Source of the DNA: a virus
Taxonomy: Duplodnaviria; Caudoviricetes
Reading direction: 5' to 3' (one strand)
Virus record (IMG/VR): IMGVR_UViG_3300037067_016777
Coordinates: 96,001-160,000 of that record
DNA length: 64,000 nt
The notes under the pieces were generated by a model, which was not told the origin of the DNA, did no database searches, and saw nothing but the letters and a program-made list of their open reading frames with translations. Both the position numbers and the translations under genes were made by a program. Shown piece after piece: positions 1-64,000 of this stretch. Within the stretch, counting starts at the first letter, position 1. Each line of letters starts with the position of its first letter.

Positions 1-1003
1 AACAATCGAAAACATAATATCCGATTCGTGTTTGCTCGCCCTCTTTATAGTACTCGACGCCTAATTCGTCTAAGTAGAAATATAACATAGATTGGATTGA
101 AGAAATATGATCAGATTGGGTAGCTCTTACTTTTGCTAACTTTTCTTTTACTTCGTCAGAATTCAAAATTGCTATCATTTTCTTTCTATATTCATCGTTG
201 CTCCAATTGGCTCTGCCTACTTCTACCATATGCTTCCTATAATCTGGATTAGCCCATCTAGCAGTAGAAGCAGCAGCTATTTTCTCTTTTATTTCTGGAG
301 AACTAAAAATTACCTGCATTTTCTCTTTATATTCTATGCTGTCATATATAGCCCCCATCTTTTCTCTATGTTCTTGACTTTCCCAACATGCTATAACTGC
401 AGCAGATAATTTCTCATGAGCCTCTGGCGTATTCATGCCAGCCTTTGTCTTATTGCTATATTCTTCACTCTGCCATAACTCTAATGCTCGTTTTGATAAT
501 TCATCGGCTCTCTTCGTCCAAGTTGTACTATTAGATTCAGTTACTGCTTTGCGAAATTCTGGTGTCTCCCATAGCTTCTTGGTATTCTCACTAACTGATT
601 TGGCTATTTGTTGTTTATATTCTTGATTTAACCACTTCTTCTTCATAGAACATGATGAACATGGTCTCGTAGCGTTTGTTTCACTTTCTCCTTTCTTTTT
701 TCCTTGTGCATATCTCCTGCCGATAAGACGCTCAATACCGCAAACAGGACACTTAACAGATACTTTTGTAGGTTTTTTGGTGGGTTTAGGAAGCGAACTG
801 ATAATTTTTTGTCTGTATTCTGGTTCTTCCCACTTCTTTTTGGATGATCTACTTAATCCCTCGCAGTTCTTTGCGCGTATTTCTGGATCGGTCCACCGCT
901 TTTTTAGAGAACACGATGCACAAGGGCGATTTTTATTTCTAGATTGTGCATATTTCTTGCATACTTCTCTCGATTCGCCACAGATTGGACAAGTGATTTG
1001 CAT
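1..1003 (-). CDS. Homing-endonuclease-like protein with Zn-ribbons, NUMOD3-like W-x-x-x-E-Y-R-x-K repeats and the start of a PD-(D/E)xK/DUF559-like nuclease; truncated at window start
   Basis: Not in the ORF track because it runs off the edge. Translated by hand: MQITCPICGE...CPVCG...CSSC, repeated WEEPEYRQK/WANPDYRK/WSNDEYRKK, ending in ...IGYYVFDC at position 1. Confidence 0.7.
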   Translation of the reverse strand, partial: MQITCPICGESREVCKKYAQSRNKNRPCASCSLKKRWTDPEIRAKNCEGLSRSSKKKWEEPEYRQKIISSLPKPTKKPTKVSVKCPVCGIERLIGRRYAQGKKKGESETNATRPCSSCSMKKKWLNQEYKQQIAKSVSENTKKLWETPEFRKAVTESNSTTWTKRADELSKRALELWQSEEYSNKTKAGMNTPEAHEKLSAAVIACWESQEHREKMGAIYDSIEYKEKMQVIFSSPEIKEKIAAASTARWANPDYRKHMVEVGRANWSNDEYRKKMIAILNSDEVKEKLAKVRATQSDHISSIQSMLYFYLDELGVEYYKEGEQTRIGYYVFDC

Positions 1004-1116
1004 ATAACCTCGATGTGATTTTCATATTATTTACTCACATCTGGATATAAAGCGAACGCTTTATAAATATGGCGGTGAAAAATTATGTTATATTTATCAG
1101 ATGAAATGAGGTCGGT

Positions 1117-1524
1117 ATGAGACTATCATCATTATCGTTGTCGGAATCTATTTTTGATGTTTGGGGTCCAGCTGCATCAGCTAGTCTTCACATAAAATCC
1201 GAGCCGCAGGACGATACTAATTGTCTTGTAGCTTATCGTTTATACATACATGGTAAAGTATTTGCTGCATGGGTTGTATCATTGAATGGGCAACATCTAG
1301 GCACTATATCAAGGTTCCCTTCAAGGTTTGGCGTTAGATGGGAAACCAATTTTGCTACTAAATATGATAAGGATGTGAAACCAGGCTTTGTGCAGATTAT
1401 GACTGCACAAAACCGAAAATATCTTGAAGATATGCTAAAGAAAATGACGCACGAAATAGAGGGAGCTTTATCGGCGAGACGTGCTGATGTCGTCAGACTG
1501 CCAATAGATCCAGCTAAGATTTAA
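1117..1524 (+). CDS. Hypothetical protein
   Basis: 135-aa ORF with GAGG before the ATG. Confidence 0.6.
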   Translation: MRLSSLSLSESIFDVWGPAASASLHIKSEPQDDTNCLVAYRLYIHGKVFAAWVVSLNGQHLGTISRFPSRFGVRWETNFATKYDKDVKPGFVQIMTAQNRKYLEDMLKKMTHEIEGALSARRADVVRLPIDPAKI

Positions 1525-1787
1525 GCTCTCGCTTGAGTTGTATCATCTTTCTTTTGTATTTAAATACTATTAAATCGGAGGCTTAGATGGGATATAATTA
1601 TTGTAGAAGCTGTGGCTATACGTATAGTAAACCCGGAGTAGGTCGTATAAAGGATCCCAGTGCTCCGTGGTGGGCTTTCTGGCGAATAGTTGTCTGTCCA
1701 GAGTGTGGTGGTGATGGACTTGCGAAACCACCAGGATGGCCAGATAAAGCGGAGATGGCGAGATTAAGACCACCACCGCCACGAGGG

Positions 1788-1958
1788 TCAGGGGCAATCG
1801 TTCCAGTGCCGCAAAATACCAGCCACTATACATAGATTCGTGATGATGTAGAGCATCACGATGGCTGTTCTGACCGTTGCGACTATATCAGCTTCAAAAT
1901 TAGTTGCACCAGATTTCTCACCTAATGCTTTTGCCCAAATGCGCCACAATTTTCTCAT
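1788..1958 (-). CDS. Small membrane protein of a type common in T4-like phages
   Basis: Below the ORF-track cutoff. Hand translation MRKLWRIWAKALGEKSG...EADIVATVRT...YIITN..IVAGILRHW; overlaps the upstream stop. Confidence 0.65.
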   Translation of the reverse strand: MRKLWRIWAKALGEKSGATNFEADIVATVRTAIVMLYIITNLCIVAGILRHWNDCP

Positions 1959-2203
1959 AGTTCGGCGATTTGCTCTCTGGTGCTAATATCGCTGGAGACA
2001 ACTTTGTGCGGCTTTAGGCCGTCTATCTTAGCGGAATGGCAGAGACGGCACCGGGCACGCCCACAACCACATGGATGCCTCTTTCTAAACTTGCCGAGAG
2101 GTTTGTGGAATTCACTATTGAATTCGTCGACTCTGTTGAGATATCCAACCCAAACCTTCGATTGGCGTTGCATTATATGGCGTTCTTCTTGCCAACGCTT
2201 CAT
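1955..2203 (-). CDS. Small basic Cys-rich hypothetical protein
   Basis: MKRWQEE...CGCGRARCRLCH; ATGA overlap with the upstream stop at 2200-2203. Confidence 0.55.
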   Translation of the reverse strand: MKRWQEERHIMQRQSKVWVGYLNRVDEFNSEFHKPLGKFRKRHPCGCGRARCRLCHSAKIDGLKPHKVVSSDISTREQIAEL

Positions 2204-2463
2204 TTTTTGATTCCTGGTTCGACCTTGAACGTTCCTTGTGGTAGATCGGCGAATCTGCGGTGTCGCTTCCATGAATTGTGCATACTTCCAACTTGCACAT
2301 CAGTTTTCATAGAATGGACTGCTATGACAAGCCATCCGTCATCCCAACCGTCCTGTTTCTTTAGACGGATGATCAGGCCGACTTGAGCGAATTTAGACGG
2401 AATCCACGAAACTTCTCTGCGGCCATCGCTGCGGTGCTCTAGCTCGCACTGATGATAAGTTAT
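2200..2463 (-). CDS. Hypothetical protein with no canonical start codon (ATA at 2463-2461)
   Basis: 87 open codons (TYHQCELEHRSDGRREVSWIPSKFAQVG...GWDDGWLVIAV); its stop overlaps the next ATG. Confidence 0.5.
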   Translation of the reverse strand: MTYHQCELEHRSDGRREVSWIPSKFAQVGLIIRLKKQDGWDDGWLVIAVHSMKTDVQVGSMHNSWKRHRRFADLPQGTFKVEPGIKK

Positions 2464-2472
2464 CGTGTTGAC

Positions 2473-2658
2473 TTACTCGTCCTCCTCATCTGGGTCGTCA
2501 TCTTCGTCCCAATCCTCGTCGTCATCTTCGTCCCAATCTTCGTCGTCGTAGTCATCTTCGTCGTCGTAGTCATCTTCGTCATCTTCGCACTCGTCGTCAT
2601 CAATATCGATATCGTCGTCGAGTTCGTCCGTCACTTTTGGCAGCAATTTCATTAACAT
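2473..2658 (-). CDS. Very acidic small protein (D/E repeats with W/Y)
   Basis: DDEDDYDDEDDYDDEDWDEDDDEDWDE encoded by short tandem repeats; GGAG upstream of the ATG. Confidence 0.6.
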   Translation of the reverse strand: MLMKLLPKVTDELDDDIDIDDDECEDDEDDYDDEDDYDDEDWDEDDDEDWDEDDDPDEEDE

Positions 2659-3268
2659 GGTAAACACTCCGAGATAAATGGTTACTGACTAAAGTTTCAT
2701 TGAAACACAGCTACTTGCGGCAATCAATATCCCTCAAGCGAGCACGTAGATTATTCTCGGCTTCTTCAGGTGTCTTGCCTTCGGCGTTGACAATCCATCT
2801 CTTACCCGGCTCAGTGCGTTCTGCTATCGCACAAAACGGTAGAAATGGTGGGCAACATCTCTGTTGAAATACTCTTATTTCCCAGTGGTGTTCAGCCATC
2901 GGGCTTCCAACTCTTCGAGCTCTTTATGCGTTTTGACCTTGTCGAGATCTAGGAGAAATTGCCCGAATTCAAACACACGCATATTCTTTGCTTTGTCTGA
3001 TTCCGCCCAGTTCCGACGAATATCCGCTTTCCTTGATGAAAGTGTTTTCTCTGCTACCAATCCCATCACGCGATATCCTGCTGCATTTCGACATAAGACG
3101 CTATTCGGTTGTACAACTGCTCTGCTCTAGTCGCCCCGATTCCGGGCGGCAGATTGATGCCGTCTAGAAGCATATGGCACTTGCTGATATACTCCAATTC
3201 GACCATAATCCTGTCGGCGGTCTCACGCCATGGTGTGACGTCAGCCATAACAAACACTCCTTTGTATA

Positions 3269-3532
3269 TTATTTGAGGATCACAAGCTGTTTGAAAACCA
3301 AGATTAGCGGGTTAGCCGTCCTGTCATCTGGGACGATAGAGACGACCAGAAATATCTCTTTCTTTGTGTTCATATAGAGAGTAGCATGAGAGGTTGTGTC
3401 TGTTGGAATTCTGACAGCTACCTCGTCGGGGGGAATCAGTTTTGTGGCATCTGGCCAGTTGATTTGTGAAATGAAGGATAATTTCTTATCTCGAGCCCAT
3501 AGCATGAACTCTGCGTTGGTGAATAACTGCAT
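3269..3532 (-). CDS. Hypothetical protein, one of a run of small leftward ORFs (2711-3532)
   Basis: Chain of abutting small ORFs with GGAG-type RBSs. Confidence 0.5.
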   Translation of the reverse strand: MQLFTNAEFMLWARDKKLSFISQINWPDATKLIPPDEVAVRIPTDTTSHATLYMNTKKEIFLVVSIVPDDRTANPLILVFKQLVILK

Positions 3533-3664
3533 ACTTCTCTCCGCTTTTCTCTGCGTTTCTTTGTTGCTCTGGCTTCGGACGCCTCGCTGTATCTACCGGG
3601 CGCAAGAGGCCAAAGAAAACATACCGGAACGTATCCGAAGCTTAAATACGTCGTCTTTGGTCGC

Positions 3665-3715
3665 TTTATAGCACCAGTTAACAGAACGCTTAACTCGTGC
3701 TATAATTCATAGGAG
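3665..3715. promoter_or_regulatory. Putative divergent extended -10 (TGnTATAAT-type) promoters
   Basis: TGCTATAAT at 3698-3706 (+) followed by AGGAG; GTGCTATAAA on the - strand at 3665-3674; the region lies between divergent gene blocks. Confidence 0.45.
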
Positions 3716-4814
3716 AGATTATGGACTTCTGGTAATATGTATTTCACTACCTGTGACTACAGGGGATCGAACAAGTACAAACAATCCAGGATTACGATGA
3801 GCAGCAAGAAAGCACGGCAGAATAAAAAAGAGCAAGCAAAGGACAAAACCTTGGCATACAAAGTCTTGAAAGCTTCCCAAATTGAGCAGCCAGTCACACC
3901 GGAGAAGCAAGCCTATCTCGACCGGTGCGAAAAGCGCAAAAAAGTGTTGGAGAAACTCGCGAAACGCCGACCTATTGAGAAGGTCAGGACCTATGCACCA
4001 CCAGTTAAGGGTGAGGCACCGTTCGCCTATATGGTCGAGAGAGGGCCGAAAAAAAGTGAGCAAGAAAACCCAACAGAGTGATGCTGATTGGGCGACTGAT
4101 TGTAAAGGTCACGTTATGGCTGCGAATAAATGGTATGTTATTGAAACGGCCTGCTACCCCAATTCATGGAAGGTTGTCAACGACTATTATCGTCCAGATA
4201 ATGCGACTTGTGAGTATTTTCCGAGCTATAGTAAAGCTCAGGACGAAGCCGACGAACGAAATAAGCGCGAACTGACTTTTGCAGAAGCTATTGAGGCTAT
4301 CGAGAGGGGTTATCACAAGGTTGCACGACATGTTATGCCCACGCTGCGCTAGTAGGCTGCGTCAACTACCTGATGGGTCTATGCTGTGTTGGAAGTGCGA
4401 ATTGCATCGCAAACCGGCAGACAAAGTACTTGTAAGGCCAGATACGCAACATTGGATCATTAAGCGTAACTTGGCTCGTGTATCGCCAGGTAGTGAAGTT
4501 GAAATACACACATGTGGTTATGTGTTATCTGGTGCCTTCGGTGCGTTCAAGGGATCTGTTGATTTAGCATTGAAATCTAAAACAGGATTTGTGATCGCTA
4601 CGTCAAAGGACATTGAAGACTTAGCTTTGCTGATCGTTGAAAACGATTGGTACGCAGAAGGCCCTGAATCATTGCTTGCTGCAATAGATATACTCTCGTA
4701 GTATTAAAAGCCACAACTTCATTCTGGGTCACTCTAGACCCATATTAATTGCAAACTTTATATGTGGTTAGACACATTTTTAATTGACTAACATATTCTA
4801 ACTGGGGTATTCAG

Positions 4815-5579
4815 ATGGCACCTGCGAGCAAACACGAAGATTGCCCATTCAAAGACATAGTATTTTCCGATAAACCAGCTGCAGCCGTAGAGCCAGATCA
4901 TAGAATGGATACACGCGTTGGGCGATTAGAGGGTGTTGTTGAATCGCTGACTCGCGATATTCAAGAAGTTTCCCAAAATATTAGTATGATGGGAAAGGAA
5001 ATGGGAAGCTTCAGGGAGATGATTGGCGACACCCTCACAAGAATGCGAGAGGGATTCACCGCTCAAATCGAATCAGTTACCGATCGCCTCACTACCTCTG
5101 CTAAACCGCAATGGCAAAGTATTTTCGCTTTTGTGGCTATGGGCCTTACTGTGTTAGGTATGGCGGGTGCTGTTGTTGGAATGTTATTTAGCGGCCAGGC
5201 AGCCAATGTAGATCGCCTACAAAACGATACAGCTATTATTACTGAAAGGATGTTCGCATCTCAATATGAAAAAGGTAAAGCAGACGCCTTTGCTGCTGAG
5301 ACCAGCAGTCATTTAATCAAGTTGGACACAACTCTCCAACGAGAGATGGCTCTAATGCAACAAACTACTGATTCTAAGATAACATCTACTGATAATAATG
5401 TAAATGGATATATCGACAAAGTCCAAGAAGCCTTAAAGGATTTTCGCGCTTGGCGTTTGGAGCATGCGTCAGAAGGTGCAAAGATTGACGCTACATTAGC
5501 AGCAAAACAAGAAATAGTGTTTGAAAGATTGAAAAATTTAGAGAATAAAATAGATCTTTCAAACCAAAAAGCAAAATAA
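4815..5579 (+). CDS. Coiled-coil membrane protein
   Basis: Heptad-rich segments flank one hydrophobic helix (IFAFVAMGLTVLGMAGAVVGMLF). Confidence 0.6.
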   Translation: MAPASKHEDCPFKDIVFSDKPAAAVEPDHRMDTRVGRLEGVVESLTRDIQEVSQNISMMGKEMGSFREMIGDTLTRMREGFTAQIESVTDRLTTSAKPQWQSIFAFVAMGLTVLGMAGAVVGMLFSGQAANVDRLQNDTAIITERMFASQYEKGKADAFAAETSSHLIKLDTTLQREMALMQQTTDSKITSTDNNVNGYIDKVQEALKDFRAWRLEHASEGAKIDATLAAKQEIVFERLKNLENKIDLSNQKAK

Positions 5580-5586
5580 TATCTAT

Positions 5587-6330
5587 TTAGCGACCGTCTC
5601 GCACCTCTAATATCTTCTGTACCATTGGCCAAATTTTAATCTCACTATTTTTGAGGGTTGGCTCGGAAGATAGTTTGTGCAATTCTTGCTCGAACAACGA
5701 TTGATCTATAGCACCATTTCGCCAAGAATCTACTAATTTATAGAGCTTAGGCATTATCGAACCATTTATATCTTGGTGCTCGATTAATCTAATGTCCGCC
5801 TTACGTCCTTCTAATTCCTTCACGCTTCTGCTTGGCCTATGCCGAATTCTTGTATCAAAATCCGGAAGATCTGGCTCTTCTATATTACTATCTGGAATTT
5901 GTGTAGTGTTTTCTGGATCGTCTGAAATTTGTGCATTTGTTAAGGGGCTGAAATCTATTGGCTGCTGCTGACCATCATCACTTATTGCCGGTTTAGTTAT
6001 ACCATCTATTTGATCGTCGCCAAAATCATCCCAATCACCAGGCAATATATTCAGAACGTATCCTTCAGTTATTGCAGGAATCCAATAATTGCCATCTTTA
6101 TCAGAATACTCATGAAACATATATAATTTATCTGAATTTAATAGATCTAAAAATTCGTAATATTCAACAATGACATTTTGTTCTTTGCAAAATGTCGAGA
6201 ATGATTCATAGTAAATATTATTATTGTTTGATATGAATTGTCGGAGCAATTGCTCCGGTGATATATCAAAGGAATCAGTAATTAGCGATGCGATAGTCTT
6301 TGGATTATTCAAGGTTGCGTCTCCTATCAA
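5587..6330 (-). CDS. Hypothetical acidic protein
   Basis: 247-aa ORF; start uncertain. Confidence 0.55.
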   Translation of the reverse strand: MIGDATLNNPKTIASLITDSFDISPEQLLRQFISNNNNIYYESFSTFCKEQNVIVEYYEFLDLLNSDKLYMFHEYSDKDGNYWIPAITEGYVLNILPGDWDDFGDDQIDGITKPAISDDGQQQPIDFSPLTNAQISDDPENTTQIPDSNIEEPDLPDFDTRIRHRPSRSVKELEGRKADIRLIEHQDINGSIMPKLYKLVDSWRNGAIDQSLFEQELHKLSSEPTLKNSEIKIWPMVQKILEVRDGR

Positions 6331-6616
6331 TATATTTTAGCAAAAGATATTGATGAGGTAATAATGGCAGATATACTCACTAATGTAAATTCATTTCTAG
6401 CAGATCTTATGACTCGTCGTGGAGCCATAACGGCATCAGGGAATGCAAATCGTTTGGGTATTGAGCTAAACGGTGGTCGAATTATTGAAATGACACCGTT
6501 TGAACCTGATGCTGCGACTTATCGCAATTGGTATTATTATAATACTATGAGTAATGTATTGATGCGCAAAATAATTGTTAGCTCAAAGCCTGTGGTGGTT
6601 GCTTATTGGAAGCAAA

Positions 6617-7345
6617 TCAGCAATTAGTTCTCGTCCACGGCCAAGTTCTAATATACTCTTCAAGTTCTCGGCGATTCATCGCATTAACTTTCTCAGATTC
6701 TAGTTTGTTTTGAGCATAGTGTGGATTCTCTATACCAGAGTCTTTATTTCTAGGATGTTCCGCGTGATAAAGAACACCATCGATCCTACCTATCTTATAT
6801 CCTAATGTAGTCCAGCGACTAAATCGCTCAATATCTTCACATCCCCAAGAAACGCAATTTTCGTTCTCCATACCAGCATCAATAAATGCCGATCTACGAC
6901 ACAAGATACTACCACCGAGAGATGTTAGTAATTCTTCACCACCCCATGCTATTGGAGGTTCAGAGTACCTGGTAGCCCATCGCCAAATAGTATATGGATA
7001 ACAAAAGTCGAGCGAGCAATCCAACATCTGATCTTTAGCATTGTTGAATTGTTGTTGGGCAATAAAAACATCAACGTCATGTAATACTACGATCGAGCAG
7101 TCTACAGCCATTAAGGCCATTTGATTTAGAAGCCGCGTGCGATGGAATATACCAGATTGTATGAATTGATAATGGATCTTATCAATTAAACTGTCAATTA
7201 CTTCTGGTGCCTTTTGGGTTGTATCGCATTCATATAGATATACTACTGCATCGAATGATAATAGATAATGTAATTGATCAAGAAGATTTCGTTCGCGTTC
7301 TGGGCATTCGATTGATATAGGTATTAAAAAAGCAATATTCTTCAT
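6617..7345 (-). CDS. Glycosyltransferase (GT2/GT7-like)
   Basis: FHRTRLLN, HDVD (DxD), GMENE..WGCEDIE and YHAEH motifs. Confidence 0.8.
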   Translation of the reverse strand: MKNIAFLIPISIECPERERNLLDQLHYLLSFDAVVYLYECDTTQKAPEVIDSLIDKIHYQFIQSGIFHRTRLLNQMALMAVDCSIVVLHDVDVFIAQQQFNNAKDQMLDCSLDFCYPYTIWRWATRYSEPPIAWGGEELLTSLGGSILCRRSAFIDAGMENENCVSWGCEDIERFSRWTTLGYKIGRIDGVLYHAEHPRNKDSGIENPHYAQNKLESEKVNAMNRRELEEYIRTWPWTRTNC

Positions 7346-7959
7346 AACTCGGGCACTGGATTGGCTACTACACCACGGCTTGGGGCTACATCTGGCCGCA
7401 TATGGTGCCCTATTACAACGTCATTTGTGTTATATCCAGAATATATAGCTACATTGTATGAATTCGGCAACATGACCATGCGTGGTCGGCTATGAGGAGA
7501 TGAAGTATATAATTTATGTAATGCTACTTCATCTACATCTTGTCCTGTGCGTTGTTTCCATAATTCAATGAATGGAAGAGCACTTGGTGTGAAGTATAAT
7601 GTCCCCGTTAACCAATGACCAGTCACAGACGCTAATGCCATCTCACAATTGATATTCTCAAATATGTTCGGATACGCAAATATTTCAGCATCAGCGTCAA
7701 GCCAAAGTAGCGGCCGGTTTAGTTTTTTCAATAGCTGTTGAATGACGACTATTTTTGTTGCACAACCAGCATCCCACCCACCTTGTGGTTCTAATGGTAA
7801 AACTAAATGCGATAAATCGAATTTTATGCAACTACGCACTAGTCGTGTCGCACACCGTTTATAGTAATCACCAAGATGACTTGATATAGTATAGGCAGTA
7901 ACTATTAATGGAAATTTTCTCTTGGCGGACAGCGTGTCGATCATGGTATCAAAAATCAT
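7342..7959 (-). CDS. GT-A nucleotide-diphospho-sugar transferase-like protein
   Basis: K...I...L then LLWLDADA (DxD), TGTLYF, DE..L and LP.SYN. Confidence 0.7.
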   Translation of the reverse strand: MIFDTMIDTLSAKRKFPLIVTAYTISSHLGDYYKRCATRLVRSCIKFDLSHLVLPLEPQGGWDAGCATKIVVIQQLLKKLNRPLLWLDADAEIFAYPNIFENINCEMALASVTGHWLTGTLYFTPSALPFIELWKQRTGQDVDEVALHKLYTSSPHSRPRMVMLPNSYNVAIYSGYNTNDVVIGHHMRPDVAPSRGVVANPVPEL

Positions 7960-7967
7960 CTAGTAAT

Positions 7968-8588
7968 ATGCAAAACTTCTTCGACCATATTTACGTATTA
8001 AATTTGGATAGACGCCCAGACAGGTGGGCTAATATCCAAAAGCAGCTTGGGCAAGTTTGCGTTTCAAAAGCTATCCGGTTTTCTGCAATTGATAAGAAAC
8101 CAGGTTGGATTGGGTGTTTCGATTCACATTTGGCGATGCTCCAAAAGGCTCTTGATGCTAAAGCGCGGAATGTTCTTATCCTAGAAGATGATGCAGAATT
8201 GTATACAGACTGGACATCTATCTGGCAAGCTAGTAGCAGACAAATCAATCCAGACTGGGATATGTTGTATCTTGGGTATAACTTGAATCCAGAAGCTAAT
8301 ATACCGCCGCCGTTTATTACGCCTAATCTATTGCACTTAAACGATGCTCTCACAACGCATGCATATGCTGTGAATGGTAAGTGCCTCGAAGGTTTGGTAC
8401 GACATATAATGGCATATATCGGCCAGAATACTCCAATCGATCTTGTTTACAATAAACTCTTTGGCCAAATCAAAGCGTATGGTGTATACCCAATGCTCTT
8501 CTATCAGGCAGTTGGATTTTCTGACATATTAGGATGCGAGTCTAATTTTAATTTTAGACAGAACGTTGATCATGTACTAAATAAATAA
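7968..8588 (+). CDS. GT25 glycosyltransferase
   Basis: YVLNLDRRPDRW, GCFDSH, LILEDDA, WDMLYLG and TTHAYAV; likely start MQNFF at 7968. Confidence 0.85.
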   Translation: MQNFFDHIYVLNLDRRPDRWANIQKQLGQVCVSKAIRFSAIDKKPGWIGCFDSHLAMLQKALDAKARNVLILEDDAELYTDWTSIWQASSRQINPDWDMLYLGYNLNPEANIPPPFITPNLLHLNDALTTHAYAVNGKCLEGLVRHIMAYIGQNTPIDLVYNKLFGQIKAYGVYPMLFYQAVGFSDILGCESNFNFRQNVDHVLNK

Positions 8589-9397
8589 GGATAATGTTCA
8601 AATATCCAATCCTCGGCAACGCGATATTGACGTTGCTTATAGAAATTATCTTGTATTTGCCGCACACGATTATTATATAATGCAGGTGAGAGATTGGCTA
8701 TAATTTTGTTTAATTCATCTAGATTATCAAATGCCAAGATGCCGCCAGCGTCAAAATATTGTCCGATGTTTTTTGTGCCCCAGTAAATCGGAATGGTACC
8801 AACAGCGAAGCAATCAATCAGCTTCTCTGTAAAATAGTCGTCGATTTGTGAGTTTTCAACAATAACCGAAAACATAAAATCAAGTAATGCTTCTTCTTTG
8901 TACTCTAATATCTTATATTGAGAGCCAAAAGTAGCTATCTCCGGATGGTGACTAACAATCGCATGCCGTAGTTGATGTCCAGGTAATTGCGTTTTATCTG
9001 ACACTATAATTGAAACTAATTGTTTCTTTTCATGCACACCGACAATCGACTGACGATTGCGCTGATCTCCTGGCCCTTGCATCCAGCAACCACCATATGG
9101 ATAAAACAGTATCTTACTTCCATCAACTAATCGTCGATCGTATGTCAAAATATAGTCGAATCGCTCTAAGTGCTTTTGTACATAATCATAAGTTGTTGGA
9201 TTTATAGTTGGAGGTTCCAATAACCAAGCTATCTTTTTATCTGATTGCACATTTACGACATCATTGAGACAAAGGTCTGTAAAGAAACAAATTTTATTCT
9301 GTCCAGTTCGACACCAGTTGAAATATTTCGGCACATTCCATCCGCTCGACGAAAAGACATGAGCAAAATTAGCATCACGTAAACCAATTTGAAGCAT
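8570..9397 (-). CDS. GT10-like (alpha-1,3-fucosyltransferase-like) glycosyltransferase
   Basis: FSVIVENS..DYFTEKLIDCF..GTIPIYWG motif. Confidence 0.8.
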   Translation of the reverse strand: MLQIGLRDANFAHVFSSSGWNVPKYFNWCRTGQNKICFFTDLCLNDVVNVQSDKKIAWLLEPPTINPTTYDYVQKHLERFDYILTYDRRLVDGSKILFYPYGGCWMQGPGDQRNRQSIVGVHEKKQLVSIIVSDKTQLPGHQLRHAIVSHHPEIATFGSQYKILEYKEEALLDFMFSVIVENSQIDDYFTEKLIDCFAVGTIPIYWGTKNIGQYFDAGGILAFDNLDELNKIIANLSPALYNNRVRQIQDNFYKQRQYRVAEDWIFEHYPYLFST

Positions 9398-10127
9398 GGC
9401 AAACTCAACTGTCGGTGTGTCTTTTGTTGGCGGATTTGGCAATCAGCTTTTTCAATATGCGTTTGCGCGTGCCTATGCAGAAGCACACCACGCATCTTTG
9501 CGAACACCAGGCTGGATTGGCCAAAAGATATTTGCGTTATCAGATCCGCCACTAACATCGAGTATGCCTAGTTCTGGATTTGACGAGATCCCTAACGGTC
9601 GAGTCAATGTGGTGTTAAATGGTTATTTTCAATTCCAAACCGCGATTGATTATATGTCGCGATCTAAACTAAAGTCTTGGTTTCGATTACAAAATAATTG
9701 GAAGCAGAGATTTACGTCGCGCCTTCCAATAGCGGCACACATACGGCGCGGCGACTACATCGGTCTAGGTGGTGTTTTTTGTTTAATCAATGAATCTTCT
9801 TATGTCGATGCGTGTAATAAGTTTGGTTTTGGTACTAATATTACTTGGATTCAGGAAGGCAATCGGACCCCACCACAGGATCTGATTGATGCGGGCATAC
9901 CATTTTTAGAAGATTTTATGCTACTAATGAATGCAGACGTGCTACTGCGTGCTAATTCTTCTTTTAGTTGGTGGGCTGCTACGTTAGGCAACGGCCGTGT
10001 ATTTAGTCCATTAGTTGAAGATCGTGTAGGCACACAAAATATTGATTTTGTTGAAGGTAATTGGCCTAGAATGGTTGATGGTCGTAATTGTAGAACCAAT
10101 ATTACAGATTTACATTTGAAAGACTAA
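9396..10127 (+). CDS. GT11 alpha-1,2-fucosyltransferase-like protein
   Basis: GGFGNQLFQYA, GYFQ, HIRRGDY and NSSFSWWAA. Confidence 0.85.
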   Translation: MANSTVGVSFVGGFGNQLFQYAFARAYAEAHHASLRTPGWIGQKIFALSDPPLTSSMPSSGFDEIPNGRVNVVLNGYFQFQTAIDYMSRSKLKSWFRLQNNWKQRFTSRLPIAAHIRRGDYIGLGGVFCLINESSYVDACNKFGFGTNITWIQEGNRTPPQDLIDAGIPFLEDFMLLMNADVLLRANSSFSWWAATLGNGRVFSPLVEDRVGTQNIDFVEGNWPRMVDGRNCRTNITDLHLKD

Positions 10128-10128
10128 A

Positions 10129-10764
10129 ATGCCAGACTTTGATCGATGGTCTGCTGATCGTGGCGACGAAATGCTCAGATTCAACTATCAAGTTAAATCG
10201 ACAGATATTATTTTGGATTGCGGTGCATATCATGGCACTTGGAGTCGTCGAATATTTGACCTCTTTCATTGTAAGATTATCGCATTTGAGCCTATAAAGG
10301 CGTATCACGATATGACTGTGCGAACATTAGCTGGCACCAGTGCTGTTGTTTACCACGCTGGCATCGGCTCAACTAATGCTGTTTGCAATATTTCTGTAGA
10401 TGGCGATGCATCAAGCATTATGGCGCATTCAGGGCAACAAGAACAGATAAGTATTATATCGATAGATGACATTATTTGTAATCACTCACTATCGAAGATA
10501 CGCCTCATGAAAATAAATATTGAAGGTGCTGAATATGATTTGTTGGATTATATGATTAATACTGCAATAGTTGATCGCATCGAAGACATACAAGTGCAAT
10601 TTCATTCTTTTGTTACAAATTCGGCAGATAGACGCCAGCGAATCAGAGATCGTTTACAGAAAACGCATCATCTGACATATGACTACGAATTTGTTTGGGA
10701 GAATTGGCGACTACATAGTATAAAAGCAAACACCACAGCAGATGTGGAAAAGATAACTACCTAA
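10129..10764 (+). CDS. FkbM-family methyltransferase
   Basis: LDCGAYHG, AFEP, MKINIEGAEY and QVQFH. Confidence 0.85.
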   Translation: MPDFDRWSADRGDEMLRFNYQVKSTDIILDCGAYHGTWSRRIFDLFHCKIIAFEPIKAYHDMTVRTLAGTSAVVYHAGIGSTNAVCNISVDGDASSIMAHSGQQEQISIISIDDIICNHSLSKIRLMKINIEGAEYDLLDYMINTAIVDRIEDIQVQFHSFVTNSADRRQRIRDRLQKTHHLTYDYEFVWENWRLHSIKANTTADVEKITT

Positions 10765-10781
10765 AACAAGCATCTTGAGAG

Positions 10782-11204
10782 TCAAACGTCGTCGAAGTTA
10801 TTCAAATCTCTTTGCTGTTTGACTCTCGGACTCTCTAGATAGCGTACTAGTTGTTTTTGAAATTTTGAGTCGGCGTACCATTCAAGCCTACTCATCGGCA
10901 CCTCATTAATTGGTTTGCTGATAAATTCACCGAATGGCATTTTAGATAGTCCGAAGACATCAGCTTGCTCGTCGGTCATCGGCTCTAGACTAACAGGCTC
11001 TTTTACCAGCAGTCCATCTCTAGCAAATTTCGAGAGCTTGATTTCATCCCAGAACGCATCACGAGCAGTTATTGGGATTTCATTAACTTCATCGGACATT
11101 ATAGAAATTATAGTGCGTGCTCGTTCACGCGCCATAATCCGATTTTGTATTGTGATCGGATCTATCACAACGTCAATCGGTTTTTTCTTGTTTGGTAGTA
11201 TCAT
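10782..11204 (-). CDS. Hypothetical protein with DUF3820-like MPFG motif
   Basis: MPFGEF..KPINEVP..RLEW. Confidence 0.55.
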
Positions 11205-11373
11205 CTACTTCTTGTCGATGAATTGCATCCCAGACTTCGCGGCGGTGTACGCTGATCTCTTTGGGGGCCTCTACTCCCAAACGCACTTTATCGCCTCGTA
11301 TCTCAACAATAACAATAGTGATATTATCACCAATAACAATACTCTCGTTCTTTTTACGAGATAGTACTAACAT
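11173..11373 (-). CDS. csrA: Carbon storage regulator (translational regulator)
   Basis: [47 protein letters not shown] is the canonical CsrA pattern. Confidence 0.95.
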
Positions 11374-11432
11374 AGAACCATCCTTGTCTTATTAGACTTA
11401 TGGATAACCACGTAAGCCGTAACGCACAAGCG

Positions 11433-12110
11433 TTATCTCTTCGTGTAGCCAGTTTTCTCTAATCGCTTGCGTGCATCATCTAGTGTCCCCTTCAATGGGT
11501 AAACAGAAGTTCCGGATGGTGCTGCTGCGACACCATCTTTGAACGCCTGTAATTGGGAGAGGAAAGCTTCTTCCGTATTTGTTTTCTTCTTTCCGAGCGC
11601 TCCATTGTAGGTGTTGAAACATAGCTTGCGTGGAGGTTCGTCGGCAATGAGTACATGTGACTGTACATCGGTATGTGGATCGCTGAACTTCAGCTGTTGC
11701 TTAGTCCATAATTCGACGCCATATTGAGCGACAACTGTGAAGTCGACAACGGTAGCTGTGTCTGTTTTAGACATTTGTTTTTCCTGTCGTGTTGTGGACG
11801 TACTGTCCGGGTTGTTGAAGTGTTCGTTGCTAGTTATTTGTAGCTTACCATGTACAGGACATTCTGCAGTGTCTCCATCGATAGCCAATATCCTTGAACA
11901 AAGCGGACATGCAGCTTTCATCCTATCGCCATGCTTGACAGCGGCTAGTTTTCCCAGGGAATCTACTGGCAGTATGCGTTCTTTATGTACTCTTGACTGA
12001 TTGCCATCCTCATCAGATACATAAATACAATTCTTTCTATCGGCTGGGCCAATTACTTCAAAAAGATTGCTAGAAACTCCACCTTCTGGTGTCAATAATC
12101 GTACTTGCAT
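11433..12110 (-). CDS. Hypothetical protein with Zn-ribbon
   Basis: CPLC...CPVHG; AGGAG RBS. Confidence 0.6.
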   Translation of the reverse strand: MQVRLLTPEGGVSSNLFEVIGPADRKNCIYVSDEDGNQSRVHKERILPVDSLGKLAAVKHGDRMKAACPLCSRILAIDGDTAECPVHGKLQITSNEHFNNPDSTSTTRQEKQMSKTDTATVVDFTVVAQYGVELWTKQQLKFSDPHTDVQSHVLIADEPPRKLCFNTYNGALGKKKTNTEEAFLSQLQAFKDGVAAAPSGTSVYPLKGTLDDARKRLEKTGYTKR

Positions 12111-12933
12111 ATTGTTTCTCCTGAAATCCTTTCCATATTACTAAAATACTTATTGACATTATTTTAATCTCAATGCAGCCTTGAGCGACGGAATAAATCT
12201 ATCTGCTCTAACAACATCTGCTTTATAAATATCCTTTATCCTATCTAATACCAATCCGACCTGGTCTTCGATTTGTGCAAGTTGGGCTGATGTCAATCGT
12301 TCTACGGTACATAAATCTATGACAAGACAAGTACGGTTAAATCCGCCCGTTTCTTCTACTACTGGTACATTCGGTGGATAAGGTGGATATGGAGTATTAG
12401 GCATGGAAAATCAAGGGTTCGAAGAGGAAGAGGTATCGCTTGATGAACCTCTTGAGTTATCACATCCTATGATACAGATTCCTATTTCTTACGAGGATTC
12501 TGAAGACTACGCGCCTTTTGACGACGATATTGATCCTGAAGTGATTTGATTACTGTCTGTATTTGTTTTTGGCGGGGCTGCTCCGCCTCTTGGGGTGGTG
12601 GCAGCGGATTTATGACAACATATTGCAATGTTCGACAGGCTAGAGATGCACATTCGACTAGATTAAGCCCCTTTTCTATTTTGTCGGCAACGCAGACCTG
12701 CAGTTTTATTTTGAAATTTCTGGCGAAGCATCGTCTATATTTCTCTGCTGCTTCGGCTTCGGTAAAAACAGGCAACGTACCTATTCCTTTTTCATCTTCA
12801 ACAGAAAATAGTCTCTTTAGATCGAAGGCGATAACAAAGAACGGTACTTTCAATATTGTTGTCTTGGCCATAATTATCAAATACATCATCTTGCGATTAC
12901 CCGCAAATTTTACCATATAGCGCAGTATTTCAC

Positions 12934-12960
12934 AATACCACCACCCATTGTGGTGGTATT
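12934..12960. promoter_or_regulatory. Perfect 11-bp inverted repeat between divergent genes (operator or hairpin)
   Basis: AATACCACCAC-ccatt-GTGGTGGTATT. Confidence 0.5.
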
Positions 12961-12987
12961 ATCACTCTTTGAGGTGGTAGGTGAGCG

Positions 12988-13962
12988 ATGAGATTAGAAG
13001 ATATTAGTCGACTGGATGAAGCACTAGAATTAGACAAACAATATCTTGTTATCGAAAGCCTTTTGGCCGATATAATTGACGCCACTAAAACAAAATTCCA
13101 AACCTATATAGATGGACATAACAAAGTTGTCGAGAAACTTGGATTGCTACATTATGTTAAAACAGCCAGACAGCTAAATGTATCATTATTAGACGACTCG
13201 CCAGAAGCAAACGATTGGTGGGAATCTGCCGTCAATATAATCAATAGAAAACATGGTGGAAAGGCTACTAAGAAAGAGCGAGCAGAGCTGATTACTAAGG
13301 CAAGAGCTAAGATTGGTCCGATGATTAATAGGGATTTGGAAAATACACAAAATAAACTCGCAGATTTATATGCGCGTCGCACTGGAAATAGTAGTGCTAA
13401 TGTCGATAGGATGTTTGAAATATTATTTGGTACATCAGAATCAGAAAAAGCCCCGAAACCACGAAGAAGAAGGAAATCTCATTACTATGAGAGCAAGGTT
13501 TATGAAGAGGGATGGGGCCAGACTATTTCAACTGCGATTGATATGCTCGATCCAAAAAAACGCATATATAAAGGTGCAGAAATCGTTCGGTCGAGCAATA
13601 ACGAAAGAATAGCAACGATAGCCATCTCTTTATTATCGCGACAATTAGATACGATTAATGTCGACCGCAAGCTCAAGATGGCTAATAGAGCAGCAAAAAA
13701 GCCACCAATACCAGCTACGCCGTTGACTAATAAGTATAAGATGGCTATGTTTATAAATAAGTGCATGCTGGACGCTAGTAAAGGAATTAACAAAGATAAA
13801 GGTCAAGAATATTGGATGAATAAGATACAATCTAAAGCAAAACGAATGGGCGTTAGAATTAGGATGAATCATTTGCCAGCAAAGCCTTATCCGCGAGATT
13901 TCGATGAATTTAGACAGCAATATGGCCCGAAGCCAGCACTGAGACCAGGACAACGAGCATGA
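12988..13962 (+). CDS. Hypothetical basic protein (possible virion internal protein)
   Basis: 324-aa ORF; N-terminus MRLEDISRLDE. Confidence 0.6.
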   Translation: MRLEDISRLDEALELDKQYLVIESLLADIIDATKTKFQTYIDGHNKVVEKLGLLHYVKTARQLNVSLLDDSPEANDWWESAVNIINRKHGGKATKKERAELITKARAKIGPMINRDLENTQNKLADLYARRTGNSSANVDRMFEILFGTSESEKAPKPRRRRKSHYYESKVYEEGWGQTISTAIDMLDPKKRIYKGAEIVRSSNNERIATIAISLLSRQLDTINVDRKLKMANRAAKKPPIPATPLTNKYKMAMFINKCMLDASKGINKDKGQEYWMNKIQSKAKRMGVRIRMNHLPAKPYPRDFDEFRQQYGPKPALRPGQRA

Positions 13963-14318
13963 GCTATTTCGAACGAACATTATTTGAAGCATTAAATAAC
14001 GAATTAGATGATTTTTGGCTGCATTGGAAGGATGTTGAGAATCAGCCAGATAGTCCAGAAAAAATGGAAGAACTTAGGAAGATAGACGAGAGATTTGTGA
14101 GATATCACAAAGAAGATCTAGAAGAACTTCGAGAATCTTTTGTCAGGGCTATGAACAAATGCCCAGACCAGGAAAAATTTAAGAAGAAGCTGCAAGAATC
14201 GAACAAAATCTATAATTTGATATCTTGGGTATTAAGAGAACTGAATAAAAATCGCCCCGAAAATTTGCCAACTTGGATGTTAAGACACCTCGTTAGCAAA
14301 GCCGAACAACAGAGTTAA
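13959..14318 (+). CDS. Hypothetical protein
   Basis: ATGA overlap with the previous gene. Confidence 0.6.
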   Translation: MSYFERTLFEALNNELDDFWLHWKDVENQPDSPEKMEELRKIDERFVRYHKEDLEELRESFVRAMNKCPDQEKFKKKLQESNKIYNLISWVLRELNKNRPENLPTWMLRHLVSKAEQQS

Positions 14319-14342
14319 TCACCTCAACCAAAAAGTACTTAT

Positions 14343-14606
14343 ATGAATCACCCCACTGTTTTGTTTGGATCTGGTTTTGTTGGCGTTCCAGCACAACAAA
14401 AGATAACTATTAACCAGGCTCCTATTGTATCAGAAAAGAAGACTGGCACCATCAAACCAGCCAACAGAGGCAAGTTTACAGCAAAAGCCAAAAAGGCTGG
14501 TTTGAGTGTCCCCGCGATGGCGTCGAAGGCATTGAAGCCGGGCAGCAAAGCCTCAAAGGCGACAAAGAAGCAAGCGGTCTTTGCTAAGAACGCTCAGAAG
14601 TGGTAA
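14343..14606 (+). CDS. Small Lys/Ala-rich basic protein
   Basis: GKFTAKAKKAG...KKQAVFAKNAQKW. Confidence 0.55.
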   Translation: MNHPTVLFGSGFVGVPAQQKITINQAPIVSEKKTGTIKPANRGKFTAKAKKAGLSVPAMASKALKPGSKASKATKKQAVFAKNAQKW

Positions 14607-14654
14607 TAGGCTCTACTGAGCCAAGACCTGTATCTAATTAACTGTAGCTGTTTG

Positions 14655-14683
14655 TCGTGCTATAACTACAGAGAATACAGGAG
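14655..14683 (+). promoter_or_regulatory. Putative extended -10 promoter plus RBS
   Basis: TCGTGCTATAAC repeats the TCGTGCTATAA core at 3695-3705; AGGAG at 14679. Confidence 0.45.
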
Positions 14684-14688
14684 CAATT

Positions 14689-15381
14689 ATGTCTCAATAT
14701 ACTGTCATCGTTCGTCTGAAGGACGCTAATATAGAGTCGCTTGGCTTGAGAGGCACTTTTTTGGTCGAGCTGGCCGTGACAGCGACGTCCAAAGAAGAGG
14801 CGACAAATCTTTGTTCAAAATATGGGCGTGTCGCCAGTGCATATGACCATGGCGAAGAGCGAGGATTGTCGCAAGAAAGGAAAAAGCAGTTAGTGGCGGT
14901 GGCGTTCTATCGTCCCAACTCTAGAAACGAAGAAATATACACCTACTACATTTGTGAAAAGTGTAAGTCGTATATGACACACCAGAACGTATGGTGTAGC
15001 CAATGCGGCTCGAAATACATCGCCAAAAAAGGGCGGGCGAGTGAGTTCGAAAAGGATGGCTATGAAGACGCATACAGTCTATTCTGGTATCAGAAGTGCA
15101 AGGAGCATAGCTTCTTCGAGGTAAGCGTCGAACTAAAATCGAATGTGAGTATCAACCTAGAAGATGGCAAACTCGACCCGTTAGGGCTTGTTACCTGCAG
15201 GTTGTGGTTAGGGATAAAAGCACCCACCAGACATAAAGCCGTGGAGACTGGTGCCAAATTTGGAGAGGTCTACCATTGCAGCTATAATAGAGGCGATGAT
15301 GGTCGCAAGTTCTTTGGAATTATGATCGGCACGCCTCAGGAACCCACCGTTGCATCACAGCCCGATGTGTCGGGTTCGTAG
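14689..15381 (+). CDS. Hypothetical protein with Zn-ribbon and internal duplication
   Basis: CEKC...CSQC; the N- and C-terminal halves look alike (ESLGL..LAVTATSKEEA..SKYGRV and DPLGL..LGIKAPTRHKA..AKFGEV). Confidence 0.6.
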   Translation: MSQYTVIVRLKDANIESLGLRGTFLVELAVTATSKEEATNLCSKYGRVASAYDHGEERGLSQERKKQLVAVAFYRPNSRNEEIYTYYICEKCKSYMTHQNVWCSQCGSKYIAKKGRASEFEKDGYEDAYSLFWYQKCKEHSFFEVSVELKSNVSINLEDGKLDPLGLVTCRLWLGIKAPTRHKAVETGAKFGEVYHCSYNRGDDGRKFFGIMIGTPQEPTVASQPDVSGS

Positions 15382-16210
15382 ACCACTTCAAGAATTTCTT
15401 GACTATAGCTGGCCACTCTACATCGCCATATGTTTTAGCCATATAAGCAATCATATTGCGGTGTAAATTCCGCAATTCGGTTGTCTCGTCATCGGTTTGT
15501 CTTAAGACAACAGGCTTGTGGCACCTGATAACTCTATATTCAGTGCCATCTATAGTTAAAACGAGAGATATTGTTATAACTCTTGATATAGGATCGTAAA
15601 CGCCAATTAGTTCAGCTAAACAATCCGGTACAGTCGATTTTTTAGCTAGTTTCTCACGTAGCCAGACGAGTCTTGTGTCTAATAAGCTGGTCACTCCATT
15701 ATCACCCTGCTCGTTGCCTGACTTATTAGGCTCTCGGCTGTAGTTCTTGGTAGCCCTTCAAGTATGCACGACCACATCCCGCCCTGCGAAATCTCGATTT
15801 TATACATACCTGAATTAATATCTTGGCCTGGCATTGGCATCGTCCTGATACCTCTTGGACCAGCCTTCCGCATTTGAACTAGCGCTTCTGAAATGTTGAT
15901 GGCCATATTAAATCTCCGAAATCGGCGATGGTAGGATATCTAATCCTTTATGTTCTTTACAGTTGCAACGTGTGAAATAGCCATGGCCATTGACATACTC
16001 AGGATGTGTCGTGTTATGGCAGCACCAACCACCATCTAGGTCAACACATCCACCATGCTTACCACTGCAAATCGGTGATATGAAACCGCAGCTGCCATAT
16101 CGTTGAACTGGTACCCACGGTGCTAATGGTTCAGTCGATGGCTCCGACATTTTCTTCCTGATCTCTGCTCTGATAGCCTCAATATCATATGGCATGTGGC
16201 TCTCGCAGTT

Positions 16211-17071
16211 TCAAAGTATTTTTGGTAGTTGTATTCTTTGAAGTAATGATTCGAATGCGTCGAAAGCACGTAAAAACGTTTTCTCTCTTGTTGTTGCGTT
16301 TCCGTAGCGATTACCCAATCCTGGCTCCAAACAAAACCATCCGTTGAATTTTGATGCTATGGCGTCTGCTACTAGAATGTCTAGTTGAGCATCACCTAAT
16401 CCAGCCGGTTTCGCCGAATCTCCGGTTTTGAAATCGTGTATATCAATAAAACTGACTCTCGATTTCAAAAGAGACCAAAATTTTACAAATGGATTAATCC
16501 TAGATCGTATCACTAACAACGCCGGATCAAACAACAGATTTAAACGTCTAGATTTCTGTAGTAACATAGCAATTGATGCTGCTTGATTATAATAGCTATT
16601 ATTTTCTGGTTCTAATACCAGTGCTATGTCATATGATATGCTTAATCCAGAAATAATAGATATCCATTTCTGGACTATTTCACCATTTGGTGATGGGCTG
16701 AATTTTGGAGTAATTTGCGGTGTTGAAGATATATCTACTGCTGGCTTCGATGAAGTTCCAATACCAATGCGTAGCGATCGACATTTAAGGAATTTACATA
16801 TTTGTAGTGCTCTGACAAATTTTTGTTCTTCAGCTAACAGTTTTTCAGGGTCGACACAACCAATATCAGTATGCAACAATATTGGTGATAATTTGTGTTT
16901 AATTAATATATTGTCAAGTATGCTGATAGCGTTATCTGGCATACTTGATATGTCACGACACCAAGCGCGGCGTAGGCAAACATTAGTAATGCTTTTTGAT
17001 ATTAATAGCTCACCAGCCTTATCAGGATCATCGAACACTTCGTCGGTATAGGCGGCTAGCTTTACGTTCAT
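16211..17071 (-). CDS. Xylose-isomerase/AP-endonuclease-2-like TIM-barrel protein
   Basis: AYTDE, LVLEPE, LLFDPA, IDIHD, GLGD and CLEP. Confidence 0.7.
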   Translation of the reverse strand: MNVKLAAYTDEVFDDPDKAGELLISKSITNVCLRRAWCRDISSMPDNAISILDNILIKHKLSPILLHTDIGCVDPEKLLAEEQKFVRALQICKFLKCRSLRIGIGTSSKPAVDISSTPQITPKFSPSPNGEIVQKWISIISGLSISYDIALVLEPENNSYYNQAASIAMLLQKSRRLNLLFDPALLVIRSRINPFVKFWSLLKSRVSFIDIHDFKTGDSAKPAGLGDAQLDILVADAIASKFNGWFCLEPGLGNRYGNATTREKTFLRAFDAFESLLQRIQLPKIL

Positions 17072-18294
17072 AACTCGACTATTTGGCTATGCTTCGGTCC
17101 AGTTCTGACCCAATGCAGTCCGAAGAATTGCGACATATCAGACAAGTCATCGCAGCTTTCGTTCACATCGCTTTCGTATGTTCCGTTATTTTCGAGGACC
17201 GGTTGCAAATGTAGACGCAACCAGCTGATGACCTTAGGTGTGAAGACTTCTTCGTATGTCGTCTTTCCTTTGACGGTTCTGTCGACGAAATTGATGAAGT
17301 TGAGGCTGTATAAGACGTTGCCGTTTCTGAGCAGACCACCAGCCAGAGCGTTCACATATTTCGCTCTTTCGGTCGGGAATTCGAAGATGCGTCTGACCTT
17401 CTTGGTAACTGATGTCATCATTGCATATCTGTATTCTTCGACGAACTCGTCGAAGTTGTCGTATCCAGCCTGCTTCGCTACAGCTTCCCACCCAATTTCT
17501 CTTGCTTCCCAGTAGTTACCGGTGTAGCACTGTTCACCGGTAGCAGCCGACTCGTTGCTAATGCGTATCGGGTTAGTGCGTAAATTGATGATGACGTTTG
17601 TAACTGCTCTACCAGGAAGACCGGCATCTGCTACAAGTTGTGTCGGGTGTGTTTGCCGCGAAGTGCAGTATGGATATTCGGCGAAGTTGAGGTCAAGATC
17701 GACGCCTTGCGAACCTTCAACGAGAACTCGCATGCCCTGTTTGGCTATGCCGTGATTCAACTCCATTGTTAAGTCGGCGATTGTGCAGAATTCGCGGAGT
17801 TCCTCGTAATCTCTCACCAGTTTTTGCTGCGGTAATCGCATGGCCTTTGCTGCGATAGCCGCACCACATCCCTTGAACGTACTACCAGTCTTGATGGTTT
17901 CACGTTCATGTTGTTTGTTCTCTTCAGTTATTACGTTGGCTAGCGGGTGGATGGTCAATCTTTCGCGAATCGGGAAGCCGAGCGATTCGAGATTTGCTAC
18001 TTCGCTGAACAACGTTTTCAGATCGATCGCAGCACCGGCGTTAATGTAGAGCCGCGTGTTCTTGTTGATGAATGCTGATGGAATGTGCTGGACCAGTATC
18101 CGCGTGCCGTCATCAAGCTCCGTGTAATGACCAGCATTACTGCACCAGTTATTTGTGGCCAGATGGAATGGATATTTATCGGCCAACCAAGAGTTGAGAG
18201 CCCCTTTGCCAGAAGACCCAGCACCTCCATCTGTTGTAACCACAACCATCCCACCTACGTCGTTTTTCTGAAAAGGACCACAATCGGTTTTCAT
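17068..18294 (-). CDS. purZ: Adenylosuccinate-synthetase homologue with PurZ-type signatures
   Basis: GSSGKG (Ser where PurA has the catalytic Asp of GDEGKG), NAGH, GSTFKGCG, EGSQG, YPYCTSR, TSVTKKVRRIF, and NFINF in place of PurA TKLD. Confidence 0.65.
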   Translation of the reverse strand: MKTDCGPFQKNDVGGMVVVTTDGGAGSSGKGALNSWLADKYPFHLATNNWCSNAGHYTELDDGTRILVQHIPSAFINKNTRLYINAGAAIDLKTLFSEVANLESLGFPIRERLTIHPLANVITEENKQHERETIKTGSTFKGCGAAIAAKAMRLPQQKLVRDYEELREFCTIADLTMELNHGIAKQGMRVLVEGSQGVDLDLNFAEYPYCTSRQTHPTQLVADAGLPGRAVTNVIINLRTNPIRISNESAATGEQCYTGNYWEAREIGWEAVAKQAGYDNFDEFVEEYRYAMMTSVTKKVRRIFEFPTERAKYVNALAGGLLRNGNVLYSLNFINFVDRTVKGKTTYEEVFTPKVISWLRLHLQPVLENNGTYESDVNESCDDLSDMSQFFGLHWVRTGPKHSQIVEL

Positions 18295-18336
18295 GTACTT
18301 AATCCTAATTATGTGTATTTAAGTCAAACATATTAT

Positions 18337-19233
18337 ATGTTTGACCACGAAATACAATGGCTGTGTGGTGTGATTGATGCAGAAGGTTCTTTTATACTTA
18401 CTTATGCCAAAGCCGAAAGAAAACGCCATTGTTGTAAAATACGAAGATGCTATCTTAAAATCTTAACAACAGATAACATCATCATACCAAAGATTTATGA
18501 GATACTTAAGTGCCATCACCAACCACACCCATCAAAATTATCAATCAGAATAACTGGTAATCAACTCCGATTGTTGCTTCCGAGGTTGATACCACATCTT
18601 TATACTAAGCAACCACAAGCTAAATTAGTTCTTGCAGCATTGAATATCAAAAATGGTCAGAATTCCTTTTATTCTAAAACAGAATCGCAGTTATGGCATT
18701 CATACTATAAAAAAGTCCGGCAGTTGAATGCGGTCGGCAAGAAAGCGATAAACGATATTGAATTGAGGGAACATATATTTAGTTGGCCGTGGCTGGCTGG
18801 AATGACTGATGGCGACGGAACCATTATCAATGGCCGATTCGGTTTAGGTGGCCGTGCTCTTAAACCGATATACAAGATTTCATTAGCGCATCTTTTAACA
18901 ATAAACTATTTAGGGGAGCAGTTAGGAGTCGGTTCGTTACGAGCCGGTGGCGGGAAAGGCAATAAAAGGCCGATCAGATCTATTAGATTGATGGCTGAGA
19001 AACAACGTGAAATATTACCGAAAATTATACCATATCTGCAACTCAAGAGAGAACAAGCAGAAATTGCTTTAGAAATAGCAACATTGCGTCATTCGCTACC
19101 ACCTGGAACCAACAGGTTAGATTCAGGTATTGGTGATAGAATTAAGAAAGCGCTGGATAGGATTGATGAATTGAATAAGCCAATTGGAAAATTAAGACCA
19201 AGACGCAAAAGACGTCCAATCGCCGTGATTTAA
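18337..19233 (+). CDS. Free-standing double-motif LAGLIDADG homing endonuclease
   Basis: WLCGVIDAEGSF and WLAGMTDGDGTI; two LP..IP.L..K..QA repeats; likely start at 18337. Confidence 0.85.
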   Translation: MFDHEIQWLCGVIDAEGSFILTYAKAERKRHCCKIRRCYLKILTTDNIIIPKIYEILKCHHQPHPSKLSIRITGNQLRLLLPRLIPHLYTKQPQAKLVLAALNIKNGQNSFYSKTESQLWHSYYKKVRQLNAVGKKAINDIELREHIFSWPWLAGMTDGDGTIINGRFGLGGRALKPIYKISLAHLLTINYLGEQLGVGSLRAGGGKGNKRPIRSIRLMAEKQREILPKIIPYLQLKREQAEIALEIATLRHSLPPGTNRLDSGIGDRIKKALDRIDELNKPIGKLRPRRKRRPIAVI

Positions 19234-19772
19234 TTTCAGACTAGTACTGCTTGGATGTCATACCCATCAGCAGCCCAGATATTGATTTGGTCGCTGTAAT
19301 TTGTCTTATTAGCCACCTTCACAGCCCTGGTAAGAGGTAAGATCTCGATTACTTCATCTAAAATCCCACCACGATTAATAGATCGTTTAATTGCAACTCG
19401 ATTGTTCTGCTGCAGACGCTGTTTGATTCTGATTGCTGTTTGGACTTGTTCGAGATCGTGTAAGAGAATTGTTAGGTTTTGCCCCAATTTCGCCTCTAAT
19501 ATCGCAAGCCATCGGTCAGATTTGATCAATAATTCAGCGTTGTCACCAAGTTCATCAATAATGTCGAATTCTATCATTTTATATTCCCTTGGCGTTTAAC
19601 TGTCCTTCATCAACCTCTACAAGCCAATGATTAGGCACCCATGTTAACTTTCCCAACAATTCAACCCTGCTAAATATAAGCCCAACCCCGCGAATAATCC
19701 CTATTTCGTTGTGCCAAATATGCTCTTGATTATAGATGCGCACCAATATACCAATTTTGATGTCACTAACAA

Positions 19773-20462
19773 TCATTTAAATAATTTTACAATCTTATCT
19801 GGATTCTCTTTTATTTCTTTGATGATAGTTTGGGCTTGCTTCAAACTAACACCATAACGACTTGCCTTACACGACGCTATAATTTTAGCTGAGCTAATAT
19901 TACCACACAACTTAATTGGTCTATTAATTATGGCTTGTATAGCTGCTAATGAAATATTATGAGCAGAGATATTTGCCTTTGCTTGAGCACACCTAAGGTT
20001 GATATCGGTACGTAATAAACTTGGAGCTGGTATTTCTCGAATCGCCGAGCACAAATTGTCAATATCAGCTTGCTCTTTCAATAGACAACCCAATACAAAT
20101 CTAATTTCTTGAATTCTAGGTAACTGTTTTCTAATGAAATCGGTGATTGCTAGAGTTTCTGCCTTAGTCTCACCCTGTGGTTTTGTCCCGAGTGCGATTT
20201 CAAATCCATCACATGATAGAGCATGAAGTGACATGCTGTGAAATTTTGTAATCCCAGTTTTACCTCCCTTTGGCCAGTCGACTGTAGTCAGAATTTTATA
20301 TGATGCCTGTCTTCTGACACGTTGCATTGATGCATCGGCGACAAGATCTGGGTGAACTACTATTGCACCCATTTTATAGACGTGAGCGAGCTCCATAGCT
20401 TCATTTAGCTCGCTCGCTTGCATTATATCTAATTCGAGTTTTTGGCTTATGTAGTATAACAT
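19773..20462 (-). CDS. Degenerate DeoC-like (deoxyribose-phosphate aldolase fold) protein
   Basis: AIVVHP, TTVDWPKG, IKLCGNI and RYGVS follow the DeoC pattern; the Schiff-base Lys position appears as LRTD. Confidence 0.55.
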   Translation of the reverse strand: MLYYISQKLELDIMQASELNEAMELAHVYKMGAIVVHPDLVADASMQRVRRQASYKILTTVDWPKGGKTGITKFHSMSLHALSCDGFEIALGTKPQGETKAETLAITDFIRKQLPRIQEIRFVLGCLLKEQADIDNLCSAIREIPAPSLLRTDINLRCAQAKANISAHNISLAAIQAIINRPIKLCGNISSAKIIASCKASRYGVSLKQAQTIIKEIKENPDKIVKLFK

Positions 20463-20917
20463 TTTCTGTGTCCATTCTTTAGAGTGTTGTTATTTTCAAA
20501 TACATAACAACTACTAGGAAAACAATATTAACACAAATAACTAGAAATTAGATAACAGTACGCATTTTTGGTAATGAACTACCGCAACGTGCTCACAATG
20601 ATCAGATTTCTCTTTTCGATAACAAAGGTTTCCGCATTAGCTAGCGCAGAGAACCACTGATATTCTTGCTCCGGTCCAATATTATACTTGGTTGGATCGC
20701 ACCACGTCACAAAGAAGAGTTCATCTGGCATCATCACTTCGGCTTCTTGATTTCCACGTTCTGTTTCTGGGTATGCCCTGGAATTGGATTATGGACAGCG
20801 AAGTTAGTGCCAACTGTCAATTGGTTGTAAGCGGTGCCACCGCCATGAGGACCAGCAAATGTCTTCTGCTGCTTCGTACCTTCCGGCATCACTGGCTTCG
20901 ATGGCATTTTGTTCTGG

Positions 20918-21556
20918 TCAAGCATTATTATCCCCTAAACCATAAGCAATTAAATCGACATTTATATTTTTGATGTCAATATCAAAATGCACCAAAATAT
21001 CTTTAATAACATCTCTGACAAATTTCATCCTCTTGACGCCCGGCAAATAGTGAAAACTCACAGGTGCTGTTGGTTCAGTTTCATCTAGGATTGTGATAGT
21101 TGGAGGATTGGTATCATTAAGACGCTGGTAGGCGATACCATATTCGAAGTTCGTACCACATCCAGTGGGAATTATCACAAGCACATACGATGCCGTCGCC
21201 ACGCCATCATACTCACACAATGCCTTCTGTTGTAATGAATCTGGATTTGTATCCCTTCGAGTCTTATTAGCAGTTATCTCCTCTCCCCATATAGTCCAAT
21301 CAAACGCTATTGGAATCTGCAAACTTTTGAAGAAGTCTATAAATGCTCTTGCTCGTTTCCAGTTTGCCAGTGTCGTAGCTATATAGATAGATTTATCCCT
21401 ATCCCATGAGATAATATGCCAACTATCAGTAAAATCGTCATTTGATTCTATTGACCAATAATAACTTCCGCCACACTTATCGCATTTACCATCAACCCAT
21501 ACAGCTGCTGAAAAATCGAAATTGCAATATGGGCATGTTATTTCTTGTGTCAGCAT
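20918..21556 (-). CDS. Zn-ribbon plus nucleoside 2-deoxyribosyltransferase-like protein
   Basis: CPYC..CDKC, then IYIA, FDWT, EYDGV..A and GTNFEYGIA (NDT catalytic Glu). Confidence 0.65.
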   Translation of the reverse strand: MLTQEITCPYCNFDFSAAVWVDGKCDKCGGSYYWSIESNDDFTDSWHIISWDRDKSIYIATTLANWKRARAFIDFFKSLQIPIAFDWTIWGEEITANKTRRDTNPDSLQQKALCEYDGVATASYVLVIIPTGCGTNFEYGIAYQRLNDTNPPTITILDETEPTAPVSFHYLPGVKRMKFVRDVIKDILVHFDIDIKNINVDLIAYGLGDNNA

Positions 21557-21563
21557 AGCTTAT

Positions 21564-22508
21564 CTACACACTTTCACAAATCATTTTGATGGCGTCATTA
21601 TGGTTTATTCTATTATAATAATCCAGGAATTTAAATCTATTGTAAGCACTACAAAAGTAAAATTTCTGTCTGGTCTCTAATGGTAGTGAACGTGCTGCAT
21701 CTTCATAATATCTCGCCTCTTCTGCGAATCTTTTCTTCCGACTGTCTGGAGCACAATCTTGGTTTATGCCGTAAAAGTGTAATATTTCTTTGCCATCTAC
21801 AGCAATAGCGCCCATATCAATGCCCAAAATAAATATTCTATCATAGCCAAGCCATAAAGCGACCTGCATCGCGGCATAGACGCTAGATCTACCAATATGA
21901 AAACCGCCAGTCAAATCTGTGCTAAAACCAAAGCCAGGTATATTCTTAATAAAGATAGTACCTGGTCGCGAATCTGTGATCATAGTGGAATTAAAAATAT
22001 ATCCATTGTATCTCTCCCACAAATCGTGATGACGTTTTAATTGTGAAATATCACAAAACAGCCAATATTTCGTCGGCCAGACACGTAGATCTGGCTTATT
22101 TATAGACATCACATCAATGCGCGGCTTATCGAGCAATAATGTCGTATCGATTTCTGAAACACTTGGACCATTGCCAATGATAACCAAAGTACGTCCTATG
22201 CAGGAATTATGCAACTCACGCAGTCTTTTCGTGCTAGATTCCGGAGGATCACGAGTTATGATTTTCGTAACCGGCTTATTCGGGCGTGCTGCAGCCGATT
22301 TAACTCCGACTCCCCTCTTCGGCATTACTGGCGGTCGCCGATTGATTGATGCGACTCTTTGTGCAGGCGCTGCTGGCTTCGCACGCATCACAGCTCGCAA
22401 AGTTTTTACCACAGCTTGTTGTTGCCGAACGACGGGTCTGGCGGCTCGCGGCAATATAACTTCGCGCTTATTATTGTTTATTGGTCGTACTCTTAGGTTT
22501 AATATCAT
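21564..22508 (-). CDS. Maf/DUF115-like (MptE-like) glycosylation-related protein with basic N-terminal extension
   Basis: IIGNGPS, SSVYAAMQVALWLGY.RIFILGIDM and HFYG. Confidence 0.7.
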   Translation of the reverse strand: MILNLRVRPINNNKREVILPRAARPVVRQQQAVVKTLRAVMRAKPAAPAQRVASINRRPPVMPKRGVGVKSAAARPNKPVTKIITRDPPESSTKRLRELHNSCIGRTLVIIGNGPSVSEIDTTLLLDKPRIDVMSINKPDLRVWPTKYWLFCDISQLKRHHDLWERYNGYIFNSTMITDSRPGTIFIKNIPGFGFSTDLTGGFHIGRSSVYAAMQVALWLGYDRIFILGIDMGAIAVDGKEILHFYGINQDCAPDSRKKRFAEEARYYEDAARSLPLETRQKFYFCSAYNRFKFLDYYNRINHNDAIKMICESV

Positions 22509-22540
22509 AAAAACATATTTTCCGGCAATATCTCAAAACT

Positions 22541-23188
22541 TTAGCGATCGATCTTGACACGATGACGCGGATATGTTCTATTACACCTTGCTCGAATGGC
22601 GCTACCTTCTTCAATCACCAGATTGTCTGCGAAGGTAGTAAAGTTCTTCTTTTGTCGTTTGTCTTTACTCAGAATACTATAGATACAACGATGGATTGTT
22701 GTAGTCAAAAGGTTGAACACTGGGGCTTTTCCTGGAGTGTACTTCAGTCTGCCGCGAGCGATTTTGCTGATGACTTGAACGAGTGCTTCGCTAGCCAGAT
22801 TGTTTGTCTCTTCTGCAGATGGCTGGTGAAATTTACTAGCCACACCATTGCACATCTTTGCAATATCCTGCAGCATTGCTTGCCAGCTTTGTGCCATAGG
22901 CGGCTCCAAGTAATATCCTTGTGTCTCAAGTTGCTCTATGGTAATGCTGCGTGGCATCATCCAAGTGACCATGTCACCAACAGTACCAAAATTTATGTTG
23001 CCTGGAACGATATAGTGGACCCGTGTTTCGTAGCATGGGTCCTGTATTTCACTATCCGGTAGAGTCCCTATTATGAGAGTCCATAGTACTTTTTTCGCGC
23101 GTAATGATTCAATGCCAGGTGTATTGCTAGATACAAGCCACTCGAACCAATTTCTTTCAAGTATTTGTGTGTCGCAGTATTTAGCCAT
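22541..23188 (-). CDS. T4 gp55-like late-transcription sigma factor
   Basis: IAKMCNGVASKF...LASEALVQVI..I.....YTPGKAPVFNLLTTTI...IYSILSKDKRQ resembles sigma region 2 of gp55; likely start MAKY at 23188. Confidence 0.55.
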   Translation of the reverse strand: MAKYCDTQILERNWFEWLVSSNTPGIESLRAKKVLWTLIIGTLPDSEIQDPCYETRVHYIVPGNINFGTVGDMVTWMMPRSITIEQLETQGYYLEPPMAQSWQAMLQDIAKMCNGVASKFHQPSAEETNNLASEALVQVISKIARGRLKYTPGKAPVFNLLTTTIHRCIYSILSKDKRQKKNFTTFADNLVIEEGSAIRARCNRTYPRHRVKIDR

Positions 23189-23241
23189 CGCGAAGTTCTT
23201 TTCTTTTTCTTGTTTTTTAATACGCACAAAGGAATGTTTGT

Positions 23242-24591
23242 ATGTCCAAAGTAAGACAATTATCGGAGGTCTTTTTGCGTGGATCGCTCGCAAACGTCAC
23301 GATGAAAAATCTGACAAAGGAAGAGCAGTCTAGGATTGAAGAATTGATGGTTACTATCGGAGAGCATGAAGTGCTCGCCGGACACAAACAAGAATTCATC
23401 TACCAGTTAGGATCGACGATTGCTGCGGATTATCATGATAATGCCAATGCAGCGCAAGAGGAATTTCAAATAGCTGTTTGGCGTGGAATAGTACATTTAC
23501 TTTATCACACAGATTATAGTTTTGAGTGTTCTCTTTGCCATAATACTTCTTTTCTCAGTCAAAGCAATCGAATAACCCAATTCAATAGATGCTTTGATTT
23601 CTGCCCTGTCTGTAATGGATGCCTAATTTCTGATCCGTGCGAAAGCATCTTTAGGGAGAACGATCCGCTCACACAAGAAGAATATCTCTTTGTAGTAGAT
23701 CGGCTACAAAGAGAACGCAAACGACCACCTCTGATTAAAAGTTGTATAATGGCAACTCGTGGAGCAGCAAAAGTCGAAGATCCAGAACGAATACTCAATG
23801 ACCCAGAACAATTAAAGAAATTCTTTGGATCATTTATCTGGAATTATTTTAGGCAGATATTATTAGAGAATCCGATAACAAAACATCAAAAACGCATAAT
23901 TGGGTTATTTGGACCAGCAGATAAAACTGCGGCCGATGCCATTAATTTATTGTTGATTGATTTGAAAGCTTTTCACATCTATCATGGAGTTCCAGAACGT
24001 AACGCGACATTCCCGATAGACTACTCGTGTTATGCTATTACTTGTGATCCGATGTTATTATGCCCGTCGGATTTTTACCCACGATTTTGGGAGATCAAAG
24101 AACGGCTTATAGCTCTTGGTGGTGAAGTTGTCATTACTTCTAATTATATCGTGGTGCGTGATATGCAAGGGCAAGCACCATACACCGAATTTGCGGCGTC
24201 TGTTAATTCAGAAGTTCAAATCGTGAACAATGTCGTTGGTCGTCGTGGTGACGATGGTAATTCGATGGATGTCATTTCACAGCTAGAGGATGAGCACATG
24301 CTTGCAGACAGTACCAATGCCGTCGAAGTGCGTGAAATAATTTCTCACGTCAAGGATTGCTTACCTGACGGCCATTGTCAGGCAGTATTCCAACTGTTGT
24401 CGGGTTCTGGACCAATCTATCAAGATTTTGTCAAACAGTACCCAGATACTCCGCGTGTGAATCAAGGAATTCCGCATAAAAACCGAATGGCGAAATTCTT
24501 AGGATGCACATCAAAGGATATCAAACAGTGCGAACAAATTATTGGTGTTCAACTGATCGCACACGGGATGGCGATAGAGACAATCTGTTAA
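23242..24591 (+). CDS. Hypothetical protein with Zn-ribbon and C-terminal HTH (sigma-factor-like)
   Basis: CSLC..CPVC; C-terminal KNRMAKFLGCTSKDIKQ. Confidence 0.5.
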   Translation: MSKVRQLSEVFLRGSLANVTMKNLTKEEQSRIEELMVTIGEHEVLAGHKQEFIYQLGSTIAADYHDNANAAQEEFQIAVWRGIVHLLYHTDYSFECSLCHNTSFLSQSNRITQFNRCFDFCPVCNGCLISDPCESIFRENDPLTQEEYLFVVDRLQRERKRPPLIKSCIMATRGAAKVEDPERILNDPEQLKKFFGSFIWNYFRQILLENPITKHQKRIIGLFGPADKTAADAINLLLIDLKAFHIYHGVPERNATFPIDYSCYAITCDPMLLCPSDFYPRFWEIKERLIALGGEVVITSNYIVVRDMQGQAPYTEFAASVNSEVQIVNNVVGRRGDDGNSMDVISQLEDEHMLADSTNAVEVREIISHVKDCLPDGHCQAVFQLLSGSGPIYQDFVKQYPDTPRVNQGIPHKNRMAKFLGCTSKDIKQCEQIIGVQLIAHGMAIETIC

Positions 24592-24600
24592 CCAGGCACC

Positions 24601-25131
24601 CTACCACTTAGGCCCGCCCGGCTTGCTCCAGAATTGCTGTGCCATCCCAAGCCCAGATGCCCTTGGATGCTGGTATGGCAGCGGGATAATACGCGGAGTG
24701 AGGTTAATATAACCATCTTCGTGATTCTGTAAAACTCTTGATATAAACTTAATAATACGTCTGGGCGTTGTCTGTCGAGTTGCTGCCATATCTTCTGCTA
24801 TAATCTGACCATGCTGTAATTGGAGAGTCAGGCGCTTAAGTCCTGTATGAAACGTCTCGCCCAAATAACACCTTTGATTCCCAAGTACAAATAAGTTCCA
24901 CCCTAATTTGGCGGTGTCTCCCAACGGATCGACGTTCTTGACGTACGGGACAACCTCTAACTTATCCGACATTTCTGTTATAGCAAATTGCATGTCTTGC
25001 ATGAAGGGTGGATAAATTAATTGGTCGAATCTTGTTTTATCAAATCCCTTGCTAGTAAAATAGCGGACGAGTAGCCTCTCAGCAACGTCATTGTTCAGAG
25101 CAGTACGTAATTTATCTGCAAAGCGATCCAT
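24601..25131 (-). CDS. Hypothetical protein
   Basis: 176-aa ORF downstream of the KamA gene. Confidence 0.6.
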   Translation of the reverse strand: MDRFADKLRTALNNDVAERLLVRYFTSKGFDKTRFDQLIYPPFMQDMQFAITEMSDKLEVVPYVKNVDPLGDTAKLGWNLFVLGNQRCYLGETFHTGLKRLTLQLQHGQIIAEDMAATRQTTPRRIIKFISRVLQNHEDGYINLTPRIIPLPYQHPRASGLGMAQQFWSKPGGPKW

Positions 25132-25144
25132 ACATTATATTTTA

Positions 25145-26317
25145 TCAAGGATAGTGACAAACTTCTCCACGGAAACGAAACGTTGTACTATTTTCACCCT
25201 GTTCGATTATATAATTTGGTTGCAATGGTATCTTCCCACAACCTCCAGGCCCATCAACGACGAATGTTGGGATAGCATAACCAGAAGTATGCCCACGCAA
25301 TCCATCTATAATTTCTATTCCTTTAGAAATAGGAGTTCTGAAATGAGAGGTGCCCAAGACTGGATCACATTGATATAGATAATATGGTCGAACACGCATC
25401 ATTAATAAACGATGCATTAATGACTGCATTGCCTCAATGTTGTCGTTAATGCCAGCTAGTAGTACGGTCTGAGACCCTAGTGGTATTCCTGCGTCAGCGA
25501 GCATTGTGCAAGCTCTCGCACATTCAAGAGTACATTCATCTGGATGTGTGAAATGAATACTCATAAATACTGGATGATACTTTTTCAATATCTTACAGAG
25601 CTTTGGTGTAATACGCTGCGGTAGAACAACAGGCACCTTTGTCCCGATTCTGATGATTTCTATGTGAGGTATACGTCGTAGCTCGCGTAAGAGCGAATCA
25701 AGCTTACCGTTTCTGAATAACAGTGGATCACCACCAGATATAATGACATCTCTAATATTTGTGTTTTGTTTGATATATGCAATCGCAGTATCTAATTGCG
25801 ATTTTGTTGCTGGTTTTGCATTCTGCATACCAATCAATCTTGATCGCGTGCAGTATCGACAATAACTAGCACATTGACCAGCCGCTAATAGTAAAGCTCT
25901 ATCTGAATATCGGTGTACGAGTTTCGGAACTGGTGTATCCTCATCTTCAGCCAATGGATCTACTCTCTCGTCTTGCGTGATATGGAATTCACCTAAAGTC
26001 GGTATAACAGTCCGCCTGAGTGGTTGATTTGGGTCGTCTGGGGATATTAGGCTCAAATAATATGGTGTAATATTTATCGGAACCCTATGAGTAGCTTGCA
26101 GCCTGCCTAGTGCATGAACCTCATCACTGTTCAATTTGATAACAGATTCAAGTTGTTCCTTTGTAGTAAATCTGCTGGCTAGTTGCCACCTCCAATTGTC
26201 CCAGTCGCAATCTGGTACATCTGGAAAGTGTTGGTCTCGAAAGGCTCTAGTTTTAATTAGTCCTGTGCTCGGCGGTTCGGTATCTAAGACCGCCGTCTCG
26301 CCCTCTAAACCGTCCAT
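25145..26317 (-). CDS. kamA: KamA-family radical SAM lysine 2,3-aminomutase-like protein
   Basis: WRWQL, LVHRY.DR, CASYCRYCTR, SGGDPL, RIGTKVP, GSQTVLL.GIND, PYYLYQCD and GHTSGYAIP..VVD.PGG.GK; likely start 26317. Confidence 0.9.
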   Translation of the reverse strand: MDGLEGETAVLDTEPPSTGLIKTRAFRDQHFPDVPDCDWDNWRWQLASRFTTKEQLESVIKLNSDEVHALGRLQATHRVPINITPYYLSLISPDDPNQPLRRTVIPTLGEFHITQDERVDPLAEDEDTPVPKLVHRYSDRALLLAAGQCASYCRYCTRSRLIGMQNAKPATKSQLDTAIAYIKQNTNIRDVIISGGDPLLFRNGKLDSLLRELRRIPHIEIIRIGTKVPVVLPQRITPKLCKILKKYHPVFMSIHFTHPDECTLECARACTMLADAGIPLGSQTVLLAGINDNIEAMQSLMHRLLMMRVRPYYLYQCDPVLGTSHFRTPISKGIEIIDGLRGHTSGYAIPTFVVDGPGGCGKIPLQPNYIIEQGENSTTFRFRGEVCHYP

Positions 26318-26331
26318 TATTCCCGAGACTC

Positions 26332-28560
26332 CTATCTGATGTCGGTAATATGTGAAAACCGATCGGTTCGCTCGACTGTAATTTGATGTGGAAATACGTC
26401 GTGAAAACAATCACTATGAGATATTATGAAGATCGACTCGAACCGGGTTGCTAAATCATCTTTGATTACGCTTATCAACATTTGTCGACCAGCTTCATCT
26501 AATGCCTTCTCTGGTTCGTCTAACACGAGAATATTACATTGTGGGCCATGTATCCCTTGGTGTAGATCAAATACCGCAAACATAAAAGCTAAATCGGTTC
26601 GACCACGTTCTCCGCCGCTTTGGAAATCATAACCCCATAGATTACTATCGATTCCAAGTGAGTCAGTTAGAGATACCTTAATGTCTAAACCGAATAGATC
26701 TAAATAATGATGTAATCTTGAATTAAAATATGGTTGATGTCGGCTGATTAGGTAACTTTTAATTTTCCTGCGATCGCTGTAGGCTTTTTGGATATATTGT
26801 AAATGAACTAAAATAATATCATATGTGGTTAGGTCTTTCTGCTCAATCTTTACTTGATCTTCCTGTTGTTTGATATTGCAGCCTAAATTGATAATAGATT
26901 CAGCGTGTGTATTTTTTTCAGCAGATATACTGTCAGCATCTTCTTTAGCTTTACGTGCTGAATCTAGGATGGTATCGCGTTGAGCATTTGTAGCGTTTGC
27001 TTCGTTTACCGTTGTTTCTGGTTTTATGCTATCTAATTTGGCTTTCGTTGTTTTAACTAATTGTTCTAATTTCGTCTTTTTATCTTGCAATTCTATTTTT
27101 GTAGCATTTAGCTCTGCTTTCACAGACGTTTCTAAATCTTTTGCTGCCGCAGTCGACCTTTCTAACTGTATATCGATTGCAGATGTGAGAGTATCAGATT
27201 CTTTGTTTAATTCTTTGAGATTGTTTGTTGCGTCTAGCTCCAAAGCATCAATTTGCTCTCGGATTTTAGTGATTTCGCCATTTACAACATCTACCATATT
27301 GGCGAGTTTTTTAGCCTTGCTCTCTGCCGCTGCTTTAATAGCCTGCGGGCCGTTAATTTTACTATTGGCATAATCGACAGGCAGCTCCCGTTCACATTCA
27401 ACACATATTTTACCCGCTTTATCACGCCATTTTTTAATAATAGCATTTTGGGTGTCAATAATACCGTTTTGACTGGCTATTTGACCACGCAAATCTAGTA
27501 TCTTCTGGTCACAGATCTTTATTTCGTTTTCTTTGATCTTTTTATGTTGATTGACAGCACTTTGAGCAGCATCTTTTTTAGCTTGTATTAATTTAATAAC
27601 TTGATTTTTAGATTTTTGAGCTTCTTCCTTCAATCGCATAATTGTCTGCAGCTTGGTGTTCTCTGCGGCAGACATACTTGGTTCTATTGCGGTAATTTGA
27701 GATTCTAATTCATCAATTTGAGATTCTAATTCATCAATTTTAGCTTCAATTTTCGCTACTATAGTCCATTTTTTAGCTAGTGCCGCAACATTTATTAAGG
27801 TAAACTGGCGTGCTTGTTCTTCATACTCTGCAGCACGTTGAATTTTAGCTTTACGACGTTCGTCGCGAGTGCTTTCAAACAATGATGACGATTTCTGAGC
27901 TAAATCGAGTTGCTGTATTGAATTCGCGATGCTTGTATTCAAACTATCTATTTTGATTTTACGTTTTTCTTGCTCTTGTACTACTCTATCATATTTCGAC
28001 TTTGCAACCTCTGCATAGATTGACAAGCGGTCGATTCCCATAATTCGTTCGAAAGCTTGTCGTCTGGCTTGATCTTGCATTGCCAACCATGGTTGGCGAT
28101 ATTGAGAAAAGAACACAGAACCACAAAATAACCCATAATCGAATTTTAATTCTTTATCCAATAATCTCTGCTGATTGCTTGTTGTCGATAAAGTGCAATT
28201 AATAATTTCTTGAGTGCCACGCCTAAATAATAACTCTGTATCTCCTTGCCGTGTCCTAACGCGTGTCAACTCATCGCCATTTTTGAATTTTAGCGCGACT
28301 CTGGCGTTACTGTCTATGAACCAATTTAATACCTTATCACCTGGATTTTGATTGTATACTGTTTTCCCTGATAAACACCATAATACAGCCTGCATTAAGG
28401 AGCTTTTACCAGCCCCATTTGATCTACCATACGATTGCCCCGTTTTATCATAGACATTACCTACAATAAAGCATTGCTCCATCTTCGACAGCTTTAATAT
28501 GGAAGGATATGGTCCCCAACTGACAAATCCTTCTACGGCAATCGATTCTAGATCAATCAT
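26332..28560 (-). CDS. Rad50/SbcC/gp46-like SMC ATPase
   Basis: Walker A SNGAGKSS, coiled coil with CVEC zinc hook, SGGE signature, LVLDE Walker B and IISH. Confidence 0.9.
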   Translation of the reverse strand: MIDLESIAVEGFVSWGPYPSILKLSKMEQCFIVGNVYDKTGQSYGRSNGAGKSSLMQAVLWCLSGKTVYNQNPGDKVLNWFIDSNARVALKFKNGDELTRVRTRQGDTELLFRRGTQEIINCTLSTTSNQQRLLDKELKFDYGLFCGSVFFSQYRQPWLAMQDQARRQAFERIMGIDRLSIYAEVAKSKYDRVVQEQEKRKIKIDSLNTSIANSIQQLDLAQKSSSLFESTRDERRKAKIQRAAEYEEQARQFTLINVAALAKKWTIVAKIEAKIDELESQIDELESQITAIEPSMSAAENTKLQTIMRLKEEAQKSKNQVIKLIQAKKDAAQSAVNQHKKIKENEIKICDQKILDLRGQIASQNGIIDTQNAIIKKWRDKAGKICVECERELPVDYANSKINGPQAIKAAAESKAKKLANMVDVVNGEITKIREQIDALELDATNNLKELNKESDTLTSAIDIQLERSTAAAKDLETSVKAELNATKIELQDKKTKLEQLVKTTKAKLDSIKPETTVNEANATNAQRDTILDSARKAKEDADSISAEKNTHAESIINLGCNIKQQEDQVKIEQKDLTTYDIILVHLQYIQKAYSDRRKIKSYLISRHQPYFNSRLHHYLDLFGLDIKVSLTDSLGIDSNLWGYDFQSGGERGRTDLAFMFAVFDLHQGIHGPQCNILVLDEPEKALDEAGRQMLISVIKDDLATRFESIFIISHSDCFHDVFPHQITVERTDRFSHITDIR

Positions 28561-29914
28561 GTTTATCTAATTTTTTGAGTTTTCTTGATAGTTTTATCTT
28601 ATTAATACGGTCGCGATTTCTTATAGCGAGCGATTCCATACGTTCTATTAATAAACTGTCATATAGTGATAAGAATGGTATCTTGATATGCTGATGTTGG
28701 TGCAGCTTATGTCGATGTGTTAGTGATACCAAACCAAGTTCTCTCAGTCGCGCAAACGGCACCTTTCTAAAATCACTTTTACGGAACTTTTTACCGAGTG
28801 CGGTAGAAATTACCATTTCGGCGATAATTCTATCCATGTTCTTTAGTTGCTGCTCATCGGTCGTATGTTTTAGATAATAATCGATAATGGCCACCGAGCG
28901 AATGCGTTTTGAGATTACTCGGTTCGCTGACGCTACGCATTCAGCGACTTTATCCTTTGCATTTCTGATATGATATTTATCAGCTTTTAATCCGTACTTG
29001 AAGAAATTGATGATTTTGCGTTGTTTCTCGACCGGTAATTTGACCGCATCTTCTGAGAATTCTAGCCCCAAGAATTTAAATCGTCTGACAGTATCAAATC
29101 CAACGGATGGAACGAATGAAAAGTTCTGTGTATGTGATGCCTTGAATTTTAAGCCAAGCTTTGCTATCTCTATATCCATCAAAGCAGCTGCTTGTAGAAC
29201 TATAGCCGGATCTTCACCAGCTATCAGAATATCATCTGCATATCGGAAGTAGCGAACCCCAGGCAGACACATCAATTTATCGAGCCATGTCAGATGGATA
29301 TTAGCCAGCGTGCAAGCCAATGGGCTTCCAAACGGTATCCCAATTATAGCCTGTTTGATTGTGTCCTTATCAGTGCCATAATTGAAACGAACACGTTGCT
29401 CTAGCAATCGTATTACATCTGCATCGAATAATTCACCTAACTGCTGCAATAGAATATTATGGTTGATGTTGTAGAAGAATTGGGTAATGTCCCGCTTAGC
29501 AAAAAATTTACATTTCTTAATGGTTTTCGCTATTGTAGATTGACATCGATCTACACCGAGAGCACCCGACCTATAAGCATAGGAATTGGGTGAATACCAT
29601 TTGCTCAATAATTGGCTCAGGGCTGATGCTAACCACCGTTCGACGATTTTATCAGACCAAGTAGAAATATATATTTTGCGTTCCTTGCCGGATCGAATGC
29701 GTATATATTCTCGATAAGGGCTAAACGTGTGTTTGCGGACGCCATGGCTCAATGTATTCAAGGAATGATCTAGTTTACGCGCGAATTGCCAAAAGGTCTG
29801 GCCATCTAAAGATTTTGTAGATCCCCTATTTCGGTCGAAAGCAACCTTAGTTATAATAAACAATGCTGCACGGTCAAGCGGCAACTGATCAAAACAGTCC
29901 TTGATGGTAATCAT
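28553..29914 (-). CDS. Reverse transcriptase
   Basis: KERKIYI..WSDKIVER, NSYAYR, KRDITQFFYNINH, GIPFGSPLACTLANIHL, YFRYADDILI, FKFLG and C-terminal LGLVSL; ATG at 29914, TTG at 29953 possible. Confidence 0.93.
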   Translation of the reverse strand: MITIKDCFDQLPLDRAALFIITKVAFDRNRGSTKSLDGQTFWQFARKLDHSLNTLSHGVRKHTFSPYREYIRIRSGKERKIYISTWSDKIVERWLASALSQLLSKWYSPNSYAYRSGALGVDRCQSTIAKTIKKCKFFAKRDITQFFYNINHNILLQQLGELFDADVIRLLEQRVRFNYGTDKDTIKQAIIGIPFGSPLACTLANIHLTWLDKLMCLPGVRYFRYADDILIAGEDPAIVLQAAALMDIEIAKLGLKFKASHTQNFSFVPSVGFDTVRRFKFLGLEFSEDAVKLPVEKQRKIINFFKYGLKADKYHIRNAKDKVAECVASANRVISKRIRSVAIIDYYLKHTTDEQQLKNMDRIIAEMVISTALGKKFRKSDFRKVPFARLRELGLVSLTHRHKLHQHQHIKIPFLSLYDSLLIERMESLAIRNRDRINKIKLSRKLKKLDKHD

Positions 29915-29962
29915 TTGTCTTGCAAATATATCTTGAGATTCATACCAAAACAAATTGGAGTT

Positions 29963-30115
29963 GAGGTCGTCGTAAGTTTTCCCTGATGCTTCAAAGCTAT
30001 TGATGTCCTGTCACGCCTTAGGGAGGTGTTCAATGGTGCAGAAGCACATGTCATCCAAGACCTAACGGTTTTGGCCGTAGTCCTAGTTTCGAACTGCCAA
30101 ACTTACGACGACCTC
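29963..30115 (-). ncRNA. Putative retron-like msr/msd ncRNA
   Basis: Perfect 17-bp inverted repeat (29963-29979 and 30099-30115) enclosing two small stem-loops and a long hairpin, immediately upstream of the RT. Confidence 0.7.
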
Positions 30116-30123
30116 TTTTTATT

Positions 30124-30579
30124 ATGAACTTCACCAACAGATTATCTACAATACTGGAAACACGTGGTCTGAAACGAGCAGTCATAACCATGAAACGTGG
30201 TACAGTCATAGAGGCCGACCACGTAAGGATGGTAAAGACTAAAACAGGGAAAACCATTGTAGTAGTCGGTATTGGTCCCGGACGATTTGAGAAGATACAC
30301 AGATATAATAATAATCTGGGTGGTGTCGTTAATAGATTACGAGATTTCTATGGTCCTCATCGCTACATACCAACACCACAACAAGACAAGGCTACTGGCG
30401 AAGATCTAGGGGGTGTGTGTGAAAATTGTGGTCGTGGTTATATCGAATGTATGAACGATCCTTGCGAAAGGCCGGATCGGAGTTACGATCTACACCGCAT
30501 CTTAATCACTTACCCATTATTCAAAAGAATCATAACAATAAGGCCAGAAAATGTCGAGTCGATACGTGAGGTTCGATAA
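30124..30579 (+). CDS. Paralogue 1 of a tandem three-gene family
   Basis: Shared RG.(V/E)I.ADH.R..K...G.....VGI core; CENC insert. Confidence 0.7.
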   Translation: MNFTNRLSTILETRGLKRAVITMKRGTVIEADHVRMVKTKTGKTIVVVGIGPGRFEKIHRYNNNLGGVVNRLRDFYGPHRYIPTPQQDKATGEDLGGVCENCGRGYIECMNDPCERPDRSYDLHRILITYPLFKRIITIRPENVESIREVR

Positions 30580-31039
30580 ACAGCTATCTACTGTTCTTGA
30601 AGATATGGCACACGGTCGTCTGCACCCGGCGATCATAGTCACCGCGCGCGGAGTCGAGATTAAAGCTGACCATGCGCGTTGGATGAAGGGCAGAAACGGC
30701 AAAATATTTTTAGCGGTCGGGATTGGTCCTGCTATCATATCGTCGAAACCAAAGAAGCAGAATTGGAATTGTGGAATATTAAGTAAAGCACGCGATTTTT
30801 TCGCACCTCCTAGATTCGAACCTGTTAGTGATACAGACTCAGAAGGCAATTATGTGAGTAGATGTGTTACTTGCGGATTCTATCCACGTTATCATAAGTT
30901 AGGACACCCAGGTGTTTGTGCTCATTATACGCCAGGCGGTAAATACAATGCACATAAGAAATTGATTAAAATTAGGAAATTCCACAAGATCTTGACTATC
31001 CAGCAAGAGAACGTCCGCTCACTCAAATGGTTAGATTAG
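30566..31039 (+). CDS. Paralogue 2 of the tandem family
   Basis: Same core; CVTC...H...C insert; GTG start at 30566 likely. Confidence 0.7.
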   Translation: MRFDKQLSTVLEDMAHGRLHPAIIVTARGVEIKADHARWMKGRNGKIFLAVGIGPAIISSKPKKQNWNCGILSKARDFFAPPRFEPVSDTDSEGNYVSRCVTCGFYPRYHKLGHPGVCAHYTPGGKYNAHKKLIKIRKFHKILTIQQENVRSLKWLD

Positions 31040-31377
31040 CGGACTTTAACAAGCAGTTATCTGCTATTATTGAAAATAAAACTACTGGGCGTATGCGTCC
31101 AGCAATCATAATAACTGCACGTGGTGTAGAGATTAAAGCTGATCATGCTCGCTGGATGAAGACGACAAAAGGTAATGTTTTTCTTGCTGTTGGAATTCAG
31201 CCAAGGATTAAAGAAAGAGCAGTTCTATATAGCCGTGGCGGTGTATTACGTAAAGCAAGAGACTTTTACGCTCCAGAAGAAATTCAAAACTCAACACTTA
31301 AGCATATTGTCCGGCAGAGATTTTCTAAGATCTTGACTATTAAAAAAGAGAATGTGAAATCTCTAAATTGGCTTTAA
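31027..31377 (+). CDS. Paralogue 3 of the tandem family
   Basis: Same core without the Cys insert. Confidence 0.7.
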   Translation: MVRLADFNKQLSAIIENKTTGRMRPAIIITARGVEIKADHARWMKTTKGNVFLAVGIQPRIKERAVLYSRGGVLRKARDFYAPEEIQNSTLKHIVRQRFSKILTIKKENVKSLNWL

Positions 31378-33266
31378 TCTAGCTCGTCAAGTACTATACC
31401 ATATAATACTTCGTCAATATATTTTTTCTTTTGTTCTGGTGTGCCTCTTTCCCGCAATTTCTGTTCTAATTCTGACCATGGGCCGATCACTTGATTCGCA
31501 TAAGCAATAGCAACATCAAGATCTTGCAATATGAGATCTTCGCCTTCTGGATATTCGTCGCCCGTTGCTAATGCGAAATTAAGGGCTTCTTTTGATGTTT
31601 TTGGTTTGACGTCTCTTTCTTCGCCCTCGATCCTCGGTTTCCGACCAGTAATCCGCATATATAACCTTGCATATCGCTCGTCACGTGCTAATATCGACTC
31701 TGCTTCGGGCCAATCGTACTTCCTTCTAAATCGCATCCATCGCCAAACACTACCCGCTTCTCCGAGTCGAACAATTTCTTCATCTGATCCTGGCAATGCT
31801 TTACCAACAGCGCTACAATAAGCGACAATAAAACCGGGATTTTGGCTAGTCATTATGCGATGTGCAATCTGCGGCGTCGTCCCTACTTCTTCCGCAAACT
31901 TGCTTATTAACTTGACATCAGCTTGGTCGTTGATTTTAGTAGACAATATTCGGTCCAATGTCGCAACATCCAAGCTGCCAGCTTTGTGTAATGGTATGCT
32001 ATATTTCAGCATTTGGGCTATTGTTCCTTCTTTAACTATCCTATTTAATAGCCCCGGCACAACCATCGCTGTTGCGGCGACATAACCTATAGCGTTATCG
32101 AGATTCTCGAATAACCAGTATTTTTCAAATTGTGGCCAGCGTTTCTTCGTGGTTTCTGCTAGACGTACAGCAGCTTCGCTGTCATGTGTGTCCGCGATGG
32201 TGTTTATTAGTGCGTTTGGGATTTCCTCGCGATCTCCAACTCTATCGATCAATGATTTTAGTGCTTGGTCTATTGCCTGTGGATGGACTGATCGTATTGT
32301 ATCTAAAAATTCTTTGACAAAAGGTATCTCATCACCGAACTTCGATATGTAGTGGGAACAATGATGAATGCTAGCAGAAACTGATCCTTTTGCTGAAGAT
32401 CTATTGTCGTCTGGTTCGGCTGTTTTCAATTCGCTGAGTAGTGCTTTTTCAGCTTCTAGGTCTGGTATGCCCAACAGCGCAGAGTAATTTGATCGAACAT
32501 CAATTAGATTTAGACTTGTGCCTTGTATTTTCCCTGATAATATATCGGGGTCTGGAGCCATCAATTTTGCCAATTCTTTTGGTGGTATAAAGCGTGATGT
32601 TGACCTGGCTGGCTGGATCTCCTTATAGTTTGGAGTATATTGTACAAATTGTTTACCATCTTTGAAGATAGTATAGATAGCACCAAATCTCTTCAAATAA
32701 GAAGGCGCTAGAGATTGAGTACCATAACTCTTTCTGGTACACCAGATACTTCCTTCACCAATTTCAGCAAGCGATTCTGCATTAGTAGATCTCAAGATAA
32801 CATAAGGCCCACCCCTCGCATAAATCTCAACTCCGGGCATTTTTGATGGGTCGAATCCAAGACCGCCTTGTCGCTTACTTTCCACTTCACCAAGCTGGTC
32901 AAGCATATCTCTAGCGCTATCGACAGTATGTTTATTAAGATCTGGTTCTGGTAGCCTTCCCACTCTTTTCTGCTCTATAAACCGTCTCAATAATTCATTT
33001 ATGGCGTGTGCGTCATCCGGTAGAATTATCGCCTTATTCCCGACCTGTTTTAATATCCAACCAACACTCTTCTTTTTGGGGTCCGGATCAGTCTCTATAG
33101 TTTGTTGTAATAATTGTTTAGCAAGATCTTCATAATCTAAGTTTGGATAATTGTCGTGTACCTTTTTAGCAATATTGACTGCATTCTTACTGAACTTAGC
33201 GATTGCATTGGCAACAGGATCGAGCGCTTCTAATAGATATAAATTACTAAGTAGCATTATGTGCAA
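31374..33266 (-). CDS. Large hypothetical protein with helical repeats (possible virion protein)
   Basis: GEGSIWCTR motif; C-terminal W-P-E-x-E-x-x-I-like repeats. Confidence 0.6.
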   Translation of the reverse strand: MHIMLLSNLYLLEALDPVANAIAKFSKNAVNIAKKVHDNYPNLDYEDLAKQLLQQTIETDPDPKKKSVGWILKQVGNKAIILPDDAHAINELLRRFIEQKRVGRLPEPDLNKHTVDSARDMLDQLGEVESKRQGGLGFDPSKMPGVEIYARGGPYVILRSTNAESLAEIGEGSIWCTRKSYGTQSLAPSYLKRFGAIYTIFKDGKQFVQYTPNYKEIQPARSTSRFIPPKELAKLMAPDPDILSGKIQGTSLNLIDVRSNYSALLGIPDLEAEKALLSELKTAEPDDNRSSAKGSVSASIHHCSHYISKFGDEIPFVKEFLDTIRSVHPQAIDQALKSLIDRVGDREEIPNALINTIADTHDSEAAVRLAETTKKRWPQFEKYWLFENLDNAIGYVAATAMVVPGLLNRIVKEGTIAQMLKYSIPLHKAGSLDVATLDRILSTKINDQADVKLISKFAEEVGTTPQIAHRIMTSQNPGFIVAYCSAVGKALPGSDEEIVRLGEAGSVWRWMRFRRKYDWPEAESILARDERYARLYMRITGRKPRIEGEERDVKPKTSKEALNFALATGDEYPEGEDLILQDLDVAIAYANQVIGPWSELEQKLRERGTPEQKKKYIDEVLYGIVLDELD

Positions 33267-33300
33267 ATCTTTTTATGGGAAATTTAATTAGGAACATCTA

Positions 33301-34656
33301 ATGGTATATTTCGACAAAGCACTATCAAGAATTCTTGAAAATACTGCATCGCCAGTAGCACCTCCGGTTAAGACCCCTGTGCGACCAAAGCAGCCGCCAG
33401 AGCGAAAGCCCTGGAATCCCCCAAGGCCAAAACAATTACCACAGCCCAAGAATCAGACAACTACTCCAACTAAGCCGAAACCCGGTACAATACCGAAGCC
33501 TAAACATCCACCAGAGCGTAAGCCTTGGAATCCCCCCAAGCCAAAACAATTACCGCAACCCAAAAATTATACTGCACCGAATCTTCTCGCACAACTTATG
33601 ACCGAAGCGTATGAGGACGAAGTAGAGCCCGGTACGCAGGAATTTTGGCGGGGGTTACGTCGTAATCGTGAGCATACACTTGGTAAGCATCCTATCTTCG
33701 CTATGTCCGGCGACGACCTGTCACGCAAGTCATGGGAGCACACTGACCAACGTACCAAGGCTTCAGGTGCCAATATGGGCAATATGATGCGTGTGGTTCA
33801 ACAAATCATGCGTATCGAAGCAACCCACGAAGATGAGCTGGTGGAACTAGCGAAGACGATTACTTGCAAGATTTGGCATATTCCTGAAGAGATGTTGAAT
33901 GGTCGCCTAACTGATGATGTCGAAGAGAACGAGGCGGATGAGGATTTGGGAGCCGAAGAGGAAGGTCCAGAAGAAATCGACGACGTGACTCGTAAGCACA
34001 TCAACAAGCGCCTGACCTTGAATGCTATGACTCATGGGTCGGCAATCCATGCCATGCTATCTCTGCACCATGCGATTGACAAAGAGATAGAGGCGATAGA
34101 CCCACGGCTGCTCAGATTATACGATCAAATAGCCTCGGGTTCGCATGGGATGTACTGGTTGATTGACATTCCGGCGATGTTTGCGAATTTGGGCGCTATG
34201 GCTGTTGGCTCTGCAAAGGTTGAATATCCTGAAGAGGAAGACGGTGAACCTATCATACAAGCTCGCGGTATCGTCTTCCCGGTATTGGCACAAGAGATGA
34301 ATAAGGGTGTCGCCGAGCTACTCAGCCACCATGGATTGGCTGACTTGGATGAGCCCACAACTAAGACCGTCTTGAAGCATGCAGACGACATCAAGCACGA
34401 GCCATATTTGATGCAGGTCGGACCAGAGATGTGGCGTAGATTCTTAAAGGTTAAACCGCGTGAAGTGTCTCTGTCTGATTTGTACGTAGCTCTATCAAAA
34501 CAAGAGCCGGATGAGCTACACAAAATAATAGCCGCAGCTGTTGAAGATCCAGAAAATGCGAAGGCTATGTTGAATGAGTTGATCTCAGAACCAAATGAAT
34601 TTGAGATCGATCGATGGACACCAGAATCCGAAGACGACGAAAGTGAAAACTGGTGA
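33301..34656 (+). CDS. Hypothetical protein with duplicated Pro/Lys-rich N-terminus
   Basis: PK.PPERKPWNPP.PKQLPQPKN twice, followed by an acidic body. Confidence 0.7.
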   Translation: MVYFDKALSRILENTASPVAPPVKTPVRPKQPPERKPWNPPRPKQLPQPKNQTTTPTKPKPGTIPKPKHPPERKPWNPPKPKQLPQPKNYTAPNLLAQLMTEAYEDEVEPGTQEFWRGLRRNREHTLGKHPIFAMSGDDLSRKSWEHTDQRTKASGANMGNMMRVVQQIMRIEATHEDELVELAKTITCKIWHIPEEMLNGRLTDDVEENEADEDLGAEEEGPEEIDDVTRKHINKRLTLNAMTHGSAIHAMLSLHHAIDKEIEAIDPRLLRLYDQIASGSHGMYWLIDIPAMFANLGAMAVGSAKVEYPEEEDGEPIIQARGIVFPVLAQEMNKGVAELLSHHGLADLDEPTTKTVLKHADDIKHEPYLMQVGPEMWRRFLKVKPREVSLSDLYVALSKQEPDELHKIIAAAVEDPENAKAMLNELISEPNEFEIDRWTPESEDDESENW

Positions 34657-34927
34657 TAACAGCTACTAGTCGTTGACTATCTTTTTAATTTTTAATAATT
34701 TACTGTTTTCTATAGTTAGTCGTGCTATAGTAATATCACAATCGTGTACTTCATTTCTATAAGCATCTAACATAGCAATGACAGTTTTGGTGTTTGTAAT
34801 CTGATTAGATAGTTCACCGTGTTCATTTGAATCTTCTAAGTATAGTCTATTGAGCCACGATGCAATATCTTGCATTGCTTGTTTTGCTTTGTGTTCCGCA
34901 TCTGGCAGAATCGTTCGCATGTCTGAC

Positions 34928-35959
34928 TCAGCCTTTCAACAAAACTAATTTTCTATTTTGCATTTGAATAATAGTTTTATCCTTATATCTTGATCGAATA
35001 AGGTCATGCATATCTACATCTTGATACATCCAAGCATACTGCTCTTCGTTTGGCTCTGGTAATTCATAGAGCAACATATTTGATATTCTTCTAATATGAT
35101 CCAACAGTTTTTCAAATTTTTCTATTGGATTTTCTTTCGAAAAGTGGTGTAGTACAGCCAGAGCAAAAACACAATCAACGCTTTGGCTGCATTGCTCTAC
35201 GACATCAAAGAAGTTATCATTACGTGCAACAAACCCAATTTTATCAAACAATAGTTTCAACACATTATATCTAGTGCGATTGTATTCAACACCTATTGCT
35301 GAATTAAGTAGCTTTTTTATGCTATAGAGGACATGACCGTGGCAGCTACCAAGATCGAGCACTGATTTAATCTTGTGCTCTTCGACAATACCTTTAATAG
35401 CCAGTTCTTTTATATCGTTGTTGCAGTAATTCCAATCTTCGAAGTCTGGATGTGGTATAGATTGATACATTAGAGTTGGATATAACTGTCTTAAATCGTC
35501 TACGATTTTCTGCCACTTATCTTGTCGCTCGCAAATTGTAAATCGAATAGGATAACCTAAAGCAAATAGAATTGATATTCTATGCATGCCATCCCAAATA
35601 GATATACCGCCGTCATTTTCGATTTTTACACAAATGGGACCAAAGTAATGCGTGCACCCGTTTATCACACGATTCATCATTTCGTGTTCTACAAAATTAG
35701 GTGCTATTCTAAATAGACGCTTGAAATTTTCATATTGTTTTGTAATATCATACTCGTTATTTAATATTCCATTCCAAACACTACCATTAATATCTAATTC
35801 ATTCTTTAGCCATTGATAATATGGTGTCTCCACCATCGCAATATCTATATTCTCTATCCACATCTTAGCCGTTTTATAATGTGGAAATTCAAGAATTTTT
35901 AACTTTAATTCTTCGCTCCATGGATCACAACCCAAATTAACAACTTTATAATTGTCCAT
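34928..35959 (-). CDS. ParB-like domain fused to a class I SAM methyltransferase
   Basis: IWDGMHRI; VLDLGSCHG, GVE and ALAVLHH. Confidence 0.7.
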   Translation of the reverse strand: MDNYKVVNLGCDPWSEELKLKILEFPHYKTAKMWIENIDIAMVETPYYQWLKNELDINGSVWNGILNNEYDITKQYENFKRLFRIAPNFVEHEMMNRVINGCTHYFGPICVKIENDGGISIWDGMHRISILFALGYPIRFTICERQDKWQKIVDDLRQLYPTLMYQSIPHPDFEDWNYCNNDIKELAIKGIVEEHKIKSVLDLGSCHGHVLYSIKKLLNSAIGVEYNRTRYNVLKLLFDKIGFVARNDNFFDVVEQCSQSVDCVFALAVLHHFSKENPIEKFEKLLDHIRRISNMLLYELPEPNEEQYAWMYQDVDMHDLIRSRYKDKTIIQMQNRKLVLLKG

Positions 35960-36568
35960 TGCTTTCCATCGCTTTCCACTCTTCGACAGTCAAAAGATTT
36001 AAAATATCATGTCTATGTTCGTGTAAGAAATCAAAAGTAAAAGATGCACAAAATGCATCCGGCTCAAGTGGGATTGATAAACCTGGCATAAAAAGTTGTT
36101 GCTTCATAAAAGGCTTAATAATGCCTATTCCTTCATCAACATCCACAGTATAGATACTGATGTTTGGCTCTGTTATTCTATAGAAAAGAATAGCCTTCCA
36201 CACTGAGCCATTCCAGTGTGCTACTACAATTTCGTCTCTCTGATGTATCTCAAGCAGCGGGTTGCAATCATGTAATAAAATGATTCCATGTGGTGTGATA
36301 AATTTAAGAGCGTTGCGGATATCTTTAATAACTTGGACGGCCCTATGGTCGCCATCGATAAAAATAACATCATATTTTCTTTGGTTGTTAGAAAAGAAGT
36401 CGTCGGACTTCATTTTATACGTAGCACCTTGCGTACAAGGATCTACACAGAACTTATTAGCAGCTTTTATTTTAAGGAAGTTCGCTGACAGATTTCCAGT
36501 GCCGATTTCTAAATAAGCACATTCTGTGAATTTAGACGTATAAAAGTTGATAATATCTGTTCTATTCA
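35946..36568 (-). CDS. Class I methyltransferase (Methyltransf_24-like)
   Basis: YLEIG, SDDFF, DVIFIDGDH and HDCNP...WNGSVWKA. Confidence 0.8.
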
Positions 36569-37270
36569 TTTTTCCAGTAAACTCCCCCATGAGTCGATAA
36601 TTACAATCGGATTTGTAATTTTGTTTTTTGTGCGAAATTCAGTTACAGCCGCTTTGCAAGCTGGGTGTGTATAATCGTCAATAATGATATAACCACCCTC
36701 AGACACTTTATGATATAAAGCGTTCAAAGAGTCCATAGTAGATTCATATAGATCGCCATCTAGTCTTAATATGGCCAGTTTTTCAACTAAATCAGTATCT
36801 AGAGTGTCTTTAAACCAACCTTCTAAGAAAACAACGCTTGAATCAAGTAGATCGAAAGCTTTGAAGTTCTTCTCAACTTGTTTTCTTGTTACTTTTAGCG
36901 ATTCAACTTTATAGAGAGTACTTGTCTTATCTATCGGATATTTTTCGGCATTTGGTGGAGGTACTCCTTGAAAAGAGTCAGCAACGAATACCCTGCGTTC
37001 TTCTTGGTAAGCTTTCAGCATGCCCTGCATAAAAATAGTCGACCCACCACGCCAGACTCCTGTCTCAATAAAATCCCCAACGATTTTATTTTTAATAACG
37101 TCCTCTATACAGAACTGTAGATTGTTTAATCTCTTGAAACCTATCATAGTGAAAGCTCTAGGAGGCCAATATGTTCCGTTTTCAGCAGCCTCATGCATCT
37201 TAGAATATATGCCAATATCCATCAAAGACTTCTTCAATAGATCTATATAAAGAGCCCTTAGTGTTTCCAA
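36566..37270 (-). CDS. TylF/MycF/NovP-family sugar O-methyltransferase
   Basis: GDFIETGVWRGG, DSFQG, GWFKDTL, LRLDGDLYEST and IIDDY. Confidence 0.9.
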   Translation of the reverse strand: METLRALYIDLLKKSLMDIGIYSKMHEAAENGTYWPPRAFTMIGFKRLNNLQFCIEDVIKNKIVGDFIETGVWRGGSTIFMQGMLKAYQEERRVFVADSFQGVPPPNAEKYPIDKTSTLYKVESLKVTRKQVEKNFKAFDLLDSSVVFLEGWFKDTLDTDLVEKLAILRLDGDLYESTMDSLNALYHKVSEGGYIIIDDYTHPACKAAVTEFRTKNKITNPIVIIDSWGSLLEK

Positions 37271-38061
37271 GTTTTAATCTCTGCAAAGATTTGACAAGTA
37301 TTTTGTAAGTTTCCTCTGAGAATACAAATCCACAAACCCGCATTATTTGTGTCAAAGACAACATGAGCACATTTGCTCATAATTGAAACTGCCGCCAAAT
37401 AGTTCAATCCAAGTGTGTAGTTGCAAACACCTACTTGTTGATGCATTACTCCGTCGTTATCTGTCATCGGCATTTCATCTATATATATCAACCGATCTCC
37501 AAGTACTTGCTGAAAATATTTCAGCGTCTGGATCTGATCAGTTTGTAGTAAAATCTTATAATCTTTGGGCAGATCTTTAGCGATATCTAAATAAAAATGA
37601 GGATGGACTCTCGGCACCTCTAGCATTTTGTCAGTACCCCTATACAGAACAGCAATGGTTTTATCTGGGGCGATTCTATATTTTGTTAAGAAATGTTGTT
37701 CTGTTTGAAGCACTTCATCTGAAAAACCGAAATAGAAGTCTCGGAAGATTGATAGATGTTGAAAATCAAATTTTCCACAATCACCTATCATACAACAAAA
37801 ATAGACATCGGGATTAGCATACCGCAACTGTTTCCCTTGATTGGCCTTGAAGTACAGTTCAAACACATTTCGGTCTTTTCTATCGTCTTTGTTCCAAACA
37901 CTCGTATAAGGCCATATTACCTGGATTGGATCTGACGTAAGTTTGTGCGTTTGTAGAAGACCATTAAAAGTTACTGAAGCGTTTGATAACAGGCCGCAAT
38001 CGTGTTTGTCTAAAATTAATTGCTTAGATTCTGGATTAAAGGTTACTCCATAAATATTCAA
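37258..38061 (-). CDS. NodZ-like (GT-B) fucosyltransferase-like protein
   Basis: CGLLS, IAVLYRGTDK, LLQTD and MSKC. Confidence 0.6.
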   Translation of the reverse strand: MNIYGVTFNPESKQLILDKHDCGLLSNASVTFNGLLQTHKLTSDPIQVIWPYTSVWNKDDRKDRNVFELYFKANQGKQLRYANPDVYFCCMIGDCGKFDFQHLSIFRDFYFGFSDEVLQTEQHFLTKYRIAPDKTIAVLYRGTDKMLEVPRVHPHFYLDIAKDLPKDYKILLQTDQIQTLKYFQQVLGDRLIYIDEMPMTDNDGVMHQQVGVCNYTLGLNYLAAVSIMSKCAHVVFDTNNAGLWICILRGNLQNTCQIFAEIKTWKH

Positions 38062-38062
38062 T

Positions 38063-38602
38063 TTAAGTGTCCTTTTTAAAGGCTTGCATATTTAAGCTAA
38101 TTAAGGTTCCATCCTTTTTTGCCATGTGCGGTATGTATGCTTGGCTATAGTCATCAACCGAAGCGTGCTCTGTTGTTCTCCAATCATATCTGGCGATTTC
38201 TATTGCGCCAGCCTCTGATAAAACAGCAGACAATGTTTGAAGGTCAAAAGCTGTATAGTGAATATTATATAAATAATTTCCTCTGCCGAAAAGAGGCCCA
38301 ATAATTAAATTCAGGTCATGTGTTTGTTGATAAACCTTGAGTAATGCCTCTACGTCTGGCACAGATATTCTTAAAATTCCGCCTTTCTTTAGAACCCTTA
38401 ACCATTCTTTTAGAACTGGTAGGATTTGTTTCTTGTGAAAATGCTCTAATACATGACATGCGTATACAACGTCGCATGATTCGTCTTGAACCATAGGTAA
38501 GGATTCAACACTATGAATTATATCGATGTGTGGAAATTCAATCACATCAATATGGCAATATCCAGGAATGAAAGTTTTACCACAGCCTAAATGTAATTTC
38601 AT
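38063..38602 (-). CDS. SAM methyltransferase (type 11-like)
   Basis: LHLGCG, HVLEH and RVLKKGG.LRISVPD. Confidence 0.85.
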   Translation of the reverse strand: MKLHLGCGKTFIPGYCHIDVIEFPHIDIIHSVESLPMVQDESCDVVYACHVLEHFHKKQILPVLKEWLRVLKKGGILRISVPDVEALLKVYQQTHDLNLIIGPLFGRGNYLYNIHYTAFDLQTLSAVLSEAGAIEIARYDWRTTEHASVDDYSQAYIPHMAKKDGTLISLNMQAFKKDT

Positions 38603-38615
38603 ATCAATTTACCTA

Positions 38616-39528
38616 CTATATAGTATTTTTACTAGCAACAAAATTGGTCAACTCGATCAGTTGTGTGTGATATGGCGACTCACAATCAAACCCGAGATCT
38701 TTACAAACATATCTAACACACGATTCAAATGTTCTCATATTAACTAATATATCACGTGCCTGTAGTATTGCAGATTGATATTTGCTTATTTCGTTGCAAG
38801 ACATGTTTTTGATATATGCCATCAATTCTGATTCAGACCAAAAATCTCGATAATTGATGTAACAATTTTCTGGAATAAATAGCGGAGTGTCTAAAGGACC
38901 AAGATAAACCAAAATACAGCCAGCAGACAAAGCATCGAACGGCTTCTCTGTAAGATGACCTAAATCTAATTGATTTTCGCAAGCAAAAGCGAATTTATAT
39001 TGAGACATAACCATCAATTTAGCAGCGTAGCTTCTAGAAGTGGGAGTATCTCCCAAAACTGGCTTGTTGTTTGCACCATAAACGTCCATTCCAAGATTTT
39101 GCAGCCTGCTAGTTGCTTGATGTCTCGGCTCTCTATTACAATTATGGTTTGTCACCACGGAGCATATTAATTTCTCTCTTTTCATTACTGTTGTAATTGG
39201 CTTGATCCATACAGGTACTGGAAAATATTTTACTGTATCGCCATCAACGTCAGTAGAGCAATTGGTATATATTCTTCCGAATTGTTGTTGGTATCTAACA
39301 CTATATCCATACGGTCTTTTATATCTTCCTTCATAATGGATTAAAACCCTCTTAGAATATTCAAACCTATTAATAACAGCCATCACCTTATTAAATTCGT
39401 CTTGTGTTACTGGCTGCCAAACTACAAGCCAATCTTCTGCTGTTGGTTTAATATCTAATGAAATATGCGTTACTTGCTGGTTATTTAGGAAACTATGCCA
39501 GCAAACGTAAGTCGATGTATAAATCATA
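38616..39528 (-). CDS. GT10-like glycosyltransferase
   Basis: YKFAFACEN...GHLTEKPFDAL.AGCILVYLG. Confidence 0.8.
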
Positions 39529-40170
39529 TCATTTGCTCCACCAGAGGCGCAAATCTTCACTATAAGTATCTTCAACAATATGTCGCAATTCTGGTGTGTA
39601 ATAACAATCTGGCGGTTTATGGATACTAATATTGAGGTGCCCTAAATCTGGGAACCCATAACGCTTTTGTAATCCGGACCAAAAAACACTCACCTCGCGC
39701 ATTTCTCGTACAACTTTCGCTACACATTTTCCTTCGTATAATAGAAAATGTGACATCGGAGTTATATGAGTATCTAATATCTCATCCTTTGGTGGATTTT
39801 GAACTAAATCGCACACAGCACGACAAAACACATCAAACTGTTGCCCTACTAATCGCCGTAATTGAGGTCCTAGGCACGGCCTTGCCACTGACGTGCAACA
39901 TTTTTCTTGCCAAACTGATACAAGTCGATCAAAAGGATTTCGAATAATCGCCCATGTATACCAACTATCATCAAGCCTCGAAATCCACCTCATTGATTCA
40001 ACGTGTGGCCACTTTCGGCTATGAACCATTTCATAATGTTCAGACGGTTCTAATTTGAAGTGTTTTTCTAAAGCACAACGAATAGAACTACATGCACATT
40101 TAGGGATAGACACATGTGCCCATTTTTGTTTGTCGTCGACGATAATCAATGGTGGAAACTTCTTTGCCAT
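39529..40170 (-). CDS. Sulfotransferase family 2 protein
   Basis: IPKCACSSI (5'-PSB), RNPFDRLVS (3'-PB) and YSEDLRLW. Confidence 0.8.
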   Translation of the reverse strand: MAKKFPPLIIVDDKQKWAHVSIPKCACSSIRCALEKHFKLEPSEHYEMVHSRKWPHVESMRWISRLDDSWYTWAIIRNPFDRLVSVWQEKCCTSVARPCLGPQLRRLVGQQFDVFCRAVCDLVQNPPKDEILDTHITPMSHFLLYEGKCVAKVVREMREVSVFWSGLQKRYGFPDLGHLNISIHKPPDCYYTPELRHIVEDTYSEDLRLWWSK

Positions 40171-40173
40171 AAT

Positions 40174-41820
40174 TTAATCAGGTTGCCAATTGCGGAAACA
40201 TTTTTTACAGATTTCACACTGTTCGCCAGCTTTCATCTCACGAAATTTCTGGCAGTATTCATTTTGCCAAATTATATTATCTGTGATTATACCATTTTCT
40301 TTTCTTGGCGGTGATACGCTATTGCATATAGTTATTGATTTGTTTCCATTTATTCCAATCGTTTTCCATGGAAATAGACAATTTCTTCTGACTTCATCTT
40401 TGGCTATAAGCACAGGATATCGCAATATAATATCAGCATCCGGCAAAGCTTTAATGGCATCAATCGCGGTTTGATCGTCTTTTGTCAGAACTAAATCCCA
40501 AAATTTAATGTTTTCATTATCGTCGAAGTGTGGAAGAATATTGTGTAGATGCACACCTTGTACACCAAGTGATTTAGCTAATGCGATGAATTCTGCGATA
40601 TTTGATAGATTGTTTTTATTGCAGACACGAGACAGATAAGTTGGAACGCCCATATCAAGGCTAGCTCGAACGCCAGACAATGCCTGTTCGAATAAATCGC
40701 TTCCTGTAATCTGTTTATATTCAGTTGCATTTGATGCATTCAGGCTGATAGATAAATAATCTGGTAAGCATCCAGCATCTCGAAGCTGTGGTAAGCGTTC
40801 AGCTGCTAACGTCCCATTTGTGATGAGACCAACATAAAGATGTTTGCCATATGAGTGAAAGCTTTGTGCTGGTGTTTTAATATATCGCATCAGCGATACT
40901 AAGTTTTCACACATGAATGGTTCACCAAATCCACACACGCATAACGATTGTATTGTTGGAAACTTGAATAATAAATCATCAATAACACCAGACGTCATAT
41001 CTGGGAAATCTTCAAGCTCTTTGTGCTGCCGCCAGCAGAAATTGCATTTCAAATTGCATTTGTTAGTGATATATAATGTAGCTGAAATTGGTTGCTCTAG
41101 AAAACTCTGCATTTTCTGGTACTCCGATCGCTTATTGGTGAAATTCTTTTCTCCAAGTTGCAATCTATCTGTGCTAGCGATACTTGTATATGCTCCAAGC
41201 AATGCGAAGAGATTCAGCTCTGTAGGATCTCTTTTGAAAATCTCAAATAATTTTTTTGGAAGACTCTCTAGCCAAGTGTATCTAAATTCTTTGAATTTTT
41301 CCATTAAGTTTAGATATCGCTCGAAGATAAGCTCATTGCTCCATAATGGCGAATGCTTACCTACAATATCTTCCTTTAGCGTATAAGTGTATCCGTCTAT
41401 TTTCATCCTATCAAGTTGTTCAACTTCACATGACATATGACTAAGGTTGTATGGATAATTTTTGAAAATATCGAATTTATATATCTTGATACCATAGATA
41501 GCGAAATCAATATGAACGTCTCGCAGACGAAAAGCGACCATCGAACATTTAGAATCTGCACTAACAACTGCAGCATACATTTTCTCAATAGCATTAGAAT
41601 CTAATACCATATCTTCATCAACTTCAATATAATATGGTGTTTTACATCTAACTAGCATCTGTTGAAAAGCAACAGACATTGGACTATAATCTCTAATAAT
41701 ATCGATGGATGCTTTAACGGTCTGGTTCTTTAGAGCATCCAAACATAGTTGATAATTAGGATTAGCTCCGGAGCTAATAACAAATACCGTTATTACATTC
41801 GACAAATCTGGCTGGTCCAT
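40174..41820 (-). CDS. GT-A glycosyltransferase fused to a radical SAM/SPASM domain
   Basis: EVDEDM (DxD); CNLKCNFC, GFGEP, CLFPW...ICN...CEICKKC. Confidence 0.8.
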   Translation of the reverse strand: MDQPDLSNVITVFVISSGANPNYQLCLDALKNQTVKASIDIIRDYSPMSVAFQQMLVRCKTPYYIEVDEDMVLDSNAIEKMYAAVVSADSKCSMVAFRLRDVHIDFAIYGIKIYKFDIFKNYPYNLSHMSCEVEQLDRMKIDGYTYTLKEDIVGKHSPLWSNELIFERYLNLMEKFKEFRYTWLESLPKKLFEIFKRDPTELNLFALLGAYTSIASTDRLQLGEKNFTNKRSEYQKMQSFLEQPISATLYITNKCNLKCNFCWRQHKELEDFPDMTSGVIDDLLFKFPTIQSLCVCGFGEPFMCENLVSLMRYIKTPAQSFHSYGKHLYVGLITNGTLAAERLPQLRDAGCLPDYLSISLNASNATEYKQITGSDLFEQALSGVRASLDMGVPTYLSRVCNKNNLSNIAEFIALAKSLGVQGVHLHNILPHFDDNENIKFWDLVLTKDDQTAIDAIKALPDADIILRYPVLIAKDEVRRNCLFPWKTIGINGNKSITICNSVSPPRKENGIITDNIIWQNEYCQKFREMKAGEQCEICKKCFRNWQPD

Positions 41821-41829
41821 GATTGTTTC

Positions 41830-42822
41830 CTATGCTACACCAAAATGGTGGTTTATTGAATGCATAATTCCAATATTGCCCTCGACTGCAGCAGAGAAGG
41901 CCGCATCCCAATATGGCGATAAAATTTTCCAGCTTAATGATTTCTCGATTCTTTGTCTATTGTCAGCGCCAACCTTTTGTCTTAAATCTTTATTTTCTAA
42001 TGAATATAGTTTCTTATTCATCTCTTCTACTACTGTTTTCTCTGGATTGACTGGAATGATCCAGTCTGGAGCTAAAATCATTCTTATCGAGCCAACGTCA
42101 GTGCTCACAACTGGAAGCCCACATGCACAAGCTTCTAGTACCACTCTAGGCATACACTCACTCAGGCTCGTCATAACTAGGACATTAATAGCATTGTAAA
42201 ATCGCAACATATGATCTAACGTTCTTTCTATAAAGAACTGCTTGCCATGCTGCGATTGTATTTCTACCTTGAAATCAAGTTGATCTAATAAATGCATTCT
42301 CTTAATATCATCTCGTCTACCAGCCCAACCGACAATTAAATTAGTGACATATCCATTACCCTTTTTTGATAATGACGGAATTGGTAGCCTCTCACCTGTA
42401 CATTTCCAATTCTTTTTTGTTTTCCATGTTGAAATTATTGGAACTTTTTTAATTGGCTTAAAAAATTCTGTATCTATGCCTTCTGGAAGGAATATCGTTG
42501 GACATGAATAGTGCGATTTACAAAAATCGAACGTTTGTGGAGAAATACCGACTGCGAGATCTAGATATGGGTATGGTTGTAAGTTTAATGTTGGCCCAGC
42601 GTGTCCCCCGATAACCTTTACTCCTGCGCGTTTAGCTTTTAAACACAATTCGAGCGCTTCAGGAGATATATCTGGCCCATGAATGTAGATCGCATCAAGA
42701 CCTTCTAATTTACATTCATTGTGCCGATAAATTGTGATCTGGTGTTTTGAGTATCTCTGTTGTTCTTTATCTAGGAAATAATATGCCCATCCAAACTGAT
42801 CAACAATTTTAGCTATTCTCAT
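41830..42822 (-). CDS. GT4 glycosyltransferase
   Basis: GIDTEFF and SECMPRVVLEACACGLPVVSTDVG. Confidence 0.85.
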   Translation of the reverse strand: MRIAKIVDQFGWAYYFLDKEQQRYSKHQITIYRHNECKLEGLDAIYIHGPDISPEALELCLKAKRAGVKVIGGHAGPTLNLQPYPYLDLAVGISPQTFDFCKSHYSCPTIFLPEGIDTEFFKPIKKVPIISTWKTKKNWKCTGERLPIPSLSKKGNGYVTNLIVGWAGRRDDIKRMHLLDQLDFKVEIQSQHGKQFFIERTLDHMLRFYNAINVLVMTSLSECMPRVVLEACACGLPVVSTDVGSIRMILAPDWIIPVNPEKTVVEEMNKKLYSLENKDLRQKVGADNRQRIEKSLSWKILSPYWDAAFSAAVEGNIGIMHSINHHFGVA

Positions 42823-42867
42823 TAAATTAATTTTTGGATTTAGTACTTATCTAGTTACATCTATGTA

Positions 42868-43260
42868 CTAAAAAGAGATTGGTACTCTTAGTTCTTCTGG
42901 TAAATTGTCGCCTTCGCAATGCTCTGGATGCTCATTGAGATGATGCCAGCGACAAAGAACAATAAGATCTTCTTTCTTTTCACACCAAAGCCTAGTGTAA
43001 CGTAAATGGTGAACTTCTAAATCATGTTTTTCATCGCATCGTTGACATTTATGATTTGCATTACGCAGCGCTTGCCTGCGTCTGCACTTCCACCATTTTG
43101 TTTTTAGATATTCATTATATGGTAATTTTGGGTAGCATTTACCATTAATTGTTAATATTATTTTATGCCTTTTTGTCTGCCGAGTCTTCTCTCGTCTCTC
43201 TCGTTTTGCTCGCTTGCGTAAAATCTCAATGCGTTCATCTTCAGTAAGTTTAGTTGGCAT
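42868..43260 (-). CDS. HNH endonuclease
   Basis: YL...WW..RR, CQRC, LEVHH.RY and LIVLCRWHH..EH. Confidence 0.85.
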   Translation of the reverse strand: MPTKLTEDERIEILRKRAKRERREKTRQTKRHKIILTINGKCYPKLPYNEYLKTKWWKCRRRQALRNANHKCQRCDEKHDLEVHHLRYTRLWCEKKEDLIVLCRWHHLNEHPEHCEGDNLPEELRVPISF

Positions 43261-43660
43261 GATGATCTAGATCAGGACCCTTTTCCCGGCAGGGATAGTG
43301 GCCAAACCTTAAAACAAACGCTCTTTTATCAGTACTCAATGACGTTAAAGTTGGAGTTCATGGAAGCCTTTTTATCCCCGCACGGCCCAGGTCATAGGGT
43401 TGGAGGTTGCCTGGAGTTTTTTAATGGCTTCTTACACTACCGCTGCGGCATCCTGTTCCGGTTCGTGCCGGTGCCGCTTTCCCGTCGCCAATCTGGTTGA
43501 AAGCATCATGGCTTGTACTTTTGACGCCTCATGACTCAACGCTCGGCTCGACTTTAACGAGAACCACGATGATTAGGTTCTATCACAGATCATTCTTGAT
43601 AAAAGCACGCGTGACAACTAAACTGCCAATTTATATTGTCACTAAGCAAGAAAGAACACG

Positions 43661-43793
43661 CTGAGATTGTCTATCATCCCCAGTGTGTTCAAAAGTCCAC
43701 ACTGAGATTGTCTATCATCCCCAGTGTGTTCAAAAGTCCACACTGAGATTGTCTATCATCCCCAGTGTGTTCAAAAGTCCACACTGGGGATGA
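43661..43793. repeat. Three perfect 41-bp tandem repeats ending in a 14-bp inverted repeat
   Basis: CTGAGATTGTCTATCATCCCCAGTGTGTTCAAAAGTCCACA at 43661, 43702 and 43743; TCATCCCCAGTGTG (43756) pairs with CACACTGGGGATGA (43780). Confidence 0.9.
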
Positions 43794-44310
43794 CTGCGAC
43801 AGCTTTGAGATTAGGCTCGACAGATCTAACCGGTCAGTCTTTAGACATCAACGGCTGCGATCACTGTGTGAGATTTTGGATTTTTGGGATTAGGTGCTGC
43901 TTGACTTTTGACGTTTGTGACGGTAAATCTAACCGTAAAGACGGCTGCGATCATGTGTGTCTATTTGTCGTTAGTCGAAATTGAAATACATCTATCTACT
44001 CATTGAGATTGATCTCTGATTTATGTCAAGTGTTTAAAATCCGATCCTAGTACGGTTCTTATTGGTATGATGGCTTTTGTAATTTATCAATATCAACCAG
44101 CAATAGGTGGTCAGACTGCCAGTTATAAATCCAATTATGCCTTGAATGTATACTAGTGAGAAGTTAATTACCAGACTGCAAAGTAGACATAAAGATATAT
44201 ATAGTAACAGCTTTACCACTTCCTCTTCTGTAATTCGGCTGTGCATAGTATTCAAATACGCCATATGGAACGCTTGGGATATATCTAGGCTTGAGATGTA
44301 TTTTAATATT

Positions 44311-44736
44311 ATGCAAATAAAATTCCAGAAATTAGTCGATCGTGCCATAATCCCAACAAAGGCTACACCATTCGCTGCTGGGTTTGATATCGCTAGTATT
44401 GACACCTATGAAATCTGCCCTGGCGAATCCCATATCTTCCCTACTGGTTTAGCTGCCAGCATTGAAGAGGGATATTGTGTCGTCTTATTTGATCGGTCTG
44501 GGATGGGTGCGAAGAAGAACATGCATCGGCTTGCTGGTGTAATCGATAGTGATTATCGAGGGGAGTGGTTGATCTGTCTTGTGAATCTCAGCCGTGATAC
44601 TTATGTTATTCACGAAGGCGATAATATAATTCAGGGATTGGTAATTCCAGTACCCCAATTATCTATCGTCGAGGTGAATAATCTTGACGAGACGGATCGT
44701 GGTAATAAAGGTTTTGGAAGCTCTGATAAGCGCTAG
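44311..44736 (+). CDS. dut: Trimeric dUTPase
   Basis: AAGFDI, RSG, GVIDSDYRGE, IIQ and RGNKGFGSS. Confidence 0.92.
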   Translation: MQIKFQKLVDRAIIPTKATPFAAGFDIASIDTYEICPGESHIFPTGLAASIEEGYCVVLFDRSGMGAKKNMHRLAGVIDSDYRGEWLICLVNLSRDTYVIHEGDNIIQGLVIPVPQLSIVEVNNLDETDRGNKGFGSSDKR

Positions 44737-44779
44737 TTGAATAGTATCTGTCCCATAACTTACTTAAGGAATTTCAATT

Positions 44780-45256
44780 ATGAAGAGATTCGTAGGTGTC
44801 ATGTGTTTATTGATTATTTTCGTTTCAGTGAACACAGCGTTTGCACGTGGGCGTGGTGGGCGTCGGCAATCTAGTGGTGGAGGACAAACCTCTGCCTCTC
44901 AAAACGCAACAGTGGATAAGGCACCCACCTATGAAGTTGAGCATCGACTTCTCAACGCCATCAATGCTATTCGAGAGAAATATGGGTTGAAGGCTCTTAT
45001 ATTAGATGTACAATTACACCGCACTGCCCGCCAACACTGTGGATGGATGGCAAATGCTCACAATATGGTCCATTCTACTTTCCCATATGCTGAGAATATT
45101 GCCATGGGCCAACCCGATGTTGACGACGTTATGAATGCTTGGATGAACAGTAGTGGACATCGTGCTAATATCCTAAATCCAAGCCATACCAAAGTTGGGT
45201 TATCTGGATATTACTCTCCAAGTGGGAGTCCGTTTTGGTGCCAACAGTTCGAATAA
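44780..45256 (+). CDS. Secreted CAP/SCP-domain protein
   Basis: Signal peptide; IN..R, H...MA, AENIA.G and WMNSSGHRANIL. Confidence 0.88.
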   Translation: MKRFVGVMCLLIIFVSVNTAFARGRGGRRQSSGGGQTSASQNATVDKAPTYEVEHRLLNAINAIREKYGLKALILDVQLHRTARQHCGWMANAHNMVHSTFPYAENIAMGQPDVDDVMNAWMNSSGHRANILNPSHTKVGLSGYYSPSGSPFWCQQFE

Positions 45257-45359
45257 AGCACTCCCTAGATGGGTGGTTCAGATGAAGCTTAAATTACCGC
45301 CCATTGGATTTTACTACAATCGTTCACTCGCAGTTTCAGAAGAAATACGAAAGGAAATC

Positions 45360-45629
45360 ATGGCTAAAATTGAATTGGATATGGGTGTCGAAGCACGCGA
45401 TCGCGTTACTGGACTCAAGGGAATTATTACCGGGAAGACGATCTACATCAACGGTTGTGTTCAATGGCTTTTGAAGCCCCCTGTTGATAAGGACGGCAAG
45501 CTCGTTGATGGTTGTTGGATTGATACAATTCAACTAGAAGTAACAGGTCCAGGTATTTCAATCGAGACACCAGAGGTTACTCCGGGTGGCCCCAGGGTGG
45601 ACGCACCACCAACGGCTTATCGCAGTTAA
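45360..45629 (+). CDS. Small phage hypothetical protein
   Basis: RDRVTGLKGIITG...YINGC; AGGA RBS. Confidence 0.6.
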   Translation: MAKIELDMGVEARDRVTGLKGIITGKTIYINGCVQWLLKPPVDKDGKLVDGCWIDTIQLEVTGPGISIETPEVTPGGPRVDAPPTAYRS

Positions 45630-45668
45630 CGAAAACACCAAAACTATCAGACTAATAGGAGAATTGAA

Positions 45669-46406
45669 ATGGCAAAGCTGCATCAGATTGTGGCGTTGGT
45701 GAAATCGAAGAAGGCACAAGCGGAATCGGGCCTAACGAAATTGTATCATCTTCTCCAGAAGACCGACCTGCTCGGCGGCATTGCGAGGAACTATCGCCCC
45801 GTCAATGACGAGGATACCGACAAGTTGCCGTCCGAATCCAAGCGGGTTCAGCTGCGCATCCCTGAGGCCATCGAACAGGCGAAGGATGTTCTTGGTCCGA
45901 TGATTGACCTCGTTGCCACTCAGGATGTTGCGAACACGCAGGCTTTCGCCGATATCGTTATCGACGGCACTGTCATCGTCGCACATGTTCCGGCAACACA
46001 TCTGTTGTTCCTTGAACACCGACTTGAAGATCTGTCTACTTTCGTCAGCAAGCTTCCGACTCTTGATCCGTCCGAGGTTTGGCGTCTCGACGACCAAGAG
46101 GGCTGTTATGCGACGGAGCCGTCCGAAACAGTTCGGACGAAGAAGATTCCGCGCAACAATGTCAAGTATGACGCGACCGACAAGCATCCAGCACAGGTCG
46201 AGACATGGATGGAGGACGTTCCTGTTGGCCGCTGGATGACAACGAAGTTCTCCGGTGCGATTCCCGAGGCCGACCGGCGAGCAATGGTCGTCCGAATCCG
46301 CAAGATGCAAGACGCCGTTAAGACGGCGCGATGCGAAGCGAATTGCATCGACGTTCAGAACGTTTCGGTAGCTAAGGATTTCCTCGGCTACATCTTCGGC
46401 GATTAG
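45669..46406 (+). CDS. Helical/coiled-coil protein of unknown function, GC-rich, linked to the downstream ncRNA
   Basis: 245 aa; AGGAG RBS; visibly higher GC than its neighbours. Confidence 0.8.
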   Translation: MAKLHQIVALVKSKKAQAESGLTKLYHLLQKTDLLGGIARNYRPVNDEDTDKLPSESKRVQLRIPEAIEQAKDVLGPMIDLVATQDVANTQAFADIVIDGTVIVAHVPATHLLFLEHRLEDLSTFVSKLPTLDPSEVWRLDDQEGCYATEPSETVRTKKIPRNNVKYDATDKHPAQVETWMEDVPVGRWMTTKFSGAIPEADRRAMVVRIRKMQDAVKTARCEANCIDVQNVSVAKDFLGYIFGD

Positions 46407-46846
46407 ACGCATCAGAAGATCTATAAGATCGATGCGTTTGATTTATAGTTAGTACAGACTCAGACTTTTGTTCAGATTCAGAGACGGTTAACAGTCCAGG
46501 TTCGAATCCTGGTCCCCGCACTTACGAAGAAAACACGCGGGGGTAGCCCAACGGCAGAGGCAAAGCCGCCCATCAATTTCAGACTATTACTACAGACTTA
46601 GCATTACGTCGAGGACCAAATCGAAGTCTCCAGCCAAATTGACCCCGTGGATGCCTGTGCAACTCAGGTCGGCCGCTCTTGGGCAGATTAATTAAGCGGT
46701 CGTCGTACAATCGAAGTACACATGGGTATAAGACTTAGGCTGTAGATTAAATGGAGATAGTTGGTCTGTGAATTCGACGCGTAAATTGCTTGCAACAATT
46801 TCACACAGCCCCGGTGGACCGGATATGTCCACTGGGGCGCTTTTTT
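46406..46846 (+). ncRNA. Putative ncRNA with two circularly permuted tRNA-like domains (YrlA-like topology)
   Basis: T-arm, loop-closed acceptor stem and D-arm at 46485-46568 and again at 46644-46726; CAGACT repeats; ends at a terminator. Confidence 0.75.
46808..46846 (+). terminator. Rho-independent terminator
   Basis: GCCCCGGTGGAC-cggatat-GTCCACTGGGGC followed by gcTTTTTT. Confidence 0.8.
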
Positions 46847-46874
46847 ATCAGATAAAAATATCTAAGAGGTGTAA

Positions 46875-47174
46875 ATGAGTGAAAAAAGATGCCCTACTTG
46901 TGGGCTATTTTTAATAAAGGAGATTGTTGAATTATCTCCTGCTTATATGTGGGATTGCCCTAACTGTGGCCGTGAAAACTTTCAAAGATCTATAACCCTA
47001 GCAATGTCAGATGAAGATCGCTTTCACATGGGATTAGGTCCAGAGGAAAGTGGATGCTGGCAGAGTTATCCAGACACTGTGATATGCCGCTTTTGTGAGC
47101 AACAGTATAAAACTAAGCATGTAAATCGATCTCGTGAAGATAATGATGAGGGGGAAGAAGATGATTTAACGTAG
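46875..47174 (+). CDS. Small multi-Zn-ribbon protein
   Basis: CPTC, CPNC and CRFC; GAGG RBS. Confidence 0.6.
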   Translation: MSEKRCPTCGLFLIKEIVELSPAYMWDCPNCGRENFQRSITLAMSDEDRFHMGLGPEESGCWQSYPDTVICRFCEQQYKTKHVNRSREDNDEGEEDDLT

Positions 47175-47549
47175 GTGTGTAAAGACAATCACACCATACT
47201 CATCATCAGAAATAGAATAATAAACACGTCGAATGCCACGTAGTCTAATCATATTCTGACATTTGATACAAGGACAAGCATTACCAAGGGAATTATCGCT
47301 TAATATTCTAACGACAAAAATTTCCGACCCACGGTTTAGTTTTCTCACCAATCTGGCTTCAGCATGAGAGCATGCTCTGGCGTGTGGCTGGCGGCATATA
47401 ACATTATTGGCAGTAACAACAGTCCCATCATTTCTGATACCAACAGCACCAAGCCGATACATACGTTTAATACCGTTATCGCCCTTAGCAGCAATTGTTT
47501 TAGCAAGACGGAAATAACGTTCTACTTTCGACATAATATGTACTAGCAC
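47166..47549 (-). CDS. Cytidine/dCMP-deaminase-like protein
   Basis: LGAVG, HAE, CPCIKC and GIRRVYYS. Confidence 0.8.
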   Translation of the reverse strand: MLVHIMSKVERYFRLAKTIAAKGDNGIKRMYRLGAVGIRNDGTVVTANNVICRQPHARACSHAEARLVRKLNRGSEIFVVRILSDNSLGNACPCIKCQNMIRLRGIRRVYYSISDDEYGVIVFTHLR

Positions 47550-47604
47550 GAATCGCGGTAGAAGTTAACCAAGAAAATCTCTCTGACTATAACGGTATAG
47601 ATCT

Positions 47605-48153
47605 ATGATTCAATCAATAAGGTTTAAGACAGATTGGCGATGTTTCAAAGAAGGCGATCTATTTGAGTTTAATCCCAGCGTCAATCTATTGGTAGGCGAT
47701 CAAGGGACAGGGAAAAGTTCTCTTCTATCGTTGTTCCGGACGTCAATATACAACAAGCCGGATTTCAGGAAGTTAGTCGACCTCAAAAGTGATGGCGCGG
47801 TCGAACTGCGGTTATTCGACTTCGAACACGATAACCCAAGAACACGGGGATACGTCAAATTCGCGGCTGATGTATACATGCGTTATCAGTCGCACGGTAA
47901 CTGTGTTCTTGCTTTATTTGATGTTTTAGATGAGCAGGCCGATACACGGAAGTGTTTCGTGCTCGACGAACCAGATATGGCTTTGAGCGTCCGCTCGATA
48001 AATAAAATCACTGCGAAACTACAGGCAACGAACCATCAGGTTATCGCTGCCGTACATAATCCTTTTCTGATACGTGCTTTCTCGCAGGTTTTGTCTATCG
48101 AGCACAAGCGTTGGATGTCGTCCGAAGAGTTCATCACACTTCATATTCAATGA
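47605..48153 (+). CDS. Small ABC/AAA ATPase
   Basis: GDQGTGKSS, QSHG, VLDEPD and AVHN. Confidence 0.8.
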   Translation: MIQSIRFKTDWRCFKEGDLFEFNPSVNLLVGDQGTGKSSLLSLFRTSIYNKPDFRKLVDLKSDGAVELRLFDFEHDNPRTRGYVKFAADVYMRYQSHGNCVLALFDVLDEQADTRKCFVLDEPDMALSVRSINKITAKLQATNHQVIAAVHNPFLIRAFSQVLSIEHKRWMSSEEFITLHIQ

Positions 48154-48161
48154 GGATAAAC

Positions 48162-48806
48162 ATGAGTACGGTATTATTTATCAATTTTATTTGTATATGG
48201 ATTGCTATAGCCGCATTACAAATAAGGGTTTCTTTAGCGTCAAAACGATTGAATATGTATCTAAAAACGATACAGCTTATGTCTGACAGACTTAATACTC
48301 AATCTGACATACTCAAGATTCATTCTATGCGAATGGATATTCAATCTACACGTGTAGATTCTATTCAACATCCGATGCAACCGCCCAAAGATATCATATC
48401 TGGTTTCTCTAGTAATTATAGATTCCTGTCGAATTTCTTTCCGGTTACCATGGTCGTTGATGGTGTCGAATATCCGTCGCTTGAAAATGCATACCAGGCG
48501 GCGAAAACGACTGATCTACAAGAAAAGCTATCTTTCGTTTCGATGACAGCAGGGCAAGCTAAGCGGGCTGGTAGCAAAGTTACATTACGTCCGGATTGGT
48601 GTGATGTTCGTATCGGTATCATGGAAGAGTTGGTTCGTAAGAAATTTACGGAAAATCACGACTTAGCCGATGCACTGATGGCGACGGGCACTCTTGAATT
48701 GGTCGAAACTAATGACTGGGGAGACTGTTTCTGGGGTGTCTGCGAAGGAAAAGGCGACAATTGGCTTGGCAAGATATTGATGAAAGTACGGTCCGAACTA
48801 AAATAG
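48162..48806 (+). CDS. NADAR-family protein with an N-terminal hydrophobic helix
   Basis: FLSNF, YPS.ENAYQAAK, LRPDW, LVE.NDWGD.FWG and NWLGKILM.VR; GAGGA RBS before 48162. Confidence 0.85.
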   Translation: MSTVLFINFICIWIAIAALQIRVSLASKRLNMYLKTIQLMSDRLNTQSDILKIHSMRMDIQSTRVDSIQHPMQPPKDIISGFSSNYRFLSNFFPVTMVVDGVEYPSLENAYQAAKTTDLQEKLSFVSMTAGQAKRAGSKVTLRPDWCDVRIGIMEELVRKKFTENHDLADALMATGTLELVETNDWGDCFWGVCEGKGDNWLGKILMKVRSELK

Positions 48807-49453
48807 GTATGGGAATGATGAGTTTATCGAGCGACGACATCAATGAACTTTCCAAGATGATTTCTGAGGATGTTAATGAATCGCCACTCATAACAGTCCC
48901 AGGTTTCGGGCAGATGACAAAGCAGCAAGCTTTGCAGACCACCATTACTTATCTTCGTCAGATGACCGAGCAACTAGAGCAAGGTACAGCGATCCCGCCG
49001 CATTACTTCGATATGGCTAAAGATCACTACCAAGCTTTTCTTGGTGAATCTATCGCGCCTTAATTTTTGATTATTCTCTCAGCATAGCCAGTATGTATAT
49101 AACATATTGGTCTAGGAGAATGATTATGGCTGTCGATCTTGAATTGGCTAACCGCGTTGTTGTTTATCTAAATGAATTGGCCGAACTCGATAGACCATGT
49201 GTTGGGGCTCTAATCGCAAATAGAATCCCATGTAATGAAGCTCTTGCCGATCATCCTACATGTCAAGTTTCAGCACAGCATGGTGGTTGTCATGTAGGTC
49301 TATTAGGATTGCTCAATGGCCTATGTGGAAGCTATGATGATGGTCCTAGGAAGGGATGGGGAGCTATAGCGGCGGTGTTTGATGAAGCACCTAAAGGGCA
49401 GTATGCTTGTCTAAGGGAATTTAATATCGTCTTAAACGAAGAACAGAAGCAAA

Positions 49454-51055
49454 ATGAATAAAGCTAGATTTCACACAATAGATCAGCCTGAGTCAGATAC
49501 AACGACGTTCGTTTTGAGTTGTAATAGGCTTGATGTACTTAGAAAGACTTTGGCGTCATTTCTAGCGACACGAGACTACACCACCAAGATGGTGATAGTC
49601 GACGACAGTGCGGTCGAGGGTGTTTTTGAGAAGCTTGTTGAAGAATATGGCGTCTATTGTGATGTTATTTGTTTTCCGAGAAATCGTAGCCAATGGTGGG
49701 CTATGGATTTCATGGTCTCCTATTGTGATAGTGAGTACATTTTCTACCTTGAAGATGATTGGGAGTTTTTGAGGTCAGGTTATTTAAACGATTCAAAGAG
49801 AATTCTTAAAAAGTACAGAAACATCGGAACAATTGATATCTCTTGGAGAACGTTTGAATGGCAAGGAATTAAAGCCTACGACAAGCAACTAGTTACGTTC
49901 AAGGCAGATGATGGAGTTGATGTCTCATATTATAATAAGATCCCATGGACAATTACAGATTACCATTTGGCTTGGTATGGTTGGGTCGGTAGCCCGAATC
50001 TTAAGCGCCGCGATGATCTAATATGGCTAGGTCGTGTTGAGAAATGGCACAATGAGTGGAATATCGATAGAAAATTCTATGCAATGGGTTATAAGGCTGT
50101 TTTCCTCGGTGGTCAAGAGTATGTTAGACATCTTGGCGATAACTGTAGTGCGATAGCTGGTAGAAGGCCAGATGATTCTAAGACACCAGATGACTACGTT
50201 CCAAACGAACTAAAGCATGACAGAATTTATCCACAATTAAACTATCGTTGGCTTGATAAAGGTTACCGCCATCCGTATGATATTACTGTAGTATCAATGA
50301 TGGTTGATCTCAACAGGGGTGATAGAAGTTTTGAAGGTCATTATCTGGAAGGAATTAAAAAACTCCTAAACACACGTCATCGGTTAGTACTGCATTGCGA
50401 TGAGAAGTACTTTGAGCAGATGAGGCAATTAAGAGGCGGTCGCGAAATAACGCTAATACCATTCAATACGGCGATTATTGAACAATCTGATTTCTTTCAG
50501 GGCGTTCAAGATGTTATCTCAAAATATGGATGGCTTAATCAATCGGCTTGGATGAATAATAGCGTTATTGGATCTCGATATTATATTGCGATGACGCTTA
50601 TGAAGCAGCGTTTACTGAATGAAGCAACGCTAAATAGTAATAGTAGTTATTTCTATTGGGTAGACTCTGGGATGACTAACAGTTTTCATATTGAAGGTGA
50701 GTTAGATCAGTTCTATTTTACAAGAATACCAAAAGATAAATTTTTTCTAACATCATATCCATATTATACTAATACTGAAGTGCATGGTTATAATATGAAT
50801 GGGATGATCGAAAGATGTGCTAGAAATCCGAACTATGTCTGTCGTGCTACTTTATTTGGCGGGACGAAGGAACAAATACAACAACTTACGCCAATATTCT
50901 ATGATGAAGTAAGCTGGGCAATTAAGAATGGATATATGGGAACTGAAGAGGCATTTTATACAATATTGAGTGTTTTATATCCCGATTTGTTCAATAGAAT
51001 AGAAATGCCAAATGGCGATATCAAGAATTTTTTGGGTACATTGAGGCAATGCTAG
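49454..51055 (+). CDS. GT2 domain fused to an HtrL/WlaTC-like domain
   Basis: SCNR.D.L..TL.SF, YLEDDW; C-terminal FYWVDSG, LFGG and GTEE. Confidence 0.75.
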   Translation: MNKARFHTIDQPESDTTTFVLSCNRLDVLRKTLASFLATRDYTTKMVIVDDSAVEGVFEKLVEEYGVYCDVICFPRNRSQWWAMDFMVSYCDSEYIFYLEDDWEFLRSGYLNDSKRILKKYRNIGTIDISWRTFEWQGIKAYDKQLVTFKADDGVDVSYYNKIPWTITDYHLAWYGWVGSPNLKRRDDLIWLGRVEKWHNEWNIDRKFYAMGYKAVFLGGQEYVRHLGDNCSAIAGRRPDDSKTPDDYVPNELKHDRIYPQLNYRWLDKGYRHPYDITVVSMMVDLNRGDRSFEGHYLEGIKKLLNTRHRLVLHCDEKYFEQMRQLRGGREITLIPFNTAIIEQSDFFQGVQDVISKYGWLNQSAWMNNSVIGSRYYIAMTLMKQRLLNEATLNSNSSYFYWVDSGMTNSFHIEGELDQFYFTRIPKDKFFLTSYPYYTNTEVHGYNMNGMIERCARNPNYVCRATLFGGTKEQIQQLTPIFYDEVSWAIKNGYMGTEEAFYTILSVLYPDLFNRIEMPNGDIKNFLGTLRQC

Positions 51056-51083
51056 TATTTTAAAAAGGTTAAAGGAGCATATC

Positions 51084-52817
51084 GTGCGATTCCACGTCAT
51101 GGGACTCCAACATACTGTTTCGTCCAAAGAGTTTGTTGCTTGTGCATACACTCAGAAGGTCGTCAAATTCGCGAAGATGATGACTGACCGTGGTCATACT
51201 GTTATTCATTATGGACACGAAGATTCAGATCTACAGTGTTCGGAACATGTACCAGTCCTTACAGATAAGGATTGGAAGGTAGCTTATGGTAATCATGATT
51301 GGAGGAAGCATTTCTTCAAATTCGATACCGGCGACCACGCTTATACGACATTCAATGCGAATGCAATAAGAGAGATCGGCAAACGCAAACAGAGGAACGA
51401 TTTTATTTTGCCTTTCTGGGGATCTGGACACAGACCTATTTGCGATGCTCATCCAGATCTTATTTGCGTCGAGCCAGGGATCGGCTATGCTGGTGGACAC
51501 TGGGCTAAATATAAGATCTTCGAATCTTATGCTATTTATCATGCCTATTATGGCCTGACATCTGTTAGCTCTTGCATACAGAATTGGTATGATACCGTTA
51601 TACCGAATTATTTCAATCCAGATGAGTTTGAATTCTCCGCTGAGAAAGACAACTATTTTTTATTTTGTGGCCGCGTATATGTTGGTAAGGGCATCCATAT
51701 TGCTGAGCAAATTGCAAAAGCAATCGGTGTTAAGCTTATTGTAGCAGGACAGAAGGGTGATGATTATGAATTGTCTAAAGATCCACTTATTGAATTTGTC
51801 GGATATGCGGATATTGAAAAGCGTAAGAAACTTATGTCACGTGCTAAAGGTTTAATTTTAGCCAGTCAATATAACGAGCCTTTTGGTGGTGTCCAGATTG
51901 AGAGTTTGTTCTCTGGTACGCCGACAATTACAACAGATTGGGGCGCTTTTACAGAGAACAATCTACACGGAATTACCGGTTATCGGTGCCATACTTTCGA
52001 GCAATTTGTTTGGGCTGCGAAGAATATTGATAAGATTAGTCCACATGCTTGCCGTGCCTGGGCACTTAATAATTTTTCGATGGAACGGATTGCCGGAATG
52101 TATGAGGAGTTTTTCGAGTCTATCTTGGATATTCATGGAAAACAGGGGTGGTACGAGCCAAAGCCAAATCGAACAGACTTATTGTTCAATAAGAAGTTCT
52201 ACCCAGTTGTTGAGGAGAAGATTGATTATACACAAGTAGCAAAAGAGGAAGAGCCGTTTGCGAAACAGTTAGCTACTTGGATTAAGGAGGCTGTCGACCC
52301 GAAAGATGTAATCGATATCGGATGCGGTCCTGGGATTTATACTTATGCGATGACTAATGTAGGTATTAAGTGTATAGGTATAGATATCGACCCGCGTATC
52401 GCCGACGAGGAGGGTCTATTTGTTGAAGATCTGTTGCAATTAAATGGTAAATTTCAAAAGCAACTTGCGATTTGTTTAGAAGTAGCAGAACACATCGACC
52501 CACAATATTCTAACCAAATCGTAAAGCAAGTCTATGATTGTGTTTTGCCAGGAGGTATTCTGTTATGGACAGCGGCGTGTCCTGGTCAGGGTGGTGTCGG
52601 GCATATTAACTGCCGACCGAAGCAATATTGGCGTGAGAAGTTCGAAGCGCTTGGTATGGTCTATGATGACGCTTTGCATTCCAAGTGTATAGAGTATTGT
52701 CTGCAAGGCCCACACATGGGCTGGTTTATCAACAATCTACTATGCTTCCGCAAATACGCACCAGTTGTGGCGGAAGAGAACATTATTGTTAAGAAACCGA
52801 GTAAAAAGAAAGTCTAG
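51084..52817 (+). CDS. GT4 glycosyltransferase fused to a SAM methyltransferase
   Basis: EPFGGVQIE...GTPTITTDWGAF.E; DIGCGPG, CLEVAEH and PGQGG.GHIN. Confidence 0.85.
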   Translation: MRFHVMGLQHTVSSKEFVACAYTQKVVKFAKMMTDRGHTVIHYGHEDSDLQCSEHVPVLTDKDWKVAYGNHDWRKHFFKFDTGDHAYTTFNANAIREIGKRKQRNDFILPFWGSGHRPICDAHPDLICVEPGIGYAGGHWAKYKIFESYAIYHAYYGLTSVSSCIQNWYDTVIPNYFNPDEFEFSAEKDNYFLFCGRVYVGKGIHIAEQIAKAIGVKLIVAGQKGDDYELSKDPLIEFVGYADIEKRKKLMSRAKGLILASQYNEPFGGVQIESLFSGTPTITTDWGAFTENNLHGITGYRCHTFEQFVWAAKNIDKISPHACRAWALNNFSMERIAGMYEEFFESILDIHGKQGWYEPKPNRTDLLFNKKFYPVVEEKIDYTQVAKEEEPFAKQLATWIKEAVDPKDVIDIGCGPGIYTYAMTNVGIKCIGIDIDPRIADEEGLFVEDLLQLNGKFQKQLAICLEVAEHIDPQYSNQIVKQVYDCVLPGGILLWTAACPGQGGVGHINCRPKQYWREKFEALGMVYDDALHSKCIEYCLQGPHMGWFINNLLCFRKYAPVVAEENIIVKKPSKKKV

Positions 52818-53349
52818 CAGTGTCGCCAATTCTTCTTGCGGTATTTTGGTTTGATTTCTATCTCATTAGTGGTAGAGTACAAAATGGTTCCGTCGCATAG
52901 CTCTACACGGCCACGCTGCTCGTCTCTTTCGATATTACTCAAGCTATTAAAATCGCAGTAGCTGATCTTATACTCTCGCACCACCGATAGAGGAATTTCA
53001 ATTGTTCCAAGATAGGCTGTGTCGAACATTAAACTAGATTGATTGATCATTTTGTTTTAATATAATAATAGCTGCTTCTACGAGTGCTTTGCCAGAATTG
53101 CCTGCTATGGCAGTTTGTCGTTCAAATCGATTTTGTGAAAGAACAGTGACTCTCGATTTATGCTCTGGATAATACACGATTTGTATACAATAGCCAAGGT
53201 TGTTTAATAACTGTATCACGAATCGTTCGTCATAATGTGACGTAGATGGGGAGAAGCGTGTTGTTGTTCCATCATCTAATACAACTTGCTCGGTATTATC
53301 ACGCATACGGACGACGGTCATTCCCAATAATTTAGCTAATTCTAAATCA

Positions 53350-54453
53350 TCAGATTGCGTCTGGATCTGCTCGTTTGGCATATAGCTCGTTCCCCTCATC
53401 GACAATTTCACGATTTAATCTAATTGCCAGATTACGTCGTAGATCTTTCGCTCCGCGTAGATCTTGATCGAACCATTTGGTGAATAGGTCTTCTATTTTG
53501 ATCGGCTCAATCTCGGCTAGTTTCGCGTTTGGTGCTTCATCTTCAGATAGGTTAACAAATGTAACCTTCTTAGCACCCATTGCCAAGAATTTCTCGCGCA
53601 CATCATTAATCTCATTTTGTGTGTAGTCTCTAGTAGTAGTTATTCTGATTATATTACCTGATATATCAGATTCTGTCTTACTATCTAGAAATTCATCAGC
53701 AAAAGTGCAGTATTGGGGTGGTATGGCTATATTAGGTTCTTGTAATCGTCCCTCTTTGAAAACATCTACAAAAATATGTTCATTCTTGTCTTGATCAAAA
53801 ACAAAAAATCCATGCTCGGTGTCTCCCTCATCGAATTTGAACGGGATAATACTACCAGGATACCAAAGGTTATTTGACACTTGTTGACATAAATGAAAAT
53901 GCCCAGCATAAACGCGATCGAATTTACTTTGGATAAACGTTACCATTGACCATCGCTGTAATAAGAAACATACATTTTGAATCGCATTGTTGACACCGAT
54001 ATGTGTCAACAATATGTCTTCTTTGTTTGCTTGTTTTTCTATTCGCTCTAATATCCGCATATAAGCAGATTCCGAGTAAACGAATGGAAGTATCCAATAT
54101 CGCCTATCATCTATTTCTAATACCTTAACTGTATTAACAATAGTCAATAATTCACCAAATGGTTTTATGCTATTGATATTCCAACTATGCTTCAGGAACA
54201 TATCGTGATTGCCTGGGAACGCAATCCACTGTTGGTTAAAATCATTCTTGGTCTCTTGAAAGAAATCGTAGGCTCCGCAAAGTATTTCTATTGATAGGTG
54301 TTGCCTATCGTGAAATAAATCACCAAGAACGACGATAGTATCAATATCATTCTTAAAGCAATAATTTCTTACAGTTTTGAGAGCCCACAAGATATCATCA
54401 TTACGTCCAGAGTAACCGAGATGAACGTCAGCGACAATCGCTATTTTCGTCAT
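53350..54453 (-). CDS. Mre11/SbcD/gp47-like metallophosphoesterase nuclease
   Basis: ADVHLG, LGDLFHDR, GNHD, GHFH and YPGS. Confidence 0.9.
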   Translation of the reverse strand: MTKIAIVADVHLGYSGRNDDILWALKTVRNYCFKNDIDTIVVLGDLFHDRQHLSIEILCGAYDFFQETKNDFNQQWIAFPGNHDMFLKHSWNINSIKPFGELLTIVNTVKVLEIDDRRYWILPFVYSESAYMRILERIEKQANKEDILLTHIGVNNAIQNVCFLLQRWSMVTFIQSKFDRVYAGHFHLCQQVSNNLWYPGSIIPFKFDEGDTEHGFFVFDQDKNEHIFVDVFKEGRLQEPNIAIPPQYCTFADEFLDSKTESDISGNIIRITTTRDYTQNEINDVREKFLAMGAKKVTFVNLSEDEAPNAKLAEIEPIKIEDLFTKWFDQDLRGAKDLRRNLAIRLNREIVDEGNELYAKRADPDAI

Positions 54454-54754
54454 GTCAAATTTCTTTTAATGGAGACTGTTATGTTTACTGAAAAACTAAA
54501 TCGTGCTCTCGGCAATGTCGATCTCAATACGGATAAAGTGGCTTGGTTGAGATTCTGTGAATGGGCTCACTCATTTCATGACATAGACGTAAACTCACTA
54601 ATAAAATATGATAATTTTGCAATGTTCGAGAAAAACGAGTTTAAGCTACCATTAAAATACTTGGAAGCAATTAAAGATTTATGGATTAAATGGAGTAAAG
54701 CAGTAGAGTTTGATAGATTAGCTAATATCTAGTTCTGATAGTATTTTATAAATC

Positions 54755-56491
54755 ATGCAATTTGATTTATCAAAAATTGATGAGTATTTTCCATTCGATT
54801 CATTTAGAGATGGGCAGCGTGAATGTATCGAATTTATATTGAAATCCTTCGAATCAGGTAAGAAATTCGTAGTATTCGAGGGTCCGACTGGCTCCGGTAA
54901 GTCGGCTATCGGTATGACTATTACTAAATTCTTTCAGGCTAGTTATTACCTTACAGTCCAGAAAATTCTCCAGACCCAACTGATGAACGATTTTGGAAGT
55001 GGAGAAGTCGTTGATTTGAAGGGGCGATCTGCATACAATTGCGCTTTTTATGAGAATTTTGGCGCTGCAGCAGTAGCTAGGAAAGGTATGTTTCAAAAGG
55101 ACTTGAACAAACATCTTACTTCTCCGCCATCATGCGACAAGGGCTACTGCCGTAAGAAAGACAAAGCCCGTCGCTGTGAATTATGTTTTCCATATTATCC
55201 TGATAAAGATGCAAATGTTGATCGAACATACGAGATTTTCATACACGGCACCTGTCCTTATTACAAACAAATTGCTAAAACGATGGTTTCTAGAGTAGCC
55301 ATCATGAATTATAGCAGCTTTTTATATCAAAGAGGTGCTGGTAGATTCACAGTACGTGATTTGCTAATTGTCGATGAAGCCCACCAATCGGAGCCTCAAC
55401 TACTTGATTTTATTTCAGTCACTATTGACGATAAGCGACTAAAGAAGCTTGGATATACTTTAGAAGAGCATGATATACCAGAAGCATATTATATATCCTT
55501 TAAAGACAATGAGATTCTAGCTAAAGTCCAAGCTATAGCTCAGATGGCGGATGATAATGAGGATCTAGAAACGGCGGATGAATATGAGAGACTATCACGT
55601 CGATTGAGCTCATTTTTTAGGAGTATAGAAGAAGAGGAGGAGTGGGTAGCTGAATTTAAGAAACTTGACGGATATAACGTCGTTACTTTAAAGCCGGTAT
55701 TTGTACACTCAAAGTCGCACAAGCTATTGTTTAATCATGGTGATAAGATATTGTTGATGAGTGCAACAATATTAGATGTCGACATATTTTGCGCATCATT
55801 AGGAATACCAAGGAGCCAAGTAGCAGCTTATCGTATGAAGAATCGATTCCCCGTCAATAATCGACCAGTTGTTGTTGACGCTGCTGCGAAGATTGTTGGC
55901 GGTCCTGCTAAGATGCACGAATGGTCGTCGAAGTTAGTCAGAAAAACCGACCAGATATTAGATAAGTATGAAAATGTTCGCGGTATTATCCATACTCACA
56001 ATTTTGCAATAGCTGAATTGTTGGTGGCGAAATCACACCATCGGGAAAGATTCTTATTTCAAAAGAAATTCGCTAGTAAAGAGGACATGCTTAGGAGGCA
56101 TAGCGATAGTGAGAACACTATCATCGTTGCACCAGCATTGCATGAGGGATTAGATTTACGTGGAGACCTGAGCCGTATTCAATTGATTTGCAAAGTACCA
56201 TGGCCAAATTTTAAAGATAATAAGCAGTTAGCAAGAAGACTGGAATTAGATCAGAGATATTACACATGGCTAACTGCTCTCAAACTCATCCAATCGTGCG
56301 GTCGCTCAATCCGTAGTGATACAGATTGGGCTCACACTTATGTTTTAGATGAGGTTTTCTACAGATTTATGAGAGATGCTGCGTCTATGATACCAGGGTG
56401 GTTCAAAGATGCTGTAGAATATGGGGATTTACATAGGTTGCAGATTCAGTCTGCAGATCAAAGTGAGGTAGAAGACGATATTCCATTTTAG
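54755..56491 (+). CDS. DinG/XPD-like SF2 helicase
   Basis: R.GQ, GPTGSGKS, LKGR..Y.C, CPYY, DEAH, MSAT, EGLD and QSCGRSIR. Confidence 0.9.
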   Translation: MQFDLSKIDEYFPFDSFRDGQRECIEFILKSFESGKKFVVFEGPTGSGKSAIGMTITKFFQASYYLTVQKILQTQLMNDFGSGEVVDLKGRSAYNCAFYENFGAAAVARKGMFQKDLNKHLTSPPSCDKGYCRKKDKARRCELCFPYYPDKDANVDRTYEIFIHGTCPYYKQIAKTMVSRVAIMNYSSFLYQRGAGRFTVRDLLIVDEAHQSEPQLLDFISVTIDDKRLKKLGYTLEEHDIPEAYYISFKDNEILAKVQAIAQMADDNEDLETADEYERLSRRLSSFFRSIEEEEEWVAEFKKLDGYNVVTLKPVFVHSKSHKLLFNHGDKILLMSATILDVDIFCASLGIPRSQVAAYRMKNRFPVNNRPVVVDAAAKIVGGPAKMHEWSSKLVRKTDQILDKYENVRGIIHTHNFAIAELLVAKSHHRERFLFQKKFASKEDMLRRHSDSENTIIVAPALHEGLDLRGDLSRIQLICKVPWPNFKDNKQLARRLELDQRYYTWLTALKLIQSCGRSIRSDTDWAHTYVLDEVFYRFMRDAASMIPGWFKDAVEYGDLHRLQIQSADQSEVEDDIPF

Positions 56492-56499
56492 GTATCATC

Positions 56500-56874
56500 A
56501 TGAATTATTATCAACCACGGGAGCTTATTAAAGATGGTAAACCTGCTGGCCTATTTCACTATACGTGCCAAAACAATAATAGAGTATGGCCTGTCGGATT
56601 ATGCGCAGAAGATTGCCCAGGCCATACGACGGAACAAGAAGCTCGCGATCATTGGCGGTCATATCTAATTCTAGGCATCGAATTCACTCCAATTACCCAG
56701 GAGTGGCCAAAAGAAAAGTGTGAATCTGAAGGTTGTAATGAGCAGGCAACAATGGTTGGATGTACTAAAAACGAACCTGGAATTTTCAACCATCGCAGAT
56801 TCTGTACTAAGCATGCAACAATAGAAGAGATGGCTAAGTTTATCGAAGCTGGCGATTCTATGTCGTCCTATTAA
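56500..56874 (+). CDS. Cys/His-rich hypothetical protein
   Basis: 124-aa ORF. Confidence 0.55.
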   Translation: MNYYQPRELIKDGKPAGLFHYTCQNNNRVWPVGLCAEDCPGHTTEQEARDHWRSYLILGIEFTPITQEWPKEKCESEGCNEQATMVGCTKNEPGIFNHRRFCTKHATIEEMAKFIEAGDSMSSY

Positions 56875-57488
56875 TTATCTCAGAGCTGCAATAATCTTCT
56901 GAATGACTGGAGATTTTAAGATTTCCTTCATTTGATCTGATTGAGCAATTTTTATAATCATCTTTTTAGCAGCAGTTTTACCATGTTTCTTAATAGTATT
57001 GACGATTTCGTCACCGACTCCAGTAATGGTGCCACTATCTTCTAGAGGAATACATACAACTGCACAAATATACACACGGCCATCGTTAGAAGGCTGTACT
57101 GCTACACCAATTTCTTCGACATCTGGATGTAAAATTGCTTCTCTATGTGGTTTTGAACCTATCCACAGCGACACCACCATTTCTGGATCGCTTCCGTTCC
57201 CCGCATATAATACCTCACCAGAGCTAGAATAAGCATAACCGGATGCTCGCATCCTATCGGATAATTTTGGGTATTTTACACCTCTCAAGACATGCCCAAA
57301 CTGCCCAGTATCAGCCATTTGCTTAGCTTGTATTGTAGCCGCTATATCGATAGTATTATTATGCTTCAATAGGTTCAGTTTTTTATGCTTGCGTGTTTGA
57401 TTTATAGTACTGATTATCTCTGTAGTTGCTACTGATTCGGCCAACAACAGAGATAATTGGTGTTCAAACTTGATAGTGCAGGCATCCA
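56875..57488 (-). CDS. CAP/SCP-domain protein without signal peptide
   Basis: IN..R, A..MA, FGH, GE.L and WIGSKPHREAIL. Confidence 0.8.
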
Positions 57489-57540
57489 TGTATTTATGTT
57501 TGAATGATTTCGAAAGTAGGTATTGCATCAAGGAGACAGC

Positions 57541-57753
57541 ATGAAAACAAGTAAGACGAAAATCGATATTGCTGTAACGTGTGAGGGATGCGGGCGAAAA
57601 ATACCAAAGGAGAGATTAAAAGCTATCCCAGATACAGTTCTTTGTGTACAATGTGCAACACAGTCTGAAAGTGAGAATAATATGGATTATATTGTTCCAC
57701 TAGTGGATTATGATCCCAGCGAACTACTTGATGCAATATCATCGGATGATTAG
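57541..57753 (+). CDS. DksA/TraR C4 zinc-finger protein
   Basis: CEGCGRKIPKERLKAIPDTVLCVQC; AAGGAG RBS. Confidence 0.85.
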   Translation: MKTSKTKIDIAVTCEGCGRKIPKERLKAIPDTVLCVQCATQSESENNMDYIVPLVDYDPSELLDAISSDD

Positions 57754-57758
57754 ATAAT

Positions 57759-59615
57759 ATGACCAATATCACACATCTGCCACAAACAGCGTCTGATGGT
57801 TTGGAGGTATGTGATGCCTATGGCTCGATATGGAAATATGACCTCCAAACTAATTCTTGGGTTAATATTGGTGCAGTTGGCGACTCACCGATTGTGACCG
57901 AATCAAAAGACGGGTTAGTTTCTCCAGTTATTTATACTCGTATTAATGCAATATCTCAAGCGGTTCGAGATGGTCTCAGTTTCGACTTCTTAAAGATATA
58001 TCCATATGTGCATGGATATTATTATTTGTTTCAATCTTCAAATCACACAATCACATTTGAACCAGAATCGAATAGTGATTTGAGAATGGAGATAAGTAGA
58101 CCAAGGCTACTTTCGCTTTTATCGCAATTAAAATGTCCAGGAGAACAAGGTGTAGTCGGCGATCAAGGAGATGTTGGATTAGATGGGGAAACCGGGGCAG
58201 CAGAGTTAAAATATTCTGCTGTAATATCTGATTCAATACTATCAATAAATGTACCTGTCGATAATTCATTAGGAACTCCGATATCGCTGAGAGTTTTTGC
58301 TAATAGCTCCAACACTCCGACAATTACAATAAAAATAATTGGTTCAGAGTTTGAAGTTCTACAGTCTACTATAGAAATAGATTTAGACTTTACATTTTTT
58401 GATTATTCTGATGGCCAGTTGGTTGGCCAAATAACGAGTTCAGAATGGGGAACAATAAGATGGTATTATAAAGCCCTACAAATGGGTAGGAAAGGTATAA
58501 AGGGCGCTGATGGCGGAGAGTTTTTAAGTGTTATATCTGATACTATTAATGATTCTAATTTAAGATCGAATACAGCTGTTATATTGATGCGTGATGGTGA
58601 TGGTGTCGGAATAATTAATTATCTTTCGGCAGCACTATTTAAAATAAACTGCGTGTCGAAAGTGGCTGTTAATCATTTGTGCTCTACCACAACAACATCA
58701 TTAACAGATTCATATGCAGCGTTGCAGATGAGTATAAATAATTGCAAGAATATAACTAGATTTATTATGGATCCGATAGTTGTAGATATACCAAAGCTTG
58801 TTTTCAGTGAATGGACACCGACAAGTACGTGTTTGCGGCAACGCCATCTTGCCGCTACTAAGCTATCTTGGATGGATTTTACCAAAGTTGGTTCTGATAT
58901 GAAACCCTGGCATAAAGCTAATGAGAATACTGCCAGCGATCCTGGTTACCCATGGGCAATAGTCGAAGAATCAGATCCTGGGCAATTGTGTTGCCAGGAG
59001 GATTTTTTCTTTTGCTCAAATGTAAATGACGTAACAGGTGCCTGCCCAATTAATCTTGTAGATGATTTACAAACGCCAGCGTCGTCCGCTTATGGCTGTG
59101 ATTGTGATTGTCCTATATCATTCTTATTAGAGGGTGGATATGATTTTGAAGATGTTAAAATGATTAGCGTAGATGATAAATCTTCACAAATTGCTGTTTG
59201 TAGTATAAATGGCGAGGCGCACGAATATAATCTTACTGTCGATGTCGATACACCGACAGCGACTATAACTGTCAGTTGGAAGTTGGAATATGACTCATTA
59301 TGTGATGAGGCTAGAGAGGTATATGCTGCACAAGTTAGCAACATACCGAATTTTGTGTTTGATCCAAGAGATGCGGTTTCTGAAGCAAATTGCCCAATAA
59401 GCTGGGGAATTACAGACAAAACAACACAAACAACAACAATATCACGATCTGATAGTAGCCCACAGTCGCTATCTACAATAGGGACGCTATCGTTTAATTT
59501 TGTCGGTACGTCAGGAACAATTATCACTACAGCTACCATCAACACCTTAAGATTAAATTGCTGTCTTGGATATAAATTGACTGTTTCTGTTAGTGCAGTG
59601 GAGGCGACATCTTGA
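57759..59615 (+). CDS. Cys-rich fibre or structural protein with short collagen-like repeats
   Basis: GEQGVVGDQGDVGLDGETG and CCQEDFFFC; paralogue of the next gene. Confidence 0.65.
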   Translation: MTNITHLPQTASDGLEVCDAYGSIWKYDLQTNSWVNIGAVGDSPIVTESKDGLVSPVIYTRINAISQAVRDGLSFDFLKIYPYVHGYYYLFQSSNHTITFEPESNSDLRMEISRPRLLSLLSQLKCPGEQGVVGDQGDVGLDGETGAAELKYSAVISDSILSINVPVDNSLGTPISLRVFANSSNTPTITIKIIGSEFEVLQSTIEIDLDFTFFDYSDGQLVGQITSSEWGTIRWYYKALQMGRKGIKGADGGEFLSVISDTINDSNLRSNTAVILMRDGDGVGIINYLSAALFKINCVSKVAVNHLCSTTTTSLTDSYAALQMSINNCKNITRFIMDPIVVDIPKLVFSEWTPTSTCLRQRHLAATKLSWMDFTKVGSDMKPWHKANENTASDPGYPWAIVEESDPGQLCCQEDFFFCSNVNDVTGACPINLVDDLQTPASSAYGCDCDCPISFLLEGGYDFEDVKMISVDDKSSQIAVCSINGEAHEYNLTVDVDTPTATITVSWKLEYDSLCDEAREVYAAQVSNIPNFVFDPRDAVSEANCPISWGITDKTTQTTTISRSDSSPQSLSTIGTLSFNFVGTSGTIITTATINTLRLNCCLGYKLTVSVSAVEATS

Positions 59616-62326
59616 ATTGCCACGCATTTAGTAATAGAACAGATATCACAGATGGCACTATTGTTCTAGACAATAGTGGCGATCAGTGGCAATATAATAG
59701 TAAATTGAATATATGGTCTTGTATTGGTAGCTTTCAGACTATTCCAGTTGTTACAAGCACTAATGATGGATTGATTTCTCCGGCTATTTATTCACGCATC
59801 AATGCAATATCAGAAGCAGTCGCCAATGGGCTAAAGTTTGATGCTCTTAAAATATATCCACACACATTAGGTTATTATTATTTATTTCAATCTTCGAACC
59901 ATACGATTACATTTGAACCTGAATCAGCAAACGATCTCAGGATCGAAATAAGCAGACCAAGATTGCTATCACTTTTATCACAATTGAAGTGTCCGGGAGC
60001 ACAAGGAGAAGTCGGCGAACAGGGTGCTACAGGTGATTCTGGTGTTGCTGGAAAAGCAGAAGCAAAACATATAGCTGTTGTAGAAGGCTCAACATTAACG
60101 ATTGATGCTATTGTCGGATCTACGATTGATACTCCAATATCGTTGCGTTTATTCAGAAATGACTCTTCTGAAAGCTCATTAACAATTTGGCAGCCAATCA
60201 ATGGTGATGATTTTATTATAATTTATTCAGAATTCGAACTTAGCATAGGTTCGTTTTTAAATTATGATCGTGTCGGATCTATTCTATATGGAGAGTTGAT
60301 ATCTAATGAATGGTCTAGCGACACATGGTATTACAAAGCAAACGAGATTGGACGAAAAGGAACACAAGGTGTAGATGGTTCTGGGTTCTTTGATGTTGTC
60401 GAGAATAGCTTAGTAGATGATACTCTTAATGCAACAGAAGCTATTATAACATTGCGTTATAACAATCCACAGCCAGATATCTATTTCTTTTCTGATACTT
60501 TATTTTCAAAGAATTGTGTTTCTAAACTTGCTATTTCGCATACTTGTAGCACTACTAATGTTGATGATCTTAGTACTGTTGTTGATCTCTCGCTTGCTGC
60601 TGTTAGATCAACAACGGAAACTTGCAAAAATATTACACGATTTCAATTTATAGAAAAGCAAACTACTGCACCTACACTAGAGTTCGTTGAGTGGACTCCT
60701 ATAGAAGCCTGCTGGACACAGCACCAAGCAAATCAATTTAATTGGAAGGATTTTACTCCAGCATCAATAGTTGCTTGGAGAGAAGCAAATTCAAGTACAA
60801 ATCGAGACACACGATATCCGTGGTCTATTATCGAACCGCAGTTTCCGGGGCAGAGATGTTGCCAAGAGGATTTCTTCTTTTGTTCGAATGTGAATGATGT
60901 TGCTGGTGGTTGTCCTGTTTTGCTTATCGAGCCTTTTGTTCCGCCGACAACAGAGTTATGCTGTCCGTGCGATTGTCCTAGTTATTTAGATAATAGCCTT
61001 GAGATAAACCTGCCATATAATGCAGACTCGTCTGTTGATCCGACCTGTGTAGGATTCGATTGTGTAATTGATGGTACGTTACAACATTATGATATCACAA
61101 TTAATGTCCCATCCACCAATAATGGCTCTATAACTACGAATATCACACTTAGCACAATTTTTAATTCGATTTGCGACGAAGCCAGAGCGATCAGTAGTGC
61201 ATCATGTCCGGAGTATCCAGACACAAGTACATGCCCCGTCTCATGGTCAGCAGTATGTTCAAATAGTAACGTCCCTGGTGGGAAGAAATATTCTACAATT
61301 GGTTCAGCATTAACGTTTGCATATTCTGGACCAAGCGGTGTTGCACTTGAATTTGGAATTGATATTAACTTAGCAGGCACTAGTTGCTGTTTAGGGTATT
61401 CGGTTTTAGCTTGTGCGATTGGTCCGTCAACTCGACCAACAACGACGCCAGCTCCGTCTACGACACCATCACCTACACTCGGACCAACACCAACTCCGCC
61501 GACAACAATATCGCCATATCCGACGACGACGCCAGCTCCATCTACGAGCTACACTCCGCCCATAACTACGCAAAAGCCAACAACAACGCCTGGACCAACT
61601 ACATCTGAAGCGCCTCCTGAAGTAATATGCCCAGGAAAATGCACGTGGTATTTGTCCGCTGGCGGTGGTACATGGTCTAAAGCTACCAACCCATGTACGC
61701 CAGGATGTTATTGTCCGACGCCAACCAGCAGTACACCAAGGGCACCATATGGCGGAGGATATATTGCTTATACAAGATGCAAACCCGGTAGCGGACCAGA
61801 GCCATCGCCGTCGCCATCACCAGAGCCACCAGGATCGCCATCGCCATCGCCATCACCAGCAGGAGTTTGTAGTTATACTATAACAGCGCAAATAGATTGG
61901 GCTACACAGACTGATTTCGATTTGTATGGTAAGCGTGGATCTGAAGCCGCATGCTATTTTGGTTCGCCAATCGTTGGTGGCCACCATGCATCTGGCGGAT
62001 TAACGTTAAATAACGATGTGTACCCATCATGTGATGTAGGTCCACCAGATCCGCCTGAAATAATTAGCGGCACATATGCTGTTGGACATACTTTCCAATT
62101 TTGGTATAATAGATGGAGTGAGGACGGTGCTGCGGGATGTATAGATGGTGATGTAACTTCGCAGAGCATAGTTGTACAGAACACAGGAACCGGCAATATA
62201 ACTGTTAACGGTATAAATCTAACACCAGGCAGTTTCGCGGCGTTTGGATCGTCTATAACATTCGATATGAGGCGTCATGATGTGCCTGATGGTAGTGGTA
62301 CACCTATTGTTGTAGCTTGTGCGTAG
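59612..62326 (+). CDS. Cys-rich fibre or structural protein with collagen-like and Pro/Thr/Ser-rich linkers
   Basis: Shares YYYLFQSSNHTITFEPES..DLR.EISRPRLLSLLSQLKCPG with the previous gene; extra PT/SP-rich C-terminus. Confidence 0.65.
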   Translation: MNCHAFSNRTDITDGTIVLDNSGDQWQYNSKLNIWSCIGSFQTIPVVTSTNDGLISPAIYSRINAISEAVANGLKFDALKIYPHTLGYYYLFQSSNHTITFEPESANDLRIEISRPRLLSLLSQLKCPGAQGEVGEQGATGDSGVAGKAEAKHIAVVEGSTLTIDAIVGSTIDTPISLRLFRNDSSESSLTIWQPINGDDFIIIYSEFELSIGSFLNYDRVGSILYGELISNEWSSDTWYYKANEIGRKGTQGVDGSGFFDVVENSLVDDTLNATEAIITLRYNNPQPDIYFFSDTLFSKNCVSKLAISHTCSTTNVDDLSTVVDLSLAAVRSTTETCKNITRFQFIEKQTTAPTLEFVEWTPIEACWTQHQANQFNWKDFTPASIVAWREANSSTNRDTRYPWSIIEPQFPGQRCCQEDFFFCSNVNDVAGGCPVLLIEPFVPPTTELCCPCDCPSYLDNSLEINLPYNADSSVDPTCVGFDCVIDGTLQHYDITINVPSTNNGSITTNITLSTIFNSICDEARAISSASCPEYPDTSTCPVSWSAVCSNSNVPGGKKYSTIGSALTFAYSGPSGVALEFGIDINLAGTSCCLGYSVLACAIGPSTRPTTTPAPSTTPSPTLGPTPTPPTTISPYPTTTPAPSTSYTPPITTQKPTTTPGPTTSEAPPEVICPGKCTWYLSAGGGTWSKATNPCTPGCYCPTPTSSTPRAPYGGGYIAYTRCKPGSGPEPSPSPSPEPPGSPSPSPSPAGVCSYTITAQIDWATQTDFDLYGKRGSEAACYFGSPIVGGHHASGGLTLNNDVYPSCDVGPPDPPEIISGTYAVGHTFQFWYNRWSEDGAAGCIDGDVTSQSIVVQNTGTGNITVNGINLTPGSFAAFGSSITFDMRRHDVPDGSGTPIVVACA

Positions 62327-62337
62327 TATATAACCAC

Positions 62338-64000
62338 ATGGCTAAATTAACTATTGGTATGGCACATTACGATGATTTTGACGGAGTGTATTTCTCCGTG
62401 CAAGCTCTTCGAATGTATCACGATATGAGTGATATTGAGCTAATTGTTATTGATAATTCGCCACACACAGATGCTGGTAAGACAGTTGCTACATTTATTA
62501 ATGACACGGCATTCGCAAAATATGTAGCCTATGATGAGGTTATCGGCGCAGCGAATGCAAAAAATCGTATATTTCATGAGGCACAAAGTGATCTGGTTTT
62601 ATGTATAGATTGTCATGTTATGCTACCGCCTGGATCTATTAGACGTCTTATTAATTGGTATGATTTCAACCCGAACAATAAAGACTTATTAACAGGGCCA
62701 TTGGTTTACAATAATTTGCAAGACATTTCAACACATTTTGATTTATCTTGGCGTGGCGATATGTGGGGTATTTGGAGTAGGGCTTGGTCGTGTCGGTGCG
62801 GTAATCATTTTTCGATTTCTATCCCAGTTAATTTATTGACAGATGCTATAGTTCATGATCTGATGAATTACAATTCAGTATACACGCAATGTCCTAATTG
62901 CGGAATAGTCTATCCCAAGATCTCATATGCTGGCCACGAAGCATATTTTCATAATATTGGATGCAGACAATTAGGTCTCAATATAAACGATTCTCCTTTT
63001 GAGATACCAGCTAATGGAATGGGTCTTTTTTCTTGTCGTAAAGAGGCTTGGCTTGGATTTAACCCAGCATTTCGTGGATTTGGTGGAGAAGAAGGCTACA
63101 TCCATACCAAATATCGCCAAGCTGGCCGGCGATGCTTGAACTTACCGTTTCTTCCATGGGTTCATCGTTTCCTACGTGCGAGTTCCGTTTCTTATCCATT
63201 GAATTATTGGGATAGGGTACGCAATTATGTCATAGGACGTCAAGAGCTTCATTTATCTGTAGATGATGTCCATAATAACTATGTCGGCCATGAGAAACCG
63301 ATAGATGGAAAATCATGGGACTATCTTATTGAAGATCCAATTGCACATATTGATGCACCATGTTCAGAATGCCAGCATATAGGTTCTAATATTGATGAAG
63401 CATTCACTTGGACGGCAACGCATCCACACAATATGGGATGTCATATGCCACGTTTTCGTGAGCTTGCTTCGAAATGTGAACACATAACAGCCATGGTTAA
63501 GCAAAAAGAGTTTGATGTTGCTCTGTTAGCGGGCCACCCAAAAACTTTGCGTGTCTATACATTAGAGCCGTCGCCAATTCATAAACAATTAGCTGACTTA
63601 GTCAATGATATAGATTACAAAACTGAAAGTGTCGACTGGTTGGCATTGGATGATATTGAAGAAACAGATCTTTTAGTGATTCATTCTTTCCATCGTGCAG
63701 ATAGACTATATGCAGAGTTGTCGAAATTTGGTAAGAAAGTTCGTCGTTGGATTTTGTTGCGGTCTACTGAAGTATATGGAGAACAAGGAGAATCTTTTGG
63801 ACCTGGTTTATTCCCGGCTATGCGAATGTATATGCGCGAACATCCCGAGTGGTCAGTGATCGAGCACGATAAACGTGATTTTGGTTATACTCTGCTTAGT
63901 CGAGATCCAGCAGATAAAAAGAAGTTGCCGCCATTCACTAAAATGGTTTGGAATTACACAAAAGCGATTGCAAAACATAATCTTTCTGGTAGAAAGACGG
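62338..64000 (+). CDS. GT2 glycosyltransferase with Cys insert and methyltransferase-like C-terminal part; truncated at window end
   Basis: Hand translation MAKLTIGMAHYDDFDGVYFSVQ...CIDCHV...FRGFGGEEGYIH; open to the window end. Confidence 0.75.
   Translation, partial: MAKLTIGMAHYDDFDGVYFSVQALRMYHDMSDIELIVIDNSPHTDAGKTVATFINDTAFAKYVAYDEVIGAANAKNRIFHEAQSDLVLCIDCHVMLPPGSIRRLINWYDFNPNNKDLLTGPLVYNNLQDISTHFDLSWRGDMWGIWSRAWSCRCGNHFSISIPVNLLTDAIVHDLMNYNSVYTQCPNCGIVYPKISYAGHEAYFHNIGCRQLGLNINDSPFEIPANGMGLFSCRKEAWLGFNPAFRGFGGEEGYIHTKYRQAGRRCLNLPFLPWVHRFLRASSVSYPLNYWDRVRNYVIGRQELHLSVDDVHNNYVGHEKPIDGKSWDYLIEDPIAHIDAPCSECQHIGSNIDEAFTWTATHPHNMGCHMPRFRELASKCEHITAMVKQKEFDVALLAGHPKTLRVYTLEPSPIHKQLADLVNDIDYKTESVDWLALDDIEETDLLVIHSFHRADRLYAELSKFGKKVRRWILLRSTEVYGEQGESFGPGLFPAMRMYMREHPEWSVIEHDKRDFGYTLLSRDPADKKKLPPFTKMVWNYTKAIAKHNLSGRKT

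Follow-up and report, generated by a model that had tools for sequence, protein, structure and literature searches.

A group-II-like reverse transcriptase of a large phage and a conserved, divergently encoded pseudoknotted RNA as its probable partner

Comparative analysis of a phage locus containing a reverse transcriptase (RT) gene indicated that a perfect 17-bp inverted repeat next to the gene is the predicted closing helix (P1) of a conserved, pseudoknotted RNA of about 153 nt. This RNA, which lies on the + strand and diverges from the RT gene, is judged to be, with somewhat more confidence than doubt, the cognate partner of a distinct family of group-II-like RTs. The locus lies in a window of 64,000 nucleotides, positions 96,001 to 160,000 of the IMG/VR virus record IMGVR_UViG_3300037067_016777 (Duplodnaviria; Caudoviricetes), and coordinates refer to this window. 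Large phages of lytic type carry the family, as do chromosomes of abundant soil phyla, and three gene arrangements were distinguished: the RNA is upstream of the RT and inverted relative to it (type A, the phage clade to which the window belongs), upstream and co-oriented (type B), or, in bacteria, just downstream of the RT. The features of the locus are as follows.

26332..28560, - strand: SbcC/Rad50-like ATPase (phrog_77, 1e-70)
28553..29914, - strand: reverse transcriptase gene, 453 aa from ATG 29914
29963..30115, + strand: structured ncRNA, both P1 arms included (type A, opposite in orientation to the RT; match to model R1)
29963..29979, + strand: P1 closing helix, 5' arm of the perfect 17-bp inverted repeat
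29979..29986, + strand: 5' strand of the pseudoknot, UUCCCUGA; its partner is the apical loop at 30018-30025
29987..30046, + strand: long hairpin of P2 (29987-92 / 30041-46), P3 (29996-30003 / 30030-37) and P4 (30012-17 / 30025-29), with apical loop UUAGGGAG at 30018-25
30047..30054, + strand: conserved junction CAUGUCAU, counterpart of AUGUAAG / AUGGAAG in relatives (alignment A4)
30055..30074, + strand: SL3 hairpin with UAAC loop (minimum-free-energy fold; stem covariation)
30073..30084, + strand: unpaired 3' segment GGCCGUAGUCCU, candidate template loop, aligned with the CGUUUUC loop of relatives
30085..30095, + strand: SL4, a small AGUU-UCG-AACU hairpin with GCC after it; covariation among type A copies
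30099..30115, + strand: P1 closing helix, 3' arm of the perfect 17-bp inverted repeat
30116..30120, + strand: U5 run immediately 3' of P1, RNA strand
30124..30579, + strand: small orphan protein, paralogue 1, 151 aa (family profile)
30551..31039, + strand: small orphan protein, paralogue 2, 162 aa
31027..31377, + strand: small orphan protein, paralogue 3, 116 aa

Covariation and strand of the conserved RNA

The arms of the inverted repeat are separated by 119 nt, and by our own estimate a 17-bp repeat is expected by chance in a 500-nt region at a frequency of about 1e-5. Compared with shuffled sequences, the region separating the two divergent genes has a much stronger predicted fold on either strand, with z values of -5.5 on the RT strand and -6.5 on the + strand. 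Nearly every phage relative carries an element of 134-177 nt in which the closing helix, 10-25 bp in every relative, differs in sequence from locus to locus.

A covariance model, R1, was built from 11 phage relatives of type B, in which the element lies on the RT strand, and included no type A sequence. In the window this model matched positions 29954-30093 on the + strand only (50.9 bits, E~1e-11), and the match was still confined to that strand at E values up to 10; all type A loci were likewise matched opposite to the RT. The preliminary description of this locus had proposed testing the upstream regions of homologues for covariation, and RNAalifold identified compensatory changes in 24 of the 28 pairs among the 11 type B copies. 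With 55 copies, 94.8% of cells paired and double changes were found at 27 of the 28 pairs, counts in which pairing is inflated because the alignment was fitted to the model; the covariation score was 0.75, compared with 0.25 in shuffles and at most 0.17 in slid controls. All P2 and P3 pairs were kept in the model alignment, the first P3 pair was invariably G:U (55/55 copies), and the segments forming the pseudoknot were complementary in 54 of the 55 copies, as 40 distinct helices. The SL3 stem covaries in six type A copies (L001, L002, L004, L244, L247 and L249) and is followed in relatives by about 12 unpaired bases. Most type A copies have a T run after the 3' arm of P1, a feature absent from type B and bacterial copies. 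The analysis supports the earlier proposal that the RT is accompanied by a dedicated structured ncRNA with a long inverted repeat as its closing element.

Comparison places the ncRNA on the + strand, divergent from and antisense to the RT, because the R1 match was + only, because G:U outnumbered A:C by 177:17 on the model strand, and because 51 of the 55 copies folded better on that strand. The same evidence stands against the retron layout on the RT strand that had originally been read here, and the - strand RNA on which that layout depended is probably not the one encoded. Since the RNA lies opposite to the RT strand, the locus is better regarded as a new RT-RNA system than as a retron. Other elements of the earlier reading fared differently. 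The repeat (29963-29979 / 30099-30115) was located exactly, and the long hairpin (29987-30046) is real and conserved; its wobble pairs were correctly noted to be G:T only on the + strand, but this had been taken as the mark of a cDNA strand, and a simpler reading is that + is the RNA strand. The CCAAAA-loop hairpin that had been placed at 30084-30057 is not conserved; relatives keep instead the UAAC-loop hairpin on the + strand (30055-30074), and the proposed unpaired branching G at 30098 has no conserved counterpart. The stem-loop described as AGUU-CGA-AACU exists as SL4, but had been read on the - strand.

No promoter for the type A RNA, which would have to sit within the start of the RT gene, was identified. 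Rfam 15 gave no relevant match at E up to 1 between positions 27000 and 32000 of the window, or in five other loci (L086, L087, L156, L160 and L248) at E up to 0.1. The RT-RNA pair was found neither in Rfam nor in the literature searched, in agreement with the earlier view that the system is undescribed.

The reverse transcriptase, its neighbours and their distribution

The listed RT open reading frame opens at TTG 29953, but the start is most likely ATG 29914, because homologues align from residue 14. The motifs SYAYR, YADD, FLG and LGLVSL are present, including the three (SYAYR, FLG and LGLVSL) previously noted, and the protein matched Pfam RVT_1 (5e-23). With the PADLOC profiles, which give no curated cutoff, matches included the generic RT (3e-37), UG17 (4e-34), UG26 (4e-29) and Drt9 (7e-27) profiles; RT_UG17 was the best-scoring named profile at 116 bits, by a small margin over UG26 (99.5), Cas1-RT (95) and Drt9 (92). 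A score of 43.5 bits (E 5e-12) on RT_UG27 does not place the RT in UG27. No curated NCBIfam cutoff was reached, the group II RT/maturase model TIGR04416 giving 131 bits, under its cutoff of 300. The AF2 model of the RT (pLDDT 89.8) had its best Foldseek matches in GsI-IIC, G2L4 and DRT9, with TM scores of 0.62-0.72 for group II, G2L4 and DRT9 RTs versus 0.41-0.43 for the retron RTs (Ec86 and type I-A). Retron profiles were similarly weak, the PADLOC retron models giving about 4e-11 or weaker (~1e-10) and NCBIfam retron_St85 giving 58.6 bits versus a cutoff of 235. The earlier judgement that the enzyme resembles group II RTs, and that it is no retron RT, is upheld.

By these profile and fold comparisons the RT is group-II-like, and its nearest ncRNA-using relatives are predicted to be UG17/DRT10, UG26 and DRT9. 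It is a free-standing group-II-like RT (G2L in the broad sense), nearest to group II RTs and without intron RNA; Rfam identified no group II intron RNA domains in the window region or in the same five loci. As had been stated before, no intron, DGR or Cas1 context was seen around the gene in the window.

Paralogue 1 of the small proteins encoded downstream of the RNA had no match in Pfam, PHROG, PADLOC or NCBIfam. A profile of this orphan protein finds the family beside the RT and ncRNA in nearly all phage loci, and only 42 relatives were found among 5.8 billion proteins, several of them on contigs equal in length to contigs that carry the RT. Its AF2 model (pLDDT 81.7) gave weak matches to Sm/Hfq/SH3-like barrels (Z 4-5.8), and the phage partner is accordingly modeled as an orphan family of small beta-barrel proteins that travels with the RT and the RNA. 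In bacteria a different protein, a zinc-ribbon protein of about 170 aa, is found in place of the phage family. The SbcC/Rad50 gene overlaps the RT stop codon by 8 nt in the window, but elsewhere only L001 and L002, the two closest relatives, have it beside the RT (in L001 a 1.1-kb insert intervenes), and the other phage and bacterial loci lack it; it is a matter of local synteny, outside the conserved module.

Searches of 95 bacterial loci gave 87 RNA matches, all on the RT strand and almost all directly downstream of the RT, the RNA overlapping the 3' end of the RT gene. The carriers include Acidobacteriota, Planctomycetota, Verrucomicrobiota and Elusimicrobiota, among others. Type B loci have an RT start codon that overlaps the 3' arm of P1, and one locus (L142) carries two units, each of an RNA and a small gene. 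A quick RT tree separated phage from bacterial RTs with a support of 100 and placed type A (86) and type B (81) each on one side of a branch, with RNA orientation changing once in the tree and constant within clades. Ten sampled proteins flanking the bacterial loci were all of housekeeping type and none was a defence gene, so that a defence role cannot be assumed; the bacterial setting hints at a role outside classical defence islands. Taken together, the sequence comparisons show the fold of the RNA, its strand and its link with the RT, and they strongly support a partnership of RT and RNA.

Candidate template and comparison with known systems

By analogy with DRT2, DRT9 and DRT10, the RT would bind the RNA as a scaffold and would copy a short segment left unpaired between SL3 and the 3' arm of P1 (30073-30084), which would give cDNA that is single-stranded and probably repetitive. 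The small proteins may act by binding this RNA or the product made from it. This segment is proposed as the template because its position resembles that of the template loop in DRT10 and DRT9, which follows a stable stem-loop near the 3' closing strand (PMC12632851, PMC12483538). Scaffold and template for short-template cDNA synthesis is, on this analogy, the most likely function of the RNA. In the phage, the system could serve to compete with other phages, in counter-defence or in DNA metabolism; the msDNA production and decoy function suggested earlier are guesses.

DRT10 consists of a UG17 RT, an ncRNA and SLATT (PMC12632851; bioRxiv 10.64898/2026.04.29.721553), and UG17 was formerly classed as the group-II-like G2L3 (PMC8632793). 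The present system resembles it as a three-part module of RT, ncRNA (about 140 nt in DRT10) and small partner protein. The RNAs are also comparable in architecture, with a long closing stem, small stem-loops and, past a stable stem-loop close to the 3' strand, an unpaired loop; DRT10 and DRT9 ncRNAs have a long central stem with small stem-loops (PMC12632851, PMC12483538). Unlike DRT10, the window RT scores only 116 bits on UG17, near the scores of other classes; no SLATT effector was found beside it, the neighbours having no Pfam or PADLOC match; the RNA is pseudoknotted, inverted here and downstream of the RT in bacteria; and the family occurs in lytic-type large phages and among bacterial housekeeping genes. 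It further differs from DRT10 in that A-B-A' direct repeats are not enriched in the 3' loop (3.0 versus 2.7 in shuffles) and that the C-terminal tail has no Tyr or Ser (hydroxyl) residue conserved in phage and bacterial clades alike, which leaves protein priming of the DRT9/10 style without support.

DRT9, a UG28 RT whose ncRNA serves as both scaffold and template, synthesizes poly-dA from a universally conserved U tract, a U4 template (PMC12483538). The full-length RT folds are similar (TM 0.62-0.67), a PDB profile match to DRT9 covers residues 45-374 of the window RT, and about 70% of the RNAs of the present family have a U-run (CGUUUU) in the 3' loop at the candidate template place. The window RNA, however, lacks a U4 tract there, with CGUAGUCC where these relatives have CGUUUUC, that is, UAGU in place of UUUU; the unpaired segment opens a UAGU-CC-UAGU repeat of period 6. 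The RT also scores only 92 bits on the Drt9 profile, and evidence of hexamers, tyrosine priming or defence was not seen in the present system.

Group II and G2L4 RTs gave the best sequence and fold matches over fingers, palm and thumb, with SYAYR, YADD and FLG in common, and G2L RTs likewise have no intron RNA. The window RT differs from group II RTs in falling below their NCBIfam cutoff, and from G2L4 in having a dedicated, conserved small RNA and a partner protein, both of which G2L4 lacks. A precedent for a phage-encoded class 2 UG RT with a structured ncRNA and orphan partners is UG27, found in gut phages with two orphan partner genes, a predicted RNA of three long stem-loops and no enrichment in defence islands (PMC9226505), whereas the present phages belong to other groups and come from groundwater, landfill and soil. 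Class 2 UG RTs were recently proposed as the nearest relatives of TERT (PMC12632851). The system shares with telomerase an RT with a dedicated pseudoknotted RNA, a short unpaired segment after a boundary helix and possibly an Sm-like partner protein, a resemblance only, as no repeat product, chromosome ends or TERT-specific domains were seen.

Alternative readings and implications

A wider and more speculative proposal, to which we give roughly a one-in-four weight in our thinking, is that these loci represent an undescribed RNP family, composed of a group-II-like RT, a pseudoknotted RNA of about 150 nt and a small nucleic-acid-binding protein. Its bacterial copies, in Acidobacteriota and other phyla, would sit among housekeeping genes (as judged from ten flanks) and diverged copies in large phages; the RT would add repeats or homopolymers in a telomerase-like manner from the short template after the boundary helix, in a role other than classical abortive-infection defence.

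It is also possible, though much less probable than the main reading, that the RNA serves the RT as a bound regulatory or scaffold element instead of a template, for example a translation operator like group II domain IVa, and that the RT acts on other substrates, as in G2L4-type DNA-end repair with the neighbouring SbcC/Rad50. The kinship of the RT with group II and G2L4 enzymes in sequence and fold, the overlap of P1 with the RT start codon in type B, the position of RNA copies always just 5' of a gene (small protein or RT), the translational coupling of RT and SbcC in the window and the housekeeping-like bacterial flanks are all consistent with such an element. Against it, adjacency to SbcC is confined to the three closest phages, the bacterial RNA comes after the RT gene, with whose 3' end it overlaps, an operator would not require a pseudoknotted RNA of 150 nt kept across phyla, and the characterised ncRNA-bearing relatives DRT2, DRT9 and DRT10 template from their RNAs.

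We regard as improbable a retron-like system on the corrected strand, in which the + strand RNA would be an msr-msd, P1 the a1/a2 helix, the pseudoknot and long hairpin the msr recognized by the RT, and the variable SL3 the msd, with 2'-OH priming beside P1 and a branched msDNA. Like retrons, the system has an ncRNA closed by a long inverted repeat whose sequence and length vary by locus, SL3 is the hairpin most variable in length and sequence, as msd stems are, the order of conserved core, variable hairpin and 3' arm agrees, and triplets of RT, ncRNA and accessory protein are typical of retrons (PMC7736814; type XI-like, with a WYL partner, PMC13712802). However, the RT is weak on all retron comparisons given above, the alignment has no conserved unpaired G beside P1 that could serve as a branching G, the G after the 5' arm is able to pair with the base opposite, and the RNA occupies the strand opposite to the RT in the window, whereas in bacteria it comes after the RT.

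The original - strand reading, with a1, G30098, two msr loops, msd hairpin, a2 and RT in succession, is very improbable: the region folds well on that strand too, and a sigma-70-like site (30148-30121) could launch a - transcript at the repeat, but R1 matches only the + strand, what are G:U pairs on the + strand become A:C mismatches on the - strand, one of the proposed hairpins is not conserved and the RT is not retron-like. Least probable of all is a DNA-level element (a recombination or inversion site, an origin or a bidirectional terminator), for although the arms are perfect over 17 bp and orientation differs between phage clades, the strand-specific G:U pairs, pseudoknot covariation and loop conservation point to a folded single strand, and orientation switched only once in the RT tree.

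For annotation, these results serve as a warning that a long inverted repeat beside an RT gene is insufficient for a retron call and that comparison must settle the strand. Retrons, DRT2, DRT9 and DRT10 have recently revealed new modes of DNA making, and RT-ncRNA systems have contributed to tools for genome engineering as well as to the debate about how telomerase arose. To these the present analysis adds an RT clade that falls below every curated cutoff and scores moderately on the group profiles tested, a pseudoknotted RNA family outside Rfam with very strong covariation, two unrelated orphan partner proteins, and three gene arrangements of which one is inverted. The many natural variants of the family provide material for working out its template and product.

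A conserved RNA adjoining the reverse transcriptase gene

The reverse transcriptase (RT) gene of the window is accompanied by a conserved, strand-defined and pseudoknotted RNA, which is genetically tied to RTs of this family in three arrangements. The perfect 17-bp inverted repeat reported in the preliminary description was found exactly at the position given there, in the 209 nt that separate the RT gene (- strand) from a divergent gene for a 151-aa protein (+ strand, starting at 30124). Within this gap, the central 169 nt (29955–30123) folded far more stably than shuffled sequences whichever strand was taken, with a slight advantage for the + strand (-65.5 versus -59.2 kcal/mol). Nearly all phage loci carrying relatives of the RT contained a 134–177-nt element that adjoins the RT gene and is closed by a helix of 10–25 bp, the sequence of which was different in each locus. 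The element folded better on the RT strand in type B loci (RNA upstream of the RT and co-oriented with it) and on the opposite strand in type A loci (RNA upstream and inverted, including the window), and the reverse complement of type A elements aligned with type B elements. Upstream of bacterial RTs, no convincing perfect long closing repeat was found; the bacterial RNA is located downstream. No Rfam family matched the RNA.

A covariance model, R1, was built from 11 type B copies, without any bacterial or type A sequence, a choice made to avoid circularity, and RNAalifold identified compensatory changes in 24 of the 28 pairs of this seed. In the window, R1 had a single match, on the + strand at 29954–30093 (50.9 bits, E about 1e-11), and no match on the - strand even at E values up to 10. 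The model matched every type A locus, always antisense to the RT, and gave 87 matches over 95 bacterial loci; each of these was on the same strand as the RT gene, and nearly all lay immediately downstream of it. In an alignment of 55 copies, which was fitted to R1 and therefore favours pairing, yet includes bacterial and type A sequences that are absent from the model, standard pairs made up 94.8% of cells, both sides had changed in 27 of the 28 pairs, and the covariation score was 0.75, versus 0.25 for shuffles and no more than 0.17 for slid controls. The first pair of helix P3 was an invariant G:U (55/55 copies), and the model strand gave the better fold in 51 of the 55. Complementarity between a pyrimidine strand following P1 or SL1 and a purine-rich apical loop, present in 54 of the 55 copies in 40 distinct forms, indicates a pseudoknot from sequence, by a test weaker than the others (own pairs averaged 6.2 and cross pairs 5.1).

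Features of the RNA in the window
29963–29979 / 30099–30115, + strand: helix P1
29979–29986 with 30018–30025, + strand: pseudoknot
29987–29992 / 30041–30046, + strand: helix P2
29996–30003 / 30030–30037, + strand: helix P3
30012–30017 / 30025–30029, + strand: helix P4
30047–30054, + strand: junction CAUGUCAU
30055–30074, + strand: stem-loop SL3, with a UAAC loop
30073–30084, + strand: unpaired GGCCGUAGUCCU
30085–30095, + strand: stem-loop SL4
30096 onward, + strand: GCC, then the 3' arm of P1, then U5

Most type A copies have a run of U after P1, a feature absent from type B and bacterial copies. An ACAAA(A/G)A-like motif recurs on the RNA strand 5–15 nt before the 5' arm of P1, both in the window (29935–29962) and in the type A 5' flanks of loci L001, L004, L164, L247 and L249, and possibly serves as a phage promoter element for the ncRNA. 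Two to four copies of the RNA, together with two or three paralogues of a small protein, are present in several phages. In locus L164 (33–712), one RT is preceded by four tandem copies that all differ in their closing helix; the three copies in L004 have the 3' loops UUCUUC, UACUAC and GUUUGUUUG.

The reverse transcriptase family

The group-II-like motifs named in the preliminary description are present in the RT of the window, which probably starts at ATG 29914, since every homologue aligns from residue 14. Hundreds of relatives were found, in a phage-like and a bacterial group. Phage-clade RTs (at least 42% identity) are encoded on phage-like contigs with genes such as those for T4 gp13, dUTPase, RNA ligase, thymidylate kinase and inteins, and only about six of them were present in the viral contig collection. 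Bacterial-clade RTs (35–39% identity) come mainly from Acidobacteriota, and also from Planctomycetota, Verrucomicrobiota, Elusimicrobiota and others. In a quick tree with SH-aLRT support, the split between the two groups had a support of 100, and types A and B each fell to one side of a branch (support 86 and 81), positions that fit a single inversion of the RNA.

Neither clade was claimed by a named profile in PADLOC and NCBIfam profile searches. The phage RT scored 116 bits against UG17, which was formerly classed as G2L3 (PMC8632793), 99.5 bits against UG26 and 92 bits against Drt9; bacterial RTs scored 111–137 bits against UG26. The NCBIfam group II RT/maturase model gave 131 bits, versus a cutoff of 300. 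The folds nearest to an AF2 model of the RT (pLDDT 89.8) were GsI-IIC, G2L4 and DRT9. Together, the profile scores and fold matches identify the RT as a free-standing, group-II-like enzyme close to the class 2 UG groups.

Partner proteins and genome setting

Downstream of the RNA lie three paralogous small genes (30124–31377) whose products belong to an orphan family. A profile of this family detected it next to the RT and RNA in nearly every phage locus, whether of type A or type B. Among 5.8 billion proteins, just 42 belong to the family, several of them on contigs equal in length to RT contigs. The phage small protein is predicted by AF2 (pLDDT 81.7) to form a split small beta-barrel. VIA-align gave weak matches to Sm, Hfq and SH3-like folds (Z 4–5.8), with WYL domains lower, a likeness that may reflect a common arrangement; Foldseek against PDB found no match below E 0.001, and the Protein Atlas gave no usable match. 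In locus L249 (5345–8332, - strand), the barrel domain (profile 133 bits) is fused within a 995-aa protein that is convergent with the RT and has no Pfam match. Some phage paralogues have a CxxC...C...C insert within the barrel (30400–30470 of the window, in up151, and the matching part of up162). The insert is reminiscent of the zinc ribbon in the bacterial partner, to which the paralogues are otherwise unrelated.

The gene order in bacterial loci is RT, RNA and then a gene for a protein of about 170 aa that has a zinc ribbon at its N terminus (115 of 152 loci); locus L142 has two units of RNA and small gene. By hhalign, the small proteins of phages and bacteria showed no detectable homology (probability 0.1%). 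A WYL-like nature of the bacterial partner is only a lead, based on a Protein Atlas feature match of 0.83 and on a motif that we take to resemble that of the WYL domain; no such domain was found by profile searches of Pfam and PDB. The bacterial RT frame often runs into the 5' half of the ncRNA (about 5280–5420 in L083, L086, L087 and others), where a recurrent FSPxPEAAA peptide corresponds to the translated pseudoknot strand and P2/P3, and the 3' end of the RT gene and the RNA therefore overlap. Ten flanking proteins sampled from bacterial loci were all of housekeeping types, including ComM/Mg-chelatase-like proteins, a CLC channel, DUF2207, TGT and GH95, and none was encoded by a defence gene.

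The window derives from a 269-kb virus record of a groundwater metagenome, and the stretch was listed in DNA metagenomes only, from groundwater and landfill. Its gene content resembles that of a large phage, with an SbcC-like protein (PHROG 77) and radical-SAM enzymes, and megablast of 20 kb against phage records gave no match. The SbcC/Rad50 gene overlaps the RT stop codon by 8 nt. This adjacency is confined to the two closest phages, and in L001 about 1.1 kb (5360–6451) is inserted between the two genes; SbcC/Rad50 was therefore attributed to synteny and, like the radical-SAM enzymes and a 630-aa neighbour, which are also common to close relatives only, was rejected as a part of the module. 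The two radical-SAM genes (25145–26410 and 40174–41820), one encoding a lysine-2,3-aminomutase C-terminal domain, and the glycosyltransferase, methyltransferase and aminotransferase genes near the RT in relatives suggest DNA or surface modification clusters. A phage-like contig with a type B module (L248) encodes a full-length tmRNA (1315–1698; Rfam RF00023, 102 bits, E 6e-39).

Possible role of the RNA and relation to known systems

The RNA would serve as scaffold and template for the RT, because the studied RT relatives that bear an ncRNA (DRT2, DRT9 and DRT10) all use it in this way. In DRT10 and DRT9, the template is a loop that follows a stable stem-loop, near the 3' strand of the closing stem (PMC12632851; PMC12483538), and the candidate template at the matching position here would be the unpaired stretch between SL3 and P1. 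For about 70% of family members this stretch is CGUUUU, reminiscent of the U4 template used by DRT9; in the window it is CGUAGUCCUAGU, a repeat of period 6. A-B-A' template repeats were not enriched in the family relative to shuffles and no C-terminal priming residue was conserved across the phage and bacterial clades, so that neither product nor primer could be predicted. An RNA that binds the RT as a regulator or scaffold, with the RT acting in DNA repair, is an unlikely alternative to the template role.

Retron-like synthesis of branched msDNA from the + strand RNA is improbable: retron models scored the RT much more weakly than the UG and group II profiles, and retron RTs matched its AF2 model with a TM of only about 0.42. 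The retron layout originally proposed, on the - strand, is very improbable; its CCAAAA-loop hairpin and its unpaired, supposedly branching G30098 were not conserved. The core intuition of that proposal, an ncRNA paired with the RT, was borne out, whereas its strand, its parsing of the structure and the retron label were not. A DNA-level element is scarcely credible, the 55 copies containing 177 G:U versus 17 A:C pairs.

The family was not found in PADLOC, NCBIfam or Rfam, nor in the UG/Abi survey, a review of RTs (PMC8632793), two DRT10 reports or the SPIRE retron survey (PMC13712802). According to the review of RTs, one G2L subgroup sits within queuosine and glycosyltransferase gene clusters (PMC8632793); its membership may overlap with that of the phage clade. 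A phage-borne class 2 RT with a predicted RNA has a precedent in UG27, which is, however, a different RT group. In conclusion, the family is a system of RT, ncRNA and accessory protein, a kind of system that is itself already known.
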